Positions 1 through 57,229 of a stretch of 57,229 nt of DNA are shown here, one piece after another. Both the position numbers and the translations under genes were made by a program. Numbering within the stretch: the stretch's first letter is position 1; the number at the start of each line of letters is the position of its first letter. The stretch comes from Betaproteobacteria bacterium. GTDB lineage: Bacteria; Pseudomonadota; Gammaproteobacteria; Burkholderiales; SG8-39. The DNA lies in assembly GCA_034668045.1 (NCBI GenBank), contig JAXDQC010000071.1, forward strand, positions 1 through 57,229, read 5' to 3'. The notes beneath the pieces are model-generated. The model ran no database searches. It was not told the origin of the DNA and saw only the letters and a program-made list of their open reading frames with translations.

Positions 1-93
1 GAGCGAGCCGAGCGTCAGCGTCGCCGCCAGCACCACCTGCGCTAGGCGGCCGGCCGCGGATTTCGGCGGCGCCGCGGCCGATAGTTCCTCCAT
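1..93 (-). CDS. Partial CDS (runs off window), probable TRAP fused permease of the TAXI system
   Basis: ATG at 93 gives MEELSAAAPPKSAAGRLAQVVLAATLTLGSL, a hydrophobic N-terminus directly downstream of the TAXI receptor; product inferred from context. Confidence 0.55.
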   Translation of the reverse strand, partial: MEELSAAAPPKSAAGRLAQVVLAATLTLGSL

Positions 94-99
94 TGAAGG

Positions 100-1044
100 C
101 TAGCGGAGCCCCGTTTCCTTCCAGTACTTCTCGGCTGCCGGGTGATACGCCAGGCGCGGCTGCAGCTTGCCCGACTTGCTCGGATCGTAGGCGTTGAAGT
201 TCGGATGGCCCGCGACGAGATCCGTCTTGTTGCCGTGCACCGCCTTGATGAAGTCGACCACCACCTGGTCGGGCACGTGCGTGCCGACACCGATGATGAA
301 GTCGATGGTCTGCACCTTGGTCGGCTTGTCGACGCCGGCGATGTGCGGTGCCGGGTTGACGGTGGAGAAGTAGTACTCCGGCCGGATCGCCTTCATGCGC
401 TTCTCCGAATCCGGCAGGATCTCCATGTTCAGCACGCGCAGGCCGCCGACCGCGGCGGCGATCTCTTGCACCTTTGGCGCGCCGACGGCGAAGAAGAAGA
501 CGTCGATCCTGCCCGACTTGAAGTCCTCCGAGGCGCGGATCACGTTCACCGTCGGCACCTTCTTCACGTCGTTCATGGTCACGCCACCGGCGGCGAGCAG
601 CGCGTTGAGGTGGGTGATGACGCTGGTCTGCTGCACCCATTCGGACGGGATGTTCTTGCCCTTGAGGTCGGCGATGCTCTGCACCGGCGAATCCTTGCGC
701 ACCCAGAAGGCCATCTGGAAGCCGAACAACGTCAACGCGGCGCGGATGTTGGGCTTGGGATTGCCCTTCCAGACGTTCTCGCCCTTCTGCGCCTCGGCCG
801 GCTCGCCGACGTCGAGGAGCAGGAAGTCCGCCTGCTTCGAGTTGACCGCGTCGATGATGCCGGTGTCGCCGCCGTGGCCGATGACGCGCACCTGCAGCTT
901 CGAGTGGTCCTGCACGACCTTCGCGATCACCGAAGCCTGCGCGTTGAGCAGCGTTCCGGGCTGCAGCGTGGCGAAGCCGACGGTCTGCTGGGCATTCGCG
1001 GCAGCGGCGAACGCGGTGAACAGAACCCCCAGGAATTTCAGCAT
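100..1044 (-). CDS. TAXI-family TRAP transporter solute receptor
   Basis: Signal peptide MLKFLGVLFTAFAAAANA-Q, GGAG SD upstream, motifs VRKDSPVQSIADLKGK and YHPAAEKYWKETG. Start moved from the ORF-track 1461. Confidence 0.85.
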   Translation of the reverse strand: MLKFLGVLFTAFAAAANAQQTVGFATLQPGTLLNAQASVIAKVVQDHSKLQVRVIGHGGDTGIIDAVNSKQADFLLLDVGEPAEAQKGENVWKGNPKPNIRAALTLFGFQMAFWVRKDSPVQSIADLKGKNIPSEWVQQTSVITHLNALLAAGGVTMNDVKKVPTVNVIRASEDFKSGRIDVFFFAVGAPKVQEIAAAVGGLRVLNMEILPDSEKRMKAIRPEYYFSTVNPAPHIAGVDKPTKVQTIDFIIGVGTHVPDQVVVDFIKAVHGNKTDLVAGHPNFNAYDPSKSGKLQPRLAYHPAAEKYWKETGLR

Positions 1045-1069
1045 GTGGTCTCCTCTCTCCTCGGACGAC

Positions 1070-1077
1070 AGTATAGT
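1070..1077. promoter_or_regulatory. Overlapping divergent -10 hexamers (TATAGT on +, TATACT on -)
   Basis: AGTATAGT lies in the 39-bp gap between divergent starts 1044 and 1084. Confidence 0.5.
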
Positions 1078-1083
1078 AACTGC

Positions 1084-1947
1084 ATGCAGCCGAAGGAACG
1101 CGTCCCCTACTCGGCGATCGTCGATCGTCCCCCGCTCAAGCTTCCCGGCGGCGCGCGGGTCGCGGTCTGGACCATCGTCAACGTCGAGGAGTGGTCGATC
1201 GAGCGGGCGATGCCGCGCACGGTCCTTCCTCCCCCTTACGGCCAGCCGCTGCTGCCCGACCTGCCCAACTGGGCGTGGCACGAGTACGGGATGCGCGTCG
1301 GGTTCTGGCGCTTCGTCGAAGCGCTGGAAAAATTCAATATCAAGGCGACGTTTGCCATCAACGGCTCGGTGATCAAGAGCTACCCGCGTGTTGCCGAAGC
1401 GGGCCTCAAGGCCGGCTGGGAATTCATGGGGCACGGCTTCATCCAGCGGCCGATGCACCACGTCGAGAATCAGCGCGCGGCGATCGCCGACACCATCAGG
1501 GAAATAAAATCATTTTGCGGAAAACGGCCGCGAGGCTGGGAGAGCCCCGGGCTCACCGAAACCTTCGAGACCATCGACTACCTCGCCGAAGCCGGCATCG
1601 AGTACGTCGCCGACTGGGTGCTCGACGACCAGCCGGTGAGGATCAAGACCGCGCACGGCCCGATCGTCTCGGTGCCCTACACGGTGGAGATGAACGACAT
1701 CGCCATGATGGCGCTGCAGCACCATCCGTCCGAGGAATGGCTGCGCCGCGGCATCGACCACTTCGACCGCCTCTACATGGAAGGCGAGAAGACGGCGCGG
1801 ATCATGGCGATCAGCGTGCACCCGTACATCACCGGCGCGCCGCACCGCATCGCGTATCTCGAGCGGCTCTACGAATACATCCTGCAACGACCCGGCGTGG
1901 TCATCTGGAAAGGCGAAGAGATCCTTGACTGGTACCTCAAGGTATAA
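1084..1947 (+). CDS. Polysaccharide deacetylase family protein (PuuE/allantoinase-like)
   Basis: LPGGARVAVWTIVNVEEW, WHEYGMRVGFWR, EFMGHG, RPRGWESPG, MAISVHPYITG. Confidence 0.88.
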   Translation: MQPKERVPYSAIVDRPPLKLPGGARVAVWTIVNVEEWSIERAMPRTVLPPPYGQPLLPDLPNWAWHEYGMRVGFWRFVEALEKFNIKATFAINGSVIKSYPRVAEAGLKAGWEFMGHGFIQRPMHHVENQRAAIADTIREIKSFCGKRPRGWESPGLTETFETIDYLAEAGIEYVADWVLDDQPVRIKTAHGPIVSVPYTVEMNDIAMMALQHHPSEEWLRRGIDHFDRLYMEGEKTARIMAISVHPYITGAPHRIAYLERLYEYILQRPGVVIWKGEEILDWYLKV

Positions 1948-3085
1948 GGGCATCTGGGAGAAGGCCGAGGCGCTGCTGCCGGTCCTGCGCGAGCGGGCGC
2001 CGAAGTGCGAGGAGCTGCGCCGCATGCCCGACGAGACGCTGCGCGACTTCCACGACGCGAAGCTGTTCCGCATCCAGCAGCCCAGGCGCGTCGGCGGCGG
2101 CGAGCTCGAGTTCGTCGCCATCGTCCATTTCGGCGCGCTGCTCGCGCGCGCCTGCGCCTCGAGCGCGTGGAACTTCATCAACTTCGCCGCCCACCACCAC
2201 ATGCTCGGCATGTTCCCGCGCGAGGCGCAGGACGAGATCTGGGGAAAATCCCCCGACGCGCTGATTGCCTCGTCGTTCGTCTTCCCCGCCGGCAAGGCGC
2301 GCAAGGTCGAGGACGGCTACGTCATCTCCGGCCGCTGGCCGTTCTCGAGCGGCGTCGACCCGAGCCAGTGGAACATGCTCGCCGGCCTCTCGCGCCTGGA
2401 CGACAACGCGCCGCCCGAGCAGCGCGTCTTCCTGCTCGAGCGCTCGCAATACAAGGTGATCGACACCTGGTTCTCCGGCGGCCTGCGCGGCACGGGCAGC
2501 AACGACGTCGAGGTGAAGGAGCAGTTCGTCCCCGAGCACCGCACGCTCGCGGTCGCCGACACGAAGGGCGGGCCGACCCCGGGCAGCGCGGTCAATCCGT
2601 CGCCGCTCTACCAGATCCCGGTGTTCGCGCTCTTCCCCTACATGCTCTCGGGCGTCGCGCTCGGAATTGCCGAAGGAATGATTGAAGAATTCAGTAAAAA
2701 AACAAATGTGGGACGGATGACGGGGGCTCGAATCGCCGAGATCCAGAGCACCCAGATCCGGCTCAGCGAGGCGACCGCGTATGCGCGTGCTTCGCGGGTC
2801 GTCCAGGAAACCAATTGCGTGGAAGCAGAAAGGACGCTGCCCGACCTGCTGACGAAGGCGCGCTACCGCCTGGAGGGTGCCTATGCCGTCGAGTGGGCGG
2901 TGCGCGCGGTCGATGTGATGTTCGGCCTCTCCGGTGCGGGCGGGCTGTATGAATCCGGCCACCTCGCCCGCGCGTTTCGCGACGCGCATGCGGTGAAGCA
3001 GCATTTTTCCTTCAACACCGACATCGCCGGCACGACTTACGGCCGCGTAGCGCTCGGCCTGCCGAGCGACAACCCGACGCTGTAA
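1925..3085 (+). CDS. Flavin-dependent monooxygenase, acyl-CoA dehydrogenase-like fold (HsaA/C2-type oxygenase component)
   Basis: GYVISGRWPFSSG, DTWFSGGLRGTGSNDV, LARAFRDAHA; TTG start overlapping the upstream gene. Confidence 0.85.
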   Translation: MTGTSRYKGIWEKAEALLPVLRERAPKCEELRRMPDETLRDFHDAKLFRIQQPRRVGGGELEFVAIVHFGALLARACASSAWNFINFAAHHHMLGMFPREAQDEIWGKSPDALIASSFVFPAGKARKVEDGYVISGRWPFSSGVDPSQWNMLAGLSRLDDNAPPEQRVFLLERSQYKVIDTWFSGGLRGTGSNDVEVKEQFVPEHRTLAVADTKGGPTPGSAVNPSPLYQIPVFALFPYMLSGVALGIAEGMIEEFSKKTNVGRMTGARIAEIQSTQIRLSEATAYARASRVVQETNCVEAERTLPDLLTKARYRLEGAYAVEWAVRAVDVMFGLSGAGGLYESGHLARAFRDAHAVKQHFSFNTDIAGTTYGRVALGLPSDNPTL

Positions 3086-3123
3086 CAGAAGAACTACTCG
3101 ACCCTGCATTTGTCGCATAAAGG

Positions 3124-3378
3124 ATGAAGACCATCCTGATTGCATCGCTGCTCGTGGCTTCTCCCCTGGCCTTTGCCCAGCCCGCGAATCCCCCTGCGGA
3201 TCGAGCAGCCAAACCTCCGTCCTGCGACCAGCTCGCGGGCATGGAGAAGGAGGCGTGCCTGAAGCAGGGCGGCACCGTGAAGGCGAACAACGCCGGCAGC
3301 GGCTCGTCGAGCGCACCCCCTGCACCGGCGGTGGGCTCCCACGCCAAAAAGGGCTATACGAAACCCGCCCCGAAGTAG
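3124..3378 (+). CDS. Small secreted hypothetical protein
   Basis: Signal peptide ending AFA-Q, Cys pair CDQLAGMEKEAC, low-complexity tail. Confidence 0.7.
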   Translation: MKTILIASLLVASPLAFAQPANPPADRAAKPPSCDQLAGMEKEACLKQGGTVKANNAGSGSSSAPPAPAVGSHAKKGYTKPAPK

Positions 3379-3403
3379 GCACAGTCGTTGCGTCAGCAAG
3401 GAT

Positions 3404-3667
3404 GTGACCTGGGGGCGTCGCATTCTGCAGGGTGTAGATCCCTTCGCCACGCTCGAAGATGAGGCGGGGCGCACCGAACCTGTGCACCTTCGGGAAGTGA
3501 CGCTGGCGCAGCTGCGCCGCTGGGCCATCGCGGCCATGCTGCTCTTTCTCTCCACAACGTGGGCCCCGTCCTTCTTCGTCCAGGCGCTTGCCGCTTTCGG
3601 CTGCTGCATTGCCGTGGCGATCTGCAGCGTGCTCGGCGCCGTTTATTTCCGGCTCGGGTCCTCGTAA
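3404..3667 (+). CDS. Hypothetical two-TM membrane protein (paralog of 3738-4106)
   Basis: Shares DPFA, LRRW and CIAVAIC..GAVY..LGSS with the next gene. Confidence 0.65.
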   Translation: MTWGRRILQGVDPFATLEDEAGRTEPVHLREVTLAQLRRWAIAAMLLFLSTTWAPSFFVQALAAFGCCIAVAICSVLGAVYFRLGSS

Positions 3668-3737
3668 CAAAAAACAGTCGTTTCGGCGCATTGCCGCGTG
3701 ACGATCAATTCGGAACGCGGTTTGATAATGTGGGCGC

Positions 3738-4106
3738 GTGGAACCCGCGAACGTCGAATCATTGCTCATGCCCCAGGAGCGGGCGCGGCTGCCGCTCGGG
3801 CGCCAGTGCCTGCTGTACCTCGATCCGTTCGCGTTTTTCAAGGACGCTTCCAACGGGCCGAAGCCGGCGCGCGAAAACGCGCTTTCGTATAACCGCGCCA
3901 TGCGCTGGATGCTGGTGGCGTATCTGCGCCGCTGGGTGCTCATCGCGCTGACGCTTTTCCTCTGCATCACGCCGGCCGAGGCGATGGCGGCGCGCGAGGC
4001 CGCCTTCATCATTCCCGCCGCTGCCTCCGCGGTCGGCTTCTGTATTGCAGTCGCTATCTGCGCCGTCATCGGCGCGGTCTATCTCTTGCTCGGGTCTTCC
4101 AGGTAG
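3738..4106 (+). CDS. Hypothetical two-TM membrane protein
   Basis: Two hydrophobic segments, YLDPFAFFKDAS motif, paralogous to the upstream gene. Confidence 0.7.
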   Translation: MEPANVESLLMPQERARLPLGRQCLLYLDPFAFFKDASNGPKPARENALSYNRAMRWMLVAYLRRWVLIALTLFLCITPAEAMAAREAAFIIPAAASAVGFCIAVAICAVIGAVYLLLGSSR

Positions 4107-4128
4107 TACCAACGAAAAGGAGATCCCC

Positions 4129-4557
4129 ATGCGAGTCAGCGAAGCGATGACGCGCGAAGTGCGCGTCGCTACCCCGGATCAGTCGATCCGCGACGTGGCA
4201 AAAATCATGGCCGAGATCGATGCCGGCGCGATGCCGGTGGGCGAGGACGACAAGCTGGTCGGCATGATCACCGACCGGGACATCGCCATCCGCGGCGTGG
4301 CGCTGGGCAAGGGCCCCGACACGCCGGTGCGCGAGGTGATGACCACCGAGCAGGTGCTGTACTGCTACGAGGATGACGAGCTCGACAACATCGCCAAGAA
4401 CATGGGCGACGAGCAGGTGCGGCGCCTGCCGGTGGTCAACAAGGAAAAGCGCCTGGTGGGCATCGTCTCGCTGGGCAACATCGCCCAGCGTGAAGCCAAG
4501 GCAGCCAACAAGGCCGTCAAAGGCGTTACCAAGCCCGGTGGCGCGCATCAGCAATAG
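4129..4557 (+). CDS. CBS domain-containing protein
   Basis: AAGGAG SD; MRVSEAMT, LVGMITDRDI, VRRLPVV, LVGIVSLG. Confidence 0.92.
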   Translation: MRVSEAMTREVRVATPDQSIRDVAKIMAEIDAGAMPVGEDDKLVGMITDRDIAIRGVALGKGPDTPVREVMTTEQVLYCYEDDELDNIAKNMGDEQVRRLPVVNKEKRLVGIVSLGNIAQREAKAANKAVKGVTKPGGAHQQ

Positions 4558-4948
4558 CAAGCGTCTCGCGGTGGCGCTCGCCGTGCTGCTCACGGCCTGC
4601 GCTACTGCCGAAAAGATGAACGAGGCACGGGATTCCTGGCAGGGCGAGAGCTACGAAGAAGTGCTCCGCGCCTGGGGTGCGCCAGCGCGCAGCACGAAAA
4701 CGCCCGACGGGCGGGACTGGCACACCTGGGTAACCGAGGCTTATCCGCAGGGGGGGTCTAGTGTCGGCTTCGGCGTCGGCGGCGGCGTCGGCCGCGGCGG
4801 CGGGGTCGGCATCGGCATCGGCATGCCGATAGGCTCGCCACCCCCTCCCGAGCGCTGCGAGCGAACCCTGATCGTCGTCGATGGCAAGGTTGCCGAGTCG
4901 CACTGGAGCGGCCCGCCCAGCATGTGCGTCGGCTTCAGGAAGAAGTAA
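4538..4948 (+). CDS. Hypothetical lipoprotein with Gly-rich segment
   Basis: Lipobox LLTAC, SWQG..YEEVLRAWGAP, C-terminal Cys pair; start position uncertain. Confidence 0.7.
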   Translation: MARISNSKRLAVALAVLLTACATAEKMNEARDSWQGESYEEVLRAWGAPARSTKTPDGRDWHTWVTEAYPQGGSSVGFGVGGGVGRGGGVGIGIGMPIGSPPPPERCERTLIVVDGKVAESHWSGPPSMCVGFRKK

Positions 4949-4991
4949 CCGCCGCGCTGACGTAGTATTGTTCTCCAAGGGGGGAACAACC

Positions 4992-5642
4992 ATGCTGAAA
5001 ACGCTCGTCACGGCTCTGCTTTGCCTGCCGCTGCTGGTGCACGCCCAGGCGAAGAAGTCCGCCGAGGATGTCTGGAACGACCTGTACGCCAAGCGCGAGG
5101 GCAAGGAGCACCAGTTCAACAAGTTCCTCGCCGAGGCGGTGAAGGGCAGAAAGCCCGGCAAGGCGCTCGACATCGGCATGGGGCAGGGGCGCAACTCGCT
5201 CTTCCTCGCCGCGCTCGGCTGGGAGGTCACCGGCTTCGACATCTCCGAAGTCGGCGTCAAGCAGGCGCAGGCCGAAGCGAAGAAGCGCAACCTGAAAATC
5301 AGCGCGCAGGTCGGCGACGTCGACAAGTTCGATTACGGCAAGGACCGCTGGGACCTGGTGCTCGGCCTCTACATGCATGAGTACCTGACGCGCAACGCCG
5401 GCAAGGTGATGGATTCGCTCAAGCCCGGCGGCCTTCTGGTGGTCGAGGGCATCCATCGCGACGTCAACAAGGACAACCTGCAGGGCGAGAAGTACGGCCA
5501 CCTCAGCAACGAGCTGCCGAAGGTGTTCGGGCGGCTACGCGTGCGGCACTACGAAGACACGACCGCGAAAGCGGATTGGGAGAGAAGCGGCGGCAAGCCG
5601 GTGCCGGTGGTCCGGCTCCTCGCCGTCAAGGAAGGAAAGTAA
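4992..5642 (+). CDS. Class I SAM-dependent methyltransferase (TehB-like) with signal peptide
   Basis: ALDIGMGQGRN, VTGFDIS, LKPGGLLV; N-terminus MLKTLVTALLCLPLLVHA-Q. Confidence 0.85.
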   Translation: MLKTLVTALLCLPLLVHAQAKKSAEDVWNDLYAKREGKEHQFNKFLAEAVKGRKPGKALDIGMGQGRNSLFLAALGWEVTGFDISEVGVKQAQAEAKKRNLKISAQVGDVDKFDYGKDRWDLVLGLYMHEYLTRNAGKVMDSLKPGGLLVVEGIHRDVNKDNLQGEKYGHLSNELPKVFGRLRVRHYEDTTAKADWERSGGKPVPVVRLLAVKEGK

Positions 5643-6150
5643 AGCCCGCCTTCTCGAACTCGCGCGAGAGGCCGCGGCCGACCGCCTCGATCTGCTTCTT
5701 CGCCGCGGCGGTGAAGGCGATATCGGCCATGTCGTGCACGCCGCCCGTGATCAGCACCTGCAGGATGCCTTCCTCCTTGCCGACGTTGCGGAAGGCGCGG
5801 CAGACGCCGGGCGGGAACGAGACGGTGTCGAACAGCTCGAGGATCGCGCTCTCGCCGCCGTCTTCGTTCCACGTGATCTCGAAGCGGCCCTTCAGCACGG
5901 TGAAGGTCTCGTAGGTCTGCACGTGGTTGTGCAGTCCCGGCCCCTGGCCGGGAGGACAGACCGCCAGCGTCATGGTCATGCCGGCGGCGCCGCGGATGGG
6001 CGCGTCCGCGTTGATGGGAGTCTGTTTTTCCAACCCAATGACGGAAAGCAGCTTGCGCGAGTAGATGACGTCGCGCGCTGCCTGAGGAATATCGCTCTGC
6101 TGGATCGGCAGCGGCTGCAAGTCCTTGAATCGGGCGATCCGTTGCTTCAT
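5626..6150 (-). CDS. Cupin domain protein
   Basis: PPGQGPGLHNHVQTYETF and SFPPGVCRAFRN; ATG overlaps the upstream stop. Confidence 0.85.
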   Translation of the reverse strand: MKQRIARFKDLQPLPIQQSDIPQAARDVIYSRKLLSVIGLEKQTPINADAPIRGAAGMTMTLAVCPPGQGPGLHNHVQTYETFTVLKGRFEITWNEDGGESAILELFDTVSFPPGVCRAFRNVGKEEGILQVLITGGVHDMADIAFTAAAKKQIEAVGRGLSREFEKAGFTFLP

Positions 6151-7256
6151 TTGCGCACCCCCAGTTTCCTCAGCAATCCTTCGCGCCGCGTCAGCCACCA
6201 GCCGTACTGCACCGGCCAGCGGGCGAACTCGGGATCGACGCCGAGCGCCTGCGCGGCGTGCACCGGCCAGTTCGGGTCGTAGAGCGCTTCCCGGCCGATC
6301 GCCACCAGGTCGACCTTGCCGGCGACTTCCTCGGCTTGCTGCGGCGTGAGGATCAGTCCGACGGCCATCGTCTTGATGCCGACTTCTTTCCTGATGCGCT
6401 CGGCGAACGGCACCTGGAAGCCCGGCACGCGCGGCAGCAGGGTCTTCGTTGCCGCGGTCGCCGAGCCGGCGATGCCGCCCGAGGAGCAATCGACCACGTC
6501 GACGCCGAGTTTGTGCAGTTCCCTGGCAAACACCAGCGTGTCTTCGAGCTGCCATCCGTTCTCCAGGTCGTCGATCGAGGAGACACGCACCGAAAGCGGC
6601 TTCTTCCACGCCTGCCTGACCGCCTCGACGACCTGCAGCGGGAAGCGCATGCGCTCCTCGAGGCTGCCCTTGTTGGAAAGCGGCGAGAGGAAGGTGTGCA
6701 GCAGATAGCCGTGCGCGGCGTGCAGCTCGATCATCTCGAAGCCCGCCGCGGTCGCGCGGCGAACCGCCTCGCGGTAGGCGGTGATGACGGTCTGCATGTC
6801 GCCCTCGCGCATGGCGCGGGGCGCGATCCACTCGGCGCCGATCGGCTGCTCGGTGGGGGCGACGATGCTCCAGGCCTTGTCGCCGCGCTCGGCGTCCTCC
6901 TGCGTCAGCGGCCCGTTGCCGTACCAGGGGCGCGCCATGCTTGCTTTCCGCCCCGCGTGCGCGAGCTGGATGGCCGGCACGGCGCCCTGGCTTTTTACGA
7001 AAGAACTTATTTTTTGCAGCCCGGGAATGTGGGCGTCATCCCAGATTCCCGTGTCGCCGTGGGTGATGCGGCCGCGCTTCTCCACCGCCGTCGCCTCGAC
7101 GAACACGACGCCGGCGCCGCCCTGCGCGAACTTGCCCAGGTGCACCAGGTGCCAGTCGGTGACGTGGCCGTCCTTCGCCGAGTACTGGCACATGGGCGAG
7201 ACGACAATGCGGTTCCTCAGGGAGACGCCCCTGAGCTGCAGCGGCTCGAACAGCAT
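6147..7256 (-). CDS. NADH:flavin oxidoreductase (old yellow enzyme, YqjM/NamA-like)
   Basis: NRIVVSPMCQYSA, IQLAHAGRKAS, ELHAAHGYLLHTFLSPLSN. Confidence 0.93.
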   Translation of the reverse strand: MLFEPLQLRGVSLRNRIVVSPMCQYSAKDGHVTDWHLVHLGKFAQGGAGVVFVEATAVEKRGRITHGDTGIWDDAHIPGLQKISSFVKSQGAVPAIQLAHAGRKASMARPWYGNGPLTQEDAERGDKAWSIVAPTEQPIGAEWIAPRAMREGDMQTVITAYREAVRRATAAGFEMIELHAAHGYLLHTFLSPLSNKGSLEERMRFPLQVVEAVRQAWKKPLSVRVSSIDDLENGWQLEDTLVFARELHKLGVDVVDCSSGGIAGSATAATKTLLPRVPGFQVPFAERIRKEVGIKTMAVGLILTPQQAEEVAGKVDLVAIGREALYDPNWPVHAAQALGVDPEFARWPVQYGWWLTRREGLLRKLGVRK

Positions 7257-7766
7257 TCAGCTCGTCTCGATCGCCGTTTTCCGGCCGGCCGATTTTTTCA
7301 ACGTCATCGCCGACGCCGAGCCCTTGCCTTTCCAGGCGCTCGGGTCGATGCGCTCGCCGAGGAAGTTCAGCTCGATGGTCACATCGTCCGGATCCTTGAG
7401 GAAGATCTGGAAGAGCGGCGGCTCGGCGTCGGGAAAGCTGCGGTAGTGCATCTCGACCTTGTTCTTCTGGATGCGGGCACGCACGTCTTCGGCGCTCTTG
7501 GCGAGGAAGGCGATGTGGTCGACCTGCCCGGAACCGGCGGTGCCCTTCGGATGCTTCTTCAGCAGGAACTGATCGCGGATCTTGTTGGGCGCTTGCGAGG
7601 CGAGGTGGACGCTGATGTCGCCGTTGGCCTTCAGCCAGTAGCCGGGAAAGCCGAAGTCCGGGCGCTCCTTCGCGACTTCGAAACCGAGGACCCGGCAATA
7701 AAAGTCCTTGGTTCGCTCCAGGTTCTTGGCAACCAGCAGGAAGTGATTCAATGCGGTGATGGGCAT
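7257..7766 (-). CDS. VOC/glyoxalase family protein
   Basis: LNHF, FYCRVLGF, RPDFGFPGYWL, DHIAF, QIFLKDPDDVTIELNF. Confidence 0.88.
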   Translation of the reverse strand: MPITALNHFLLVAKNLERTKDFYCRVLGFEVAKERPDFGFPGYWLKANGDISVHLASQAPNKIRDQFLLKKHPKGTAGSGQVDHIAFLAKSAEDVRARIQKNKVEMHYRSFPDAEPPLFQIFLKDPDDVTIELNFLGERIDPSAWKGKGSASAMTLKKSAGRKTAIETS

Positions 7767-8541
7767 GGGGCTTTCCCTTTCGTTGGGCGTCATTTTACTA
7801 GCGGCCGAGCCGTTCCAGCCCTACGAAGGGCAGCCGGGCAAGGACGTCGTGTGGGTGCCGACGCCGCCGGCCCTGGTGGAGAGGATGCTCGACCTGGCGG
7901 GCGTCACGGCGAAGGACTTCGTCGTCGATCTGGGCTCGGGCGACGGCCGCAACGTGATCGCCGCGGCGAAGCGAGGCGCGCGCGCCCTCGGCGTCGAGTA
8001 CGACGCCGACATGGTTGCCCTGTCGCAGAAGAACGCCGAGGCGGCGGGCGTCGCCGACAAGGCGAAATTCGTGCAGGGCGACATGTTCGAGGCCGATATC
8101 TCGCAGGCGACCGTGCTCGCGCTCTTCCTCCTGCCCGCCAACCTCGACAAGCTGAAGGACAAGTTCCTCGCCCTGCCGGCGGGCACCCGCATCGTCAACA
8201 ACGGCTACAAGATATTCGGCTGGGAAGAAGCCGAGACCGGCCACTCGAACGTCTACTGCATCACCTGGTGCACGGCGTATCTCTACATCGTCCCGGCGCA
8301 GGTCGCCGGCGCCTGGCGCCTGCCGGCGGGCGAGCTGCGCTTCGAGCAGAGCTTCCAGGCGCTGACCGGCACCCTGACGAAGGACGGTCGCACGCTGCCG
8401 GTGCAGGGCAGCGTCAAGGGAGAGCGGGTGTACTTCAGCGTCGGCCTCGATACCTACAGCGGCCGCGTGCGGGGGGACGAGATGAGCGGGGCGGCGAGCG
8501 GCAGCGTCTCCGGCTACTGGAAAGCGGCGAGAGTCCGCTAA
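7765..8541 (+). CDS. Class I SAM-dependent methyltransferase with C-terminal beta domain
   Basis: KDVVWVPTP, VVDLGSGDGR, GVEYD, FVQGDMF; alternative starts at 7756 and 7759. Confidence 0.85.
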   Translation: MGLSLSLGVILLAAEPFQPYEGQPGKDVVWVPTPPALVERMLDLAGVTAKDFVVDLGSGDGRNVIAAAKRGARALGVEYDADMVALSQKNAEAAGVADKAKFVQGDMFEADISQATVLALFLLPANLDKLKDKFLALPAGTRIVNNGYKIFGWEEAETGHSNVYCITWCTAYLYIVPAQVAGAWRLPAGELRFEQSFQALTGTLTKDGRTLPVQGSVKGERVYFSVGLDTYSGRVRGDEMSGAASGSVSGYWKAARVR

Positions 8542-8553
8542 AGTACGGACCGC

Positions 8554-8997
8554 ATGACCGGCCTCACCACTTTCCCCGGCGACATCGCCCACGTCATCCA
8601 GCTGGCGATCGCGCCGGTGTTCCTGCTCACCGCCGTGTGCACGCTGCTGAACGTGCTCACCAACCGCCTCGGCCGCACCGTCGACCGGCGCCGGCTGGTG
8701 GTCGCCCGCCTGCCGGATCTGGACACGGTGATCTGCGCCAGCGCGAACGGCGAGCTCGTCTACCTGGAGCAGCGGGGGAAGCTGATCTATACCGCGATCG
8801 CGCTCGCGGTGCTCGCAGCGCTGCTTATCTGCCTGCTGATCGCGCTCGCCTTCGTCGACGCCTTCGTGCGTTTCGACTTCGCCAAGGCGATCGCGGTCCT
8901 CTTCGTCCTGGCAATGCTGGCGCTGATCGGCAGCCTGGGCGCCTTCCTGCGCGAGATCTTCCTCGGCGTCAACACCGAGCGCTGCCCGATCGTCTAG
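8554..8997 (+). CDS. DUF2721-like membrane protein
   Basis: IQLAIAPVFLL, VLTNRLGRTVDR, FLREI. Confidence 0.8.
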   Translation: MTGLTTFPGDIAHVIQLAIAPVFLLTAVCTLLNVLTNRLGRTVDRRRLVVARLPDLDTVICASANGELVYLEQRGKLIYTAIALAVLAALLICLLIALAFVDAFVRFDFAKAIAVLFVLAMLALIGSLGAFLREIFLGVNTERCPIV

Positions 8998-8998
8998 G

Positions 8999-10654
8999 TC
9001 AGGCGGGCATCAGCCCCATCTTCGAGAGCTCCAGCGCGATCTTGCCGCGCGCCGCCTTGACGATATCGTCCTTCTTCTTGCCCAGGAACCAGCCGGCGCC
9101 CCAGCGGATGAAGATGTTGTTGCTCTCGAAATACTGCGCTACCAGGCGGTCGACCACCGTGTCGACGCGGCCGGCGATCTGCTCCTGCAGCCGCTCGAGA
9201 TCCTCGCCGGAGTAGCTCGGCCAGGGCAGCGGCTCGCAGACTTCCTTCGCCGCGCCGACCAGCGGGATGATCGGCAGGTAGCGCTTGCCGTCGACGACGC
9301 GCACGTGCTCCTGCTTCTGCTGCGCCGTCCAGGCGGCGAACAGCAGATTCTCCTCGGGCAGCACGAAGTGGTCAGTGAGGAAGCGCTGCGCGTTGCGCCG
9401 GCCGAGGAAGAAGTCGTGCTCGCGGAAGTCGCGCTTGAGGAAGCCGCCGAAGCCCTCGAGCGCGCCGCAGGCGATCGGATAGGCCGCGCCGTTGGCGCCT
9501 TCGCGGCTGGGCGCGATCATGAAGCGGGAAAAGACGTTCGGATCGGCCGCGAGCAGCAGCTCCTCGGGCTTGAAACGCGCCTGGTTCTTGAGTGCGCCGA
9601 ACAGCGCCAGCAGCGTCTTGACGATGTCGGGCGCCGGCGCGTACTTGGCGTCGAAGGTGGTGTTGGCCGGAAAGGGGTCGATGAGCAGCACCGCCCGGTC
9701 GGCGACGTTGCCTTCGCGCCTGGCGCGGCCGTCCGGCGGCGCGAGCAGCCGGCGCGCGATCTCGAGCGGCTCGTTGTTCATCACGCCGCCGTCGACGCAC
9801 TGGAAGTCGAAGCGGTATTCCTTGTCGAAGCCCCACCTCGCCGGCACCGCCGTCTCGGTGACGCAATGGTGCGGATCGCTGTGCGGCGTCAGCATCGGCC
9901 AGGTGCGCGCGCTGTACCAGTCGGGCCTGGGCTTCGCCGGGATGTCGTGGCTCAGCACGCGCGGCACCAGGCCGACCGGAAAGGCGCCGGAGGCGAGCGC
10001 GGCGAGCTTGAGCTTCTCCTTCAGCTCCGAGGCGCCGCCGAAGCCGCTCCACTTCATGGTGTAGCGGTCGGGCGGATCGTCGCTGGCCGCGTCGTTGACG
10101 CGAAAGTGCACGTAGTCCGCATGCAGCGACATGTCGTAGGTTTCCTCGTGCTGGCCGACGACCGTGAACGCGTAGGGGACGCCGCGCAGGTTGGTCACGG
10201 TCAGGACGAGGTGGAAGTCGTCGGCGAGGTAGGGCCGGCGCGTCGCCCGCGGCTGCACGTCGAGGCCGGTATCGGCAATCTCCTTCAGCACCGTCGAGTC
10301 GAGCAGCGAGGCGACCGGCGCCTTGCCGGGCAGGTCGCGCTTCTGCAGCAGGGTGGCGATGTCGATGCGCTCGACCCACGAGTCGAACAGCTTGTTCCTG
10401 CCGGCGTTGGCGCGCCCTTCCTCCGGGTTGCGGACTGGCGGCTGGTCGGAGGCGAGGAAGGCGGTGCCCAGCGCGGCGGTGATCGCGCCGGCGGAAGCGC
10501 CGGAGAACACCGAGATGCGCACGTCGTGCGGGCGCTCCTGCGCGTGCCAGCAGTCGAGCGCCTGCACCATGAAGTCGAGCACTCCGCCGGTGTAGGCGCC
10601 CGCGGAGATCGCGCCCGCTCCCACGAGCGCGATATCGAATACCGGTTTGGCCAT
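8999..10654 (-). CDS. Patatin-like phospholipase family protein
   Basis: Gly-rich GAISAGAYTGG, nucleophile elbow GASAG, ASGAFP, catalytic DGG. Confidence 0.88.
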   Translation of the reverse strand: MAKPVFDIALVGAGAISAGAYTGGVLDFMVQALDCWHAQERPHDVRISVFSGASAGAITAALGTAFLASDQPPVRNPEEGRANAGRNKLFDSWVERIDIATLLQKRDLPGKAPVASLLDSTVLKEIADTGLDVQPRATRRPYLADDFHLVLTVTNLRGVPYAFTVVGQHEETYDMSLHADYVHFRVNDAASDDPPDRYTMKWSGFGGASELKEKLKLAALASGAFPVGLVPRVLSHDIPAKPRPDWYSARTWPMLTPHSDPHHCVTETAVPARWGFDKEYRFDFQCVDGGVMNNEPLEIARRLLAPPDGRARREGNVADRAVLLIDPFPANTTFDAKYAPAPDIVKTLLALFGALKNQARFKPEELLLAADPNVFSRFMIAPSREGANGAAYPIACGALEGFGGFLKRDFREHDFFLGRRNAQRFLTDHFVLPEENLLFAAWTAQQKQEHVRVVDGKRYLPIIPLVGAAKEVCEPLPWPSYSGEDLERLQEQIAGRVDTVVDRLVAQYFESNNIFIRWGAGWFLGKKKDDIVKAARGKIALELSKMGLMPA

Positions 10655-10723
10655 CGCTTTCCCCCTCGCGGCGATTAGAGCCGAGGCGGCGCGGAAAAGC
10701 AGCCGACAGGGAGATAAATTTGC

Positions 10724-11359
10724 CTAGATTCCCAGCTCCTTGCGGATCCGCGCGACCGCTTCCTTCAGCTCGCCGACCTCGCTTTCGAGCCGCGCCAGGT
10801 TCGCCTTCAGGGCCGCGACCTCGCCGACGGGAACGTCCGCGGCCTGCGCTGCAGGCGGTGCGTCGAGCTTCGGCGCGCCGCTCAGCAAATGCGCCCAGCG
10901 ATTCTCCCGCGCCCCGGGAAGGCGCGGCAGCTCCGCGACGAGGGCGCCGGCGGGCCGGGCCGCCAGCTCATCGAGAAAACCCTGGACCGCGGAGATGTCG
11001 GCAAAGGGGTGCAGCCGCTCGCAGTTGATCCGCAGCTCGCCGGCGGTCTGCGCGCCGCGCAGCATCAACACGGCGAGGATGGCGGCGGACTGCGACGGCA
11101 CCTGCAGCACGCGCTCGATGTTGTGCGAGTAGCGCGCCACCCGCCCGCCGCTCGATTCGATCGCCAGATTGGCCCTCTTCAGGCTGTCGAGGCTCGCCTG
11201 CACCTCGGCGTCGCTGGCCTCCATCGTCGGCGAGCGGCTGGTCTTCTGGTTGCAGCCGGAGACGAGCGCGTTGAGCGTCAGCGGGTAGCTGTCCGGTACG
11301 GTGTGCTGTTTCTCGAACAGCGTTGCCAGAACGCGCGTATCGAGAAGCGAGAGCGTCAT
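10724..11359 (-). CDS. YceH/DUF480 family protein
   Basis: EKQHTVPDSYPLTLNALVSGCNQKTSR, LMLRGAQTAGELR, PGARENRWAHLL. Confidence 0.9.
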   Translation of the reverse strand: MTLSLLDTRVLATLFEKQHTVPDSYPLTLNALVSGCNQKTSRSPTMEASDAEVQASLDSLKRANLAIESSGGRVARYSHNIERVLQVPSQSAAILAVLMLRGAQTAGELRINCERLHPFADISAVQGFLDELAARPAGALVAELPRLPGARENRWAHLLSGAPKLDAPPAAQAADVPVGEVAALKANLARLESEVGELKEAVARIRKELGI

Positions 11360-13623
11360 TTCAACCGAAGCTCGACGTCCTTCAGGACCGGATCCTCCTC
11401 GATCGCGATCTCGTTCTCGATCGCCAGGCCGCAACCGGGGCAGCAGAACTGGCGGAACTGCGGCGTCGGATCGATGAAGCGCTTCGGGTCGCCGACGATC
11501 GGGTTGGCGGCCTCGATCGCCAGGTCGTTGCGGACGCAGCCGGCCTTGTAGTTGCCCTGGATCGAGCCCAGGTCGGTCGAGCACTTCGCGCAGCACCAGC
11601 GCTTGCCCTTGACGACCAGGTTCTCGGTGGCGTGCATCTTCACCTTGCCGTCCAGCTTCTGGCTCGACGGCGCCTTGATGATGCGCGCCATCCGGCGCTG
11701 CTCGCGCTCGTTCTGCGTGGCGCTGGCGTCGCCGAGCACGACGCCGTAGATCTGGCGCGCGGCGAGGGCGGACACGTCGCCGTTGTGGATGTCGGCCTCG
11801 ACCTTCGCCGGGTCGCGCTCGAGCGGGTCGCCGTAGCCGCCGCCGGCGGACCAGAGCACCGCATACACATCATTTTCATTCTGAAGAAAATCCTGCTGTC
11901 TCAGGCCGAGCTCGACGGCTTCGCCCTTCAGCTCGCGGATGTCGTTCACGAGCGAAGAGGCTTTCATGCGCTCCTGCACGTTGGAATTCTTCAGGAACCG
12001 GTAGCGGTTCACCGCGCCGGGATAGCCGCCCATCATGCCGGTGGAAGTCGGGATGGCGTTGCCCGAGGACAGCGTGTCGTGCGTGATGGCGTCGGTGCCG
12101 TGCGGGATGAAGCACGACTCGGCCGAGAGGCCGCCGCGGAACTTGCCGGCGCCGCCGGAATCGGTGATTTCTTTCCGGTAGAGAAACAAAACCGGGAAGC
12201 TCTGCTCGGTGTGCTCGACGTTCGGCAGCTTGCAGATCGGCGTGCGCGCCTGGCCGCCGGTGGAGATGCCGTCGGCGTGCGAGAAGGCGCCGATCGCGCC
12301 GCCGATCGGGTCGACGAGCAGGTAGCCGTAGCGCTCGCCCCACTGGTCGATGCCGCGGAAGATGGTCGCCGGCCACTGGCTGGTGCCGCCGATGCACATG
12401 ATGTCTTTGCGCAGCTCCGGATCGGGGTGGATCATCTTCGAGAGCACGTTGTAGGCCGGGTAGAGCGAGATCTCCATGCACTGCACCGGCGCGGTGGACA
12501 CCGAGGCGGGAAAGTCGGCGCAGTTGAGCGTCCCCGGCGTCGGGTTGAAGTCGACATGGCGCAGCGCGCCGCCGACCGCGTAGTACTGCTCCCAGCAGAG
12601 CAGCTCGTTGATCGCCACCATGATCGCGCCGCGCCAGCCGGAGTAGGTGGCGTTGATTCCCCCTGCCTGGGGATCGGTGCCTTCGTTCTCGAAGACGATG
12701 CGGTTGTTTTCCTTCTTCAGCGTCAGCATCACGCGGTGGACCTGGCGATCGCCGGGCCGGCAGCACTCCACGTAGGTTCTGTCCCGCCAGACCCCATCCG
12801 GTAATTTCTTTAATTTCTTCAGAAAGGCGCGTTCGCCGTCATCGAGGATCTTGCGCATCACGCCTTTGACGGTCTCCGCGCCGTACCTCTTGATCAGGGA
12901 AGCGATCCGGTCCCGCGCCGTGATGTTGCCCGCGAGCTGCGCGCGGAAATCCAGCGCCACCGCGCTCGGTTTTCTACTGCTCCTCAAATAAATATCTTCG
13001 ATGTCGCGGCGGATCTCGTTGTTCTCGACGATCTTCACCGGCGGAATCAGGATCCCCTCGTCGAACGCGTCGCGCGCCGAGGGGCAGAAGCTGCCCGGCG
13101 TGATGCCGCCGATGTCGTACTGGTGCAGGCAGTTGGTCACCCAGCAGAAGAGCTCGCCCTTGTGGAACACCGGGCAGAGCAGCATGACGTCCATCTGGTG
13201 CGCCGCGCCGACCCAGGGATCGTTGGCGAGGAACATGTCGCCGTCCCGGATGCCCGGGTTGTCGCTGCGGTTCTCGAGCGTCCACTTCACCTGCGTGTCG
13301 GTGACGCCGGACATGTACTGCATGTACGGGCCGAAATAGACGAACTCCGCGTCCTCGGTGAGGATCGACGGGTTCAGGTCGAGGGCGTACATCGCCACCG
13401 GCGAGCCCGAGAGCCGCTGGATGGTGGCGCCGTGCTCCTCGTTGACGTTCCACAGCGCGTGGCGCACGACCTCGAACGTAACGGGGTCGATGTCTTTCTG
13501 GGCTTTCTTGTGCAGCCTTAACTTCTTGGAAATCCTCAGGACCTTGGGCGGCACGTAACCCGAGCGCACGCCGTCGAAGGCGACGCCGGTCAGCTCGCTG
13601 AGCTTCTTGAGCGGCGCGTTCAT
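11356..13623 (-). CDS. Hydantoinase B/oxoprolinase family subunit fused to an acetone carboxylase gamma-like Zn domain
   Basis: DPVTFEVVRHALW, GDMFLANDPWVGAAHQMD, HQYDIGG, DSGGAGKFRGG, GGGYGDPLERDP; C-terminal CAKC...FRQFCCPGCG..IENE. True start at 13623, not 14814. Confidence 0.9.
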   Translation of the reverse strand: MNAPLKKLSELTGVAFDGVRSGYVPPKVLRISKKLRLHKKAQKDIDPVTFEVVRHALWNVNEEHGATIQRLSGSPVAMYALDLNPSILTEDAEFVYFGPYMQYMSGVTDTQVKWTLENRSDNPGIRDGDMFLANDPWVGAAHQMDVMLLCPVFHKGELFCWVTNCLHQYDIGGITPGSFCPSARDAFDEGILIPPVKIVENNEIRRDIEDIYLRSSRKPSAVALDFRAQLAGNITARDRIASLIKRYGAETVKGVMRKILDDGERAFLKKLKKLPDGVWRDRTYVECCRPGDRQVHRVMLTLKKENNRIVFENEGTDPQAGGINATYSGWRGAIMVAINELLCWEQYYAVGGALRHVDFNPTPGTLNCADFPASVSTAPVQCMEISLYPAYNVLSKMIHPDPELRKDIMCIGGTSQWPATIFRGIDQWGERYGYLLVDPIGGAIGAFSHADGISTGGQARTPICKLPNVEHTEQSFPVLFLYRKEITDSGGAGKFRGGLSAESCFIPHGTDAITHDTLSSGNAIPTSTGMMGGYPGAVNRYRFLKNSNVQERMKASSLVNDIRELKGEAVELGLRQQDFLQNENDVYAVLWSAGGGYGDPLERDPAKVEADIHNGDVSALAARQIYGVVLGDASATQNEREQRRMARIIKAPSSQKLDGKVKMHATENLVVKGKRWCCAKCSTDLGSIQGNYKAGCVRNDLAIEAANPIVGDPKRFIDPTPQFRQFCCPGCGLAIENEIAIEEDPVLKDVELRLK

Positions 13624-14429
13624 CCAGCCCGGCAGCTTCGGGGACGGAACTTGGGCGGCAGCGTGCCGCCGGTGCAGTCCCAGTTCAGGGATGCGCCGGC
13701 GACCGTCGGCCGCATGAGGATGGTCTTGTCCGACGCGGCGCCCATCTGCCGCGCCAGGGTCAGGGTGATGACGCCATTCTCTCCGAGGGTGGCGATGCCC
13801 CATTTGCTGTCGGTCGACGTCGGCGCCCCTTTTATTTCCTGGATGCTCGAGGGAAGCCGCTTCGTTTCCGCGTAGTGCTCCGTGACGGCGGTGCGCAGCG
13901 CCGACCCTGAGACGATGACTTCGGAAACCTTCGCGCGCTGGCCGTAGTCGTCGTACGCCGGAATCGCCACCGCGGCGAGGATGCCGACGAAGAAGACCAG
14001 CACGACCGGCACGGCGATGGCGCCGATGATGACGCCGGTGCTGTTCGGCGGCGTCGGCGGGCCGTAACGGTTCGGCCCGTCGGTGCCGGGAATGAACCAG
14101 AACATCAGGTTGACCAGCGGCACCAGCATCAGGATCGACAGCCAGCCGCTGGTGTTGAAGTCGTGGCTGCGCTGGATCGTCAGCATGAAGCCGATGACGA
14201 GCATCGCGAGCCACGCGAGGCCGACCATGAACACGCCGGCCGGGGCGGCTACGGCGGCGAACACGCCGGCGACGAGCGCGAGCACCAGGTAGACGAGGAG
14301 GCCGTAGCAGATGTAGCGCAGGCGGCCGATGCGACCCGAGACCGCGAACAGCCGGACTGGCTGGGACTCGCCTTCGCTTTCCTTCACCGCCGACTGCGGC
14401 GCCTGGTACGGGTTGGCGGGCGCGCTCAT
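13620..14429 (-). CDS. DUF805 membrane domain fused to a type IV pilin-like domain
   Basis: NPYQAP, SGRIGRLRY, IQRSHDFNTSGW, PGTDGPNRYGPP, then GILAAVAIPAYDDY..RAKVSE and a C-terminal WDC...SC loop. Confidence 0.82.
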   Translation of the reverse strand: MSAPANPYQAPQSAVKESEGESQPVRLFAVSGRIGRLRYICYGLLVYLVLALVAGVFAAVAAPAGVFMVGLAWLAMLVIGFMLTIQRSHDFNTSGWLSILMLVPLVNLMFWFIPGTDGPNRYGPPTPPNSTGVIIGAIAVPVVLVFFVGILAAVAIPAYDDYGQRAKVSEVIVSGSALRTAVTEHYAETKRLPSSIQEIKGAPTSTDSKWGIATLGENGVITLTLARQMGAASDKTILMRPTVAGASLNWDCTGGTLPPKFRPRSCRAG

Positions 14430-14858
14430 CTATTTCTTGGGCGGCGTGAACTCGATCGGGCCGGTGTCCTCGAGCTTGAACTTCTCTTCCTTGGCGGCCG
14501 GCGCTGCGGGTTTCGCGGCCGCCGGCTGGGCGGGAGCGGGCGCCTTCGCGGCAGGCGCGGCGGGGGCGGCCGGAGCGGCGGGCTTCGCGGCCGGCGCGGC
14601 GGCCGGCTTCGCCGCCGGGGCTGTTGCCGGCTTCTGCGCAACGTGCTGCGGCGCGGCGGCCATTCCCTTGTCGGCGGCGCGTTGCGCCTTGTTGCACTCC
14701 TCGCACATGAACTTGCCGGTCCTCTGCTTCGTCGGCGAAAGCTGCGCAACGGCGTGCTTGGTGCATAGCGCCATCTCGCAGTTGGCGCACTTGGCCACCG
14801 CGGCATGGCCGCAAGGGTGCTTCTTCAGCAATCCGACTTCGACGGCACAGGTATCCAT
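14430..14858 (-). CDS. B-box-like Cys/His zinc finger protein with Ala/Pro/Lys-rich tail
   Basis: C..HPC..CANC..LCTKH..CEEC followed by PAAKPAA repeats; GGGGAG SD. Confidence 0.72.
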   Translation of the reverse strand: MDTCAVEVGLLKKHPCGHAAVAKCANCEMALCTKHAVAQLSPTKQRTGKFMCEECNKAQRAADKGMAAAPQHVAQKPATAPAAKPAAAPAAKPAAPAAPAAPAAKAPAPAQPAAAKPAAPAAKEEKFKLEDTGPIEFTPPKK

Positions 14859-14867
14859 GTCTCTCCC

Positions 14868-16964
14868 CTAGAAGGTCAGCTCGAAATTGCCGAGCTGATC
14901 CAGACGCAATTTTGCCCCGGGCGGGACCACCACGGTGGTGTCTGAAGTCTCGACGATCGCCGGCCCGGGGATGGAATTCCCGGAAACCAGCCGTTCACCG
15001 TCATATACCGCCGTTGGTCGCTTTTTCTTCAGGTCGGGCCAGTAAATTTCGCGTTTCTTGCGCAAAGCTTGCCTGGGGATCTGCCGCGAGGTCTTTTTCG
15101 CCCTGACCAGCTTCGGCTGCGGGGTCAGCGCCCGGGCGCGCAGCCGGCAGACGACGATCTCGAGCTGCGCCCCCGGCAGCGCCGAGCCGCGGCCGTAGAG
15201 CTGCTCGTAGCGCTTCACGAACGGGCCTCTCAAGGAGCGCTCGAAATCATTCGCCAGGCGAGCCGAGGGCAGGAGAACCTCGACCTCGTTGATCTGCCCC
15301 TTGTGGCGCACGTCGAGCGAGAACTCGAAGCGCTGGCGGTTTTCGGCGATGCTCTCTTCGGCCATCACCTTCTTTGCTTTTTTTTCCAGGGAAGAAAAAA
15401 TGTTGTTGATGCGAGAAACAACTATCGGCGTCTGCATGATCTCGGTGTGCTCGAAGATGTGCAGCACGTCGGCCGCCGCGGCGCCGAAGGCGCACCAGGT
15501 CGAGGCGGCTTTTCGCTGCGGCACGATGACTTTCCTGGCGCCCAATTCCCTGGCGAAGACCCCCGCGTGAGCGGGCCCCGCGCCGCCGAAGGCGAAGAGC
15601 ACGAAGTCGCGCGGGTCGAAGCCTTTCTCCACCGTCACCTTGCGGATGATGTCGGCCATGTGGAGCTCGACGATGCGGCAGATGCCGGCGGCGGTTTCGA
15701 CCGCCGACATGCCGATTTGCTTTCCCAGTTTTTGAATCGATTCCTCCGCGTCCTTTCGATTCAATTTCATTCGCCCGCCGGCGAAATTGTCCGGATCCAG
15801 GTAGCCGAGCACGAGCTGCGCATCGGTGACGGTCGGCACCGTGCCGCCGCGGCCGTAGCACACCGGTCCGGGAAAGGCGCCGGCGCTGTCGGGGCCGACG
15901 GTGAGGGTGCGCCGCTCGGCATCGACGCGCGCCAGGCTGCCGCCGCCGGCGCCGATCGCCTGCAGGTCCACCTTGGGCAGGAAGTACTCGTACTGGTCGG
16001 TGTTGCTGATGAAGGAATAGGCGGGCTTGCCCTCGTGGATGATCGAGACGTCGAACGAGGTGCCGCCCATGTCGGTGGTGATGACGTTGGGCTCGCCCAT
16101 CGCCTTGCCGAGGAACATCGAGGCCGTCACGCCCGACACCGGGCCCGAATCGAGCGTCAGGAGCGGCGCTTCGCCGGCGCGCTCGACCGGCACCGTGCCG
16201 CCGCCGCACTGCGTGATCTGCAGGCCGTGGCGATAGCCCAGGTTGACGAGGCTGGAATTGATTTTTTCCAGGTAGTTCCCCATCACCGGGCCGAGATAGG
16301 CGTTCAGTGCGGTGGCGGTGACGCGCTCGTACTCGCCCCACTTGGGAGCGATGTCGACCGAGCAGGTGACGAACAGGCCGGGCTTGATCTGTTCGACGAG
16401 TTTTTTGACCTGCAATTCGTGCGCCGGATTGCGGAAAGACCAGAGAAAGCAGATCGCGATCGCCTGCACGCCCTCGTCGAGCAGCTCGCGGATCGCTGCT
16501 TCCGCTTCTTTCTCGTTGAGGGAAACGACGATTTCGCCGAAGCAGTCGACGCGCTCGGACACGCCGCGGATCAGGCGCTTGGGAACGATCGGCGCCGGCT
16601 TCGAGGTCTCGGGGAAGTGCACCACCTTGCGGATGTCGCGGCCGGCGTAGCCGCGCGAGCCGCGCATGATGTGGATCGCGTCTTCGTGGCCGCGCGTCGT
16701 GATCAGGCCGACCTTGGCGCCGCGCTTCTGGATGATGGTGTTGGTGCCGACCGTGGTGCCGTGCGAAAGGAAGGCGATGTCGCGGCAGAACTTGTCGAGC
16801 GTGGTGCCGAGCGCCGAGGCGCCGGCGCCGAGCGCGTCCATCATGCCGCGCGCGAAATCGGGCGGCGTCGAGGGAACCTTGGTGGTCAGCAGCTTGCCCG
16901 CGCCGTCGACGATGGCGCAGTCGGTGAAGGTGCCGCCGATGTCGATGCCGACGAGGTAGGTCAT
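14868..16964 (-). CDS. Hydantoinase A/oxoprolinase family ATP-binding subunit
   Basis: GIDIGGTFTD, HGTTVGTN, SGPVSG, DMGGTSFDV, GPDSAGAFPGPVCYGRGG, AFGGAGP. Confidence 0.93.
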   Translation of the reverse strand: MTYLVGIDIGGTFTDCAIVDGAGKLLTTKVPSTPPDFARGMMDALGAGASALGTTLDKFCRDIAFLSHGTTVGTNTIIQKRGAKVGLITTRGHEDAIHIMRGSRGYAGRDIRKVVHFPETSKPAPIVPKRLIRGVSERVDCFGEIVVSLNEKEAEAAIRELLDEGVQAIAICFLWSFRNPAHELQVKKLVEQIKPGLFVTCSVDIAPKWGEYERVTATALNAYLGPVMGNYLEKINSSLVNLGYRHGLQITQCGGGTVPVERAGEAPLLTLDSGPVSGVTASMFLGKAMGEPNVITTDMGGTSFDVSIIHEGKPAYSFISNTDQYEYFLPKVDLQAIGAGGGSLARVDAERRTLTVGPDSAGAFPGPVCYGRGGTVPTVTDAQLVLGYLDPDNFAGGRMKLNRKDAEESIQKLGKQIGMSAVETAAGICRIVELHMADIIRKVTVEKGFDPRDFVLFAFGGAGPAHAGVFARELGARKVIVPQRKAASTWCAFGAAAADVLHIFEHTEIMQTPIVVSRINNIFSSLEKKAKKVMAEESIAENRQRFEFSLDVRHKGQINEVEVLLPSARLANDFERSLRGPFVKRYEQLYGRGSALPGAQLEIVVCRLRARALTPQPKLVRAKKTSRQIPRQALRKKREIYWPDLKKKRPTAVYDGERLVSGNSIPGPAIVETSDTTVVVPPGAKLRLDQLGNFELTF

Positions 16965-16992
16965 CGCCGCCGATGCTAGCGCAGCGGCGGGC

Positions 16993-17424
16993 CTACCTGT
17001 AGCGGTATTCGAGAAACAGGAAGTTCAGGCCCCGGTTGGCCTCGTTGTCCCGGATGCGGAAGATGCGGGCGCCGTGGGAAATGTGGGCGAAGCTGAGGCA
17101 GGCTCTCGTCCAGCACCAGCTCGCCCGGGTGAAGAAGTTGCCGTTGGTGCCGACATTCTCGTCGAGGTTGCGCACCAGGATGCCGCCGAATTCGGCATTG
17201 AGGCCTTGACGCTTGCCGACCGGGTAGGCGAGCGCCACGCCGTAGTTCCTTTCCCAGACGTAGAACGAGGCGGGATAGAGCGAGACGTTCGCCACCGCCA
17301 TGCCCTTCTCGTGGATCACGTCGACGCCGGCGCCGATGCGGCCTTCGCCGAAGTTCGAGCAGCAGTTCAGGGCGTGTGCGCTGCAGCTGAGGAAAAGGGT
17401 GAGGACGGCAACTGCGATGCGCAC
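16993..17424 (-). CDS. Small outer-membrane beta-barrel protein, PagL-like C-terminus
   Basis: Signal peptide AHA-L, alternating beta strands, HISHG...NRGLNF..EYRYR resembling the PagL H-x-S...N-x-G pattern. Confidence 0.55.
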   Translation of the reverse strand: MRIAVAVLTLFLSCSAHALNCCSNFGEGRIGAGVDVIHEKGMAVANVSLYPASFYVWERNYGVALAYPVGKRQGLNAEFGGILVRNLDENVGTNGNFFTRASWCWTRACLSFAHISHGARIFRIRDNEANRGLNFLFLEYRYR

Positions 17425-17439
17425 TTGCGCATCCTACGA

Positions 17440-17814
17440 TCAGCGAACTAAGGACGAGAGCGTCGCGAGTAGTTCCTTCGGCTCGAAGGGCTTGGTGAAG
17501 TGGTGATCGAAGCCGACCATCTCGGTGAGCCGGCGGTCGGTGGGCGCACCGCGTCCGGTAATGGCGACGATGATCGGCCGGGCGCTGCCGTAGCGCTCGC
17601 GCAGGGCGCGCACGATCTCGTAGCCGCTTTGCTGCGGCATGCCGATGTCGAGCAGGAGGGCGTCGGGGGCGAAGTCGGCGACGGTTTCCACGACGTCGCC
17701 GCCGTGGTGCACGCCGAGCACCTCGTGGCCTTCGTTGCGCAAGAGCGCCGTCAGCGACAGGACCATGTCGTGGTCGTCGTCGGCTACCAGCACTCGCAGC
17801 TTGCGTTTTTCCAT
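17440..17814 (-). CDS. Single-domain response regulator (receiver)
   Basis: VLVADD, LLDIGMP, VAITG, GFDHHFTKP; alternative start at 17826. Confidence 0.9.
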   Translation of the reverse strand: MEKRKLRVLVADDDHDMVLSLTALLRNEGHEVLGVHHGGDVVETVADFAPDALLLDIGMPQQSGYEIVRALRERYGSARPIIVAITGRGAPTDRRLTEMVGFDHHFTKPFEPKELLATLSSLVR

Positions 17815-17860
17815 AGGGCAAATCATTGCTTTTCCACGCAGCGGCGGCGAGGAACTAGTG

Positions 17861-17880
17861 CTGTAGTGTTTTCCCTACAG
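17861..17880. promoter_or_regulatory. Palindromic operator candidate CTGTAG-N8-CTACAG
   Basis: Perfect 6-bp inverted repeat upstream of the receiver gene. Confidence 0.45.
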
Positions 17881-17889
17881 CCGCAGGAC

Positions 17890-18279
17890 TTATCTGACGT
17901 TCCGATTCTGCTCGATGATGCTCTGGTTCGCCGCGCGCAGTTGCGCGTCGCTGCCGGCGAAGCTGTTCGAGCGCGCAGCGAGGTTCGACGCCTGTGCGGT
18001 GTCGCCCTGGCGCAGCCGCACCTTCGCCAATTCGTGCCACAGGCGCGGGTTGCGCGGCTCGATGCGCAGCGCGCGCTCGAGGGAACCGGCGGCCTGCACC
18101 AGCCGACCGGCGGCGGCGTCGGCGCGCGCGCTCTCCATCAGGCCGGCGACGGCGACGTTCTCTCTTGCCACGGGGGCTTCCGGAACCGGCGGCGGAGCGG
18201 CGGGCGCGGACGGCGCCTCTTCCCGCCTGGCGGCACAGGCGGAAAGGAATAACAAAAGAACCAGAACGTACGTTCTCAT
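17890..18279 (-). CDS. TPR lipoprotein, LpoP-like PBP1b activator candidate
   Basis: Lipobox LSAC, Pro-rich linker, TPR SLERALRIEPRNPRLWHELAKVRL; overlaps the mrcB stop. Confidence 0.8.
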   Translation of the reverse strand: MRTYVLVLLLFLSACAARREEAPSAPAAPPPVPEAPVARENVAVAGLMESARADAAAGRLVQAAGSLERALRIEPRNPRLWHELAKVRLRQGDTAQASNLAARSNSFAGSDAQLRAANQSIIEQNRNVR

Positions 18280-20570
18280 CGGCCGAACAGCCGATCGAGC
18301 CAGCTTTTCGCTTTCTGCTTCACTTCCTGCACCGTGACGCCGAGCTCGGAGGCGCAGGGCGCGCGGCCGGCGGGTGCGGAGCCGCTGGCGAAAGGCAGCT
18401 CGAGCGCGCCCGGACAGCTCATGTCGGCGCGCAGGCCGCTTTGCGGGTCGATCAGCACGGTGTCGATATTGTCGGGCTTCGCGAGCGCCAGCGGCTCGGG
18501 CGCGAGCGCCGCCATCAGGTCTCCCCACACCGGCAGCGCCGAGGCGGAGCCGGAAAGCCGCGCCGCGCGATTGTCGTCGTAGCCGACCCAGACGATCGCC
18601 AGGCGATCGCCGGTGAAGCCGGCGAACCAGGCGTCGCGCTGCTCGTCGGTGGTGCCGGTCTTGCCGGCGATGCCGATGTCGGCCGGGAAGACGCTCTTCA
18701 GCCCCTGCCCGGTGCCTTCGCGCACCACGCCCTGCATGGCGGCGGTGATGAGGTACGCGGACTCAGGCGCGATCGCCTGCTCGACGCGCAGCGCGTAGCG
18801 GGCGAGGGGCTTGCCCTCCATCGTCGTCACCTCGCGGATGGCGCGCAGCGGCGTCTTGAAGCCGCCGCTCGCCAGGGTCTGGTACATCTGCGCCACCTCG
18901 AGGGGGCTCAGCTCCACCGCGCCCAGCAGCGTGGAAGCGAAGGGACGCAGCGGCCTGTCGATGCCGAGCTTGCGCACGTTGTCGAGCACCTTCTCCACGC
19001 CGACATCGGTGCCCAGGCGCGCGGTGGCGGCGTTGTAGGACTGCGCCAGCGCGGTCCGCAGCGGCACCATGCCGTGGAACTTCTTGTCGTAGTTCTGCGG
19101 CTCCCAGTCGGGCGCGCCGCGGCTCTTCCACGTGAACGGCCCGTCGTCGATCGGCGTGACCAGCGTGTACTTCGCCGGCTCCTGCAGCGCGGTCAGGTAC
19201 ACCACGGGCTTGAGCAGCGAGCCCACCGGCCGCGCCGCGTCGACCGCGCGGTTGAAGCCGCGATAGCGTGCGTCGCGGCCGGAGACCAGCGCCTGGATCT
19301 CGCCGCTCTGCGGGTCGGTGACCACCACCGCGCCTTCCATTCCCGGCGGGCCGAAGCGCTTGTCCTTGTCGAACTGCGCCAGCCGCGTCGTCAGCGCTCG
19401 CTCGGCGGCGCCCTGCACGCGCGGGTCGAGCGAGGTGAAGATGCGCAGGCCTTCCGAGCGCAGGTCCTTGTCGTCGTAGTCGCGCCGCAGCTGCCGCTGC
19501 ACGAGCTGCGCGAAGGCCGGGTAGGGCGAGGTGCCCATCACGGGCTTGGGCACGACGCTGAGCGGCACCGCGCGCGCGATCGAGTACTGCTCCATCGAGA
19601 TGGCGCCTTGCTCCTTCGCCTCGTGCAGCACCAGGTTGCGCCGCTCGAGCGCGCGCGCGGTGTGGCGCCGCGGGTCGTAGACCGCCGGCCCCTTCACCAT
19701 GGCGACCAGCAGCGCCGACTCGGCGACGCTCAGGTGGCGCACTTCCTTGCCGAAGTAGAACTGCGCCGCGAGGCCGACGCCGTGGATCGCGCGGTCGCGG
19801 TCCTGGCCGAGGTAGATCTCGTTCAGGTAGGTCTCGAGGATCTCCTCCTTGCCGTAGTGCAGCTCGAGCAGGACGGCCATGACGAGCTCGGTGAACTTGC
19901 GCTTGATCGTGCGCTCGGGCGTGAGGAAGAAGTTCTTCACCAGCTGCTGCGTGATGGTGCTGCCGCCCTCGGTGCGGCCGGTGGCCGAGCGCACCGCGGC
20001 GCGCGCCAATGCGCGCGGGTCGAAGCCGTGGTGGGTGAAGAAGTTGCGGTCCTCGATCGCCACCAGCTCCTGCACGAGGTGGCGCGGCACTTCGCCCAGG
20101 CGCACCAGCACCCGGTCCTCGTTGCCGGCGGGATAGATGCCGCCGATCAGCAGCGGCTCGAGGCGCGTGAGCGGCACTTCCTTGCCCTGCTCGTCGCTGA
20201 CCGTCTTGATCGCGCCCGACTCGAACTGAACCTTCACGCGCCGCGCCGGCTGCGCCCCGTCCCAGAAGACGAAGGGGCGGACGGAGACCTCCAGCGTGTT
20301 GCCTTCCTTCAGGAACCAGCCGGGCTGTTCCCGCTCGCCGGCGTGGTAGCCCAGGGTGCGCAGCTCCTCTTCGACCTCCTGCTGAGGAATGCGCTGCGCC
20401 GCGTGCAGCTCGATCGGCCGGGCGTAGATGCGGGCGGGCAGGGCGAAGCGGCGCCCCTCGAACTCGCCGGTGACGCGCAGATCGAGGTAGAGGGCGAACG
20501 CGAGGAAGGCGCCCAGGCCGGCGAGCACCGCGTAGCTGAAATACCTTAGGATGCGACCGCGACGCGCCAT
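18276..20570 (-). CDS. mrcB: Penicillin-binding protein 1B
   Basis: PARIYARP, UB2H-like region, GT motifs EDRNFFTHHG, GGSTITQQLVKN and YLNEIYLG; TP motifs SLLK, SYN and KTG. Confidence 0.95.
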   Translation of the reverse strand: MARRGRILRYFSYAVLAGLGAFLAFALYLDLRVTGEFEGRRFALPARIYARPIELHAAQRIPQQEVEEELRTLGYHAGEREQPGWFLKEGNTLEVSVRPFVFWDGAQPARRVKVQFESGAIKTVSDEQGKEVPLTRLEPLLIGGIYPAGNEDRVLVRLGEVPRHLVQELVAIEDRNFFTHHGFDPRALARAAVRSATGRTEGGSTITQQLVKNFFLTPERTIKRKFTELVMAVLLELHYGKEEILETYLNEIYLGQDRDRAIHGVGLAAQFYFGKEVRHLSVAESALLVAMVKGPAVYDPRRHTARALERRNLVLHEAKEQGAISMEQYSIARAVPLSVVPKPVMGTSPYPAFAQLVQRQLRRDYDDKDLRSEGLRIFTSLDPRVQGAAERALTTRLAQFDKDKRFGPPGMEGAVVVTDPQSGEIQALVSGRDARYRGFNRAVDAARPVGSLLKPVVYLTALQEPAKYTLVTPIDDGPFTWKSRGAPDWEPQNYDKKFHGMVPLRTALAQSYNAATARLGTDVGVEKVLDNVRKLGIDRPLRPFASTLLGAVELSPLEVAQMYQTLASGGFKTPLRAIREVTTMEGKPLARYALRVEQAIAPESAYLITAAMQGVVREGTGQGLKSVFPADIGIAGKTGTTDEQRDAWFAGFTGDRLAIVWVGYDDNRAARLSGSASALPVWGDLMAALAPEPLALAKPDNIDTVLIDPQSGLRADMSCPGALELPFASGSAPAGRAPCASELGVTVQEVKQKAKSWLDRLFGR

Positions 20571-20602
20571 GGTTTCATTTTAGCCGCGCTGACAACGACA
20601 AA

Positions 20603-21817
20603 ATGCCGATCGAGCCCGCCGTCACTCCTGTCCCCCGGCCCCGACAAGTGCTCGCCGACTTCGGCGGACTCTACGCGTCGAACGCGGTGGTCGCGTTTCT
20701 CTTCTCCTGCACCGGTCCGGTGGCGATCATCCTCTCGGTCGGCGCGCGCGGCCGCCTGAGCGAAGCCGACATCGCCTCGTGGATCTTCGCCGCGTTCTTC
20801 ATCAACGGCCTGCTCAGCTTCGCGTTCACGCTCGCCTACCGCCAGCCGCTCGTCTTTCTGTGGAGCATTCCCGGCGCGGTGCTGCTCGGCCCGGCGCTCG
20901 GCCACCTGACGTTCGCGCAATGCATCGGCGCCTTCCTCGTCACCGGCGTGCTGCTGCTCGTCCTGGGCGTCTCCGGCTGGGTGCGGCGCGCGATGGATGC
21001 GATCCCGATGCCGATCGTCATGGCGATGGTCGCGGGCGTGTTCCTGCGTTTCGGTCTCGATCTGGTGCGCGCCTTCAGGGATGGGTTGTGGATCGCGCTG
21101 CCGATGACGGCCGCGTTCCTGTTATTGACCTTAGAGAAGAGGATTTCGAAATTCGTTCCCCCGCTGATCGGCGCGCTCGTGGCGGGCGGCATCATGATCT
21201 GGTATCTCGGCGCCTTCCGGCCGGCGCCGGGCGAGCTCTTTGCCTTCGCTTCGCCGATCCTCTACAAGCCGGTGCTTTCGCTGCCGGCGATCATCGAGCT
21301 GGTGATTCCCCTCGCCGTGACGGTACTGGCGGCGCAAAATGCCCAGGGCATAGCGATATTGACCGCGGCGGGCCATCGCCCGCCGATCAGCGCTATCACG
21401 GCGGGCTGCGGCGCGGGCTCGATGCTGACGGCGATGTTCGGCTCGGTCTCGACCTGCCTCACCGGGCCGGTGAACGCGGTGCTCGCGGGCTCCGGCGACC
21501 GGCAGCGCCAGTACACCGCGGCGCTGCTGTTCTGCGTGCTCGCGCTCCTCTTCGGCCTGCTGGCGCCGTTCTTCACCCGCCTGCTGCTCGCCACGCCGGC
21601 GGCCTTCATCGCCACGCTCGCCGGCCTCGCCATGCTGCGCGTGCTGCAGACCGCGTTCACGATCTCGTTCGCCGGCAAGTTCAGCTTCGGCGCGCTGATC
21701 TGCTTCCTGGTCACGGTCGCCGACATCTCGATCTTGCGCATCGGCGCGCCGTTCTGGGGCCTGGTGTTCGGCCTCGCCGCTTCCTGGTTATTGGAGCGCG
21801 AAGAGGCCCGCGCTTAA
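20603..21817 (+). CDS. benE: Benzoate/H+ symporter BenE family transporter
   Basis: YRQPLVFLWSIPGAVL, AMVAGVFLRFG, QNAQG, LAGLAML, IGAPFWGLVFG. Confidence 0.85.
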   Translation: MPIEPAVTPVPRPRQVLADFGGLYASNAVVAFLFSCTGPVAIILSVGARGRLSEADIASWIFAAFFINGLLSFAFTLAYRQPLVFLWSIPGAVLLGPALGHLTFAQCIGAFLVTGVLLLVLGVSGWVRRAMDAIPMPIVMAMVAGVFLRFGLDLVRAFRDGLWIALPMTAAFLLLTLEKRISKFVPPLIGALVAGGIMIWYLGAFRPAPGELFAFASPILYKPVLSLPAIIELVIPLAVTVLAAQNAQGIAILTAAGHRPPISAITAGCGAGSMLTAMFGSVSTCLTGPVNAVLAGSGDRQRQYTAALLFCVLALLFGLLAPFFTRLLLATPAAFIATLAGLAMLRVLQTAFTISFAGKFSFGALICFLVTVADISILRIGAPFWGLVFGLAASWLLEREEARA

Positions 21818-21840
21818 ACCGGTCACGCGGCGAGGCGCGG

Positions 21841-22581
21841 CTAGAGCTCGCCCCCCGACAGCCAGAAGGCGGTGCGCCGGGCGATGTGGTCGAGGACGTC
21901 GAGCTCCTGCTCGCCGGGGTGCCACACCCGCTCGTAGTGCGTCGACAGCATCCCCACCAGATCGCCGCCGGCGCCGATGAGCGGCGTCGACTGCACGGCA
22001 CGCACGCGCGCCGCGGTGAGGACCTCGCCCTCCGGCGTGCCGGCAAAGAGCGGATCGGTGGCGACGTCGGAAACGAGCACGCGCCCACGCGCCTTCAAGG
22101 CTGCGCCGCAGCAGCCTTCGCCGTCGTGCACGCGGGCGAAGAAGTCGAGGAACGGCTGCTCGAAGCCGCGCTGCGCGACGATGCGCAGGCCGTCGGCGCA
22201 TAGGAGCTGCAGGTTCCCCCGCTCGGCGCCGGTCGCGCGCAGAGCGGCATCGAGCGCCGCCTCGACCATCCAGCTGCCGTCCATGGGATCGAACTTCGCC
22301 TGCAGGAAGCCGAGCACCGAGAGCGGCTTCGCGGCTTTGCCGATCTGCTCGCGCGACAGCGCCGCCGCCCGGGTCGCTTCGGCACGCTGCCGCGCGCCGG
22401 GGTGGGGCGCGAACGTGATGATGTCCACGGCCTTCAGGAAAACACTCATCGGCGGCTCGCGGCCCGACATCCAGGCCTCCAGTTCGCGCAGCGACACCCC
22501 GAGCTTCGTGCACAACTCGACCCTGCCGCCGACGATCTCGGCAGCGCGATGCAGCGCCTTGCTGTGGACCCCCGTCCCCAT
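21841..22581 (-). CDS. Cro-like HTH domain fused to a GAF domain
   Basis: N-terminal ALHRAAEIVGG..LCTKLGVS..LEAWMSG; GAF GNLQL, IVAQRGFEQPFLDFF, DVATDPLF, AVQSTPL, GMLSTHY. Confidence 0.8.
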   Translation of the reverse strand: MGTGVHSKALHRAAEIVGGRVELCTKLGVSLRELEAWMSGREPPMSVFLKAVDIITFAPHPGARQRAEATRAAALSREQIGKAAKPLSVLGFLQAKFDPMDGSWMVEAALDAALRATGAERGNLQLLCADGLRIVAQRGFEQPFLDFFARVHDGEGCCGAALKARGRVLVSDVATDPLFAGTPEGEVLTAARVRAVQSTPLIGAGGDLVGMLSTHYERVWHPGEQELDVLDHIARRTAFWLSGGEL

Positions 22582-22657
22582 CCGTGCTTCCCCGACGCAT
22601 ACGTTAGGCCCGGCGGAATGAAGTGTCTAGCGCGAAAGGGCAGAATCGCGTCTTCCC

Positions 22658-23878
22658 ATGCACGTTCTGCGCATCCGCGACTTCGCGCTCTTCCTTGGCG
22701 GACGGGTCTTCTCCGTTCTCGCGTCGCAAATGCAATGGGTTGCGGTCGGCTGGTACCTCTATGACCTGACGGGCGACCCGATGACCCTCGGCTGGGCCGG
22801 GCTGGCGTCCTTCCTCCCCATCGCCGTCCTGACCCTGCCGGCGGGCGACCTGGCTGACAGGGTCGACAGGCGCTGGCTCCTTGGCGCCGCGCACCTCGTC
22901 CAGGCGCTCGGCGCCGCGCTCCTTCTCTTTCTCGCCTTCGAGAAGACCGCCGTTACCTGGCCCTTCTACTGCGCCCTCATCCTGTCGGGCAGCACCCGCG
23001 CGATCGCCGGCCCGGCGTCGAAGTCCCTCGCGCCGCTGCTCGTGCCGCGCGAGCAGTTCGCGCAGTCGGTCGCCTGGGCGCAGTCCGCGCAGCAGATCGC
23101 CACCATCGCCGGCCCGGCGCTCGGCGGCGCGATCTACCTCGCCGGCGCTTCCGTCACCTTCGCCTGCTGCTTAGCGCTCGCGCTCCTCGCCGCGCTGGCG
23201 ATGCTCGCCATGCGCACCCGCGTCGTCGCCGACAAGGAGAGCGGGTCGACGGCGCTGCAGCGCGCCATGGCGGGCCTGCGCTTCGTCCTCGCCCAGCCGA
23301 TCCTCTTCGGCGCCATCTCGCTCGATCTCTTCGCGGTCCTGATCGGCGGCGTCAACGCGCTGCTGCCGGTGTTCGCGCGCGACATCCTGCACGTCGGCCC
23401 GGGCGGCCTCGGCCTGATGCGCAGCATGGTGGCGGTCGGGGCGATCGGCACCAGCCTCGCGCTCGCCCAGCTCCCCGAGCAGCGCCAGCCGCACGCCGGC
23501 AAGGCGATCTTCGGCGGTGTCGCCCTGTTCGGGGTTGCTGTACTGACTTTTGCCGTCTCACAAAATTACTTGCTCAGTCTTTTTGCCCTTTTCCTGCTCG
23601 GCGCCGGCGATGCGATGAGCGTCTTCGTGCGCGCCACCATCGTGCAGCTCGCCACGCCGCAGGAGATGCGCGGCCGCGTCAGCGCCATCCACGTCCTTTT
23701 CGTCGGCTGCACCAACGAGCTGGGGGAGTTCCGCGCCGGCACCATGGCCGCCTGGCTGGGCGCGGTTCCCGCCGCGCTCGCCGGCGGCATCGGCACGTTG
23801 CTGATCGTCGCGCTCTGGACGCAGCTTTTTCCGCGCCTGCGGCGAGTCGATCGGCTGACCGAGGTCGCGCCCCGGTAA
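22658..23878 (+). CDS. MFS transporter (EntS/DHA3-like)
   Basis: About 12 TM segments, GDLADRVDRR, ISLDLFAVLIGG, TPQEMRGRVSA. Confidence 0.9.
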   Translation: MHVLRIRDFALFLGGRVFSVLASQMQWVAVGWYLYDLTGDPMTLGWAGLASFLPIAVLTLPAGDLADRVDRRWLLGAAHLVQALGAALLLFLAFEKTAVTWPFYCALILSGSTRAIAGPASKSLAPLLVPREQFAQSVAWAQSAQQIATIAGPALGGAIYLAGASVTFACCLALALLAALAMLAMRTRVVADKESGSTALQRAMAGLRFVLAQPILFGAISLDLFAVLIGGVNALLPVFARDILHVGPGGLGLMRSMVAVGAIGTSLALAQLPEQRQPHAGKAIFGGVALFGVAVLTFAVSQNYLLSLFALFLLGAGDAMSVFVRATIVQLATPQEMRGRVSAIHVLFVGCTNELGEFRAGTMAAWLGAVPAALAGGIGTLLIVALWTQLFPRLRRVDRLTEVAPR

Positions 23879-23901
23879 GGCCGTCAGTTAGAGTACGCGC
23901 C

Positions 23902-24654
23902 ATGGTCAGCCATGTCCGCGTCGGCAAGGGCCCCCACAGGGTGATCGCGCTGCATGGCTGGTTCGGCAGCGCGGGCGGCTGGGGACCGTACGCGAAGGTG
24001 CTGGACGAGGAACGCTTCAGCTATGCCTTCATGGACTACCGGGGCTACGGCGGCGCGAAGAGCGTCAAGGGCGAGTTCACGATGCAGGAGATCGCCGCCG
24101 ACGCGCTGGCGCTGGCCGACGCCCTTGGCTGGGAGCGGTTCAGCCTGATCGGCCATTCGATGGGCGGCAAGGCGGTGCAGCAGGTGCTGGCCGAGGCGCC
24201 CAGGCGGGTGCAGAAGCTGGTGGCGCTGACGCCGGTGCCGGCGTCGGGCGTGCCGTTCGACGACGAAGGCTGGAAGCTCTTCTCCAGCGCCGCGGCGAGC
24301 GCCGCAGCGCGCAAGGGCATCATCAATTTCTCCACCGGCGGCCGGCACTCGGATGCCTGGCTGGATCGCATGGTGAAGCATTCGCTCGAGAATTCGACGC
24401 CGGAAGCATTCGCCGCCTACCTGCATGCCTGGGCGAAGGGCGATTTCTCCGCGCGCATCAAGGGCAATGCGGTACCGATGCTGGTCATGGTCGGCGAGCA
24501 CGACCCGGCGCTCAACGCGGAGGCGATGCGCGCCACGTTCCTGCAGTGGTATCCGAACGCGAAGCTCGAGACCATCGCCAACGCCGGCCACTACCCGATG
24601 GACGAAACGCCGGTCGCGCTGGCCAGCGCGCTCGAGAGATTCCTTTCTGACTGA
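23902..24654 (+). CDS. Alpha/beta hydrolase
   Basis: LHGW, DYRGYG, GHSMGG, GEHD, AGHYP. Confidence 0.92.
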   Translation: MVSHVRVGKGPHRVIALHGWFGSAGGWGPYAKVLDEERFSYAFMDYRGYGGAKSVKGEFTMQEIAADALALADALGWERFSLIGHSMGGKAVQQVLAEAPRRVQKLVALTPVPASGVPFDDEGWKLFSSAAASAAARKGIINFSTGGRHSDAWLDRMVKHSLENSTPEAFAAYLHAWAKGDFSARIKGNAVPMLVMVGEHDPALNAEAMRATFLQWYPNAKLETIANAGHYPMDETPVALASALERFLSD

Positions 24655-25363
24655 GCTTGTCGAGCATGCGGAGCGAGGGGGCGTCGCGACGGTCACGCTC
24701 AAGCGCGCCGACGCGGGCAACCGGCTCACCAACGCAATGGCAGGCGCGCTCGGCGCAGCGCTCGAGGCGAGCGCGCAAAGCCGCGTCATCGTGCTGCGCG
24801 GCGCGGGCGCCGATTTCTGCATCGGCCGCGACATGCAGCCGCCGGCGCCCGGCGCGCGGCTTTCGCCCGAGGAGGTCCTGAAAACCGATGCGCAGCCGAT
24901 GCTTGCGTTGTTCGACGCGTGGCGGAGCTGCCGGCAGCCGGTGCTGGCCGTGGTGCGCGGAAGAGCCTGGGGCATCGGCACCGTCTTCGCCGCGCTGGCG
25001 GACGTGACCTACGCTGCGGCCGACGCGACATTCAGGCTCGGCGAGCTGGAGCGCGGCATTCCTCCCGCGCTCGCGCTCTCGGCGCTGATCGACCGGATGC
25101 CGCAGAAGGCCGTGGCGCACCTGGTCTATTCCGCCGAGCCGATCGGCGCGCCGGCTGCGCTTGCCGCGGGACTGGTGAGCCGCGTCGTCGAGCCGGCCGA
25201 GCTGGAAGGCGCGGTGGACGGATTCGTTGCCCGGCTGCTGACGTTCGCGCCGGCCACCGTCTGCGCGGTGAAGCAATATCTGCGCACGGCACCGCGCTTC
25301 TCCGAGGCCGAAGCCGCGCTCTACGGCAGCAGCCTGCTCGCCAACGTGCTTTCTTCCCGGTGA
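24647..25363 (+). CDS. Enoyl-CoA hydratase/isomerase family protein (probable CTG start)
   Basis: GVATVTL, LRGAGADFCIGRD, PVLAVVRG, LAAGLVSRVV; the fold begins right after CTG at 24647. Confidence 0.82.
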   Translation: MTELVEHAERGGVATVTLKRADAGNRLTNAMAGALGAALEASAQSRVIVLRGAGADFCIGRDMQPPAPGARLSPEEVLKTDAQPMLALFDAWRSCRQPVLAVVRGRAWGIGTVFAALADVTYAAADATFRLGELERGIPPALALSALIDRMPQKAVAHLVYSAEPIGAPAALAAGLVSRVVEPAELEGAVDGFVARLLTFAPATVCAVKQYLRTAPRFSEAEAALYGSSLLANVLSSR

Positions 25364-25367
25364 GCGC

Positions 25368-26321
25368 ATGAAATTGATCGCCCTCACGCTCGCCGGCCTG
25401 TTGTCGCTCGGGGCTGCGCAGGCGCAGACCACGTGGCCCGCGAAGCCGGTGCGCATCGTGGTCGGTTTCCCGCCCGGAACCACGGGCGATCTCCTGGCGC
25501 GCATCGCGGCGCCCAGGATGAGCGAGAGCCTGGGACAGTCGGTGCTCGTTGAGAACCGGCCGGGCGCCGGCAGCAGCATCGCTGCGGAGGCGGTGGCGAA
25601 GTCCGCTGCCGACGGCACCACGCTGCTGCTCAGCACGATCGCCAACGCGATCAATCCGAGCCTTTACAAGCTGGGATTCGATTTTTCCCGCGATCTGGCG
25701 GCCGTCGCCCTGATCGCCGACGTGCCGGGGCTGCTGGTCGCCCATCCGTCGGCGCCGACGAGCGTCCAGGCCCTTATTGCCGCGGCAAAGGCGAATCCGG
25801 GGGGAATTTCCTATGCATCGTCGGGCAACGGCACGGTGACGCATCTTTGGGGCGAGATGCTGAACGGCAGCGCGGGGATCAAGCTGGTGCACGTGCCCTA
25901 CAAGGGCAGCTCGCAGGCCGTGACGGACCTCCTTGGAGGCAACGTGGCGCTGCTGTTCACGCCCGCATCCACGGTGATCCCCAATGTCGCGGCAGGCAAG
26001 CTCGCCGCGCTGGCGGTCATCGGGCGCCAGCGCCTCGCGGCATTGCCCGATGTCCCGACCATGACGGAGCAGGGCGTCGCCGGATTCGAGTCGGGCCTGT
26101 GGTTCGGCCTGAACGCGCCGGCAGGCACCCCGCCGGCGGTCATCGAGCGCCTCAACGCGGAGGTTCGGCGGGCCTTCGGCGCGGCAGAAGTGAAAGCGCA
26201 GCTGGCGACGCAGGGGATCGTGCCCGCCCCCGGCTCTGCCGATTCTTTTGCGGCCTTCATCCGCGAAGAGACCGGCAAGTGGGCCCGCGTGGTCCGGGAA
26301 TCCGGCGCAAAGGCCGACTGA
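25368..26321 (+). CDS. Bug/tripartite tricarboxylate transporter substrate-binding protein
   Basis: WPAKPVRIVVGFPPG, VENRPGAG, YASSGNG, HVPYKG, LPDVPT. Confidence 0.93.
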   Translation: MKLIALTLAGLLSLGAAQAQTTWPAKPVRIVVGFPPGTTGDLLARIAAPRMSESLGQSVLVENRPGAGSSIAAEAVAKSAADGTTLLLSTIANAINPSLYKLGFDFSRDLAAVALIADVPGLLVAHPSAPTSVQALIAAAKANPGGISYASSGNGTVTHLWGEMLNGSAGIKLVHVPYKGSSQAVTDLLGGNVALLFTPASTVIPNVAAGKLAALAVIGRQRLAALPDVPTMTEQGVAGFESGLWFGLNAPAGTPPAVIERLNAEVRRAFGAAEVKAQLATQGIVPAPGSADSFAAFIREETGKWARVVRESGAKAD

Positions 26322-26346
26322 CGCACGACGGAATTCGGATTACGAT

Positions 26347-26358
26347 GTGACGCGTCAC
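26347..26358. promoter_or_regulatory. Perfect 12-bp palindrome GTGACGCGTCAC next to a -10-like TACGAT
   Basis: Intergenic, directly upstream of the cytochrome c gene. Confidence 0.35.
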
Positions 26359-26381
26359 GGCCTCGTGGAGGAGGAGCGGAA

Positions 26382-26711
26382 ATGATGCGAGTCAGCGCGC
26401 TGGTCCTGTTTGCCGCCGCATCGTTTCCGTCGGCAGCCCAGCAATCCGCGCCAGGCCTGGATGCAAAGCAGCTCGAAGGCCTCAGGCACTTCAACCAGGC
26501 CTGCCGCGTGTGCCACACCAAGCCGCAGATGACCAGCCCGCAGTACGCGGCGGTGCTCAACGGCGCGACGCTCGGCGGCAGCGAGGGCGCGATGCGCGCC
26601 TACATCGCCAACGGCACGGAGCGCATGCCGGGATTCCGCTACCACTTCAAGCCCGCCGAGATCGACGCCCTCGTTTCGTACCTCAAATCCGTCCCGCCCG
26701 GAATCGACTAG
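26382..26711 (+). CDS. Monoheme c-type cytochrome
   Basis: Signal peptide, CRVCH, distal GTERMPGF, strong GGAGGAGGAG SD. Confidence 0.9.
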   Translation: MMRVSALVLFAAASFPSAAQQSAPGLDAKQLEGLRHFNQACRVCHTKPQMTSPQYAAVLNGATLGGSEGAMRAYIANGTERMPGFRYHFKPAEIDALVSYLKSVPPGID

Positions 26712-26726
26712 GCGAAGGAGAACCGC

Positions 26727-28550
26727 ATGAAAACCATTTTCTTCCTCAGCACGATTTTCCTCGCCGCGCCGGCGGCCGCAGCCGATGCGCTTCTCAGCGG
26801 CACGGTCAGCTCGACGACCGGCCAGAGGATGGCCGGCGTCACCGTCTCGGCGAAGGCCGACGGCGGCACCATCAAGACCAGCGTGTACACCGACAAGGCG
26901 GGTCGCTACTACTTCAGCGCGATGCCCGCCGGCAAATACCGCATCTGGGTGCAGGCGGTGGGCTTCGAGACCGCCAAGAGCGAGGTCGACCTCGCGGCGA
27001 ACCGCAAGCACGACGTCAAGCTTGCCGCGCTCAAGGACGCCGAGCTCGTCTTCCGCCAGCTGCCCGGCTACCTCGCGCTCGCCGCGCTGCCGGAGGAGAC
27101 CGACCACGACAAGCTGATGAAGCAGATCCTTCGCAACAACTGCACCAGCTGCCATACGGCGAGCTACCCGCTGCAGTTCCGCTTCGACCAGGCGGGCTGG
27201 AATGCGGTGCTCGAGCTGATGAAGAACGCCAACGTCTATGGCACCTTCGTCGGCAAGGAGCGCGGCGCCTCCGACATCCTGCAGCATCACCAGAAAGAGC
27301 TCGCGGCGTGGCTCGCCAAGGCGCGCGGCCCGGGCAAGAGCACGATGAAGGTCGCAATGGAGCCGCGCCCCGCGGGCGAGGCGGCGCGCGTGGAAGTGCG
27401 CGAGTACGACATGCCGCTCGACCCGGACGCCGGCCTGCCGAGCTATTTCGTGCAGAACGACGGCACCGACTGGATGCTCGCCACGCCCTCGACCATGATC
27501 CCCGGCTGGGGCGTGCACGACTCCTGGCTCGACGACAACGGCAACGTCTGGTTCACCTGCAACATCCCCAACCGCCAGACTTCCATCGGCAGGGTCAACA
27601 GCAAGACCGGCGAGGTGAAGCTGTTCAACATCCCGGCGAAGAGCGGGCTCGCGGCGCAGAGCCATGGCATGACGCGCACGCCCGACGGCATGATCTGGTT
27701 CAACATCAATCCCGGCAAGGGCGGCCTGGGCCGCCTCGATCCGAAAACCGAGAAGATCGACGTCTTCATTCCGCCGGAGGGCATGTCGGGCACCGGCGGG
27801 GCGACCACGGTCGACTATGACGGCAAGGGCAAGATCTGGGTGTCGGCGCCCGACGGCGTGCTGCGCTTCGATCCGCAGACCTCGAGCTGGACCGATTACA
27901 AGACGCAGACCTTCAAGACCGCGACCGGCACCGGCATCACTTACGGCGCCGCGGGCGATCGCAACGGCAACGGCTACTGGGCGGTGATGATCCACGACAT
28001 CATCGGCGTCGCCGACGGCACGACGGGCAAGGCTTCCGAGATCAAGCTCGCGCCGGTGAAGGCCGACTGGGATCGTCTGAGCGCCGAGCAGAAGGCGTTC
28101 TACCAGAGGTTCGTGCAGCCGGACTTCAACAACCCGCCGCCTTATGCCCAGGGGCCGCGGCGCATGGGCACCGACAAGAAAGCCGATGTCCTGTGGGTCG
28201 GCAACTCGTGGGGCGCCAGCCTCGCGCGCATCAACACCGTCACGCACGAGACGACCTACGTGCCGCTGCCGAACCGCATGCAGCCCTACCACGTGCATGT
28301 CGATAGCGAGCATCGCGCCTGGACCAACCTTTGGGGCGCCGATCGCGTCATGCGCTACGACCCGAGCAAGGCGCAGTGGACGGCGTTCGACCTGCCGACC
28401 CGCGGCTCCGAGCCGCGCTACATCTCGGTCCACGAGGCGCCGGGGCAGCCCATGCAGGTGGTGCTGCCGTACTTCCGCGCGCGCAAGATCGCCGTCATGA
28501 CCCTGCGCGGCGAAAGCGACCTGAAGACGCTCGCCTCGCAGGCGCAATAG
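26727..28550 (+). CDS. Secreted carboxypeptidase-regulatory-like + CxxCH heme + Vgb-like beta-propeller protein
   Basis: LSGTVSS..GVTVSA..TDKAGRYYF..GKYRIWVQAVGF, CTSCH, repeats DGNVWFT, PDGMIWF, GKGKIWV and LWVGNSWG. Confidence 0.8.
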   Translation: MKTIFFLSTIFLAAPAAAADALLSGTVSSTTGQRMAGVTVSAKADGGTIKTSVYTDKAGRYYFSAMPAGKYRIWVQAVGFETAKSEVDLAANRKHDVKLAALKDAELVFRQLPGYLALAALPEETDHDKLMKQILRNNCTSCHTASYPLQFRFDQAGWNAVLELMKNANVYGTFVGKERGASDILQHHQKELAAWLAKARGPGKSTMKVAMEPRPAGEAARVEVREYDMPLDPDAGLPSYFVQNDGTDWMLATPSTMIPGWGVHDSWLDDNGNVWFTCNIPNRQTSIGRVNSKTGEVKLFNIPAKSGLAAQSHGMTRTPDGMIWFNINPGKGGLGRLDPKTEKIDVFIPPEGMSGTGGATTVDYDGKGKIWVSAPDGVLRFDPQTSSWTDYKTQTFKTATGTGITYGAAGDRNGNGYWAVMIHDIIGVADGTTGKASEIKLAPVKADWDRLSAEQKAFYQRFVQPDFNNPPPYAQGPRRMGTDKKADVLWVGNSWGASLARINTVTHETTYVPLPNRMQPYHVHVDSEHRAWTNLWGADRVMRYDPSKAQWTAFDLPTRGSEPRYISVHEAPGQPMQVVLPYFRARKIAVMTLRGESDLKTLASQAQ

Positions 28551-28563
28551 CTGCCGAAAGCGG

Positions 28564-29943
28564 GTGCGGGCGGCCCTTCTCGGCTGCGGGCTGCTTGCGG
28601 CGGGCACGGTGCTCGCCCAGCAGGCGCCGCTGCCCGAGCTCGGCTCTGCGCCCGCTAAGGAGGAGAAGAAGAGCTACGCCATCCCGGCGGCGGAGATCTT
28701 TGCCTTCGACTTCCTGCTCAATCGCATCGACCGGCGCATCTACGGCGACGACTACGCCGTCAGCGCCTCGTCGATCAGGCGCAACGCGCGCGGCGGCTGG
28801 GTGGTCGACAGCGACCCGTACAAGGTCAACCAGCTGCTGCATCCCTACCAGGGCTCGATGTACCACGGCTTCGCGCGCTCGGCGGGCCTCGGCTTCTGGG
28901 AGTCGCTCGGCTATACGTTCGGCGGCAGCCTGCTGTGGGAGATCGCCGGCGAGACGACGCCGCCTTCCAAGAACGACCAGATCGCGAGCGGCATCGCCGG
29001 CAGCTTCCTCGGCGAGTCGCTCTACCGCATGGCGAACCTCGTGCTCGAGAAGGGCGAGGGCGCCAGCCTCTGGCGCGAGCTTTCGGCGGCGGCGATCTCC
29101 CCGCCGACGGGCTTCAACCGCGTCGCCTTCGGCGAGCGCTTCTCGCAGATCCTGAACAGCAGGAACCCGGCGTACTACAGCCGGGTGCAGGTCGGCGCGA
29201 GCGGCACCATCTTTCGCAAGGAAGGCGACACCAGCGACATCAAGCGCAACGAGCTGCTGGTCGACTACCTGCTGGACTACGGCCTGCCGGGCAAGCCGGG
29301 CTACCACTACGACCGCCCGTGGGACTACTTCACCTTCCAGGTCACGGCCTCGAGCGCGAACGCGATCGAGAGCCTGTCGACGCGCGGCCTGCTCGTCGGC
29401 CGGGAATACGAGGCGGGCGAGCGCTATCGAGGCATCTGGGGCCTCTACGGCAGCTACGACTACATCGCGCCGCAGGTCTTTCGCATCTCCAGCACCGCGC
29501 TCTCGCTCGGCACCACCGGCGAGGCGCGCTTCGGCGACGCCATCGCCCTGCAAGGCACCGTTCTCGCGGGCGTCGGCTACGCCGGCGTCAGCAGCGCGCA
29601 CGGCACGCTCGATACCGACTATCACTACGGCACCACGCCGCAGGGGCTGCTTGCGCTGCGGGCGATCTTCGGCGACCGCGCCTCGCTCGACCTGACCGCG
29701 CGCGAGTATTTCGTCAGCAAGGTCGCCGGCGCCGGTAACGGCGGGCACGACAACATCGCCCGCGCCGACGTGAGCTTCACGACGCGCGTGTACAAGGAGC
29801 ACGGCGTGGCGATCAAGTATCTCTGGTCGCGCCGCGACGCGACGTTTTCCGACCAGGCCGACCTCTCGCAGAGCCGCACCACCATCGGCCTCTACTACGT
29901 TTACCTCGGCCGGCAGCGCTTCGGCGCCACCGACTGGCGCTAG
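28564..29943 (+). CDS. DUF3943-like outer membrane protein
   Basis: Signal peptide, DSDPYKVNQLLHPYQGSMYHGFARSAG, WEIAGETTPPSKND, beta-strand-rich C-terminal half. Confidence 0.75.
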   Translation: MRAALLGCGLLAAGTVLAQQAPLPELGSAPAKEEKKSYAIPAAEIFAFDFLLNRIDRRIYGDDYAVSASSIRRNARGGWVVDSDPYKVNQLLHPYQGSMYHGFARSAGLGFWESLGYTFGGSLLWEIAGETTPPSKNDQIASGIAGSFLGESLYRMANLVLEKGEGASLWRELSAAAISPPTGFNRVAFGERFSQILNSRNPAYYSRVQVGASGTIFRKEGDTSDIKRNELLVDYLLDYGLPGKPGYHYDRPWDYFTFQVTASSANAIESLSTRGLLVGREYEAGERYRGIWGLYGSYDYIAPQVFRISSTALSLGTTGEARFGDAIALQGTVLAGVGYAGVSSAHGTLDTDYHYGTTPQGLLALRAIFGDRASLDLTAREYFVSKVAGAGNGGHDNIARADVSFTTRVYKEHGVAIKYLWSRRDATFSDQADLSQSRTTIGLYYVYLGRQRFGATDWR

Positions 29944-29952
29944 ACTGGGCGG

Positions 29953-30618
29953 GTGATCCCGCGTTTCGTCGCGCTGCTAGTGCTGTTCCTGCTGTACCTG
30001 CCGTGGGCCGGCGCGGCGAGCGACTGGGACCTGAAGATCGACGACAGGGAGGCCGACCTCCAGATCTTCAGCCGGGTGAACGAGCGCGGCTACCCCGAGT
30101 TCCGCGGCGTGACGAAGGTGAAGAGCACGCTGGGCGGCTTCGTCGCGCTGTTCAAGGACCTCGACCACATGCCCAACTGGGCTTACCGGATCCGCAAGGC
30201 CGAGCGCCTGAAGGTGATCAGCGAGATGGAGAGCTACGCCTACACCATCAATTCCCTGCCGCCGCCGCTCTTCGACCGCGACGCGATCGTGCACTCCATG
30301 ATCACCCAGGACGCGGCGACGCTGAAGATGACCTTCCGCGGCAGCGGCGCGCCGGACTTCGCGCCCCGGAACGACCGCTACGTGCGCATGCCGGTGGTCG
30401 AGTCGTCGTGGACCTTCACGCCGCTCGGCGGCGGCATGGTCGAGGTGGTGTTCGAGGGCTACGGCGACCCGGGCGGCACCCTGTCCTCGGGACTTCTCGC
30501 CTGGTTCATCCGCATTTCGCTCAGCGAGGCGCCCTACCAGACGATGCTGCAGATGAAGAAGTTCGTCACGCGGCCGGAGTACCAGGCGGCGAAATATCCG
30601 TTCATCCGGGAGCCGTGA
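29953..30618 (+). CDS. START-domain (SRPBCC) lipid-binding protein with signal peptide
   Basis: WDLKID, EFRG, PNW, LPPPLFDRD, WTFTP, DPGG. Confidence 0.78.
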   Translation: MIPRFVALLVLFLLYLPWAGAASDWDLKIDDREADLQIFSRVNERGYPEFRGVTKVKSTLGGFVALFKDLDHMPNWAYRIRKAERLKVISEMESYAYTINSLPPPLFDRDAIVHSMITQDAATLKMTFRGSGAPDFAPRNDRYVRMPVVESSWTFTPLGGGMVEVVFEGYGDPGGTLSSGLLAWFIRISLSEAPYQTMLQMKKFVTRPEYQAAKYPFIREP

Positions 30619-30619
30619 T

Positions 30620-31314
<695 letters not shown>

Positions 31315-31318
<4 letters not shown>

Positions 31319-32061
31319 GCGGCGATTCCGCCAAGATACGCGCGGCGCACCTCGGGATGGCGCTGGATCTCCTCCGGCGTCCCCTCGGCGATGAGGCTGC
31401 CGAAGTGCATCACCGAGATGCGGTCGGAGACGCTCATGATGATGTCGATCTTGTGCTCGATCAGGACGATCGTGTAGCGGCCCTTGAGCGAGCGCACCAG
31501 CTGCACCATGCTGCGCGTTTCTTCAGGAGAGAGGCCGGCCGCCGGCTCGTCGAGCAGGAGCACGCGCGGCGCAGCGGCGAGGGCGAGCGCGAGCTCGAGC
31601 TGGCGCTGCTCGCCGTGCGAGATCTCGCGCGCCAAGACATTCGCTTTGTCGATCAAGCCGACGTCGGAGAGTGCTTGCCTCGCCCGCTGTGTGACCTCTT
31701 CGTAGTGAACGGTTTTTCTCCACACCAAACCCTTGCGCGTCCCCGTTGCGAAAGCCGCCGTCCAGACGTTGTCGAGCAGCGAAAACGCTGGAAAGACGTT
31801 GGTGCGCTGGAACGAGCGCGCGAGGCCGAGGTGGGCGATGCGATGCGCCGGCGTGCCGGTGATCTCCCTGCCGTCGAAGACGATTCGTCCCGAGGTCGGC
31901 GGGAACGTCCCGGTCAGCAGGTTGAACAGCGTGGTCTTGCCGGCGCCGTTCGGCCCGATGATCGAATGCAGCGACCCGGCCTCGATGGAGAGGCTCACGC
32001 CGTTCACGGCGGTGAGGGCGCCGAACGCCTTGCTCAGACTCTTTGTTTCGAGAAGCGCCAT
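31315..32061 (-). CDS. Branched-chain-type ABC transporter ATP-binding protein (LivG-like)
   Basis: [38 protein letters not shown]. Confidence 0.93.
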
Positions 32062-32954
32062 AGCTTGTTCCAGGCTTCCACGACTCCGCCGCGCAAGAAC
32101 ATCACCACGATCACGAACGCGAGGCCGAGCAGCAGCGGCCAGCGCGCCCACACGACGCTCATCGACTCGGAGAGCCAGATGAACACGAACGAGCCGATGA
32201 TCGGCCCGTAGAGCGAGCCCGAGCCGCCGATCAGGGTCGCGAACACCACGTTGCCCGAGGTGACGAAGCTGATCGCCTCCAGCGGCACGATGCCGAACAG
32301 CATGGCGTAGAGCACGCCGGCGGCGCCGGAGAAGGCGCCGCCGATGACGAAGGCGAGCAGCTTGAAGCGCGGCACGTTGTAGCCCACCGCTTCGGCGCGC
32401 GTCTCGTTCTCGCGGATCGCCACCAGGATCTTGCCGAGCGGCGATTCGACGATTCTTTTCATGGCGAATAAAAAAACCAGAAATATCGCCGAGACGAAGA
32501 GGTAGTAGTTGAGCGGATTCTTGAAATCCAGCCCGAGGAATTCCGGGCGCGGGATGCCCGGCATGCCGTCCTCGCCGCCGGTGACCGTGGTCCACTGGTA
32601 GGCGACGAAATAGAACAGCTGGTTCAGCGCGAAGGTCAGCATGATGAAGTACAGCCCCGAGCGCTGCACGCACAGGTAGCCGACCAGCAGCGCCGAGAGC
32701 GCTCCGACGACGACGCCAACGCCGAGCGCGGCGAATACGCCGATGGCGAAGTGCTTGAGGAGATAGCCCGCGACATACGCCGCCGAGCCGAAGAAGGTCG
32801 ATTGGCCGAACGAGAGCAGGCCGGTGTAACCGAGCAGCAGATTCAGGCCCAGGCCGAAGATGGCGAAGATCCAGATCTCCGAGGCGATCGCCGGCCGCAC
32901 CACGAACGGCAGCGCCACGACCGCGGCGAGCAGCAGGAGGGTTTCTTTTTTCAC
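32034..32954 (-). CDS. Branched-chain-type ABC transporter permease (LivM-like)
   Basis: NLLLGYTGLLSFGQ, TGGEDG, AIRENETRAEAVG. Confidence 0.93.
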   Translation of the reverse strand: MKKETLLLLAAVVALPFVVRPAIASEIWIFAIFGLGLNLLLGYTGLLSFGQSTFFGSAAYVAGYLLKHFAIGVFAALGVGVVVGALSALLVGYLCVQRSGLYFIMLTFALNQLFYFVAYQWTTVTGGEDGMPGIPRPEFLGLDFKNPLNYYLFVSAIFLVFLFAMKRIVESPLGKILVAIRENETRAEAVGYNVPRFKLLAFVIGGAFSGAAGVLYAMLFGIVPLEAISFVTSGNVVFATLIGGSGSLYGPIIGSFVFIWLSESMSVVWARWPLLLGLAFVIVVMFLRGGVVEAWNKLWRFSKQRV

Positions 32955-33808
32955 CGGATGCCGAACAGTCCCTGTGGGCGCACGAGCAGCACCAGCGCCA
33001 TGACAGCAAAGATCACCGCGGTGGAGGCCTCGGTCCAGTACGCCGCGACCACCGCCTGCGCGACGCCGATGAGCAGGCCCGCGGCGATGGCGCCGAGCAG
33101 GTTGCCCAGCCCGCCGAGCGCGACCACGACGAAGGCGATGCCGAGCATGTCGACGCCCATGCCGGGCGAAAGGCCGCGGATCGGCGCGGTCAGCGCGCCG
33201 GCGATGCCGGCGAGAAAGGCGCCGATGGCGAACGCGATGGTGAACAGCCAGTGGATGTCGATGCCGAGCAGCGACACCATTTCCTTGTTCTCGATGCCGG
33301 CCCGCATGATCGCGCCGTAGCGCGTCTTCTCGAGGAACAGCCAGGTCAGCACCACCAGCAGGCCGGCGAGCAGCATCACGAACAGGCGGTACTTCGGATA
33401 GAAGGTGAAGCCGAGGTCGACGCCGCCGCGCAGGATCGCCGGCGGCAGCTGACTGATGCCCACCGGCCCCCAGAGGACGATGATCATCTCGTTCAGGATC
33501 AGCGCCAGGCCGAAGGTGAACAGGAGCTGGTAGTCGTGCCCCGCCGCGTACAGGCGCCGGATGCCGAGGTACTCGATCGCGAGGCCCAGCAGCGCGACCC
33601 CGAGCGGCGCGACGAGCAGCCCGATCCAGAAGTTGCCGAACAGATTGATCAGCGAAACCAGGAGATAGGCGCCGACGGCGAACAGCGCGCCGTGGGCGAA
33701 GTTCGGGATGTTGAGCACGCCCGTGATGAGCGACAGGCCGAGGCCCATCAGGGCGTACAGCATCCCGGTCGCGATCCCGTTGAGGATCTGGCCGAGCAGC
33801 AGGTTCAA
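32951..33808 (-). CDS. Branched-chain-type ABC transporter permease (LivH-like)
   Basis: NFAHG, KTRYGAIMRA, VVVALGGLG, RPQGLFG. Confidence 0.93.
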   Translation of the reverse strand: MNLLLGQILNGIATGMLYALMGLGLSLITGVLNIPNFAHGALFAVGAYLLVSLINLFGNFWIGLLVAPLGVALLGLAIEYLGIRRLYAAGHDYQLLFTFGLALILNEMIIVLWGPVGISQLPPAILRGGVDLGFTFYPKYRLFVMLLAGLLVVLTWLFLEKTRYGAIMRAGIENKEMVSLLGIDIHWLFTIAFAIGAFLAGIAGALTAPIRGLSPGMGVDMLGIAFVVVALGGLGNLLGAIAAGLLIGVAQAVVAAYWTEASTAVIFAVMALVLLVRPQGLFGIR

Positions 33809-33811
33809 AAG

Positions 33812-35017
33812 CTAAAAACTGCCGATGTCTTTACAGGCGGCGTATTCCTTCGGCAGCGGCGCGTTGCCGGTGGCCACCACGTCCGCGAAGTCCAGCTCGT
33901 GCTTCATCGCCGACTTCGGCTTGCAGCGCAGGAAGAAGTACGGCCGCAGGGTCTGGTGGGTCGCGCCGTCGACCTTCATCGGCCCGACGATGTCGTTCAT
34001 CTCCAGGCCTTCGAGCGCCTTGACCACCGCCTGCACGTCGTCGGACTTCGCCTTGTCGAAGCCGGCGAGCAGCATGCGCGTCATCGAGTAGGCGGCGGAA
34101 GGGGCGTAGCCCGGAGGCAGCTTGTACTGCGCCTGATAGCTCTTGACGAAGGCCTTCGCCGCCGGCGTATCGGCGGTGTAGTAGAAGTTCGAGCCGACCC
34201 ACAGGTTCTCCCGGATCTCGGGCGAGAGCTGCACCAGCTCCTCGACGCCGGAAGACCAGCTCATGATGAGCGGCACCTTCGGCGTCAAGCCGAAGTTGAA
34301 GATCTCGCGCGCCCCGGCGACGGCGTCGCCGCCGAAGTTGATCATCACCACCACGTCGGGCTTGTTGGCCGCGGCCTTCTGCACGTAGTTGGAGAACTCG
34401 CGCTCGCCCAGCGGATGGCGGTCGGCGCCGACGAACTCGATGCCGTGCGCCTTGCCGACCTCCTTGATGTACTTCTCCACCGACCAGCCGAAGGCGTAGT
34501 CGGCGACCAGCAGGTGCCAGCGCTTCGCCTTTGGATTGGCCTTCATGAAATTGTCGACCACGGTCTTCGCCGCGGTGTAGGGGCTCGCCGCCCACTGGAA
34601 CGAGTAGCGATGGCAGCGCGAGCCCGAGATGTCCTCGGTGCCGCCGCTGAACAGATGCACGACCTTCTTGCGCTTCGCGACTTCGGAGACCGCGAGCGCG
34701 ACGCCCGAGGACCACGGCCCGATGACGAATTTCGCGCCTTCGGCATCCACCGCTTCTTCCGTGCGCCGGGTGGAGGTGCCGGCCTGCGTGCCGCCGTCGC
34801 GCGTGATGTACTTGATCGGCTTGCCGAGGATCTTCATGCCACGCTCCTCGAGCGCCATCTTCATGCCGCGGTCGTTGAGCGGGCCGACGTCGGCGAACGC
34901 ACCGGTCTGGTCCCAGAGGCCGAGGATGACGATCTCTTTCTGCTGCGCGCGGATGATGCCGGGGAATCCCAGCGCCGCGCCCGCGGCGCCGATCTTCAGA
35001 ATGTCTCTGCGCTTCAT
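33812..35017 (-). CDS. ABC transporter substrate-binding protein (Tat signal, LivJ/K-like fold)
   Basis: MKRRDILK, GPWSSGVALAV, ADYAFG, HPLGEREFS. Confidence 0.9.
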   Translation of the reverse strand: MKRRDILKIGAAGAALGFPGIIRAQQKEIVILGLWDQTGAFADVGPLNDRGMKMALEERGMKILGKPIKYITRDGGTQAGTSTRRTEEAVDAEGAKFVIGPWSSGVALAVSEVAKRKKVVHLFSGGTEDISGSRCHRYSFQWAASPYTAAKTVVDNFMKANPKAKRWHLLVADYAFGWSVEKYIKEVGKAHGIEFVGADRHPLGEREFSNYVQKAAANKPDVVVMINFGGDAVAGAREIFNFGLTPKVPLIMSWSSGVEELVQLSPEIRENLWVGSNFYYTADTPAAKAFVKSYQAQYKLPPGYAPSAAYSMTRMLLAGFDKAKSDDVQAVVKALEGLEMNDIVGPMKVDGATHQTLRPYFFLRCKPKSAMKHELDFADVVATGNAPLPKEYAACKDIGSF

Positions 35018-35087
35018 GGCTGCCTCCTACCAGAGGTGAGAGCGCAGCCTACACCCGGCAAATGGGGCGGTGGGGCACAATCCCACT

Positions 35088-35513
35088 ATGCTGAACATCC
35101 GCGGCATCGACCACGTGGTCCTGCGCGTGCGCGACATCGAGGCGATGGCGCGCTTCTACTGCGACGTCCTCGGCGCGAGCCAGGTCGCCTACCGTCCGAA
35201 GTTCGGCATGACCCACCTGCGCGTCGGCGCGTGCATGATCGACCTGGTGGCGGTCGACGGCCCGCTCGGCAAGCCGGGCGGGGCTGCCGCCGGCAGCGAA
35301 GGCCGCAACATGGATCACCTCTGCCTTCGCATCGAGCCCTTCGATCAGGACGAGATCGTCGCCTGGCTGAAGAAGAAAGGCGTCGCCGTCGGCGATATCC
35401 GCGACCGCTTCGGCGCCGAGGGCAACGGCGTGTCGATCTACCTCGCCGATCCCGAGGGCAACACGGTCGAGCTCAAGGGGCCTTCGGACGCGAGCCCGGT
35501 GCCGCCTTCGTGA
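35088..35513 (+). CDS. VOC/glyoxalase family protein
   Basis: IDHVVLRV, FYCDVLG, NMDHLCL, RFGAEG, DPEGNTVELK. Confidence 0.9.
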   Translation: MLNIRGIDHVVLRVRDIEAMARFYCDVLGASQVAYRPKFGMTHLRVGACMIDLVAVDGPLGKPGGAAAGSEGRNMDHLCLRIEPFDQDEIVAWLKKKGVAVGDIRDRFGAEGNGVSIYLADPEGNTVELKGPSDASPVPPS

Positions 35514-35517
35514 CGCG

Positions 35518-35871
35518 CTACTTCTGCGTCACGCCGATGACGACGTAAGTCGTCTTGCCGACGTTCCTGACCACGTCCTTGTCCGCTTCCATCCAGACCG
35601 CCGTCCCGGCCTTGCGCTCGTAGACCGACTTCTTGCCGTCCTTCGTCGTGCGCTCGAGCTTGCCGTCGGTGACGACATAGTTGGTGCGCGCCTTGCGATC
35701 GGCGCGCGACACGTCGCCCGGCAGGAACGTGGTCTCGGTGACGCGCACCTTGGCGTTCTCGAGCAGGACCTTGATCTGCGGCGCCCTTTCCTTCGACTGG
35801 GCGTGAAGCGGCCCGGTCGCAACGAGACCGAGTGCCAGAGCAGCGGCGCTGAGAATGCGAGCAGTGGACAT
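35518..35871 (-). CDS. Secreted cupin-like protein
   Basis: Signal peptide, KVLLENAKVRV, VVRNVG; the metal-binding His residues are absent. Confidence 0.7.
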   Translation of the reverse strand: MSTARILSAAALALGLVATGPLHAQSKERAPQIKVLLENAKVRVTETTFLPGDVSRADRKARTNYVVTDGKLERTTKDGKKSVYERKAGTAVWMEADKDVVRNVGKTTYVVIGVTQK

Positions 35872-35923
35872 GGTTCTCCTCCCCGTGAAGTAGGATTGAT
35901 GTTGCCATTTAACGGGGAGCGCA

Positions 35924-36367
35924 ATGCGACGAATTATCGCGGTAGCAGCGTTTCTTGCACTCGCCGGCTGCGCAGCGCCGGTGGTGCAGATGTACGAGGG
36001 ACAGACGCGCGCGCCCTCGGATCAGGTGATCGTGCGGGTCGAATCGCGCGGGCAAACCTTCGCGGGCGAGTGGGTCGACATCCAGCAGGTGGACGACCAG
36101 CCGACGCTGAAGAAAGCCCAGGGCTTCCTGAGCGGGTCCTCTGGCGCGCAGGCGGTCTACCTGCTGCCGGGCAAGCACACCCTGCGCCTGCGCTACCGCG
36201 CACGCGGCGCCGAGGTGACCGCCAACCTCTGGTTCGTCGCCGAGGCGGGCAACTCGTACCTCATCAAGGCCGGGCAGACGGGCGACGGCCTGAAGGTCTG
36301 GATCGAGGACGAGAAGACCGCCAAGCCGGTCGGCGGCGTGCGCGGCAGCGCCGACGAGCCGAAGTAG
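35924..36367 (+). CDS. Hypothetical lipoprotein
   Basis: Lipobox LAGC, YEG..R, LLPGKHTL, AEAGNSY. Confidence 0.75.
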   Translation: MRRIIAVAAFLALAGCAAPVVQMYEGQTRAPSDQVIVRVESRGQTFAGEWVDIQQVDDQPTLKKAQGFLSGSSGAQAVYLLPGKHTLRLRYRARGAEVTANLWFVAEAGNSYLIKAGQTGDGLKVWIEDEKTAKPVGGVRGSADEPK

Positions 36368-36371
36368 CGCC

Positions 36372-37196
36372 TTAGAGGCGACCCTCGGCGCGCAGCTGCT
36401 TGCCGAGCTCGACGATGTTCGCCTCGCCTTTCACGAGCGCCTGCTCGCTCGTGTGCACGGAGTAGTTGCCGAGGAAAAGCTCGTGCGGATGCTTCACGGC
36501 CGAGCCAAGGATGAAGCCGGTGTCTTCCAGCGCCTCGAACTCGAGCGTGCGGTTTCCCTCCGCGAACACCGCCAGCTCGCCCTTCGTCACGGGCTCCGGC
36601 GTGGCGACGCTGCCGCTGTGGACGGCGATCCACGCGATGTCGTGGCCCGTGGGCATCTCGTAGCGCCAGATCTCGCCCTTCTTCAGCGCGACGTCGAGGT
36701 AGTTGAGGGTCTTCGGCGCGGGCAGCTTGCTCGCGGCTGAGCCGTAGCGGCCGAGGATGACGCGCGCCGGCCCTTGCGACTGGAAGTGCTCGCGGCCGAG
36801 GTACTGCGCCTGCGAGGGCAGGCTCTCCATTTCCGGCGGCAAAGCGATCCAGAGCTGGTAGCCCTTCACGCGCGCGGTTCCGGCCGCACCGCCGGTGTGC
36901 CAGACGCCGCCGCCGGCGCGCATCCACTCGACGCCTTTCGTGTCGATGATGCCTTTCGTACCGGAAGTCTCCTCATAGGTGAGCTGTCCCTCGAGGACGA
37001 CCGTGACCGTGGCGATGCCCGAGTGCGGGTGGAAGCCGATTCCCGGCGAGCGCTTCGGATCGAAATCGAAAAAATCGAGGAAGACGAACGGCTTGATCAG
37101 CTCGCCGACGTCGCCGGGGCTGACGAGTCGGGTGATCGCGCCGTGGCCGTTGCCGCGCGTGCGCAGCTGGATGTTCTTTTCGAGGGTGGAGTTCAT
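36372..37196 (-). CDS. Pirin family protein
   Basis: KPFVFLD, HPHSGIAT, WMRAGGGVWH, QLWIALP. Confidence 0.9.
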   Translation of the reverse strand: MNSTLEKNIQLRTRGNGHGAITRLVSPGDVGELIKPFVFLDFFDFDPKRSPGIGFHPHSGIATVTVVLEGQLTYEETSGTKGIIDTKGVEWMRAGGGVWHTGGAAGTARVKGYQLWIALPPEMESLPSQAQYLGREHFQSQGPARVILGRYGSAASKLPAPKTLNYLDVALKKGEIWRYEMPTGHDIAWIAVHSGSVATPEPVTKGELAVFAEGNRTLEFEALEDTGFILGSAVKHPHELFLGNYSVHTSEQALVKGEANIVELGKQLRAEGRL

Positions 37197-37204
37197 GGCT
37201 GGCC

Positions 37205-37825
37205 TCAGATGGTGATGAGCTCGGCGGGCGCAAGGCGCTCGATTTCCGCGTGCGCGGCGACAAGGGATTCTTCCTTGCTCGCCGGGCTGATCGCCAGGCC
37301 CTCGGCGTAGACGAAGCGGATGTTGCTCATGCCGAGGAAGGCGAGGAAGTCGCGCACGTACGGCGTCTGCGTGTCGCGCGGCGTGCCGGCGTAGAGGCCG
37401 CCGCGGGCGGCGAACACGTACACCTCCTTGCCGGTGACGAGGCCGACCGCACCCTTGTCGGTATAGCGGAAGGTGGCGCCGGCGCGGGCGACGTGGTCGA
37501 AATACGCCTTGAGCGTGGAGGGAAGGCCGAAGTTGTACATCGGCAGCCCGAGAACGACGACGTCGGCCTGCTGCAGCTCGGCGATCAGCGCATCGGAGTA
37601 GGCGAGGACGTTCTCCTGCTCGGCCGTCCGCTCGCCGGGCTTGGCGAGGAAGGCGCCGAAGCGCGCCGCGTCGAGGTGCGGCACCGGGTTGGCCGCCAGG
37701 TCGCGGACGATGACCTTGCCGCCGGGGTTCCACTCGCGCCAGTTGGCGACGAAGCGGTCGGCGAGGCGGCTCGACTGGCCGCCGTCGGAAAAGATGCTGG
37801 AGCGGATCTGGAGGAGTGTTTTCAT
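37205..37825 (-). CDS. azoR: FMN-dependent NADH-azoreductase
   Basis: PMYNFGLPSTLKAYFDHVARAGATFRYT, ARGG, FLGM..FVYAEGL. Confidence 0.92.
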   Translation of the reverse strand: MKTLLQIRSSIFSDGGQSSRLADRFVANWREWNPGGKVIVRDLAANPVPHLDAARFGAFLAKPGERTAEQENVLAYSDALIAELQQADVVVLGLPMYNFGLPSTLKAYFDHVARAGATFRYTDKGAVGLVTGKEVYVFAARGGLYAGTPRDTQTPYVRDFLAFLGMSNIRFVYAEGLAISPASKEESLVAAHAEIERLAPAELITI

Positions 37826-37882
37826 GCCTCCACTTTCCCATTGATGCATTAGATAAGAAAGCGCAAAATATCGCTCAAACCA

Positions 37883-37897
37883 ATCTACATATCCGAT
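37883..37897. promoter_or_regulatory. LysR-type binding site (ATC-N9-GAT, T-N11-A)
   Basis: ATCTACATATCCGAT lies between the divergent azoR and LysR genes. Confidence 0.55.
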
Positions 37898-38797
37898 ATG
37901 TCGACGCCCCGAATTACGCTGGACCAATGGAACGCCCTGGCCTCCGTGGTCGAGGCCGGGGGCTACGCCAAGGCCGCGGAAAGGCTGAACAAAAGCCAGT
38001 CTTCGGTGACCTATGCCGTGCAGCAGCTCCAGTCGCAGCTCGGCGTGAAGGCGTTCCAGATCGCCGGCCGCAAGGCGGTCCTCACGCCCACGGGCGAGCT
38101 CCTCTACCGCCGCGCGCGCTACCTGCTCGACGAAGCGTCGGCGCTCGAGCAATCCTCGAAGCGTCTCTCGGCCGGATGGGAGCCGGAGATTTCCATCGCG
38201 GTAGAGGTGCTCTTTCCCAACTGGCTGGTGCTGCGATGCCTGGCGAAGCTCGGCGAGGAGAGCCCGCACACGCGAGTCGAAGTGGTCGAGACGGTGATCG
38301 GCCACAACACCGACCTGCTGTCGGCGCGCCGGGTGGACCTCGCCATCTTCGCGACCGTCCCCCCGGGTTTCGACGGTGAAGGGCTGATGCGGATTCGCCT
38401 CGTCACGGTGGCGAGCCCGGAGCACCCGCTGCACAAGCTTGGGCGCAAGCTGACGCCGCGCGACCTGCGCAAGCACCGCCACCTGGTGACGCGCGAGTCG
38501 AGCCTGGAGCGAAGCACGCCGCGGCTGATCGAGGCGACCGAGCGCTGGACCTTCAGCCACATGACGAGCGTGATCGAGGCGGCGCGCTCGGGCTACGGCT
38601 TCGCGCTCCTGCCCGAGGACAGGATCCGCGACGAGCTGGCCGCCGGCACGCTCAAGCCGCTGCCGGTCGGGGAGGGCGGCGAGCGCTTCGGCCAGCTCTA
38701 CCTCATCTTCGCCGACCGCGACCATGCCGGCCCGGCCACCCTGCGCCTCGCCGAGATCATTCGCGCGACAACCGCGAATTCGGGGTCAGGGTCGTAA
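37898..38797 (+). CDS. LysR family transcriptional regulator
   Basis: GGYAKAAERLNKSQSSVTYAVQQL, LTPTG; divergent from azoR-pirin. Confidence 0.93.
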   Translation: MSTPRITLDQWNALASVVEAGGYAKAAERLNKSQSSVTYAVQQLQSQLGVKAFQIAGRKAVLTPTGELLYRRARYLLDEASALEQSSKRLSAGWEPEISIAVEVLFPNWLVLRCLAKLGEESPHTRVEVVETVIGHNTDLLSARRVDLAIFATVPPGFDGEGLMRIRLVTVASPEHPLHKLGRKLTPRDLRKHRHLVTRESSLERSTPRLIEATERWTFSHMTSVIEAARSGYGFALLPEDRIRDELAAGTLKPLPVGEGGERFGQLYLIFADRDHAGPATLRLAEIIRATTANSGSGS

Positions 38798-39146
38798 TTC
38801 GCAACTCGACGCGGTGACAACAGGATCTCGTAACTCCCTGAGGATTCATCGGATTTCATGTAGCTATTCCTGTGACGAGCGCGTCGTCGGGATTCCCCCG
38901 ACACGCCACCGGGGATGAGAAAAAACGCTGCCTGCACAAGGATGTAGAGAATTTTTGGCGCCGGGCGGTCTATGTCACGAGCATCACATAAGCCGCCTCG
39001 TCCTGGCCTAACAAGCAGGCCACACGGCGGCACATCCGTCGTCAGCAGGCGACAGCAGAAAGCGGGTGTTGCGACATCTTCGTCAGCCGATGACCGGCAT
39101 AGTCGCGCTGTTCTTTTCAACCAAAAAAGTCAGGGAGAAGTCGGCG

Positions 39147-39416
39147 ATGTCTAGCAGCGAACCGCGCCTGCGAGCACCCGACGGGGTTTACGAGCTGATC
39201 GACCTTCTGCGCCTCGCGCAAAACGCCATCGGCCGGGCGCAGCCGGGCCTGCACGGCGAGGCTTCGAATCTCGCCGAGCGGCTCTCGAGGCAACTCGCCT
39301 ACCTGCGCGGAGTGAGCGACCTGCTGGAGCATGAAGCGACCCGACCGGCGTCGTGCAGCACCGGGGCCGGCGGCGAGGTGATGATGTTGACTCGCGCACG
39401 GCGGTTGAGCGCATGA
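39147..39416 (+). CDS. Hypothetical helical protein
   Basis: GGGAG SD; stop forms an ATGA overlap with the receiver gene. Confidence 0.5.
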   Translation: MSSSEPRLRAPDGVYELIDLLRLAQNAIGRAQPGLHGEASNLAERLSRQLAYLRGVSDLLEHEATRPASCSTGAGGEVMMLTRARRLSA

Positions 39417-39793
39417 CGCCGAGAATCCTGGTAGTCGATGACGACGCCAGCCTGCGGGAGCTCTTGGGCCTGCATCTGTCCAACGCCGGTTATGAGGTGG
39501 TCGTGGCGGAGGATGCGGTCGCTGCGGGACACGCCCTCCTGAAGCGCGCTCCGACGCTGATGCTCATCGACGTCGATATGCCTTACATGAACGGGTTCGA
39601 ATTCGTGGCGGCGGTCAAGGCGGAGCCGGGCCTGGGTTCGATCCCGGTGCTTTTTCTCACTGCCCGGGACGATGTGGACGAGCGGGCCCGGAAAGTTGGC
39701 GCGGCGGGCTGCCTGAAAAAGCCCCTGTTCGCGAATGAATTGATCGCGGCCGTGGCGGCGATCGCTCCCAGCGAACGCTTCGCCATCGGCTGA
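39413..39793 (+). CDS. Single-domain response regulator (receiver)
   Basis: ILVVDD, LIDVDMPYMNG, FLTA, KKP. Confidence 0.9.
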   Translation: MTPRILVVDDDASLRELLGLHLSNAGYEVVVAEDAVAAGHALLKRAPTLMLIDVDMPYMNGFEFVAAVKAEPGLGSIPVLFLTARDDVDERARKVGAAGCLKKPLFANELIAAVAAIAPSERFAIG

Positions 39794-39809
39794 CGCGCGG
39801 AGCGCAAAG

Positions 39810-40007
39810 ATGACATTTGCCGCGATTCACCGTCGGACGCTGGAGAAAGCCGTGAGGCACGTCGGTGGCGTCGATGCGCTGGCGGCGCATTTGCGCGTCA
39901 ACCGGGAGGAAGTCGCGGCCTGGATGACGGACGAGAAAGTGCTCCCCTCGCGCCTCTTCACAGCCATCGTGGATCTGATCTCCAGTCCGATCAAAGGGCA
40001 GCCGTGA
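39810..40007 (+). CDS. Small Cro-like HTH protein
   Basis: TLEKAVRHVGGVDALAAHLRV..VAAWM..LFTAIVDLI, similar to the N-terminus of 21841-22581. Confidence 0.65.
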   Translation: MTFAAIHRRTLEKAVRHVGGVDALAAHLRVNREEVAAWMTDEKVLPSRLFTAIVDLISSPIKGQP

Positions 40008-40300
40008 AATTGAGCACCACTCGCGCGGCACCACCCGCCCTCACGGAAGACCCATTCGAGGTGAATGAGGATCTGGCCCGCTGGCTTCAGGCGTCCGGGC
40101 GGCGCAGGCTCCGCCCCGTGGAGAAGGCGCTGACCAAGATCGAGCCGATCGCTCAGCCAGGCGACGGAACGTTTCTGGATGCCGCGAGGCTGCCGATTCT
40201 GCTCGGGCTGCTGGCGTATTCGCTCGGGCAGTACTTTTTCCTGGCAACCTCGCTGAAGATCCTGCTGCTCCCTTCCCTGGTTTTTTTCGTTTTCCGCTAG
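40004..40300 (+). CDS. Hypothetical membrane protein
   Basis: GTGA overlap with the upstream gene; hydrophobic C-terminus. Confidence 0.5.
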
Positions 40301-40340
40301 CCGGAGGAGCGCCGGAATTCGGGTACCCTGCCCGGATTTC

Positions 40341-41263
<923 letters not shown>

Positions 41264-41267
<4 letters not shown>

Positions 41268-42025
41268 ACTGGCACGCGATCTGGGCGATCTACGTCTTCG
41301 AGATGGCGCGCACCGGGCGCACCATCCTGCAGAGCATCGTCGCGCCGGTCATCACCACTTCGCTCTACTTCGTCGTCTTCGGCGCCGCCATCGGCTCCCG
41401 CATCACCGAGATCGAGGGCGTCCCGTACGGCGCCTTCATCGTCCCCGGCCTGGTCATGCTCACGCTCCTCACCCAGAGCGTCACCAACGCCTCTTTCGGC
41501 ATCTACTTCCCGCGCTTCACCGGCACCATCTACGAGCTCCTCTCGGCGCCTATTTCCGCCTTCGAGCTCGTCATCGGCTACGTCGGCGCCGCCGCCACCA
41601 AGTCCGTCATCCTCGGCCTCATCATCCTGGCGACCGCGGGCTTCTTCGTCCCGCTTCGCATCGAGCACCCCCTCTGGATGCTCACCTTCCTCGTCCTCAC
41701 CGCCGTGACCTTCAGCCTCTTCGGCTTCATCATCGGCGTCTGGGCGGACGGCTTCGAGCAGCTCCAGTTCGTCCCGCTCCTCGTCATCACTCCGCTCACC
41801 TTTCTCGGCGGCACCTTCTACTCAGTCAGCATCCTGCCGCCCGTGTGGCAGACCGTCACGCTATTCAACCCCGTGACGTACTTGGTGAGTGGATTCCGCT
41901 GGAGCTTCTACGAGATCGCGGATGTGCACGTCGGGGTCAGTCTGGGGATGACGTCGCTGTTCTTGGTGCTTTGCCTGGTCGCAGTGTGGTGGATCTTCAA
42001 GACCGGCTATCGCCTCAAGACATAA
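41264..42025 (+). CDS. ABC-2 type transporter permease (YadH-like)
   Basis: [49 protein letters not shown]. Confidence 0.92.
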
Positions 42026-42042
42026 ATCTGGGGGCGGCTTCG

Positions 42043-44043
42043 CTAGTGTTGGGCGGTCAGCACCTGACGAAGGCGATCAAATAGGGGGTGGAAGTTGGCA
42101 AGGTCGAAATTCCTAAATGGGGGAGTAGCAGAGGCGACGCGCTCTGCAAACACTGTTTTGGAGTGAGCCACTCGGCTTCCCGCCGCGTCGACGATCGACT
42201 CAGCGTCTTGGTCATAGACCGCTTTGTCAAATTCCTCCGCTTCTACTGGTGCAGCACGTAGTTGAACTTTGACCACCGACGCACCTTTGTGGGTCAGGCT
42301 GGTTTCGATGATCTTTTGGATCTCATTGGAAAAAACCAACCGGTATCCAGTAGCGGGATCAGGCGTTCTCAATTCGCCGTCCGTGTAGTACGACTCTATA
42401 GTGATTTTCTGATATTGCTCTCGCTGTGCCGGCTTGGGAATGCAAAACGAGAGCACATTGTTTCCCCAGTCCCGAAAACCGACTGCGCCATCCTCCATGG
42501 CCTGGACGATACGCGGATCATCTCTATCAAAAATGAATACGACTCGACGCAATTGACGTACCTTCGAAAACTGCTCACACATGCTGCGGAGGGACGCATC
42601 TCCCATGTTGCCGTCCGTGTATTCGTGGAACTCGAAATCAAGATCTAGGTATTCTCCATTCGCACGCAACCTCGTAAGTGCGGATTTCATGTGTTTCCAA
42701 TCAGTGGAGCCCTCCGTAATGACTAAGGGTCGCTGAAGGTTCTTGAGGTGGGCCGTGACGCCATCGTAGGCGTCCTTGAACTGCTGCTCACGTTGAATAA
42801 ATGTGTCGTACGCCTGTCGGAATTCGACGAAGTCTTCAGCGGCAAGAATTTCGCCATGAGGAAGTTCGTAAATGGTGTGTGGGATATCGCCCGCCTGAGA
42901 TAGACCCAATAAGAAAAATGGCGAGTGGGTGGTAACAATGAACTGCACCTTAGGGAACAGTCGAAATAGACTCGGAAGCACTTCTTTCTGGAAACGAATG
43001 TGTAGGTGCAAATCCGCCTCGTCGATCAGGGTAATTCCTGATATGTCGGCAAGTGCCTCGGCGGGTCCGCTATTGAGTTGATCGTGTTCTCTCAGAATCG
43101 TGGCGCCTATGGAGAATGCCATGAGCTCGCCGGACGACAGATGCGAGATGGTTGGTGCAAGTAGTTCCTCCGTAGCCCCGCGTGCGACGAGTATTGATAC
43201 GCGGCGGCCGGCCTTAGAGCTGATGCCAATACGGGCGGCGGTAACCGTCGGATCTTTTGCGCGATAGATGCCGGTCAACAATTGGTTTAAGAGGTCGCGC
43301 GTTGTCGCATTCCGTCCGCGATAGCCGATAAACAGTTGGGCAACCTGAGCGTGCTGTTCAGGCAGGCCGGGAACCGGTATGAGGTGCTTTTCATACAATT
43401 CCATGTCGAGAATTAGATCCAGGATCCAAGACTCGATTCCGCGCACTATGTTTGTCTTGACGATGCTTTCGGTTGATTGCCCGTACATATTGAGCCGCGT
43501 TTCCATGCGCGGCCCAGCCGCTGGATTCAGCCAAGCGGGAGGCTCGTACCTGAAGTAAGGGAAGTACAACGACACTTGCTTTTTTATGGAATCTTGTACC
43601 GTCTTGGGGACGGTGGCGACCTTATGGAAGCCCGATTCTTGGAAATATTGATCGTTGATTTGTAAGTGGGGATACTCTGCGGCCGGGTACTTAGCTTGGA
43701 ATGCCTCGTAAGCACCCTGGCGGACAACTTCAAGCAACTTAGCGACGCCATCGCCTTCGCCGATCTGCACTTCTAGATAGCTATAGTCTTGTCCTGCGCG
43801 TATGTAGTCCTTCTTTTGCAATCGAAAGTATTCGTCCTTCGGTACCTCTGGCAGAACTTGGTAGGCCTGTCGTTTAGCTTCAATGAGGCTTTCAAGAATT
43901 CCAGACAATACGAGCGACTTCCCAGCGCCGTTCTGTCCAACGAGGACTACGAGCTTTGGCCGCCCACCGTCGTCCAGTGAGAGATCGATAGCGAAACGAT
44001 GAATTGGGCCGTAGTTTTCGAAGACTATTTTCTTGACGTACAT
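42043..44043 (-). CDS. ABC/AAA_21-type ATPase fused to a TOPRIM nuclease domain (OLD-like; candidate defence protein)
   Basis: Walker A GQNGAGKS, signature LSSGE, Walker B LIDEADLHLH, switch FIVTTHSP; TOPRIM ITEGSTD, IFDRD, IESYY, SKTVFA; visibly lower GC than the flanks; GGAGG SD. Confidence 0.85.
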   Translation of the reverse strand: MYVKKIVFENYGPIHRFAIDLSLDDGGRPKLVVLVGQNGAGKSLVLSGILESLIEAKRQAYQVLPEVPKDEYFRLQKKDYIRAGQDYSYLEVQIGEGDGVAKLLEVVRQGAYEAFQAKYPAAEYPHLQINDQYFQESGFHKVATVPKTVQDSIKKQVSLYFPYFRYEPPAWLNPAAGPRMETRLNMYGQSTESIVKTNIVRGIESWILDLILDMELYEKHLIPVPGLPEQHAQVAQLFIGYRGRNATTRDLLNQLLTGIYRAKDPTVTAARIGISSKAGRRVSILVARGATEELLAPTISHLSSGELMAFSIGATILREHDQLNSGPAEALADISGITLIDEADLHLHIRFQKEVLPSLFRLFPKVQFIVTTHSPFFLLGLSQAGDIPHTIYELPHGEILAAEDFVEFRQAYDTFIQREQQFKDAYDGVTAHLKNLQRPLVITEGSTDWKHMKSALTRLRANGEYLDLDFEFHEYTDGNMGDASLRSMCEQFSKVRQLRRVVFIFDRDDPRIVQAMEDGAVGFRDWGNNVLSFCIPKPAQREQYQKITIESYYTDGELRTPDPATGYRLVFSNEIQKIIETSLTHKGASVVKVQLRAAPVEAEEFDKAVYDQDAESIVDAAGSRVAHSKTVFAERVASATPPFRNFDLANFHPLFDRLRQVLTAQH

Positions 44044-44174
44044 TCCTCCCCCTTGCTACACGACACTAAGATAAAACTGAGACTTGCCGCCCTCTGATGT
44101 CTATCATCAATTATGAGCACACAACGCGATATACGGCACGCGGCTCTATCACTAGACCATCGAAGTGACGCAGC

Positions 44175-45590
44175 ATGAGCCATGTGAACAGATCACACGA
44201 CTTACGCTCTGCAGCTCCGTTCTGGGCGCTTCGGGTCCATGACGAGACGCACAGACTGCTTGCGGTTCGACAAGACACGCCGGAACCGCCGAACCAAACC
44301 ACCGACCGCGGCGCGATGCTGACTGCGATTGTCGACGGCGGCTACGGCTACTGCGCGACCAGCGATCTGAGCCAAGCCGGACTTCAAGCGGCGCTGGATC
44401 GGGCGACGGAATGGGCGGAGGCGACGAAGGGGAAGAGCGTCTTCAAGTTCGATCCGGAGCGGATGCCGGCGCCGAAAGGCGAGTACGAGAGTCCGTTCCT
44501 GATGGAGCGGCCGAAGAATGCCGAGATCCGCGATCTGCTGATGGCGGAGTGCAAGGCGGCGAAGGTCGACGAGAGGATCGTGGAGCGAACGGCGTCGCTG
44601 TCGATCGTGGACGAGGAGCGGTTGTACTTCACGAATACCGGCGGCGAGCTGAGGCAGCGCTTCCGCTACACGGTGCCGCACGCGCGCATGACGGCGAATG
44701 CGGGGGTGGAGACGCAATCGAGGAGCCTGGAGCACGCGCAGCAGGGAGGCTGGGAGCAGCTCGAGCGCGCGGGGTTCAAGGGCTGCGGCGAGAGGCTGGC
44801 GCGGGAGGCGCTGGCGCTGCTCGAGGCGCCGAACTGTCCGTCGGGAAAGATGGACGTGCTGCTGATGCCCGACCAGATGATGCTGCAGATCCATGAGTCC
44901 ATCGGGCACCCGTTGGAACTGGACCGGATTCTGGGAGACGAAAGAAATTACGCCGGCACGAGCTTCGTGCGGCAGGAGATGTTCGGCGAGTACCAGTACG
45001 GCTCGAAGCTCTTGAACGTGACGTTCGATCCGACGCGGCAGGAGGAGTTCGCCTCGTTCGGGTTCGACGACGAAGGAACGAAGGCGGAGAAGGTCTGGTT
45101 GATCAAGGACGGAATCCTCGTGGCGCCGCTCGGCGGCACGCTGTCGCAGCTGCGCACCGGGATGAGGGGCACGGCGAATTCGCGCGCCTGCGCCTGGAAC
45201 CGCGCGCCGATCGACCGGATGGCGAACCTGAACGTCGAGCCGGGCGAGAGCAGGCTCGAGGACATGGTGAAGTCGATCAAGCGCGGGGTGTTGATGCGCA
45301 CCAACGTCTCGTGGTCGATCGACGACTCGCGCAACAAGTTCCAGTTCGGCTGCGAGTGGGGCGAGCTGATCGAGGACGGGCGCGTCACCGGCGTGGTGAA
45401 GAACCCGAACTACCGCGGCGTGTCGGCGAATTTCTGGCGCAGCCTGCGCATGGTGGGCAACGACGACACCTTCGAGGTGCTCGGCACGCCCACCTGCGGC
45501 AAGGGCGAGCCGAACCAGGCGGTCCACGTCGGCCATGCAGCGCCGGCGTGCCTGTTCGCCGATGTCGAGGTGTTCGGCGGCGACCAGTAG
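44175..45590 (+). CDS. tldD: TldD metalloprotease
   Basis: QIHESIGHPLELDRILGDERNYAGTSF (HExxxH), FDDEG, PIDRMANL, CGKGEPNQ. Confidence 0.9.
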   Translation: MSHVNRSHDLRSAAPFWALRVHDETHRLLAVRQDTPEPPNQTTDRGAMLTAIVDGGYGYCATSDLSQAGLQAALDRATEWAEATKGKSVFKFDPERMPAPKGEYESPFLMERPKNAEIRDLLMAECKAAKVDERIVERTASLSIVDEERLYFTNTGGELRQRFRYTVPHARMTANAGVETQSRSLEHAQQGGWEQLERAGFKGCGERLAREALALLEAPNCPSGKMDVLLMPDQMMLQIHESIGHPLELDRILGDERNYAGTSFVRQEMFGEYQYGSKLLNVTFDPTRQEEFASFGFDDEGTKAEKVWLIKDGILVAPLGGTLSQLRTGMRGTANSRACAWNRAPIDRMANLNVEPGESRLEDMVKSIKRGVLMRTNVSWSIDDSRNKFQFGCEWGELIEDGRVTGVVKNPNYRGVSANFWRSLRMVGNDDTFEVLGTPTCGKGEPNQAVHVGHAAPACLFADVEVFGGDQ

Positions 45591-45629
45591 GCCGACATTA
45601 GAATAGGCTAGGGACGTCGAGGAGAGCCG

Positions 45630-46613
45630 ATGCAAGACGCAAGACGCCGGTTGCTGATCGCGGGGGGCGCGCTGCTCGCGCCGTCGCCGCTATTCGCCCA
45701 GGCGAAGGATCCGAAGGTTGCGCGCATCGGCTGGCTCGGGACCGGCTTCTCCGGATCGAGAAGAGCGCTCGAGGTGTTCCGACAGCGTCTGATCGAGTTG
45801 AACTACGTCGAAGGCCGCAATGTGGTCCTTGAAGAGGTCTGGGCCGATGCTGAGCAGACGAAGGTGCCCGCCCTGGCCAAGGAGCTGGCGGCGAAAAAGG
45901 TCGACGTTATCGTCGTCGGGGGCACGACCGGCGCAAGGGCGACGCAGTCTGCGACGAGCGGCATCCCGATCGTGGCCGCCGGCGCGAGCGACCTCGCGGA
46001 AGCGGGGTTGATCAAGAGCCTTGCCAAGCCGGGCGGCAACCTCACTGGCATATCGGTGAACAGTCCGGACGCCGCGACCAAGCAAGCGGAGCTCATGAGA
46101 GAGATCATGCCGAACGCCAGGCGCGCCGCGGTTCTCTGGCAGGGTGCTCGAACTCCGTTCCTGGAGCGCCAGCGCAAGGAGCTCGAGGCGACTATGCCCC
46201 TCCGGTTCGAGCTCACCTGGCACACGGCTCGCGCCAGAAGCGACCTGCCGCCGGTGTTCGAGGCGATTCAGATCTTCCGGCCGGAGTTTCTCATCGTCCT
46301 GACGGACGCCGTCGCCTTCGCCAATCGCAAGGAAGTCACCGGATATGCCACCAATGCGAAGATTCCTGCGGTGTACGGCTTCCGCGAGTTCGTCGAAAGC
46401 GGCGGATTGGTGAGCTACGGAGCCAACGTCCTGCAGTCGTTCCGCCTAGCAGCCGATTACGTCGACCGGATCCTCAAGGGCGCGAGACCCGCCGACATGC
46501 CGGTGCAGCTGCCCGCCAAGCTCGAGGTCGCGGTGAACATCGGCGCAGCGCGAGCCCTCGGGCTGCGCTTTCCCCAGGCGATGCTCGTCCGCGCGGATCT
46601 CATCGTCCCCTGA
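45630..46613 (+). CDS. ABC_sub_bind family substrate-binding protein (orphan)
   Basis: RRRLL signal, YVEGRNV, SLAKPGGNLTG, GGLVSYG, YVDRILKGARPADMPV. Confidence 0.88.
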   Translation: MQDARRRLLIAGGALLAPSPLFAQAKDPKVARIGWLGTGFSGSRRALEVFRQRLIELNYVEGRNVVLEEVWADAEQTKVPALAKELAAKKVDVIVVGGTTGARATQSATSGIPIVAAGASDLAEAGLIKSLAKPGGNLTGISVNSPDAATKQAELMREIMPNARRAAVLWQGARTPFLERQRKELEATMPLRFELTWHTARARSDLPPVFEAIQIFRPEFLIVLTDAVAFANRKEVTGYATNAKIPAVYGFREFVESGGLVSYGANVLQSFRLAADYVDRILKGARPADMPVQLPAKLEVAVNIGAARALGLRFPQAMLVRADLIVP

Positions 46614-48307
46614 ATCGCCGGGAATTCCTCCATGCCTTGAGCGCGGCAGCCGCGTGCGGCGCGCCGCTGGGCGCCTCGCCGGCGCGGGCGCAGGGCGCGC
46701 TCTACGACCTGCCGGCGTTCGGCAACGTCAGCCTGCTGCACTTCACCGACACGCACGCGCAGCTCCTGCCGCAGTACTTCCGCGAGCCGAGCGCGAACAT
46801 CGGCGTCGGCGAGGCGATCGGCAAGCCGCCGCACATCGTCGGCAAGGCGTTCCTCGACGCGTACAAGCTCGACGAGCGCTCGGATCTCGCCTACGCCTTC
46901 GACTATCTCGATTTCACCGAGCTCGCGCACCGTTTCGGCAAGATGGGCGGCTTCGCGCACCTGGCGACGCTGGTGAAGCGCCTGCGCGCCTCGCGGCCGC
47001 ACGCGCTGCTGCTCGACGGCGGCGACAGCTGGCAGGGCTCGGCGACCGCGCTCTGGACGCAGGGGCGGGACATGATCGCCGCCAGCCACGAGCTCGGCGT
47101 CGACCTCATGACCGGGCACTGGGAGTTCACCTACGGCGACAAGCGGGTGCGGGAAGCCGTCGACAAGGATCTCGGAAAAATCGAGTTCCTGGCGCAGAAC
47201 GTCAAGACCGCCGACTTCGAGGAGCCGGTGTTCAAGCCGTTCGTGATGCGCGAGTCGAAGGGCGTGCCGTTCGCGGTCATCGGCCAGGCGTTCCCGTACG
47301 TGCCGATCGCGCACCCGCGCCGCTTCGTCGAGGGCTGGACCTTCGGCATCCAGGAACGCGATCTGCAGAAGACGGTCGACGCGGCGCGGGCGAAAGGCGC
47401 GCAGGCCGTAATCCTCCTCTCGCACAACGGCATGGACGTGGACCTCAAGCTGGCGAGCCGCGTGCGCGGCATCGACGCGATCCTCGGCGGCCACACGCAC
47501 GACGGCGTGCCCGCGCCGGTGCTGGTGGCGAACGCCGGCGGGCGGACGATCGTCACCAACGCCGGCTCGAACGGCAAGTTCCTCGGCGTGCTAGACCTCG
47601 ACGTGAAGGGCGGGCGTGTCGCCGAGTACCGGTATCGCCTTCTGCCTGTTTTTTCCAAGCTAATTCCTCCGGACGCTTCCATGGAAGCGCTGATTGAGAA
47701 AGTCCGCGCGCCGTACAGGGAGAAGCTCGAGGAAAGGCTGGCGGTCAGCGAAGGCCTTCTTTACAGGAGGGGGAATTTCAACGGCACCTTCGACCAGCTC
47801 TTCCTCGACGCCCTGATGCAGGTGAACAGCGCGCCGATCGCCTTCTCGCCGGGTTTCCGCTGGGGCACGACGCTCCTGCCCGGCGAGGCGATCACGCGCG
47901 AGCAGTTGATGGACCAATCGGCAATTACTTACCCGGCGGCGACGCTGTCGGAGATCTCCGGCGCGCAGATCAAGCGGATCCTGGAGGACGTCGCCGACAA
48001 TCTTTTCAATCCCGATCCGTACTATCAGCAGGGCGGCGACATGGTGCGGGTGGGCGGCCTTATGTACGCCATCGAACCTAGCGCCAGGATGGGCAGCCGC
48101 ATCTCCGACCTGCGCCTCGCCGGGCTACCGCTCGAAGCGGACAAGCTCTATCGCGTCGCCGGCTGGGCGCCTGTGGCGGAGGGAGCGACGGGCGAGCCGG
48201 TGTGGGATGTGGTCGAAAAGTGGCTGAAAGACCATAAAGTCGTCTCGCCGCGTCAGCCCAACCTGCCAAGGCTGATCGGCGTCGCCGGAAACCCGGGGTT
48301 TTCCTGA
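46610..48307 (+). CDS. soxB: Thiosulfohydrolase SoxB (Tat signal; probable CTG start)
   Basis: LHFTDTHAQL, LDGGDSWQGS, GHWEFT, LSHNGMDVD, GGHTHD, YRRGNFNG, LFNPDPYYQQGGDMVR; the in-frame NRREFLH Tat motif lies upstream of the ORF-track TTG (46637). Confidence 0.92.
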   Translation: MNRREFLHALSAAAACGAPLGASPARAQGALYDLPAFGNVSLLHFTDTHAQLLPQYFREPSANIGVGEAIGKPPHIVGKAFLDAYKLDERSDLAYAFDYLDFTELAHRFGKMGGFAHLATLVKRLRASRPHALLLDGGDSWQGSATALWTQGRDMIAASHELGVDLMTGHWEFTYGDKRVREAVDKDLGKIEFLAQNVKTADFEEPVFKPFVMRESKGVPFAVIGQAFPYVPIAHPRRFVEGWTFGIQERDLQKTVDAARAKGAQAVILLSHNGMDVDLKLASRVRGIDAILGGHTHDGVPAPVLVANAGGRTIVTNAGSNGKFLGVLDLDVKGGRVAEYRYRLLPVFSKLIPPDASMEALIEKVRAPYREKLEERLAVSEGLLYRRGNFNGTFDQLFLDALMQVNSAPIAFSPGFRWGTTLLPGEAITREQLMDQSAITYPAATLSEISGAQIKRILEDVADNLFNPDPYYQQGGDMVRVGGLMYAIEPSARMGSRISDLRLAGLPLEADKLYRVAGWAPVAEGATGEPVWDVVEKWLKDHKVVSPRQPNLPRLIGVAGNPGFS

Positions 48308-48355
48308 CAGCAGGCACGGCATGTGCATCGGAAAGGGCAACCAGGAGCCCGCCCT

Positions 48356-48676
48356 ATGCTAGTGCCCTTCACGGAAAAGGAAGTGATGAAAGTCCCGCAG
48401 GAGGCGGGGATATTCTCCCTCTTCCAGGAACGGGATCTCGTCTACATCGGCCGCACCGCGCCGCGCTCGAACCTGAGGGCCGATCTGCTGCACGCCCTCG
48501 CGGTGGCGATGGCCGACGACATGCTGGCCTCGCACTTCACGTACGAGCTCACCCCTACGCCGAAGACGCGCGCCTCCGAGGAGCTGCGCTCGTACTACGC
48601 GACCTGGGGCCGGCTGCCGGTCTACAACCAGCCTCACGGCCTGCCCCTGGGCGAGCGCGCCGAGCTGCGGCGCTAA
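48356..48676 (+). CDS. Small GIY-YIG-like protein
   Basis: AGGAG SD; P...GIFSLF....VYIG....LR..L, C-terminal GRLPVYN. Confidence 0.6.
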   Translation: MLVPFTEKEVMKVPQEAGIFSLFQERDLVYIGRTAPRSNLRADLLHALAVAMADDMLASHFTYELTPTPKTRASEELRSYYATWGRLPVYNQPHGLPLGERAELRR

Positions 48677-48686
48677 ACTCGCCTTC

Positions 48687-49988
48687 TTGAAGGACCAGTT
48701 CTTCGCCACGGCGGATCGGCTGGCGCGCGGCCTGCGCGCGGGCGAGACCCTGCTTTGCACCCTCTCCGCCGAGCGCTCCGACTTCGTCCGCTTCAACCAC
48801 GCGCGCGTGCGGCAGGCGGGAAGCGTCGCGCAGGCCTATCTCGACCTGCGGCTGATCCGCGACCGCCGCCAGGCGACCGCGACCGTGACGCTCGACGGCG
48901 AGGGGCAGGAGGATGCGTTGCGCGCCCTGCGCGATTCGCTCGAGGGCCTGCCCGAGGATCCCTGGCTGCTCGTCAACGAGGCGCCGCGCTCGAGCGAGAG
49001 CGTGCGGCGGGGCGCCTTGCTCCCGTCCCGGGAGATCGCGGACGTCGCGGTCGAAAAATCCGGCAACCTGGATTTCGTCGGCATCTACGCCGGCGGCACG
49101 CTGATGCGCGGCTTCGCCAACTCGCTCGGCCAGAAGAACTGGCACGAGCTCGACAGCTTCAACTTCGACTTCAGCGTGCACGGCGAGGGCGACCGGGCGG
49201 TGAAGTCGGGCTATGCCGGCTTCGAGTGGGACGGAAAAGTCTTTGCGCAGAAGATCCTTTCCGCCGGCGAAGAGATGAAGGTGCTTGCAAAAGCGAAGAA
49301 GCAGATCGTTCCCGGCGAATACCGCGCCTACCTGGCGCCGCGGGCGATGAGCGAGATCACCTCGCTCCTCAACTGGGGTGCCTTCTCGGCGCGGGAGCAG
49401 AAGACCCGCCAGAGCCCGCTGCTGCGCATGCAGGCGGGCGAGCGCCTCTCGCCGAAGCTGACCCTGCGCGAGAACACCGCCGAGGGAATGGCGCCCGGCT
49501 TCCAGGGCCACGGCTTCCTCAAGCCCGACCAGGTCGTGCTGATCGAGAAGGGCGCGTTGAAGGACCCGCTGGTGTCGCCGCGCTCGGCGAAGGAATACGG
49601 GCTGCAGACCAACGGCGCGGGCGGGCCGGAGATGGCCTCGTCGCTCGACATGCAGGCAGGGTCCCTGGAAGAAAAGGACGTCCTGAAAGCGCTCGATACG
49701 GGCCTGTACGTCTCCAACCTCTGGTACCTGAACTTCTCCGACCGGCCCGCCGGCCGCATCACCGGCATGACGCGCTTCGCCACTTTCTGGGTCGAGGATG
49801 GGCGTATCGCCGCGCCGGCGGGCGTGATGCGCTTCGACGATTCGATCTACCGCATGCTCGGCGAGAACCTCGTCGAGCTGACGCGGGGGCGCGAGCTCCT
49901 GCCCGACCCCGCCACCTACGGCGAGCGCTCGCGCGGCAGCGAGCGCCTGCCCGGCGCGCTGCTGAAGGCGCTGCGCTTCACTCTCTGA
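48687..49988 (+). CDS. tldE: TldE/PmbA family protein
   Basis: SDFVRFNHARVRQAG, PGEYRAYLAP, NLWYLN, TGMTRFATFWVEDG, MRFDDS; no HExxxH. Confidence 0.85.
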   Translation: MKDQFFATADRLARGLRAGETLLCTLSAERSDFVRFNHARVRQAGSVAQAYLDLRLIRDRRQATATVTLDGEGQEDALRALRDSLEGLPEDPWLLVNEAPRSSESVRRGALLPSREIADVAVEKSGNLDFVGIYAGGTLMRGFANSLGQKNWHELDSFNFDFSVHGEGDRAVKSGYAGFEWDGKVFAQKILSAGEEMKVLAKAKKQIVPGEYRAYLAPRAMSEITSLLNWGAFSAREQKTRQSPLLRMQAGERLSPKLTLRENTAEGMAPGFQGHGFLKPDQVVLIEKGALKDPLVSPRSAKEYGLQTNGAGGPEMASSLDMQAGSLEEKDVLKALDTGLYVSNLWYLNFSDRPAGRITGMTRFATFWVEDGRIAAPAGVMRFDDSIYRMLGENLVELTRGRELLPDPATYGERSRGSERLPGALLKALRFTL

Positions 49989-49999
49989 GGAGGACGACC

Positions 50000-50350
50000 A
50001 TGGCGACCTACAAAGGCAGCTGCCACTGCGGCAAGACGAAGTTCGAAGTCGAAGGCGAGCTGAAGCAGGTGATGGCCTGCAACTGCTCGATCTGCTCGCG
50101 CAAGGGCTCGCTGCTCTGGTTCGTGCCCTGGAGCAAGTTCACGCTGCAGACGCCTGACACGAACCTGAAGACTTACGAATTCAACAAGCACGTCATCAAG
50201 CACAAGTTCTGCACGAACTGCGGCATCCACTCGTTCGCCGAAGGAATCGACAAGTCGGGCAACAAGATGGCGGCGATCAATGCACGCAGCTTGGAAGGTA
50301 TCGACCTCAAGTTGCTGGAAGTGAAGGAATTCGACGGCAAGGCGTTGTAG
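50000..50350 (+). CDS. GFA/CENP-V family Zn protein
   Basis: GSCHCG, CNCSICSRKG, FCTNCG. Confidence 0.92.
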   Translation: MATYKGSCHCGKTKFEVEGELKQVMACNCSICSRKGSLLWFVPWSKFTLQTPDTNLKTYEFNKHVIKHKFCTNCGIHSFAEGIDKSGNKMAAINARSLEGIDLKLLEVKEFDGKAL

Positions 50351-50433
50351 ATGCCGGGCCTCGCCTGTCGCGGGGCGTCGACGCCAAAGGCCTGACCCTG
50401 GCGACAGACAGCGGCGCCTCGCTTTTGCACAAT

Positions 50434-50519
50434 GACTGCTCCCCCTGAGTCGTTCTTCTCCTCCTCCCTGAGAACGGCTCTTTACTTAAACGGCCACCTT
50501 CGGGTGGCCGCTTTTTTTT
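50434..50519 (+). ncRNA. Candidate sRNA with anti-Shine-Dalgarno CU-rich loop
   Basis: Stem GAGTCGTTCT (50447-56) / AGAACGGCTC (50471-80) closes the loop TCTCCTCCTCCCTG; 5' CTCCCCC; own terminator; -10-like CACAAT at 50428-33. The 5' end is approximate. Confidence 0.65.
50491..50519 (+). terminator. Rho-independent terminator
   Basis: CGGCCACC-TTCG-GGTGGCCG followed by C and T8; the preceding AAA gives a weak reverse U-tract for the convergent receiver gene. Confidence 0.9.
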
Positions 50520-50890
50520 CAGTGGCTCTTGCCGATGGGCGCGATGAGCGCCATCAGAACCTTGGGGTCGCACGGCTTGACGAGGTAGTAGTCGAAGCCG
50601 TTCATCTGCGCGATGGCCCTCGCGGGGCCGGCGGGTCGTTCTGCGGTGAGGGCGATCAGCATTGGACGTTTGCCGGGAATGGCTTCGCGTATTTCCCTGG
50701 CGGCGTCCAGGCCGCTCTTGCCCGGCATGGCGAGGTCCAGGATGACCGCGTCGGGCTCGAACTCACGCACGCAGGCAACGATCTTCTCCGCATCCGAGTG
50801 GCCTTCAGTGACGTGCCCCTCAAGTCGCAGGAGCGCCATCAGCGTCGCCACTTGATCTTGGTTGTCGTCAACCACCAGAACCCGCGCCAT
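50519..50890 (-). CDS. Single-domain response regulator (receiver)
   Basis: VLVVDD, ILDLAMP, IALTA, GFDYYLVKP. Confidence 0.9.
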   Translation of the reverse strand: MARVLVVDDNQDQVATLMALLRLEGHVTEGHSDAEKIVACVREFEPDAVILDLAMPGKSGLDAAREIREAIPGKRPMLIALTAERPAGPARAIAQMNGFDYYLVKPCDPKVLMALIAPIGKSH

Positions 50891-50934
50891 CGCCCGAATC
50901 TATCAAAGGGCGCTTTGCAGGTCAGCCGCGAGGG

Positions 50935-51099
50935 CTAGCGGCTCAGCTTGGCGAGGATTTCGGTCTGCTGGCGGAGCGCTTGTTGAACCTTCGCCGCTTC
51001 CTGCTGGGCGCGGACGAGGTACATGGCCATTTCCTTGACCGGCAGCGCCGAGAACTCGGCGTGCGTCAGGAACCTGAACCCGTGGTGTTCTTCCCCCAT
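50935..51099 (-). CDS. Small hypothetical protein (54 aa)
   Basis: [34 protein letters not shown]; host-like codon usage and helical tail. Confidence 0.5.
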
Positions 51100-51172
51100 G
51101 GACGCGGAGCCTACGGCACGCAGCGTCGCGCCGACAGCCGGGGGAATCCCTACGGTCTTGTATAGTCGCCGC

Positions 51173-52517
<1,345 letters not shown>

Positions 52518-52531
<14 letters not shown>

Positions 52532-52823
52532 GCTTCGCAAGGTCGCCGCGATCGTCCTGGTGATCGGCCTGACGTGCGCCGGCACCATCTACTTCACCGC
52601 GGCCGAGCAAGAAGAGAACGCGACGATCTACGAGATGGGCGTTTCCAAGCAGTACGTGCGCGAGCTGCGGCGCTTCGGCGGCAAGGCCTCGGTGCTGTTC
52701 GACGAGTTCCAGACCTGGTTCGCCGCCCGCTGGCACGGCAAGGCGCTGGGCGTGACGCTGGCGTGGATCACGGTCGCCGTGTCCGGCGCGGTCTACCTGG
52801 CCGGCCGGCCTAACCGGCGCTAA
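52518..52823 (+). CDS. Hypothetical two-TM membrane protein
   Basis: TM - [23 protein letters not shown] - TM. Confidence 0.7.
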
Positions 52824-53298
52824 GCGCGACCAGCCAGCCGGCCGCATAGAGGCCGAAGCCGAAAACCGTGTGCGTGACGAGGCTCTGCAAACGAGCGGCG
52901 CCAGGACGCGGAGCGCGGCTGGCGGCGATGCCCGCCCCCATGCCGGGCTGCATCAGGAGAAACGGCGCTGCCACGCTGCCGATGCCGACCAGCAGCGCGG
53001 GCGCGAGCGTCGGGTAGCGTGCCCAGTCGAGACCCCGGATCGCGAGCAGCAGCGCCGCGAAGGTAATGCCCGTCAGGTAGTGCGCGGTCCAGCCGATCAG
53101 GAGCTCGCCGCGCACGGCGGGAGAGGCGGCGATTCGCTCGTGGCGAAATTGCCCGCGCGCCATGCCGGCGAGCCAGCGGCCCACCAGGCCGTAGCTCTGC
53201 GCGGGGACACCGAGCACCCGTGTGCGAACGAGCATCCACGCGTCCATCACTGCCGTCGCCCCCGTCCCGATCAGAATCGTGCAGATCGCCGCATCCAT
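52810..53298 (-). CDS. DUF2938 family membrane protein
   Basis: IGTGATAVMDAW, GLVGRW, GWTAHYLTG, APFLLMQPGMGAGIAAS, HTVFGFGLY; GGAGG SD. Confidence 0.85.
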   Translation of the reverse strand: MDAAICTILIGTGATAVMDAWMLVRTRVLGVPAQSYGLVGRWLAGMARGQFRHERIAASPAVRGELLIGWTAHYLTGITFAALLLAIRGLDWARYPTLAPALLVGIGSVAAPFLLMQPGMGAGIAASRAPRPGAARLQSLVTHTVFGFGLYAAGWLVALSAG

Positions 53299-53325
53299 GA
53301 CTTGCCTCCGTAGCGAGAGAGAGGC

Positions 53326-53356
53326 AGAGTGGCACTTCAAGTCAACTTGAAGTCAA
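53326..53356 (-). promoter_or_regulatory. MerR/SoxR-type promoter-operator
   Basis: Palindrome ACTTCAAGT-CA-ACTTGAAGT (53334-53353) between -35 TTGACT and -10-like CACTCT with a 19-bp spacer on the minus strand. Confidence 0.8.
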
Positions 53357-53368
53357 GGGGCAGGCATC

Positions 53369-53788
53369 CTGGACATCGGCGAGGTCGCGAAGCAGGCGGG
53401 CGTTCCAGCGTCGACGCTGCGCTTCTACGAGGAGCAGGGACTGATCAGGTCGACCGGCCGGCTGGGCTTGCGCCGCCGGTTCGATCCGGCAGTGCTGGAG
53501 CGGCTGGCGCTCATCGCCCTGGGCCGCGCTGCGGGATTCTCGCTCGAGGAAATCGGCGGCATGTTCGCCCCCGATGGGCGTCCGCGCATCGACCGGGCAG
53601 TTCTGGCGGCCAAGGCCGCCGAGCTCGACTCGACCATCCACAAGCTGAGCGCCATGCGCGACAGCCTGCGGCACGCCGCGAACTGTCCCGCGCCAAGCCA
53701 CATGGAATGCCCGACCTTCCGCCGCCTCCTGAAAGCGGCAGCGTCGGGCGCGATCAAACGGCCAAAACGACAACCTACTCGGCGGTAA
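53369..53788 (+). CDS. MerR family transcriptional regulator (probable CTG start)
   Basis: LDIGEVAKQAGVPASTLRFYEEQGLI is in frame upstream of ORF-track start 53468; AGFSLEEI; CPAPSHMECP. Confidence 0.85.
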   Translation: MDIGEVAKQAGVPASTLRFYEEQGLIRSTGRLGLRRRFDPAVLERLALIALGRAAGFSLEEIGGMFAPDGRPRIDRAVLAAKAAELDSTIHKLSAMRDSLRHAANCPAPSHMECPTFRRLLKAAASGAIKRPKRQPTRR

Positions 53789-54734
53789 TGCCGCGCGCCT
53801 TGATGAGCTTCGCGTAGCGCTGCACCTCGTTGGCGAGGAACTTGCGCGATTCCTCGGGCGAGGTGATGAAGGGCTCGAAGCCCTGCTGCGCGAACTTGTC
53901 CGCCACTTCCTTCGAGCCGAGCGCGGCGTTAAGGGCAGTGTTCAGGCGCGTGACGATCGCGGGCGGCGTGCCGGCGGGCGCGAGGATGGCGAGCCACTGC
54001 GTGAACTGGAAGCCCTTCACCCCGGCTTCCTGCATCGTCGGCACTTCGGGCAGCAGCGTCGAGCGGGTCGTGCTGGTGACCGCCAGCGCCTTGAGGTTGC
54101 CCGACTTCACGTGCGGCAGCACCGCGGAGAGCGTCGGGAAGCTCATGTCGACCACGCCGGAGAGCGTGTCGACCAGCGCCGGGCCGCCGCCCTTGTAGGG
54201 AATGTGGATGATGTTGGTGCCGGTCTCGTCCTTGAACATCTCGGCGCAGAAGTGGAAGGTGGTACCGATGCCCGCCGAGGCGTAGTTCATCTTGCCGGGG
54301 TTGGCGCGCGCGAGCTTGAGCAGGTCGGCGACGCTGTTCGCCTGCACGCGCTTGGGAACGACGAGCACGTGCGGCGCGGTGGCGACCATGCCGATATGGA
54401 CGAAATCCCTGATCGGGTCCCAGGTGAGGTTCTGGAACAGGCTCTGGTTGGTGACCAGCGGAATGGTGTTGAGGACGATGGTGTAGCCGTCGGGCGCGGC
54501 GCGCATCGCCGCTTCCATGCCGAGGTTGCCCGAGGCGCCGCCGCGGTTCTCGACCACGACGCGGCCGCCGCCGAGCTGCGCGCCGAGCGGATCGGCGATG
54601 AGGCGCGACATGATGTCGACGCTGCCGCCGGGCGGGAAGGGCGAGATCATGCGGATCGGCTGCGAGGGGTAGCTCTGCGCGACGGCTTCCAACGCACAGA
54701 AGAGAAGGGGAAAGAGAATTCGTTTCATCGTCAC
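53775..54734 (-). CDS. Bug/TTT substrate-binding protein
   Basis: YPSQPIRMISPFPPGG, HIPYKGGG, LPEVPT; start is 54734 or 54728. Confidence 0.93.
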   Translation of the reverse strand: MTMKRILFPLLFCALEAVAQSYPSQPIRMISPFPPGGSVDIMSRLIADPLGAQLGGGRVVVENRGGASGNLGMEAAMRAAPDGYTIVLNTIPLVTNQSLFQNLTWDPIRDFVHIGMVATAPHVLVVPKRVQANSVADLLKLARANPGKMNYASAGIGTTFHFCAEMFKDETGTNIIHIPYKGGGPALVDTLSGVVDMSFPTLSAVLPHVKSGNLKALAVTSTTRSTLLPEVPTMQEAGVKGFQFTQWLAILAPAGTPPAIVTRLNTALNAALGSKEVADKFAQQGFEPFITSPEESRKFLANEVQRYAKLIKARGITAE

Positions 54735-55687
54735 TGCTCCAGTTTGATGCCTGCCTTGGTGATGATGTCGCGCCAGCGCGTCATTTCGGCGGAAACGTAG
54801 CGCCCGAGCTCCTCGGGCGTGGAAGTGAGCGGCTCGGCGCCGAAATCGGTGAAGCGCGAGCGGACCGCCGGATCGGCGATGGCGGCTGCCACTTCCTTGT
54901 TCAGGCGCTCGACCGCCGGGCGCGGAAAGCCGCGCGGGCCGAAGAAGCCGAACCAGGCGGAGGACTCCCAGCCCTTCAGCCCCGCCTCGGCGGCGGTCGG
55001 CACGTCGGGCAGCACGGCGAGGCGCTGCCTGCTCGCCACCGCGAGCGGCCGCACCTGGCCGCTCTTGATGGCGCCGATCACGTTGGGCACGAGCTGGAAG
55101 CTGGTCGGCACCTGGCCAGCGATGAGATCGGTCTGCAGCTGCGAGGTGATGCGATAGGGCACGTGCTGCATCTTCGCGCCGACCAGCTGCTCGAACAGCG
55201 CGCCGGCGAGGTGCTGCGAGCTGCCGTTGCCGACCGAGCTGTAGGGCACGTTGTCGTTCTTCTTCACATAGGCGATCAGCTCGGCGAGCGTGTTCACCGG
55301 CAGCTTGGCGGTCACCACGGCGACGTTCGGCAGGTTGGCGTAGATCGAGATCGGCTGGAAATCCTTCTCCGGGTCGAAGTCGACCGCCGGGTTGAGGACC
55401 TTGTTGACCACCATCGGCCCCGAGGCGCCCATGATGATGGTGTAGCCGTCGGGCGCCATCTTCGCACCGGCGGTCGTGCCCGCGACGCCGCCCGCGGCGG
55501 GGCGATTGTCGACGATGAAGCGGCTCCCCATCGAGGTCCCCATGCGCTCGAGCACGATGCGGGCGATGACGTCGCTCGCGCTGCCGGCGGAGAAGGGGAC
55601 GATGGCGGTGATGGGCTTGTTTGGATAGTCCTGGCCATTCACCAGTGAAGAGATAACCGTGAAGGCAAATGCAAGTAATACCTTCAT
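54731..55687 (-). CDS. Bug/TTT substrate-binding protein
   Basis: YPNKPITAIVPFSAG, VDNRPAAGG, HVPYR, LPDVPT. Confidence 0.92.
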   Translation of the reverse strand: MKVLLAFAFTVISSLVNGQDYPNKPITAIVPFSAGSASDVIARIVLERMGTSMGSRFIVDNRPAAGGVAGTTAGAKMAPDGYTIIMGASGPMVVNKVLNPAVDFDPEKDFQPISIYANLPNVAVVTAKLPVNTLAELIAYVKKNDNVPYSSVGNGSSQHLAGALFEQLVGAKMQHVPYRITSQLQTDLIAGQVPTSFQLVPNVIGAIKSGQVRPLAVASRQRLAVLPDVPTAAEAGLKGWESSAWFGFFGPRGFPRPAVERLNKEVAAAIADPAVRSRFTDFGAEPLTSTPEELGRYVSAEMTRWRDIITKAGIKLEQ

Positions 55688-56967
55688 GAGACCTTTCCCG
55701 AAGCGCTGCCGAAGCGTTTTTTCATGACTTCCTCGAAGGACAAGCCCGAATGCAGCACGGCGCCGCCGGAGCGCAGGCGATAGCTCGCCGGCTTTTTTGC
55801 CGCTTCCGGTGGCGTTTTGTTTTTCGCCTCCGCCAGCATCAGGCGGCGGAAGTGCACGACCCCTACGTCGGTGGGCGTCAGGTGCTCGCGCGTGCGGTCG
55901 GCGATCACGCCCTGGCTCTCCTGCGCCATCGCGTCCTGCTCGGCGATGCCGCGCACGCCGGTGAAGGAGCGGTGCTTCTGCTCCTCGCGGTCGATCAGCC
56001 AGTCGTTGGAGCGGTTTCGCAGCGGCAGGTAGCCCGGCCCGAGCTCGGCGAACTGGCCGTAGCCGCCTTTGTCGAACCTGGCGCGCTCCTCGGCCGAGAT
56101 CGCCCGGTCGGGATGCCAGCCGTAGATATAGATCCAGCACGACTCGTCGTCGATCGGCACCCAGGTGTAGCCGTAGTAGACCTCGCCCGGCATCGCCGAG
56201 GGCGTGATCGAGTGCGTCGGCAGCATGAATTGCGTGATGCGCCAGTAGAGCTCCTCGCCGTCGGCCTTGCGCGCCCCGCCGACGACGAAGCCGACGTCGT
56301 GGTCGAGCACGGTGAACTGCGGCATCGGGTCTTCCCGGAGCCAGCGCATCCGGTTCTCGTCGGCCGCTACCGTAGTATTTTTATTTGAGGAAAATTTAGG
56401 CGCGGGCATGTGGAGGAAGGAAAAATGCGCCGTGTCGAGCGCGCCCTCCATCGAATGCGCCCAGTTGCACTGCTGCAGGCGCTTGGTGACGTAGCGATGC
56501 GAGGCGGGAAGGAGGCCGTGCTCGAGCTGCGGCACCTCCGGCATCGACTCCTGCGGCCCGAAGTAGGCCCAGACCAGCTCGCCGAACTCGCGCGTCGGGT
56601 AGGCCTTGATGGAAATCTTGCCGTGCATCGCCGCGCCGGGGGCGACGTTCGGCATCTCGACGCACTTGCCGTCGGCGTCGTACTTCCAGCCGTGGTAGAT
56701 GCAGCGGATGCCGCATTCCTCGTTGCGGCCGAAGAAGAGGTCCGCGCCGCGGTGCGCGCACTTGGGCTCGATCAGGCCGACCCGGCCGTTCGAATCGCGA
56801 AACGCCACCAGCTCCTCGCCCATCACCTTGACCCGGATCGGCGGGCTGTCGGGCTGCGGCATCTCGCGCGAGAGCGCGACCGGCAGCCAGTAGCGCCGGA
56901 AGTACTCGCCCATGGCGGTACCCGGACCGGTGCGCACCAGCAGTTCGCTGTCGGCGGCGGAGAGCAT
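55684..56967 (-). CDS. Rieske non-heme iron oxygenase alpha subunit (phthalate 4,5-dioxygenase/LigX-like)
   Basis: GPGTAMGEYFRRYW, CAH...CIYHGW, EGALDTAHFSFLH, QDAMAQESQG. Confidence 0.9.
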   Translation of the reverse strand: MLSAADSELLVRTGPGTAMGEYFRRYWLPVALSREMPQPDSPPIRVKVMGEELVAFRDSNGRVGLIEPKCAHRGADLFFGRNEECGIRCIYHGWKYDADGKCVEMPNVAPGAAMHGKISIKAYPTREFGELVWAYFGPQESMPEVPQLEHGLLPASHRYVTKRLQQCNWAHSMEGALDTAHFSFLHMPAPKFSSNKNTTVAADENRMRWLREDPMPQFTVLDHDVGFVVGGARKADGEELYWRITQFMLPTHSITPSAMPGEVYYGYTWVPIDDESCWIYIYGWHPDRAISAEERARFDKGGYGQFAELGPGYLPLRNRSNDWLIDREEQKHRSFTGVRGIAEQDAMAQESQGVIADRTREHLTPTDVGVVHFRRLMLAEAKNKTPPEAAKKPASYRLRSGGAVLHSGLSFEEVMKKRFGSASGKVS

Positions 56968-57009
56968 TGCGGGGGCACCTATAATCGGCCATAGGAGGAG
57001 GAACCGCAA

Positions 57010-57229
57010 TTGAAGGCGCCGTCGTTCGCCTATGCAAAACCTCGCACGCTCGAGGAGGCGTTCCCGCTGCTCGAGCGCCCCGGCGCTCGCATCCTCGCCG
57101 GCGGCCAGAGCCTGATCCCCGCGCTCAACATGCGCCTCTCCGCGCCCGAGCTCCTGATCGACATCGGCGGCCTCACGCGCCTGAAGGACATCTCGCTGCA
57201 GCCCGGCGGCCTGCGCATCGGCGCGCTCG
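57010..57229 (+). CDS. Partial CoxM/CutM-like FAD-binding subunit of a molybdenum hydroxylase
   Basis: AGGAGG SD and TATAAT at 56980; TTG start gives MKAPSFAYAKPRTLEEA..LAGGQSLIPALNMRL..IGAL. Not in the ORF track. Confidence 0.88.
   Translation, partial: MKAPSFAYAKPRTLEEAFPLLERPGARILAGGQSLIPALNMRLSAPELLIDIGGLTRLKDISLQPGGLRIGAL

Follow-up and report, generated by a model that had tools for sequence, protein, structure and literature searches.

A single-gene fusion of a PtuA-type ABC ATPase and an Eco2-type TOPRIM domain as a candidate stand-alone anti-phage system

Described systems that couple an ABC ATPase to a nuclease

The pairing of an ABC ATPase with a TOPRIM domain is among the commonest architectures in bacterial immunity, and its characterised representatives are OLD, Gabija, PARIS, retron Eco8 and HEC-04. 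Here we describe P0001, a protein of 666 residues with this pairing in one polypeptide, encoded in a 57,229-nucleotide stretch of a Betaproteobacteria bacterium from soil (GenBank assembly GCA_034668045.1, contig JAXDQC010000071.1; hereafter the window). Class 1 OLD proteins, such as P2 Old and the Thermus scotoductus protein TsOLD, share the architecture of a single gene for ABC ATPase and TOPRIM, and relatives of P0001 occupy the same P2 locus as old (PMC9122126); however, both OLD domains appear to belong to other lineages than those of P0001, with TsOLD matching at an E-value of only 1e-3 and OLD folds at Z-scores of 6.4-7.6, against 11.7 for Eco2. P2 Old is reported as an abortive tRNase (PMC12445682; bioRxiv 2026.07.10.737580). 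HEC-04, a further single-gene ABC ATPase-TOPRIM protein, is reported to be protective and embedded in other defence systems, and its protection to depend on the Walker A lysine K62 and on the TOPRIM residues E319, D375 and D377 (bioRxiv 2024.01.29.577857). The spacing of these residues implies an ATPase part about 145 residues shorter than that of P0001, and the HEC-04 TOPRIM is compared with BpOLD in its paper.

Several further systems are also relevant. PARIS likewise has an ABC ATPase as sensor and a TOPRIM tRNase as its effector, in some cases fused (PMC9122126); P0001 nevertheless has no DUF4435 (E≤1) or AriB match, and its similarity to AriA (1.4e-11) lies below that to PtuA (6.5e-29). 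Gabija differs by its UvrD-like GajB helicase, which is not found adjacent to P0001, and the GajA fold is matched at a Z-score of 5.6. PrrC and RloC are also fusions of an ABC-type ATPase to a tRNase, and PrrC is described as genetically tied to type I restriction, but their nuclease is of the HEPN type rather than a TOPRIM (bioRxiv 2026.07.10.737580), and apart from the ABC fold they have no sequence relationship to P0001. No restriction system adjoins the copy in the window, whereas three of 18 homologue loci lie directly after hsdR.

The closest relatives of the two halves are found in different systems. The ATPase belongs to the same clade as the PtuA proteins of Septu and of type I-A retrons (Ec78/Eco7 and Ec83), with which it shares the Walker A, the signature, and the IDExDLHLH and THSP motifs. 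The PtuB HNH partner of Septu is lacking beside P0001, where the neighbours are an ABC-2 permease and a PmbA/TldD gene, and the nuclease is instead a covalently fused TOPRIM; the reverse transcriptase and msDNA of the type I-A retrons are lacking as well. The TOPRIM is of the same lineage as that of retron Eco2 (Ec67), with the EGxxD and DxD motifs defined for type I-C (Mestre 2020, PMC7736814), and the C-terminal helical part and F..iFd tail of Eco2 also align with P0001. Eco2 carries an N-terminal reverse transcriptase and a ncRNA/msDNA cage and forms a trimeric nucleoprotein; P0001 has no reverse transcriptase and no such RNA was found beside it, so its regulation would have to come from the ATPase.

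A foreign gene and the lineage of its two domains

P0001 is encoded on the minus strand at 42043..44043 (666 codons plus stop; ORF call and full-length homologues). The reading frame is intact from its ATG, and the open frame of 670 residues adds merely four codons at the 5′ end. A purine-rich, Shine-Dalgarno-like stretch stands just before the ATG in the 131 bp upstream intergenic region (44044..44174, minus strand), and the N-terminus falls on column 1 in an alignment of 29 homologues. The gene has a GC content of 0.521 against 0.668 for the remaining window, and a GC3 of 0.58 against 0.83-0.96 for five neighbouring genes; the 2-kb interval at P0001 is the GC minimum of all such intervals (0.518; mean 0.662, sd 0.03). 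Both flanking genes are housekeeping genes on the plus strand, the ABC-2 permease ending at 42025 and the PmbA/TldD gene starting at 44175. The length, low GC and opposite orientation given in a preliminary description of this DNA are thus confirmed.

Homology with the loci of nine relatives ends at 42018-42027, and picks up again at 44202 in the sole locus having the right flank. The segment between, 42028..44201 (2174 bp, GC 0.522), is without counterpart in congeners and comprises the gene, 17 bp past its stop and the 5′ region; P0001 is the only gene inside it, in agreement with the earlier remark that no partner gene is present. The same description saw no mobility gene, and we found no integrase, transposase or recombinase families among the 43 window ORFs scanned; the genome holds four Phage_integrase matches, three of them over the family cut-off and these three on other contigs. 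No direct or inverted repeats flanking P0001 were found. Both junctions are spanned independently of the assembly by Logan contigs, one bridging 41720-44056 with no differences and the other 43856-44490 with one. A joint in the latter contig that skips 4536 letters was considered as an empty site and rejected, as one side is 20 letters long and 27 foreign letters lie between the sides; we treated it as a cross-match. In congeners the ABC operon and the TldD-like gene stand in other arrangements, so that a clean empty site could not be delimited. Matches to P0001 were found in none of 60 congeners and in two of 200 genomes of the order. P0001 was acquired by horizontal transfer, and recently, as its composition is unameliorated and it was not found in the 60 congeners.

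The N-terminal part of P0001 (residues 1-400; 42844..44043, minus strand) is a PtuA-clade ABC ATPase according to PADLOC, a PDB profile search, Foldseek and conservation by segment, and its head is divided into two halves (residues 1-60 and 296-400) by a variable insert at residues 61-295. The complete set of ATPase motifs noted earlier was verified at the following minus-strand coordinates and is conserved across 30 family members: the Walker A GQNGAGKS (43915..43938), where N38, G39, G41 and K42 are invariant; the ABC signature LSSGE (43126..43140), with S303 and G305 invariant; the Walker B and D-loop LIDEADLHLH (43000..43029), with E342 invariant and D341 at least 90% conserved; and the H-loop QFIVTTHSP (42919..42945), with H373. 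Each ATPase and TOPRIM motif of P0001 is either invariant among the 30 members or conserved in at least 90% of them, so that these are not chance matches.

The PADLOC PtuA model matches P0001 at an E-value of 1.3e-29. In the PDB profile search the ATPase matched the PtuA proteins of retrons Ec83 and Ec78 at 6.5e-29 to 2e-25 and Septu PtuA (8ee4) at 2.4e-21 in an end-to-end alignment (residues 1-377 of P0001 against 1-360), AriA at 1.4e-11, and TsOLD in the Walker B region only. Foldseek likewise returned PtuA chains at about 1e-15 and Septu PtuA at about 1e-14. GajA was outside the best 25 PADLOC families for P0001. These results bear out the PtuA-like assignment in the preliminary description, and we conclude that the ATPase is of the PtuA type and not of the OLD, GajA or AriA type. 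PtuA is also the best match in NCBIfam; P0001 is, however, no PtuA equivalog, as it scores 84 bits with that model, whose cut-off is 500. Structure prediction for two copies of residues 1-400 (score 0.01, mark 0.42) speaks neither for nor against a homodimer. The ATPase is joined to the TOPRIM by a long linker helix (residues 401-435; 42739..42843, minus strand), which AF2 predicts as helical over residues 406-435.

Residues 436-666 (42046..42738, minus strand) form an Eco2 (retron I-C)-type TOPRIM nuclease domain with a C-terminal helical part, as judged by PADLOC, Foldseek, VIA and HMM alignment. The PADLOC RT-Toprim_I-C family matches the C-terminal part alone at an E-value of 1.7e-29; within it, models PDLC02965 and PDLC02968 match at 1e-29, and the remaining I-C models at about 1e-5. 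No OLD, GajA, AriB or HEC model in PADLOC matched this domain at E≤1, and no TOPRIM-type Pfam family matched P0001 at E≤1. Eco2 is the sole significant match among solved structures (Foldseek E-value 5.7e-6 over 264 columns), and in VIA its Z-score of 11.7 is followed by 7.6 for BpOLD, 6.9 for AriB, 6.4 for TsOLD and 5.6 for GajA; the AriB match is weak in Foldseek (0.045). Identity to Eco2 is low, at 12-18% in structural alignments, and the HMM comparison gives an E-value of 9e-7.

The residues reported for the metal site of Eco2 are E374, D378, D460, D462, S513 and E515 (PMC12916289; PMC12405507), and all six have counterparts in P0001 in the HMM alignment. E444 and D448 lie in motif IV, TEGSTD (42700..42717, minus strand), and correspond to E374 and D378; D506 and D508 lie in motif V, FDRD (42520..42531, minus strand), and correspond to D460 and D462; T548 and E550, in the motif TIE (42394..42402, minus strand), correspond to S513 and E515 of metal B. 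E444, D448, D506 and E550 are invariant in 30 members, and D508 is conserved in at least 90% of them; the acidic motifs picked out from the sequence at the outset are among these positions. The motif SKTVFA (42145..42162, minus strand) contains conserved K629 and F632; K629 aligns with an Eco2 lysine that is not numbered 562, the number of the catalytic lysine in PMC12405507. The C-terminal domain is thus an Ec67/Eco2-type TOPRIM, as had been proposed. The accompanying claim that it occurs here without reverse transcriptase, HNH nuclease or helicase also held, with none of the three in P0001 or beside it and no RVT_1 in the genome, which is 88.9% complete. No Rfam match above noise was found in 41500-44700, although Rfam may not model retron msr/msd RNA.

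The fusion family and its defence neighbourhoods

The fusion is not confined to this organism. At E≤1e-30 the family comprises 499 clusters at 50% identity, and 119 of 150 clusters, among those listed, have a length of 600-715 residues; genomic relatives number at least 554. Homologues range over Pseudomonadota, Bacteroidota, Bacillota, Verrucomicrobiota, Margulisbacteria and one Gracilibacteria MAG, and the names shown for them are generic ATPase labels or "hypothetical protein" only. The preliminary description had allowed that a full-length match to a described system would remove the novelty of P0001; there was no named full-length match in PADLOC v2.0.0, NCBIfam or Pfam. The sole full-length library family is phrog_8323 (2.4e-38, in two stretches, the best pairing residues 298-663 with positions 286-621 of a 623-position profile), a family of unknown function that names nothing. 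No account of a PtuA-type ATPase fused to an Eco2-type TOPRIM turned up in the literature searched, although an earlier naming elsewhere may exist. The ATPase-TOPRIM fusion is a fixed and widespread single-gene family, unnamed in the libraries and literature covered. The same TOPRIM occurs elsewhere fused to retron reverse transcriptases, fused to STAND NTPases and free-standing.

Members are also carried by mobile elements, with ten full-length carriers on predicted viral contigs among 109 relatives and seven distant matches on plasmids (27-35% identity); a phage collection held one 47% fragment only, and E. coli genomes gave no DNA match for a homologue from the P2 hotspot. Consideration of the genes around 18 homologue loci gives insight into the association with defence that the preliminary description had proposed to check. 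Among ORFs within 7 kb, 54 of 142 matched PADLOC models at E≤1e-5 (53 of 141 when a fragment of the gene itself is left out), compared with 3 of 46 window ORFs as the control (Fisher p = 1.7e-5), where the control is one window of high GC in which some of the ORFs are on the wrong strand, and the PADLOC models cross-match generic ATPases and methylases. Such neighbours are found at 16 of the 18 loci. At three of the 18 (L013, L021 and L022) the homologue is directly downstream of type I hsdR, and at three of nine viral loci it has a gpA-type nickase on one side and the portal/terminase genes on the other; in P2, the gpA-gpQ interval forms the old/tin defence hotspot (PMC9122126). No conserved partner gene was found within 4 kb at the 18 loci. 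The defence association is thus present, and the position of the family in known anti-phage gene hotspots suggests that it is probably a one-gene virus defence. The copy in the source genome is, in contrast, outside any defence island, with transporters and a peptidase around it, which counts against the defence reading.

Proposed function and alternative explanations

Taken together, we consider it somewhat better than an even chance that P0001 works by itself as an anti-phage nuclease in abortive infection and reached this genome by horizontal transfer. Most likely, we infer, it is an abortive-infection RNase, probably a tRNase, gated by its ATPase. We propose that the PtuA-clade ATPase would act as sensor and conformational switch, coupled by the long helix to a two-metal TOPRIM, and would fill the regulatory role held by the msDNA cage in Eco2 and by PtuB-HNH coupling in Septu. 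In the resting state the ATPase, probably oligomeric, would hold the TOPRIM site closed; a phage cue would be sensed by the variable insert (residues 61-295), and a shift in nucleotide state or assembly would free the TOPRIM to cleave RNA, most likely tRNAs, so that translation would halt before the phage cycle completes. The Eco2 TOPRIM reportedly acts as an RNase by nicking the acceptor stems of tRNAs (PMC12916289), and tRNA cleavage is also reported for OLD (PMC12445682; bioRxiv 2026.07.10.737580), for PARIS and for Septu (PMC13096335). By analogy with PrrC, the hsdR-adjacent copies may guard restriction systems against anti-restriction. We hold more tentatively, at somewhat less than even chances, that P0001 is the founding member of an as yet unnamed but widespread one-gene immune system, with a PtuA-type ABC ATPase and not msDNA gating an Eco2-type TOPRIM tRNase.

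[quoted passage not shown] A stand-alone defence protein of the same kind could instead attack DNA, by nicking or degrading that of phages or plasmids. The architecture equals that of class 1 OLD, the folds next after Eco2 are those of BpOLD, AriB, TsOLD and GajA, and the OLD protein of retron Eco8 is reported to cleave dsDNA. We regard a DNA target as unlikely: in both sequence and fold the closest relative is Eco2, for which RNase activity has been demonstrated, and recent reports describe action of P2 Old itself on tRNA in vivo (PMC12445682; bioRxiv 2026.07.10.737580). P0001 could also be selfish, as an addiction or toxin module, or a phage 'moron' for phage-phage competition, recently landed as a passenger of little host benefit, but this is improbable. 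Its carriage on predicted viral contigs and few plasmids, its recent acquisition with unameliorated composition, the lack of a match in the 60 congeners and the Pfam description of AAA_21 as a putative AbiEii toxin domain would suit such a module, but no conserved antitoxin-like partner accompanies it at the 18 loci. Prophage hotspot cargo of this kind is moreover reported as largely defensive (PMC9122126; PMC13586616), and this explanation therefore overlaps the main reading rather than excluding it.

A silent or decaying recent insert, intact-looking but functionless in this organism, is very improbable. No sigma-70-type promoter was found upstream in a scan limited to the sigma-70 consensus, the only runs listed as containing the stretch are two soil DNA metagenomes, with no RNA run among them, and no island surrounds the gene; against this, the 2-kb frame is open with all catalytic motifs intact and a Shine-Dalgarno-like site is present. 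ABC ATPase-nuclease pairs also act in DNA repair, and with housekeeping genes as the immediate neighbours of P0001 a cellular role in DNA or RNA handling, such as repair or RNA maturation, might be considered. That role is close to refuted already by the foreign composition, by the lack of a match to the gene in 60 of 60 other congeners and in 198 of 200 genomes of the order, and by the presence of homologues in restriction-modification operons and prophage hotspots.

The family unites two lineages that have each been solved and studied only within other systems, PtuA in Septu and type I-A retrons and the Eco2 TOPRIM in a retron. If protective, P0001 would supply a compact defence that takes a single gene of 2 kb and is phyletically broad, would give a role to cargo so far without annotation at the P2 old/tin hotspot and in operons for type I restriction, and would offer a retron-free handle on the switching of an Eco2-type tRNase. 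It would also provide a natural experiment in effector control, since msDNA, a STAND NTPase and an ABC ATPase, all unrelated to each other, would each serve as sensor for one and the same effector. Should P0001 prove to be the founding example of an ATPase-gated immune system, the type I retron modules (the I-A ATPase and the I-C nuclease) would occur recombined without any retron, and the TOPRIM, with its RT-fused, STAND-fused and free forms, would be a portable 'translation kill-switch' cassette that has been repeatedly captured by different sensors.

A lone foreign gene between housekeeping genes

The ORF of interest (window 42043-44043, minus strand) is intact and encodes 666 aa from an ATG start, which is immediately preceded by a Shine-Dalgarno-like purine-rich run. 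Just four open codons lie upstream of this ATG, and the N-terminus of the protein falls at column 1 of the alignment with 29 homologues. The composition of the gene is foreign: its GC content is 0.521 against 0.668 for the remainder of the window, its GC3 is 0.58 against 0.83-0.96 for five neighbouring genes, and it forms the lowest-GC 2-kb stretch in the entire 57 kb. Its flanks are housekeeping genes on the plus strand. On one side, genes for an ABC transporter ATPase and an ABC-2 permease extend to 42025; on the other, a PmbA/TldD peptidase gene runs from 44175, with an ABC substrate-binding protein encoded after it. Homology to nine congener loci ends at 42018-42027 and restarts at 44202 in the single congener locus that carries the right flank; these breaks delimit a foreign segment of about 2174 bp with the query as its sole gene, as expected from the preliminary description of a lone foreign gene on the strand opposite to its neighbours. 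Both junctions are spanned by independent Logan contigs (two soil metagenome runs from two studies, one run possibly being the source sample), and the placement is therefore not an assembly chimera.

The query locus showed no flanking repeats, no RNA family and no sigma-70 promoter. The earlier claim that no mobility gene lies beside the query also holds: integrase, transposase and recombinase families were absent from the 43 window ORFs scanned, and the Phage_integrase matches in the source genome (three above the family cut-off, four in total) are all on other contigs. Congener synteny around the insert (window 40341-42025 and 44175-50000; loci L003 and L004) varies. In genome G001 of the source genus, sequences similar to window 49.7k and 51.2k flank the ABC operon, and in G010 a TldD-like gene adjoins an inverted piece of this operon where the contig ends. 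The window itself has two PmbA/TldD paralogues, at 44175-45590 and 48687-49988.

The search of 61 genomes of the genus, including G000 and with 26 at least 90% complete, gave no match to the query protein at E<=1e-20 in the 60 other genomes. At the level of the order, 2 of 200 other genomes gave a match, one full-length at 32% identity and the other of a sister type. This absence and rarity, together with the foreign composition, shows that the query was acquired recently by horizontal transfer.

A PtuA-like ATPase joined to an Eco2-type TOPRIM domain

Pfam recognizes only AAA_15 and AAA_21, both in the N-terminal part of the query, with no credible match to residues 400-666. In PADLOC the query matches PtuA models (E 1.3e-29), retron ATPase_I-A (1.6e-24) and RT-Toprim_I-C (E 1.4e-28; query 408-663 on model positions 300-526 of 529), reproducing the division into a PtuA-like ATPase and a TOPRIM like that of retron Ec67 (Eco2) first proposed from motifs. 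The C-terminal 265 aa alone match eight PADLOC families, all RT-Toprim_I-C (six models) or RT-TIR_XII (two models), and the OLD, GajA, AriB and HEC models all fail E<=1. The NCBIfam PtuA model scores 84 bits, well under its equivalog cut-off of 500. A profile built from 30 family members and searched against PDB sequences finds PtuA of retrons Ec83 (E 6.5e-29) and Ec78 (E 2e-25), Septu PtuA 8ee4 (E 2.4e-21, 1-377 vs 1-360), AriA (E 1.4e-11), retron Ec67 (E 2.2e-5) and TsOLD (E 1e-3).

The RT-TIR_XII models PDLC02961 and PDLC02962 match the query TOPRIM (window 42046-42840, minus strand) and relatives at L034-L046 with E 6e-8 to 3e-13, on the positions expected to form the TIR portion of the model, which means that the Eco2-type TOPRIM is related to the type XII fused domain or that these models contain I-C-like sequences.

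Structure prediction gives the same assignment. The whole-query AF2 model (pLDDT 87.1) matches PtuA chains at Foldseek E of about 1e-15. Residues 400-666 modelled on their own (pLDDT 89.7, pTM 0.87) give five Foldseek matches at E<=1e-3, every one a retron Eco2 chain, with E 5.7e-6 over 264 columns for the best; the next TOPRIMs (T7 primase, AriB, RNase M5) reach just E 0.04-0.15. A structure search independent of Foldseek places Eco2 (Z 11.7, 199 residues aligned) ahead of BpOLD (7.6), AriB (6.9), TsOLD (6.4), GajA (5.6) and Eco8 (5.4).

The catalytic motifs of both domains are intact, in line with the preliminary description. Across a 30-sequence family alignment, the Walker A residues N38, G39, G41 and K42, signature S303 and G305, Walker B E342, Q367, S374, P375 and TOPRIM E444, D448, D506 and E550 are invariant, and D341, H-loop H373 and TOPRIM D508 and K629 are at least 90% conserved. 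HMM alignment pairs query E444, D448, D506, D508, T548 and E550 with Eco2 E374, D378, D460, D462, S513 and E515, respectively. Mutation of these six Eco2 residues is reported to abolish RNase activity and defence (PMC12916289), and a second study assigns the same six to metal A or metal B (PMC12405507). Mestre et al. describe EGxxD...DxD as the signature of the I-C TOPRIM, which they treat as a separate, presumably new lineage within the superfamily (PMC7736814).

A widespread family with an apparently portable TOPRIM

The fusion recurs across relatives and is not a one-off. A word-indexed search returned 334 relatives, the full-length ones of 630-710 aa and the closest at 66% identity, from named sources including Azospirillum, Pseudomonas, Pontibacter, Oceanimonas, Parageobacillus, Alicyclobacillus, Enterobacter, Sphingobacterium and Megamonas. 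An exhaustive search gave 499 clusters (50% identity) at E<=1e-30, with lengths of 600-715 aa in 119 of the 150 clusters listed. The matches listed carry generic names, 'AAA family ATPase' in most cases and 'predicted ATPase', 'ATP-binding protein' or 'hypothetical protein' in a few; ESM Atlas clusters are auto-named solely 'AAA family ATPase', and the full-length PHROGs match, phrog_8323, has function label unknown. Mean identity to the query is 0.44 and 0.49 in the halves of the ATPase head and 0.43 in the TOPRIM core, and 0.28 in the insert (61-295), 0.27 in the linker helix and 0.28 in the C-terminal part of the TOPRIM.

A sister family (L027, L030, L031, L032, L044, L093; 610-670 aa), one member of which occurs in the order of the window, shares the PtuA-like ATPase and has a far more divergent TOPRIM-like C-terminus with VEGxxD, YDCD and GIENLF motifs. 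With table 11, a Gracilibacteria copy (L019:9983-12004) splits into two ORFs (329 and 330 aa); Gracilibacteria are known to reassign TGA, and this gene may be whole. A Selenomonadaceae copy (L028:10001-11986) is in pieces (ORFs of 89, 324 and 187 aa), flanked by a helicase fragment and by type III methylase and BrxP-like genes, and looks like a decaying copy inside a defence island.

The family TOPRIM profile also matches other architectures over the whole domain (E 1e-54 to 1e-68). It finds the domain in two genuine retron I-C RT-TOPRIM proteins (L037, L041), at the N-terminus of each of three STAND NTPases with NB-ARC/TPR (L035, L036, L039), in two ABC ATPases of a different, AriA/mad3-like kind (L038, L040), in two proteins with N-terminal parts without an identified domain (L043, L046) and in a free-standing 234-aa protein (L034). 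The last of these (L034:86-787) is an Eco2-type TOPRIM alone (E 1.5e-25). The large STAND proteins (L035:9938-12667, L036:2004-5483, L039:9590-13444; NB-ARC/NACHT, one with TPR repeats) match PADLOC RT-Toprim_I-C with E-values of 1e-24 to 1e-32, confined to model positions of about 320-527, and resemble Avs-like sensors that carry a TOPRIM effector. In a 27-sequence TOPRIM tree the ABC-fused copies do not form one group, with at least two changes forced by well-supported branches; RT- and STAND-fused TOPRIMs nest among them with support 87/90, on a weak backbone with only a midpoint root. The Eco2-type TOPRIM appears to be a portable module.

Defence association and proposed function

The genome scan found 554 relatives and kept 80, from which 18 loci with full-length matches were examined. 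Within 7 kb, 54 of 142 neighbour ORFs match PADLOC at E<=1e-5 (53 of 141 without the L028 fragment of the gene itself), and 16 of the 18 loci have at least one match; the other two are a short contig and a Gracilibacteria contig, for which ORF calling with table 11 performs poorly. Applied to the ORFs of the window itself, the procedure gave 3 matches among 46, to two ABC-transporter ATPases and one response regulator, all of them generic. The difference (Fisher p = 1.7e-5, from one control region with some wrong-strand ORFs and loci that are not independent) supports the proposed defence role at the level of association. The two ordinary transporter ATPases (ABC_tran, branched-chain amino-acid type; window 30623-33009, minus strand) match PADLOC mad3, AriA and mad8 at E 1e-9 to 1e-28, indicating that such defence models cross-hit housekeeping ABC ATPases.

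In L013, L021 and L022 the gene comes right after hsdR in a complete type I restriction operon, with gaps of 90, 36 and 9 nt. These loci (L013:6600-12004, L021:6744-11926, L022:104-5325) are from unrelated genomes, and the gene, on the same strand as hsdR, ends the operon. Other neighbours include type II and type IV restriction genes, IetAS, a GajB-like helicase, RmrA, AbiH, BrxP and the PADLOC candidates PDC-S05, S13, S19 and S27. The absence of a partner gene, already noted for the query, extends to the family: the 18 loci have no conserved partner in common, and the only neighbour clusters that recur between loci within 4 kb are hsdR-like (four loci) and PDC-S05 (two loci).

IMG/VR holds 109 relatives, ten of them full-length, and nine of these loci were scanned with PHROGs. 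Three of them (L094-L096) have a gpA-type replication nickase on one side of the gene and the portal and large terminase on the other, the position of the gpA-gpQ interval defined by Rousset et al. as the P2 defence hotspot, which in P2 itself houses old and tin (PMC9122126; also PMC13586616). In two further viral loci its neighbours are an Abi protein and an integrase.

By analogy with characterized systems, we infer that the query is most likely an autoinhibited ATPase-nuclease. Its conserved ATPase heads would bind and hydrolyse ATP, the variable insert would read a phage cue, and the TOPRIM, on release, would cut tRNA or other RNA and abort the infection. The Eco2 TOPRIM is described as an RNase caged by msDNA that, once freed, nicks tRNA acceptor stems and halts translation (PMC12916289). 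Septu PtuAB is reported to need the PtuA Walker motifs and to cut the tRNA-Tyr variable loop (PMC13096335), and P2 Old is reported to be an abortive tRNase under ABC-domain control (PMC12445682; bioRxiv 2026.07.10.737580). HEC-04, a single-gene ABC-TOPRIM, is reported to protect, with the Walker A Lys and TOPRIM acidic residues both required (bioRxiv 2024.01.29.577857). OLD-type TOPRIMs are reported to cleave DNA in vitro (PMC10568477), and the query TOPRIM might likewise attack DNA rather than RNA, which we consider less likely.

The query would work like an OLD/PARIS/HEC-04-type ABC-TOPRIM defence protein, but falls outside several related systems. It is not Septu, as it has no PtuB; not a type I-C retron, having no RT, with none found in the 88.9%-complete source genome; not Gabija, lacking the helicase; and not PARIS, lacking DUF4435; no OLD model matched its C-terminal domain at E<=1. 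The earlier statement that RT, HNH and helicase are missing holds for the protein and its immediate neighbours. No named system in PADLOC v2.0.0, NCBIfam or Pfam matches the query at full length, and a non-exhaustive literature search found no description of a PtuA-type ATPase fused to an Eco2-type TOPRIM.

PrrC watches over restriction systems, and the hsdR-linked copies suggest that some members of the family may guard such systems in a similar way. We regard the query as a well-supported defence candidate; it is moderately, not highly, surprising, since pairings of ABC ATPase and TOPRIM are already a recognized theme.
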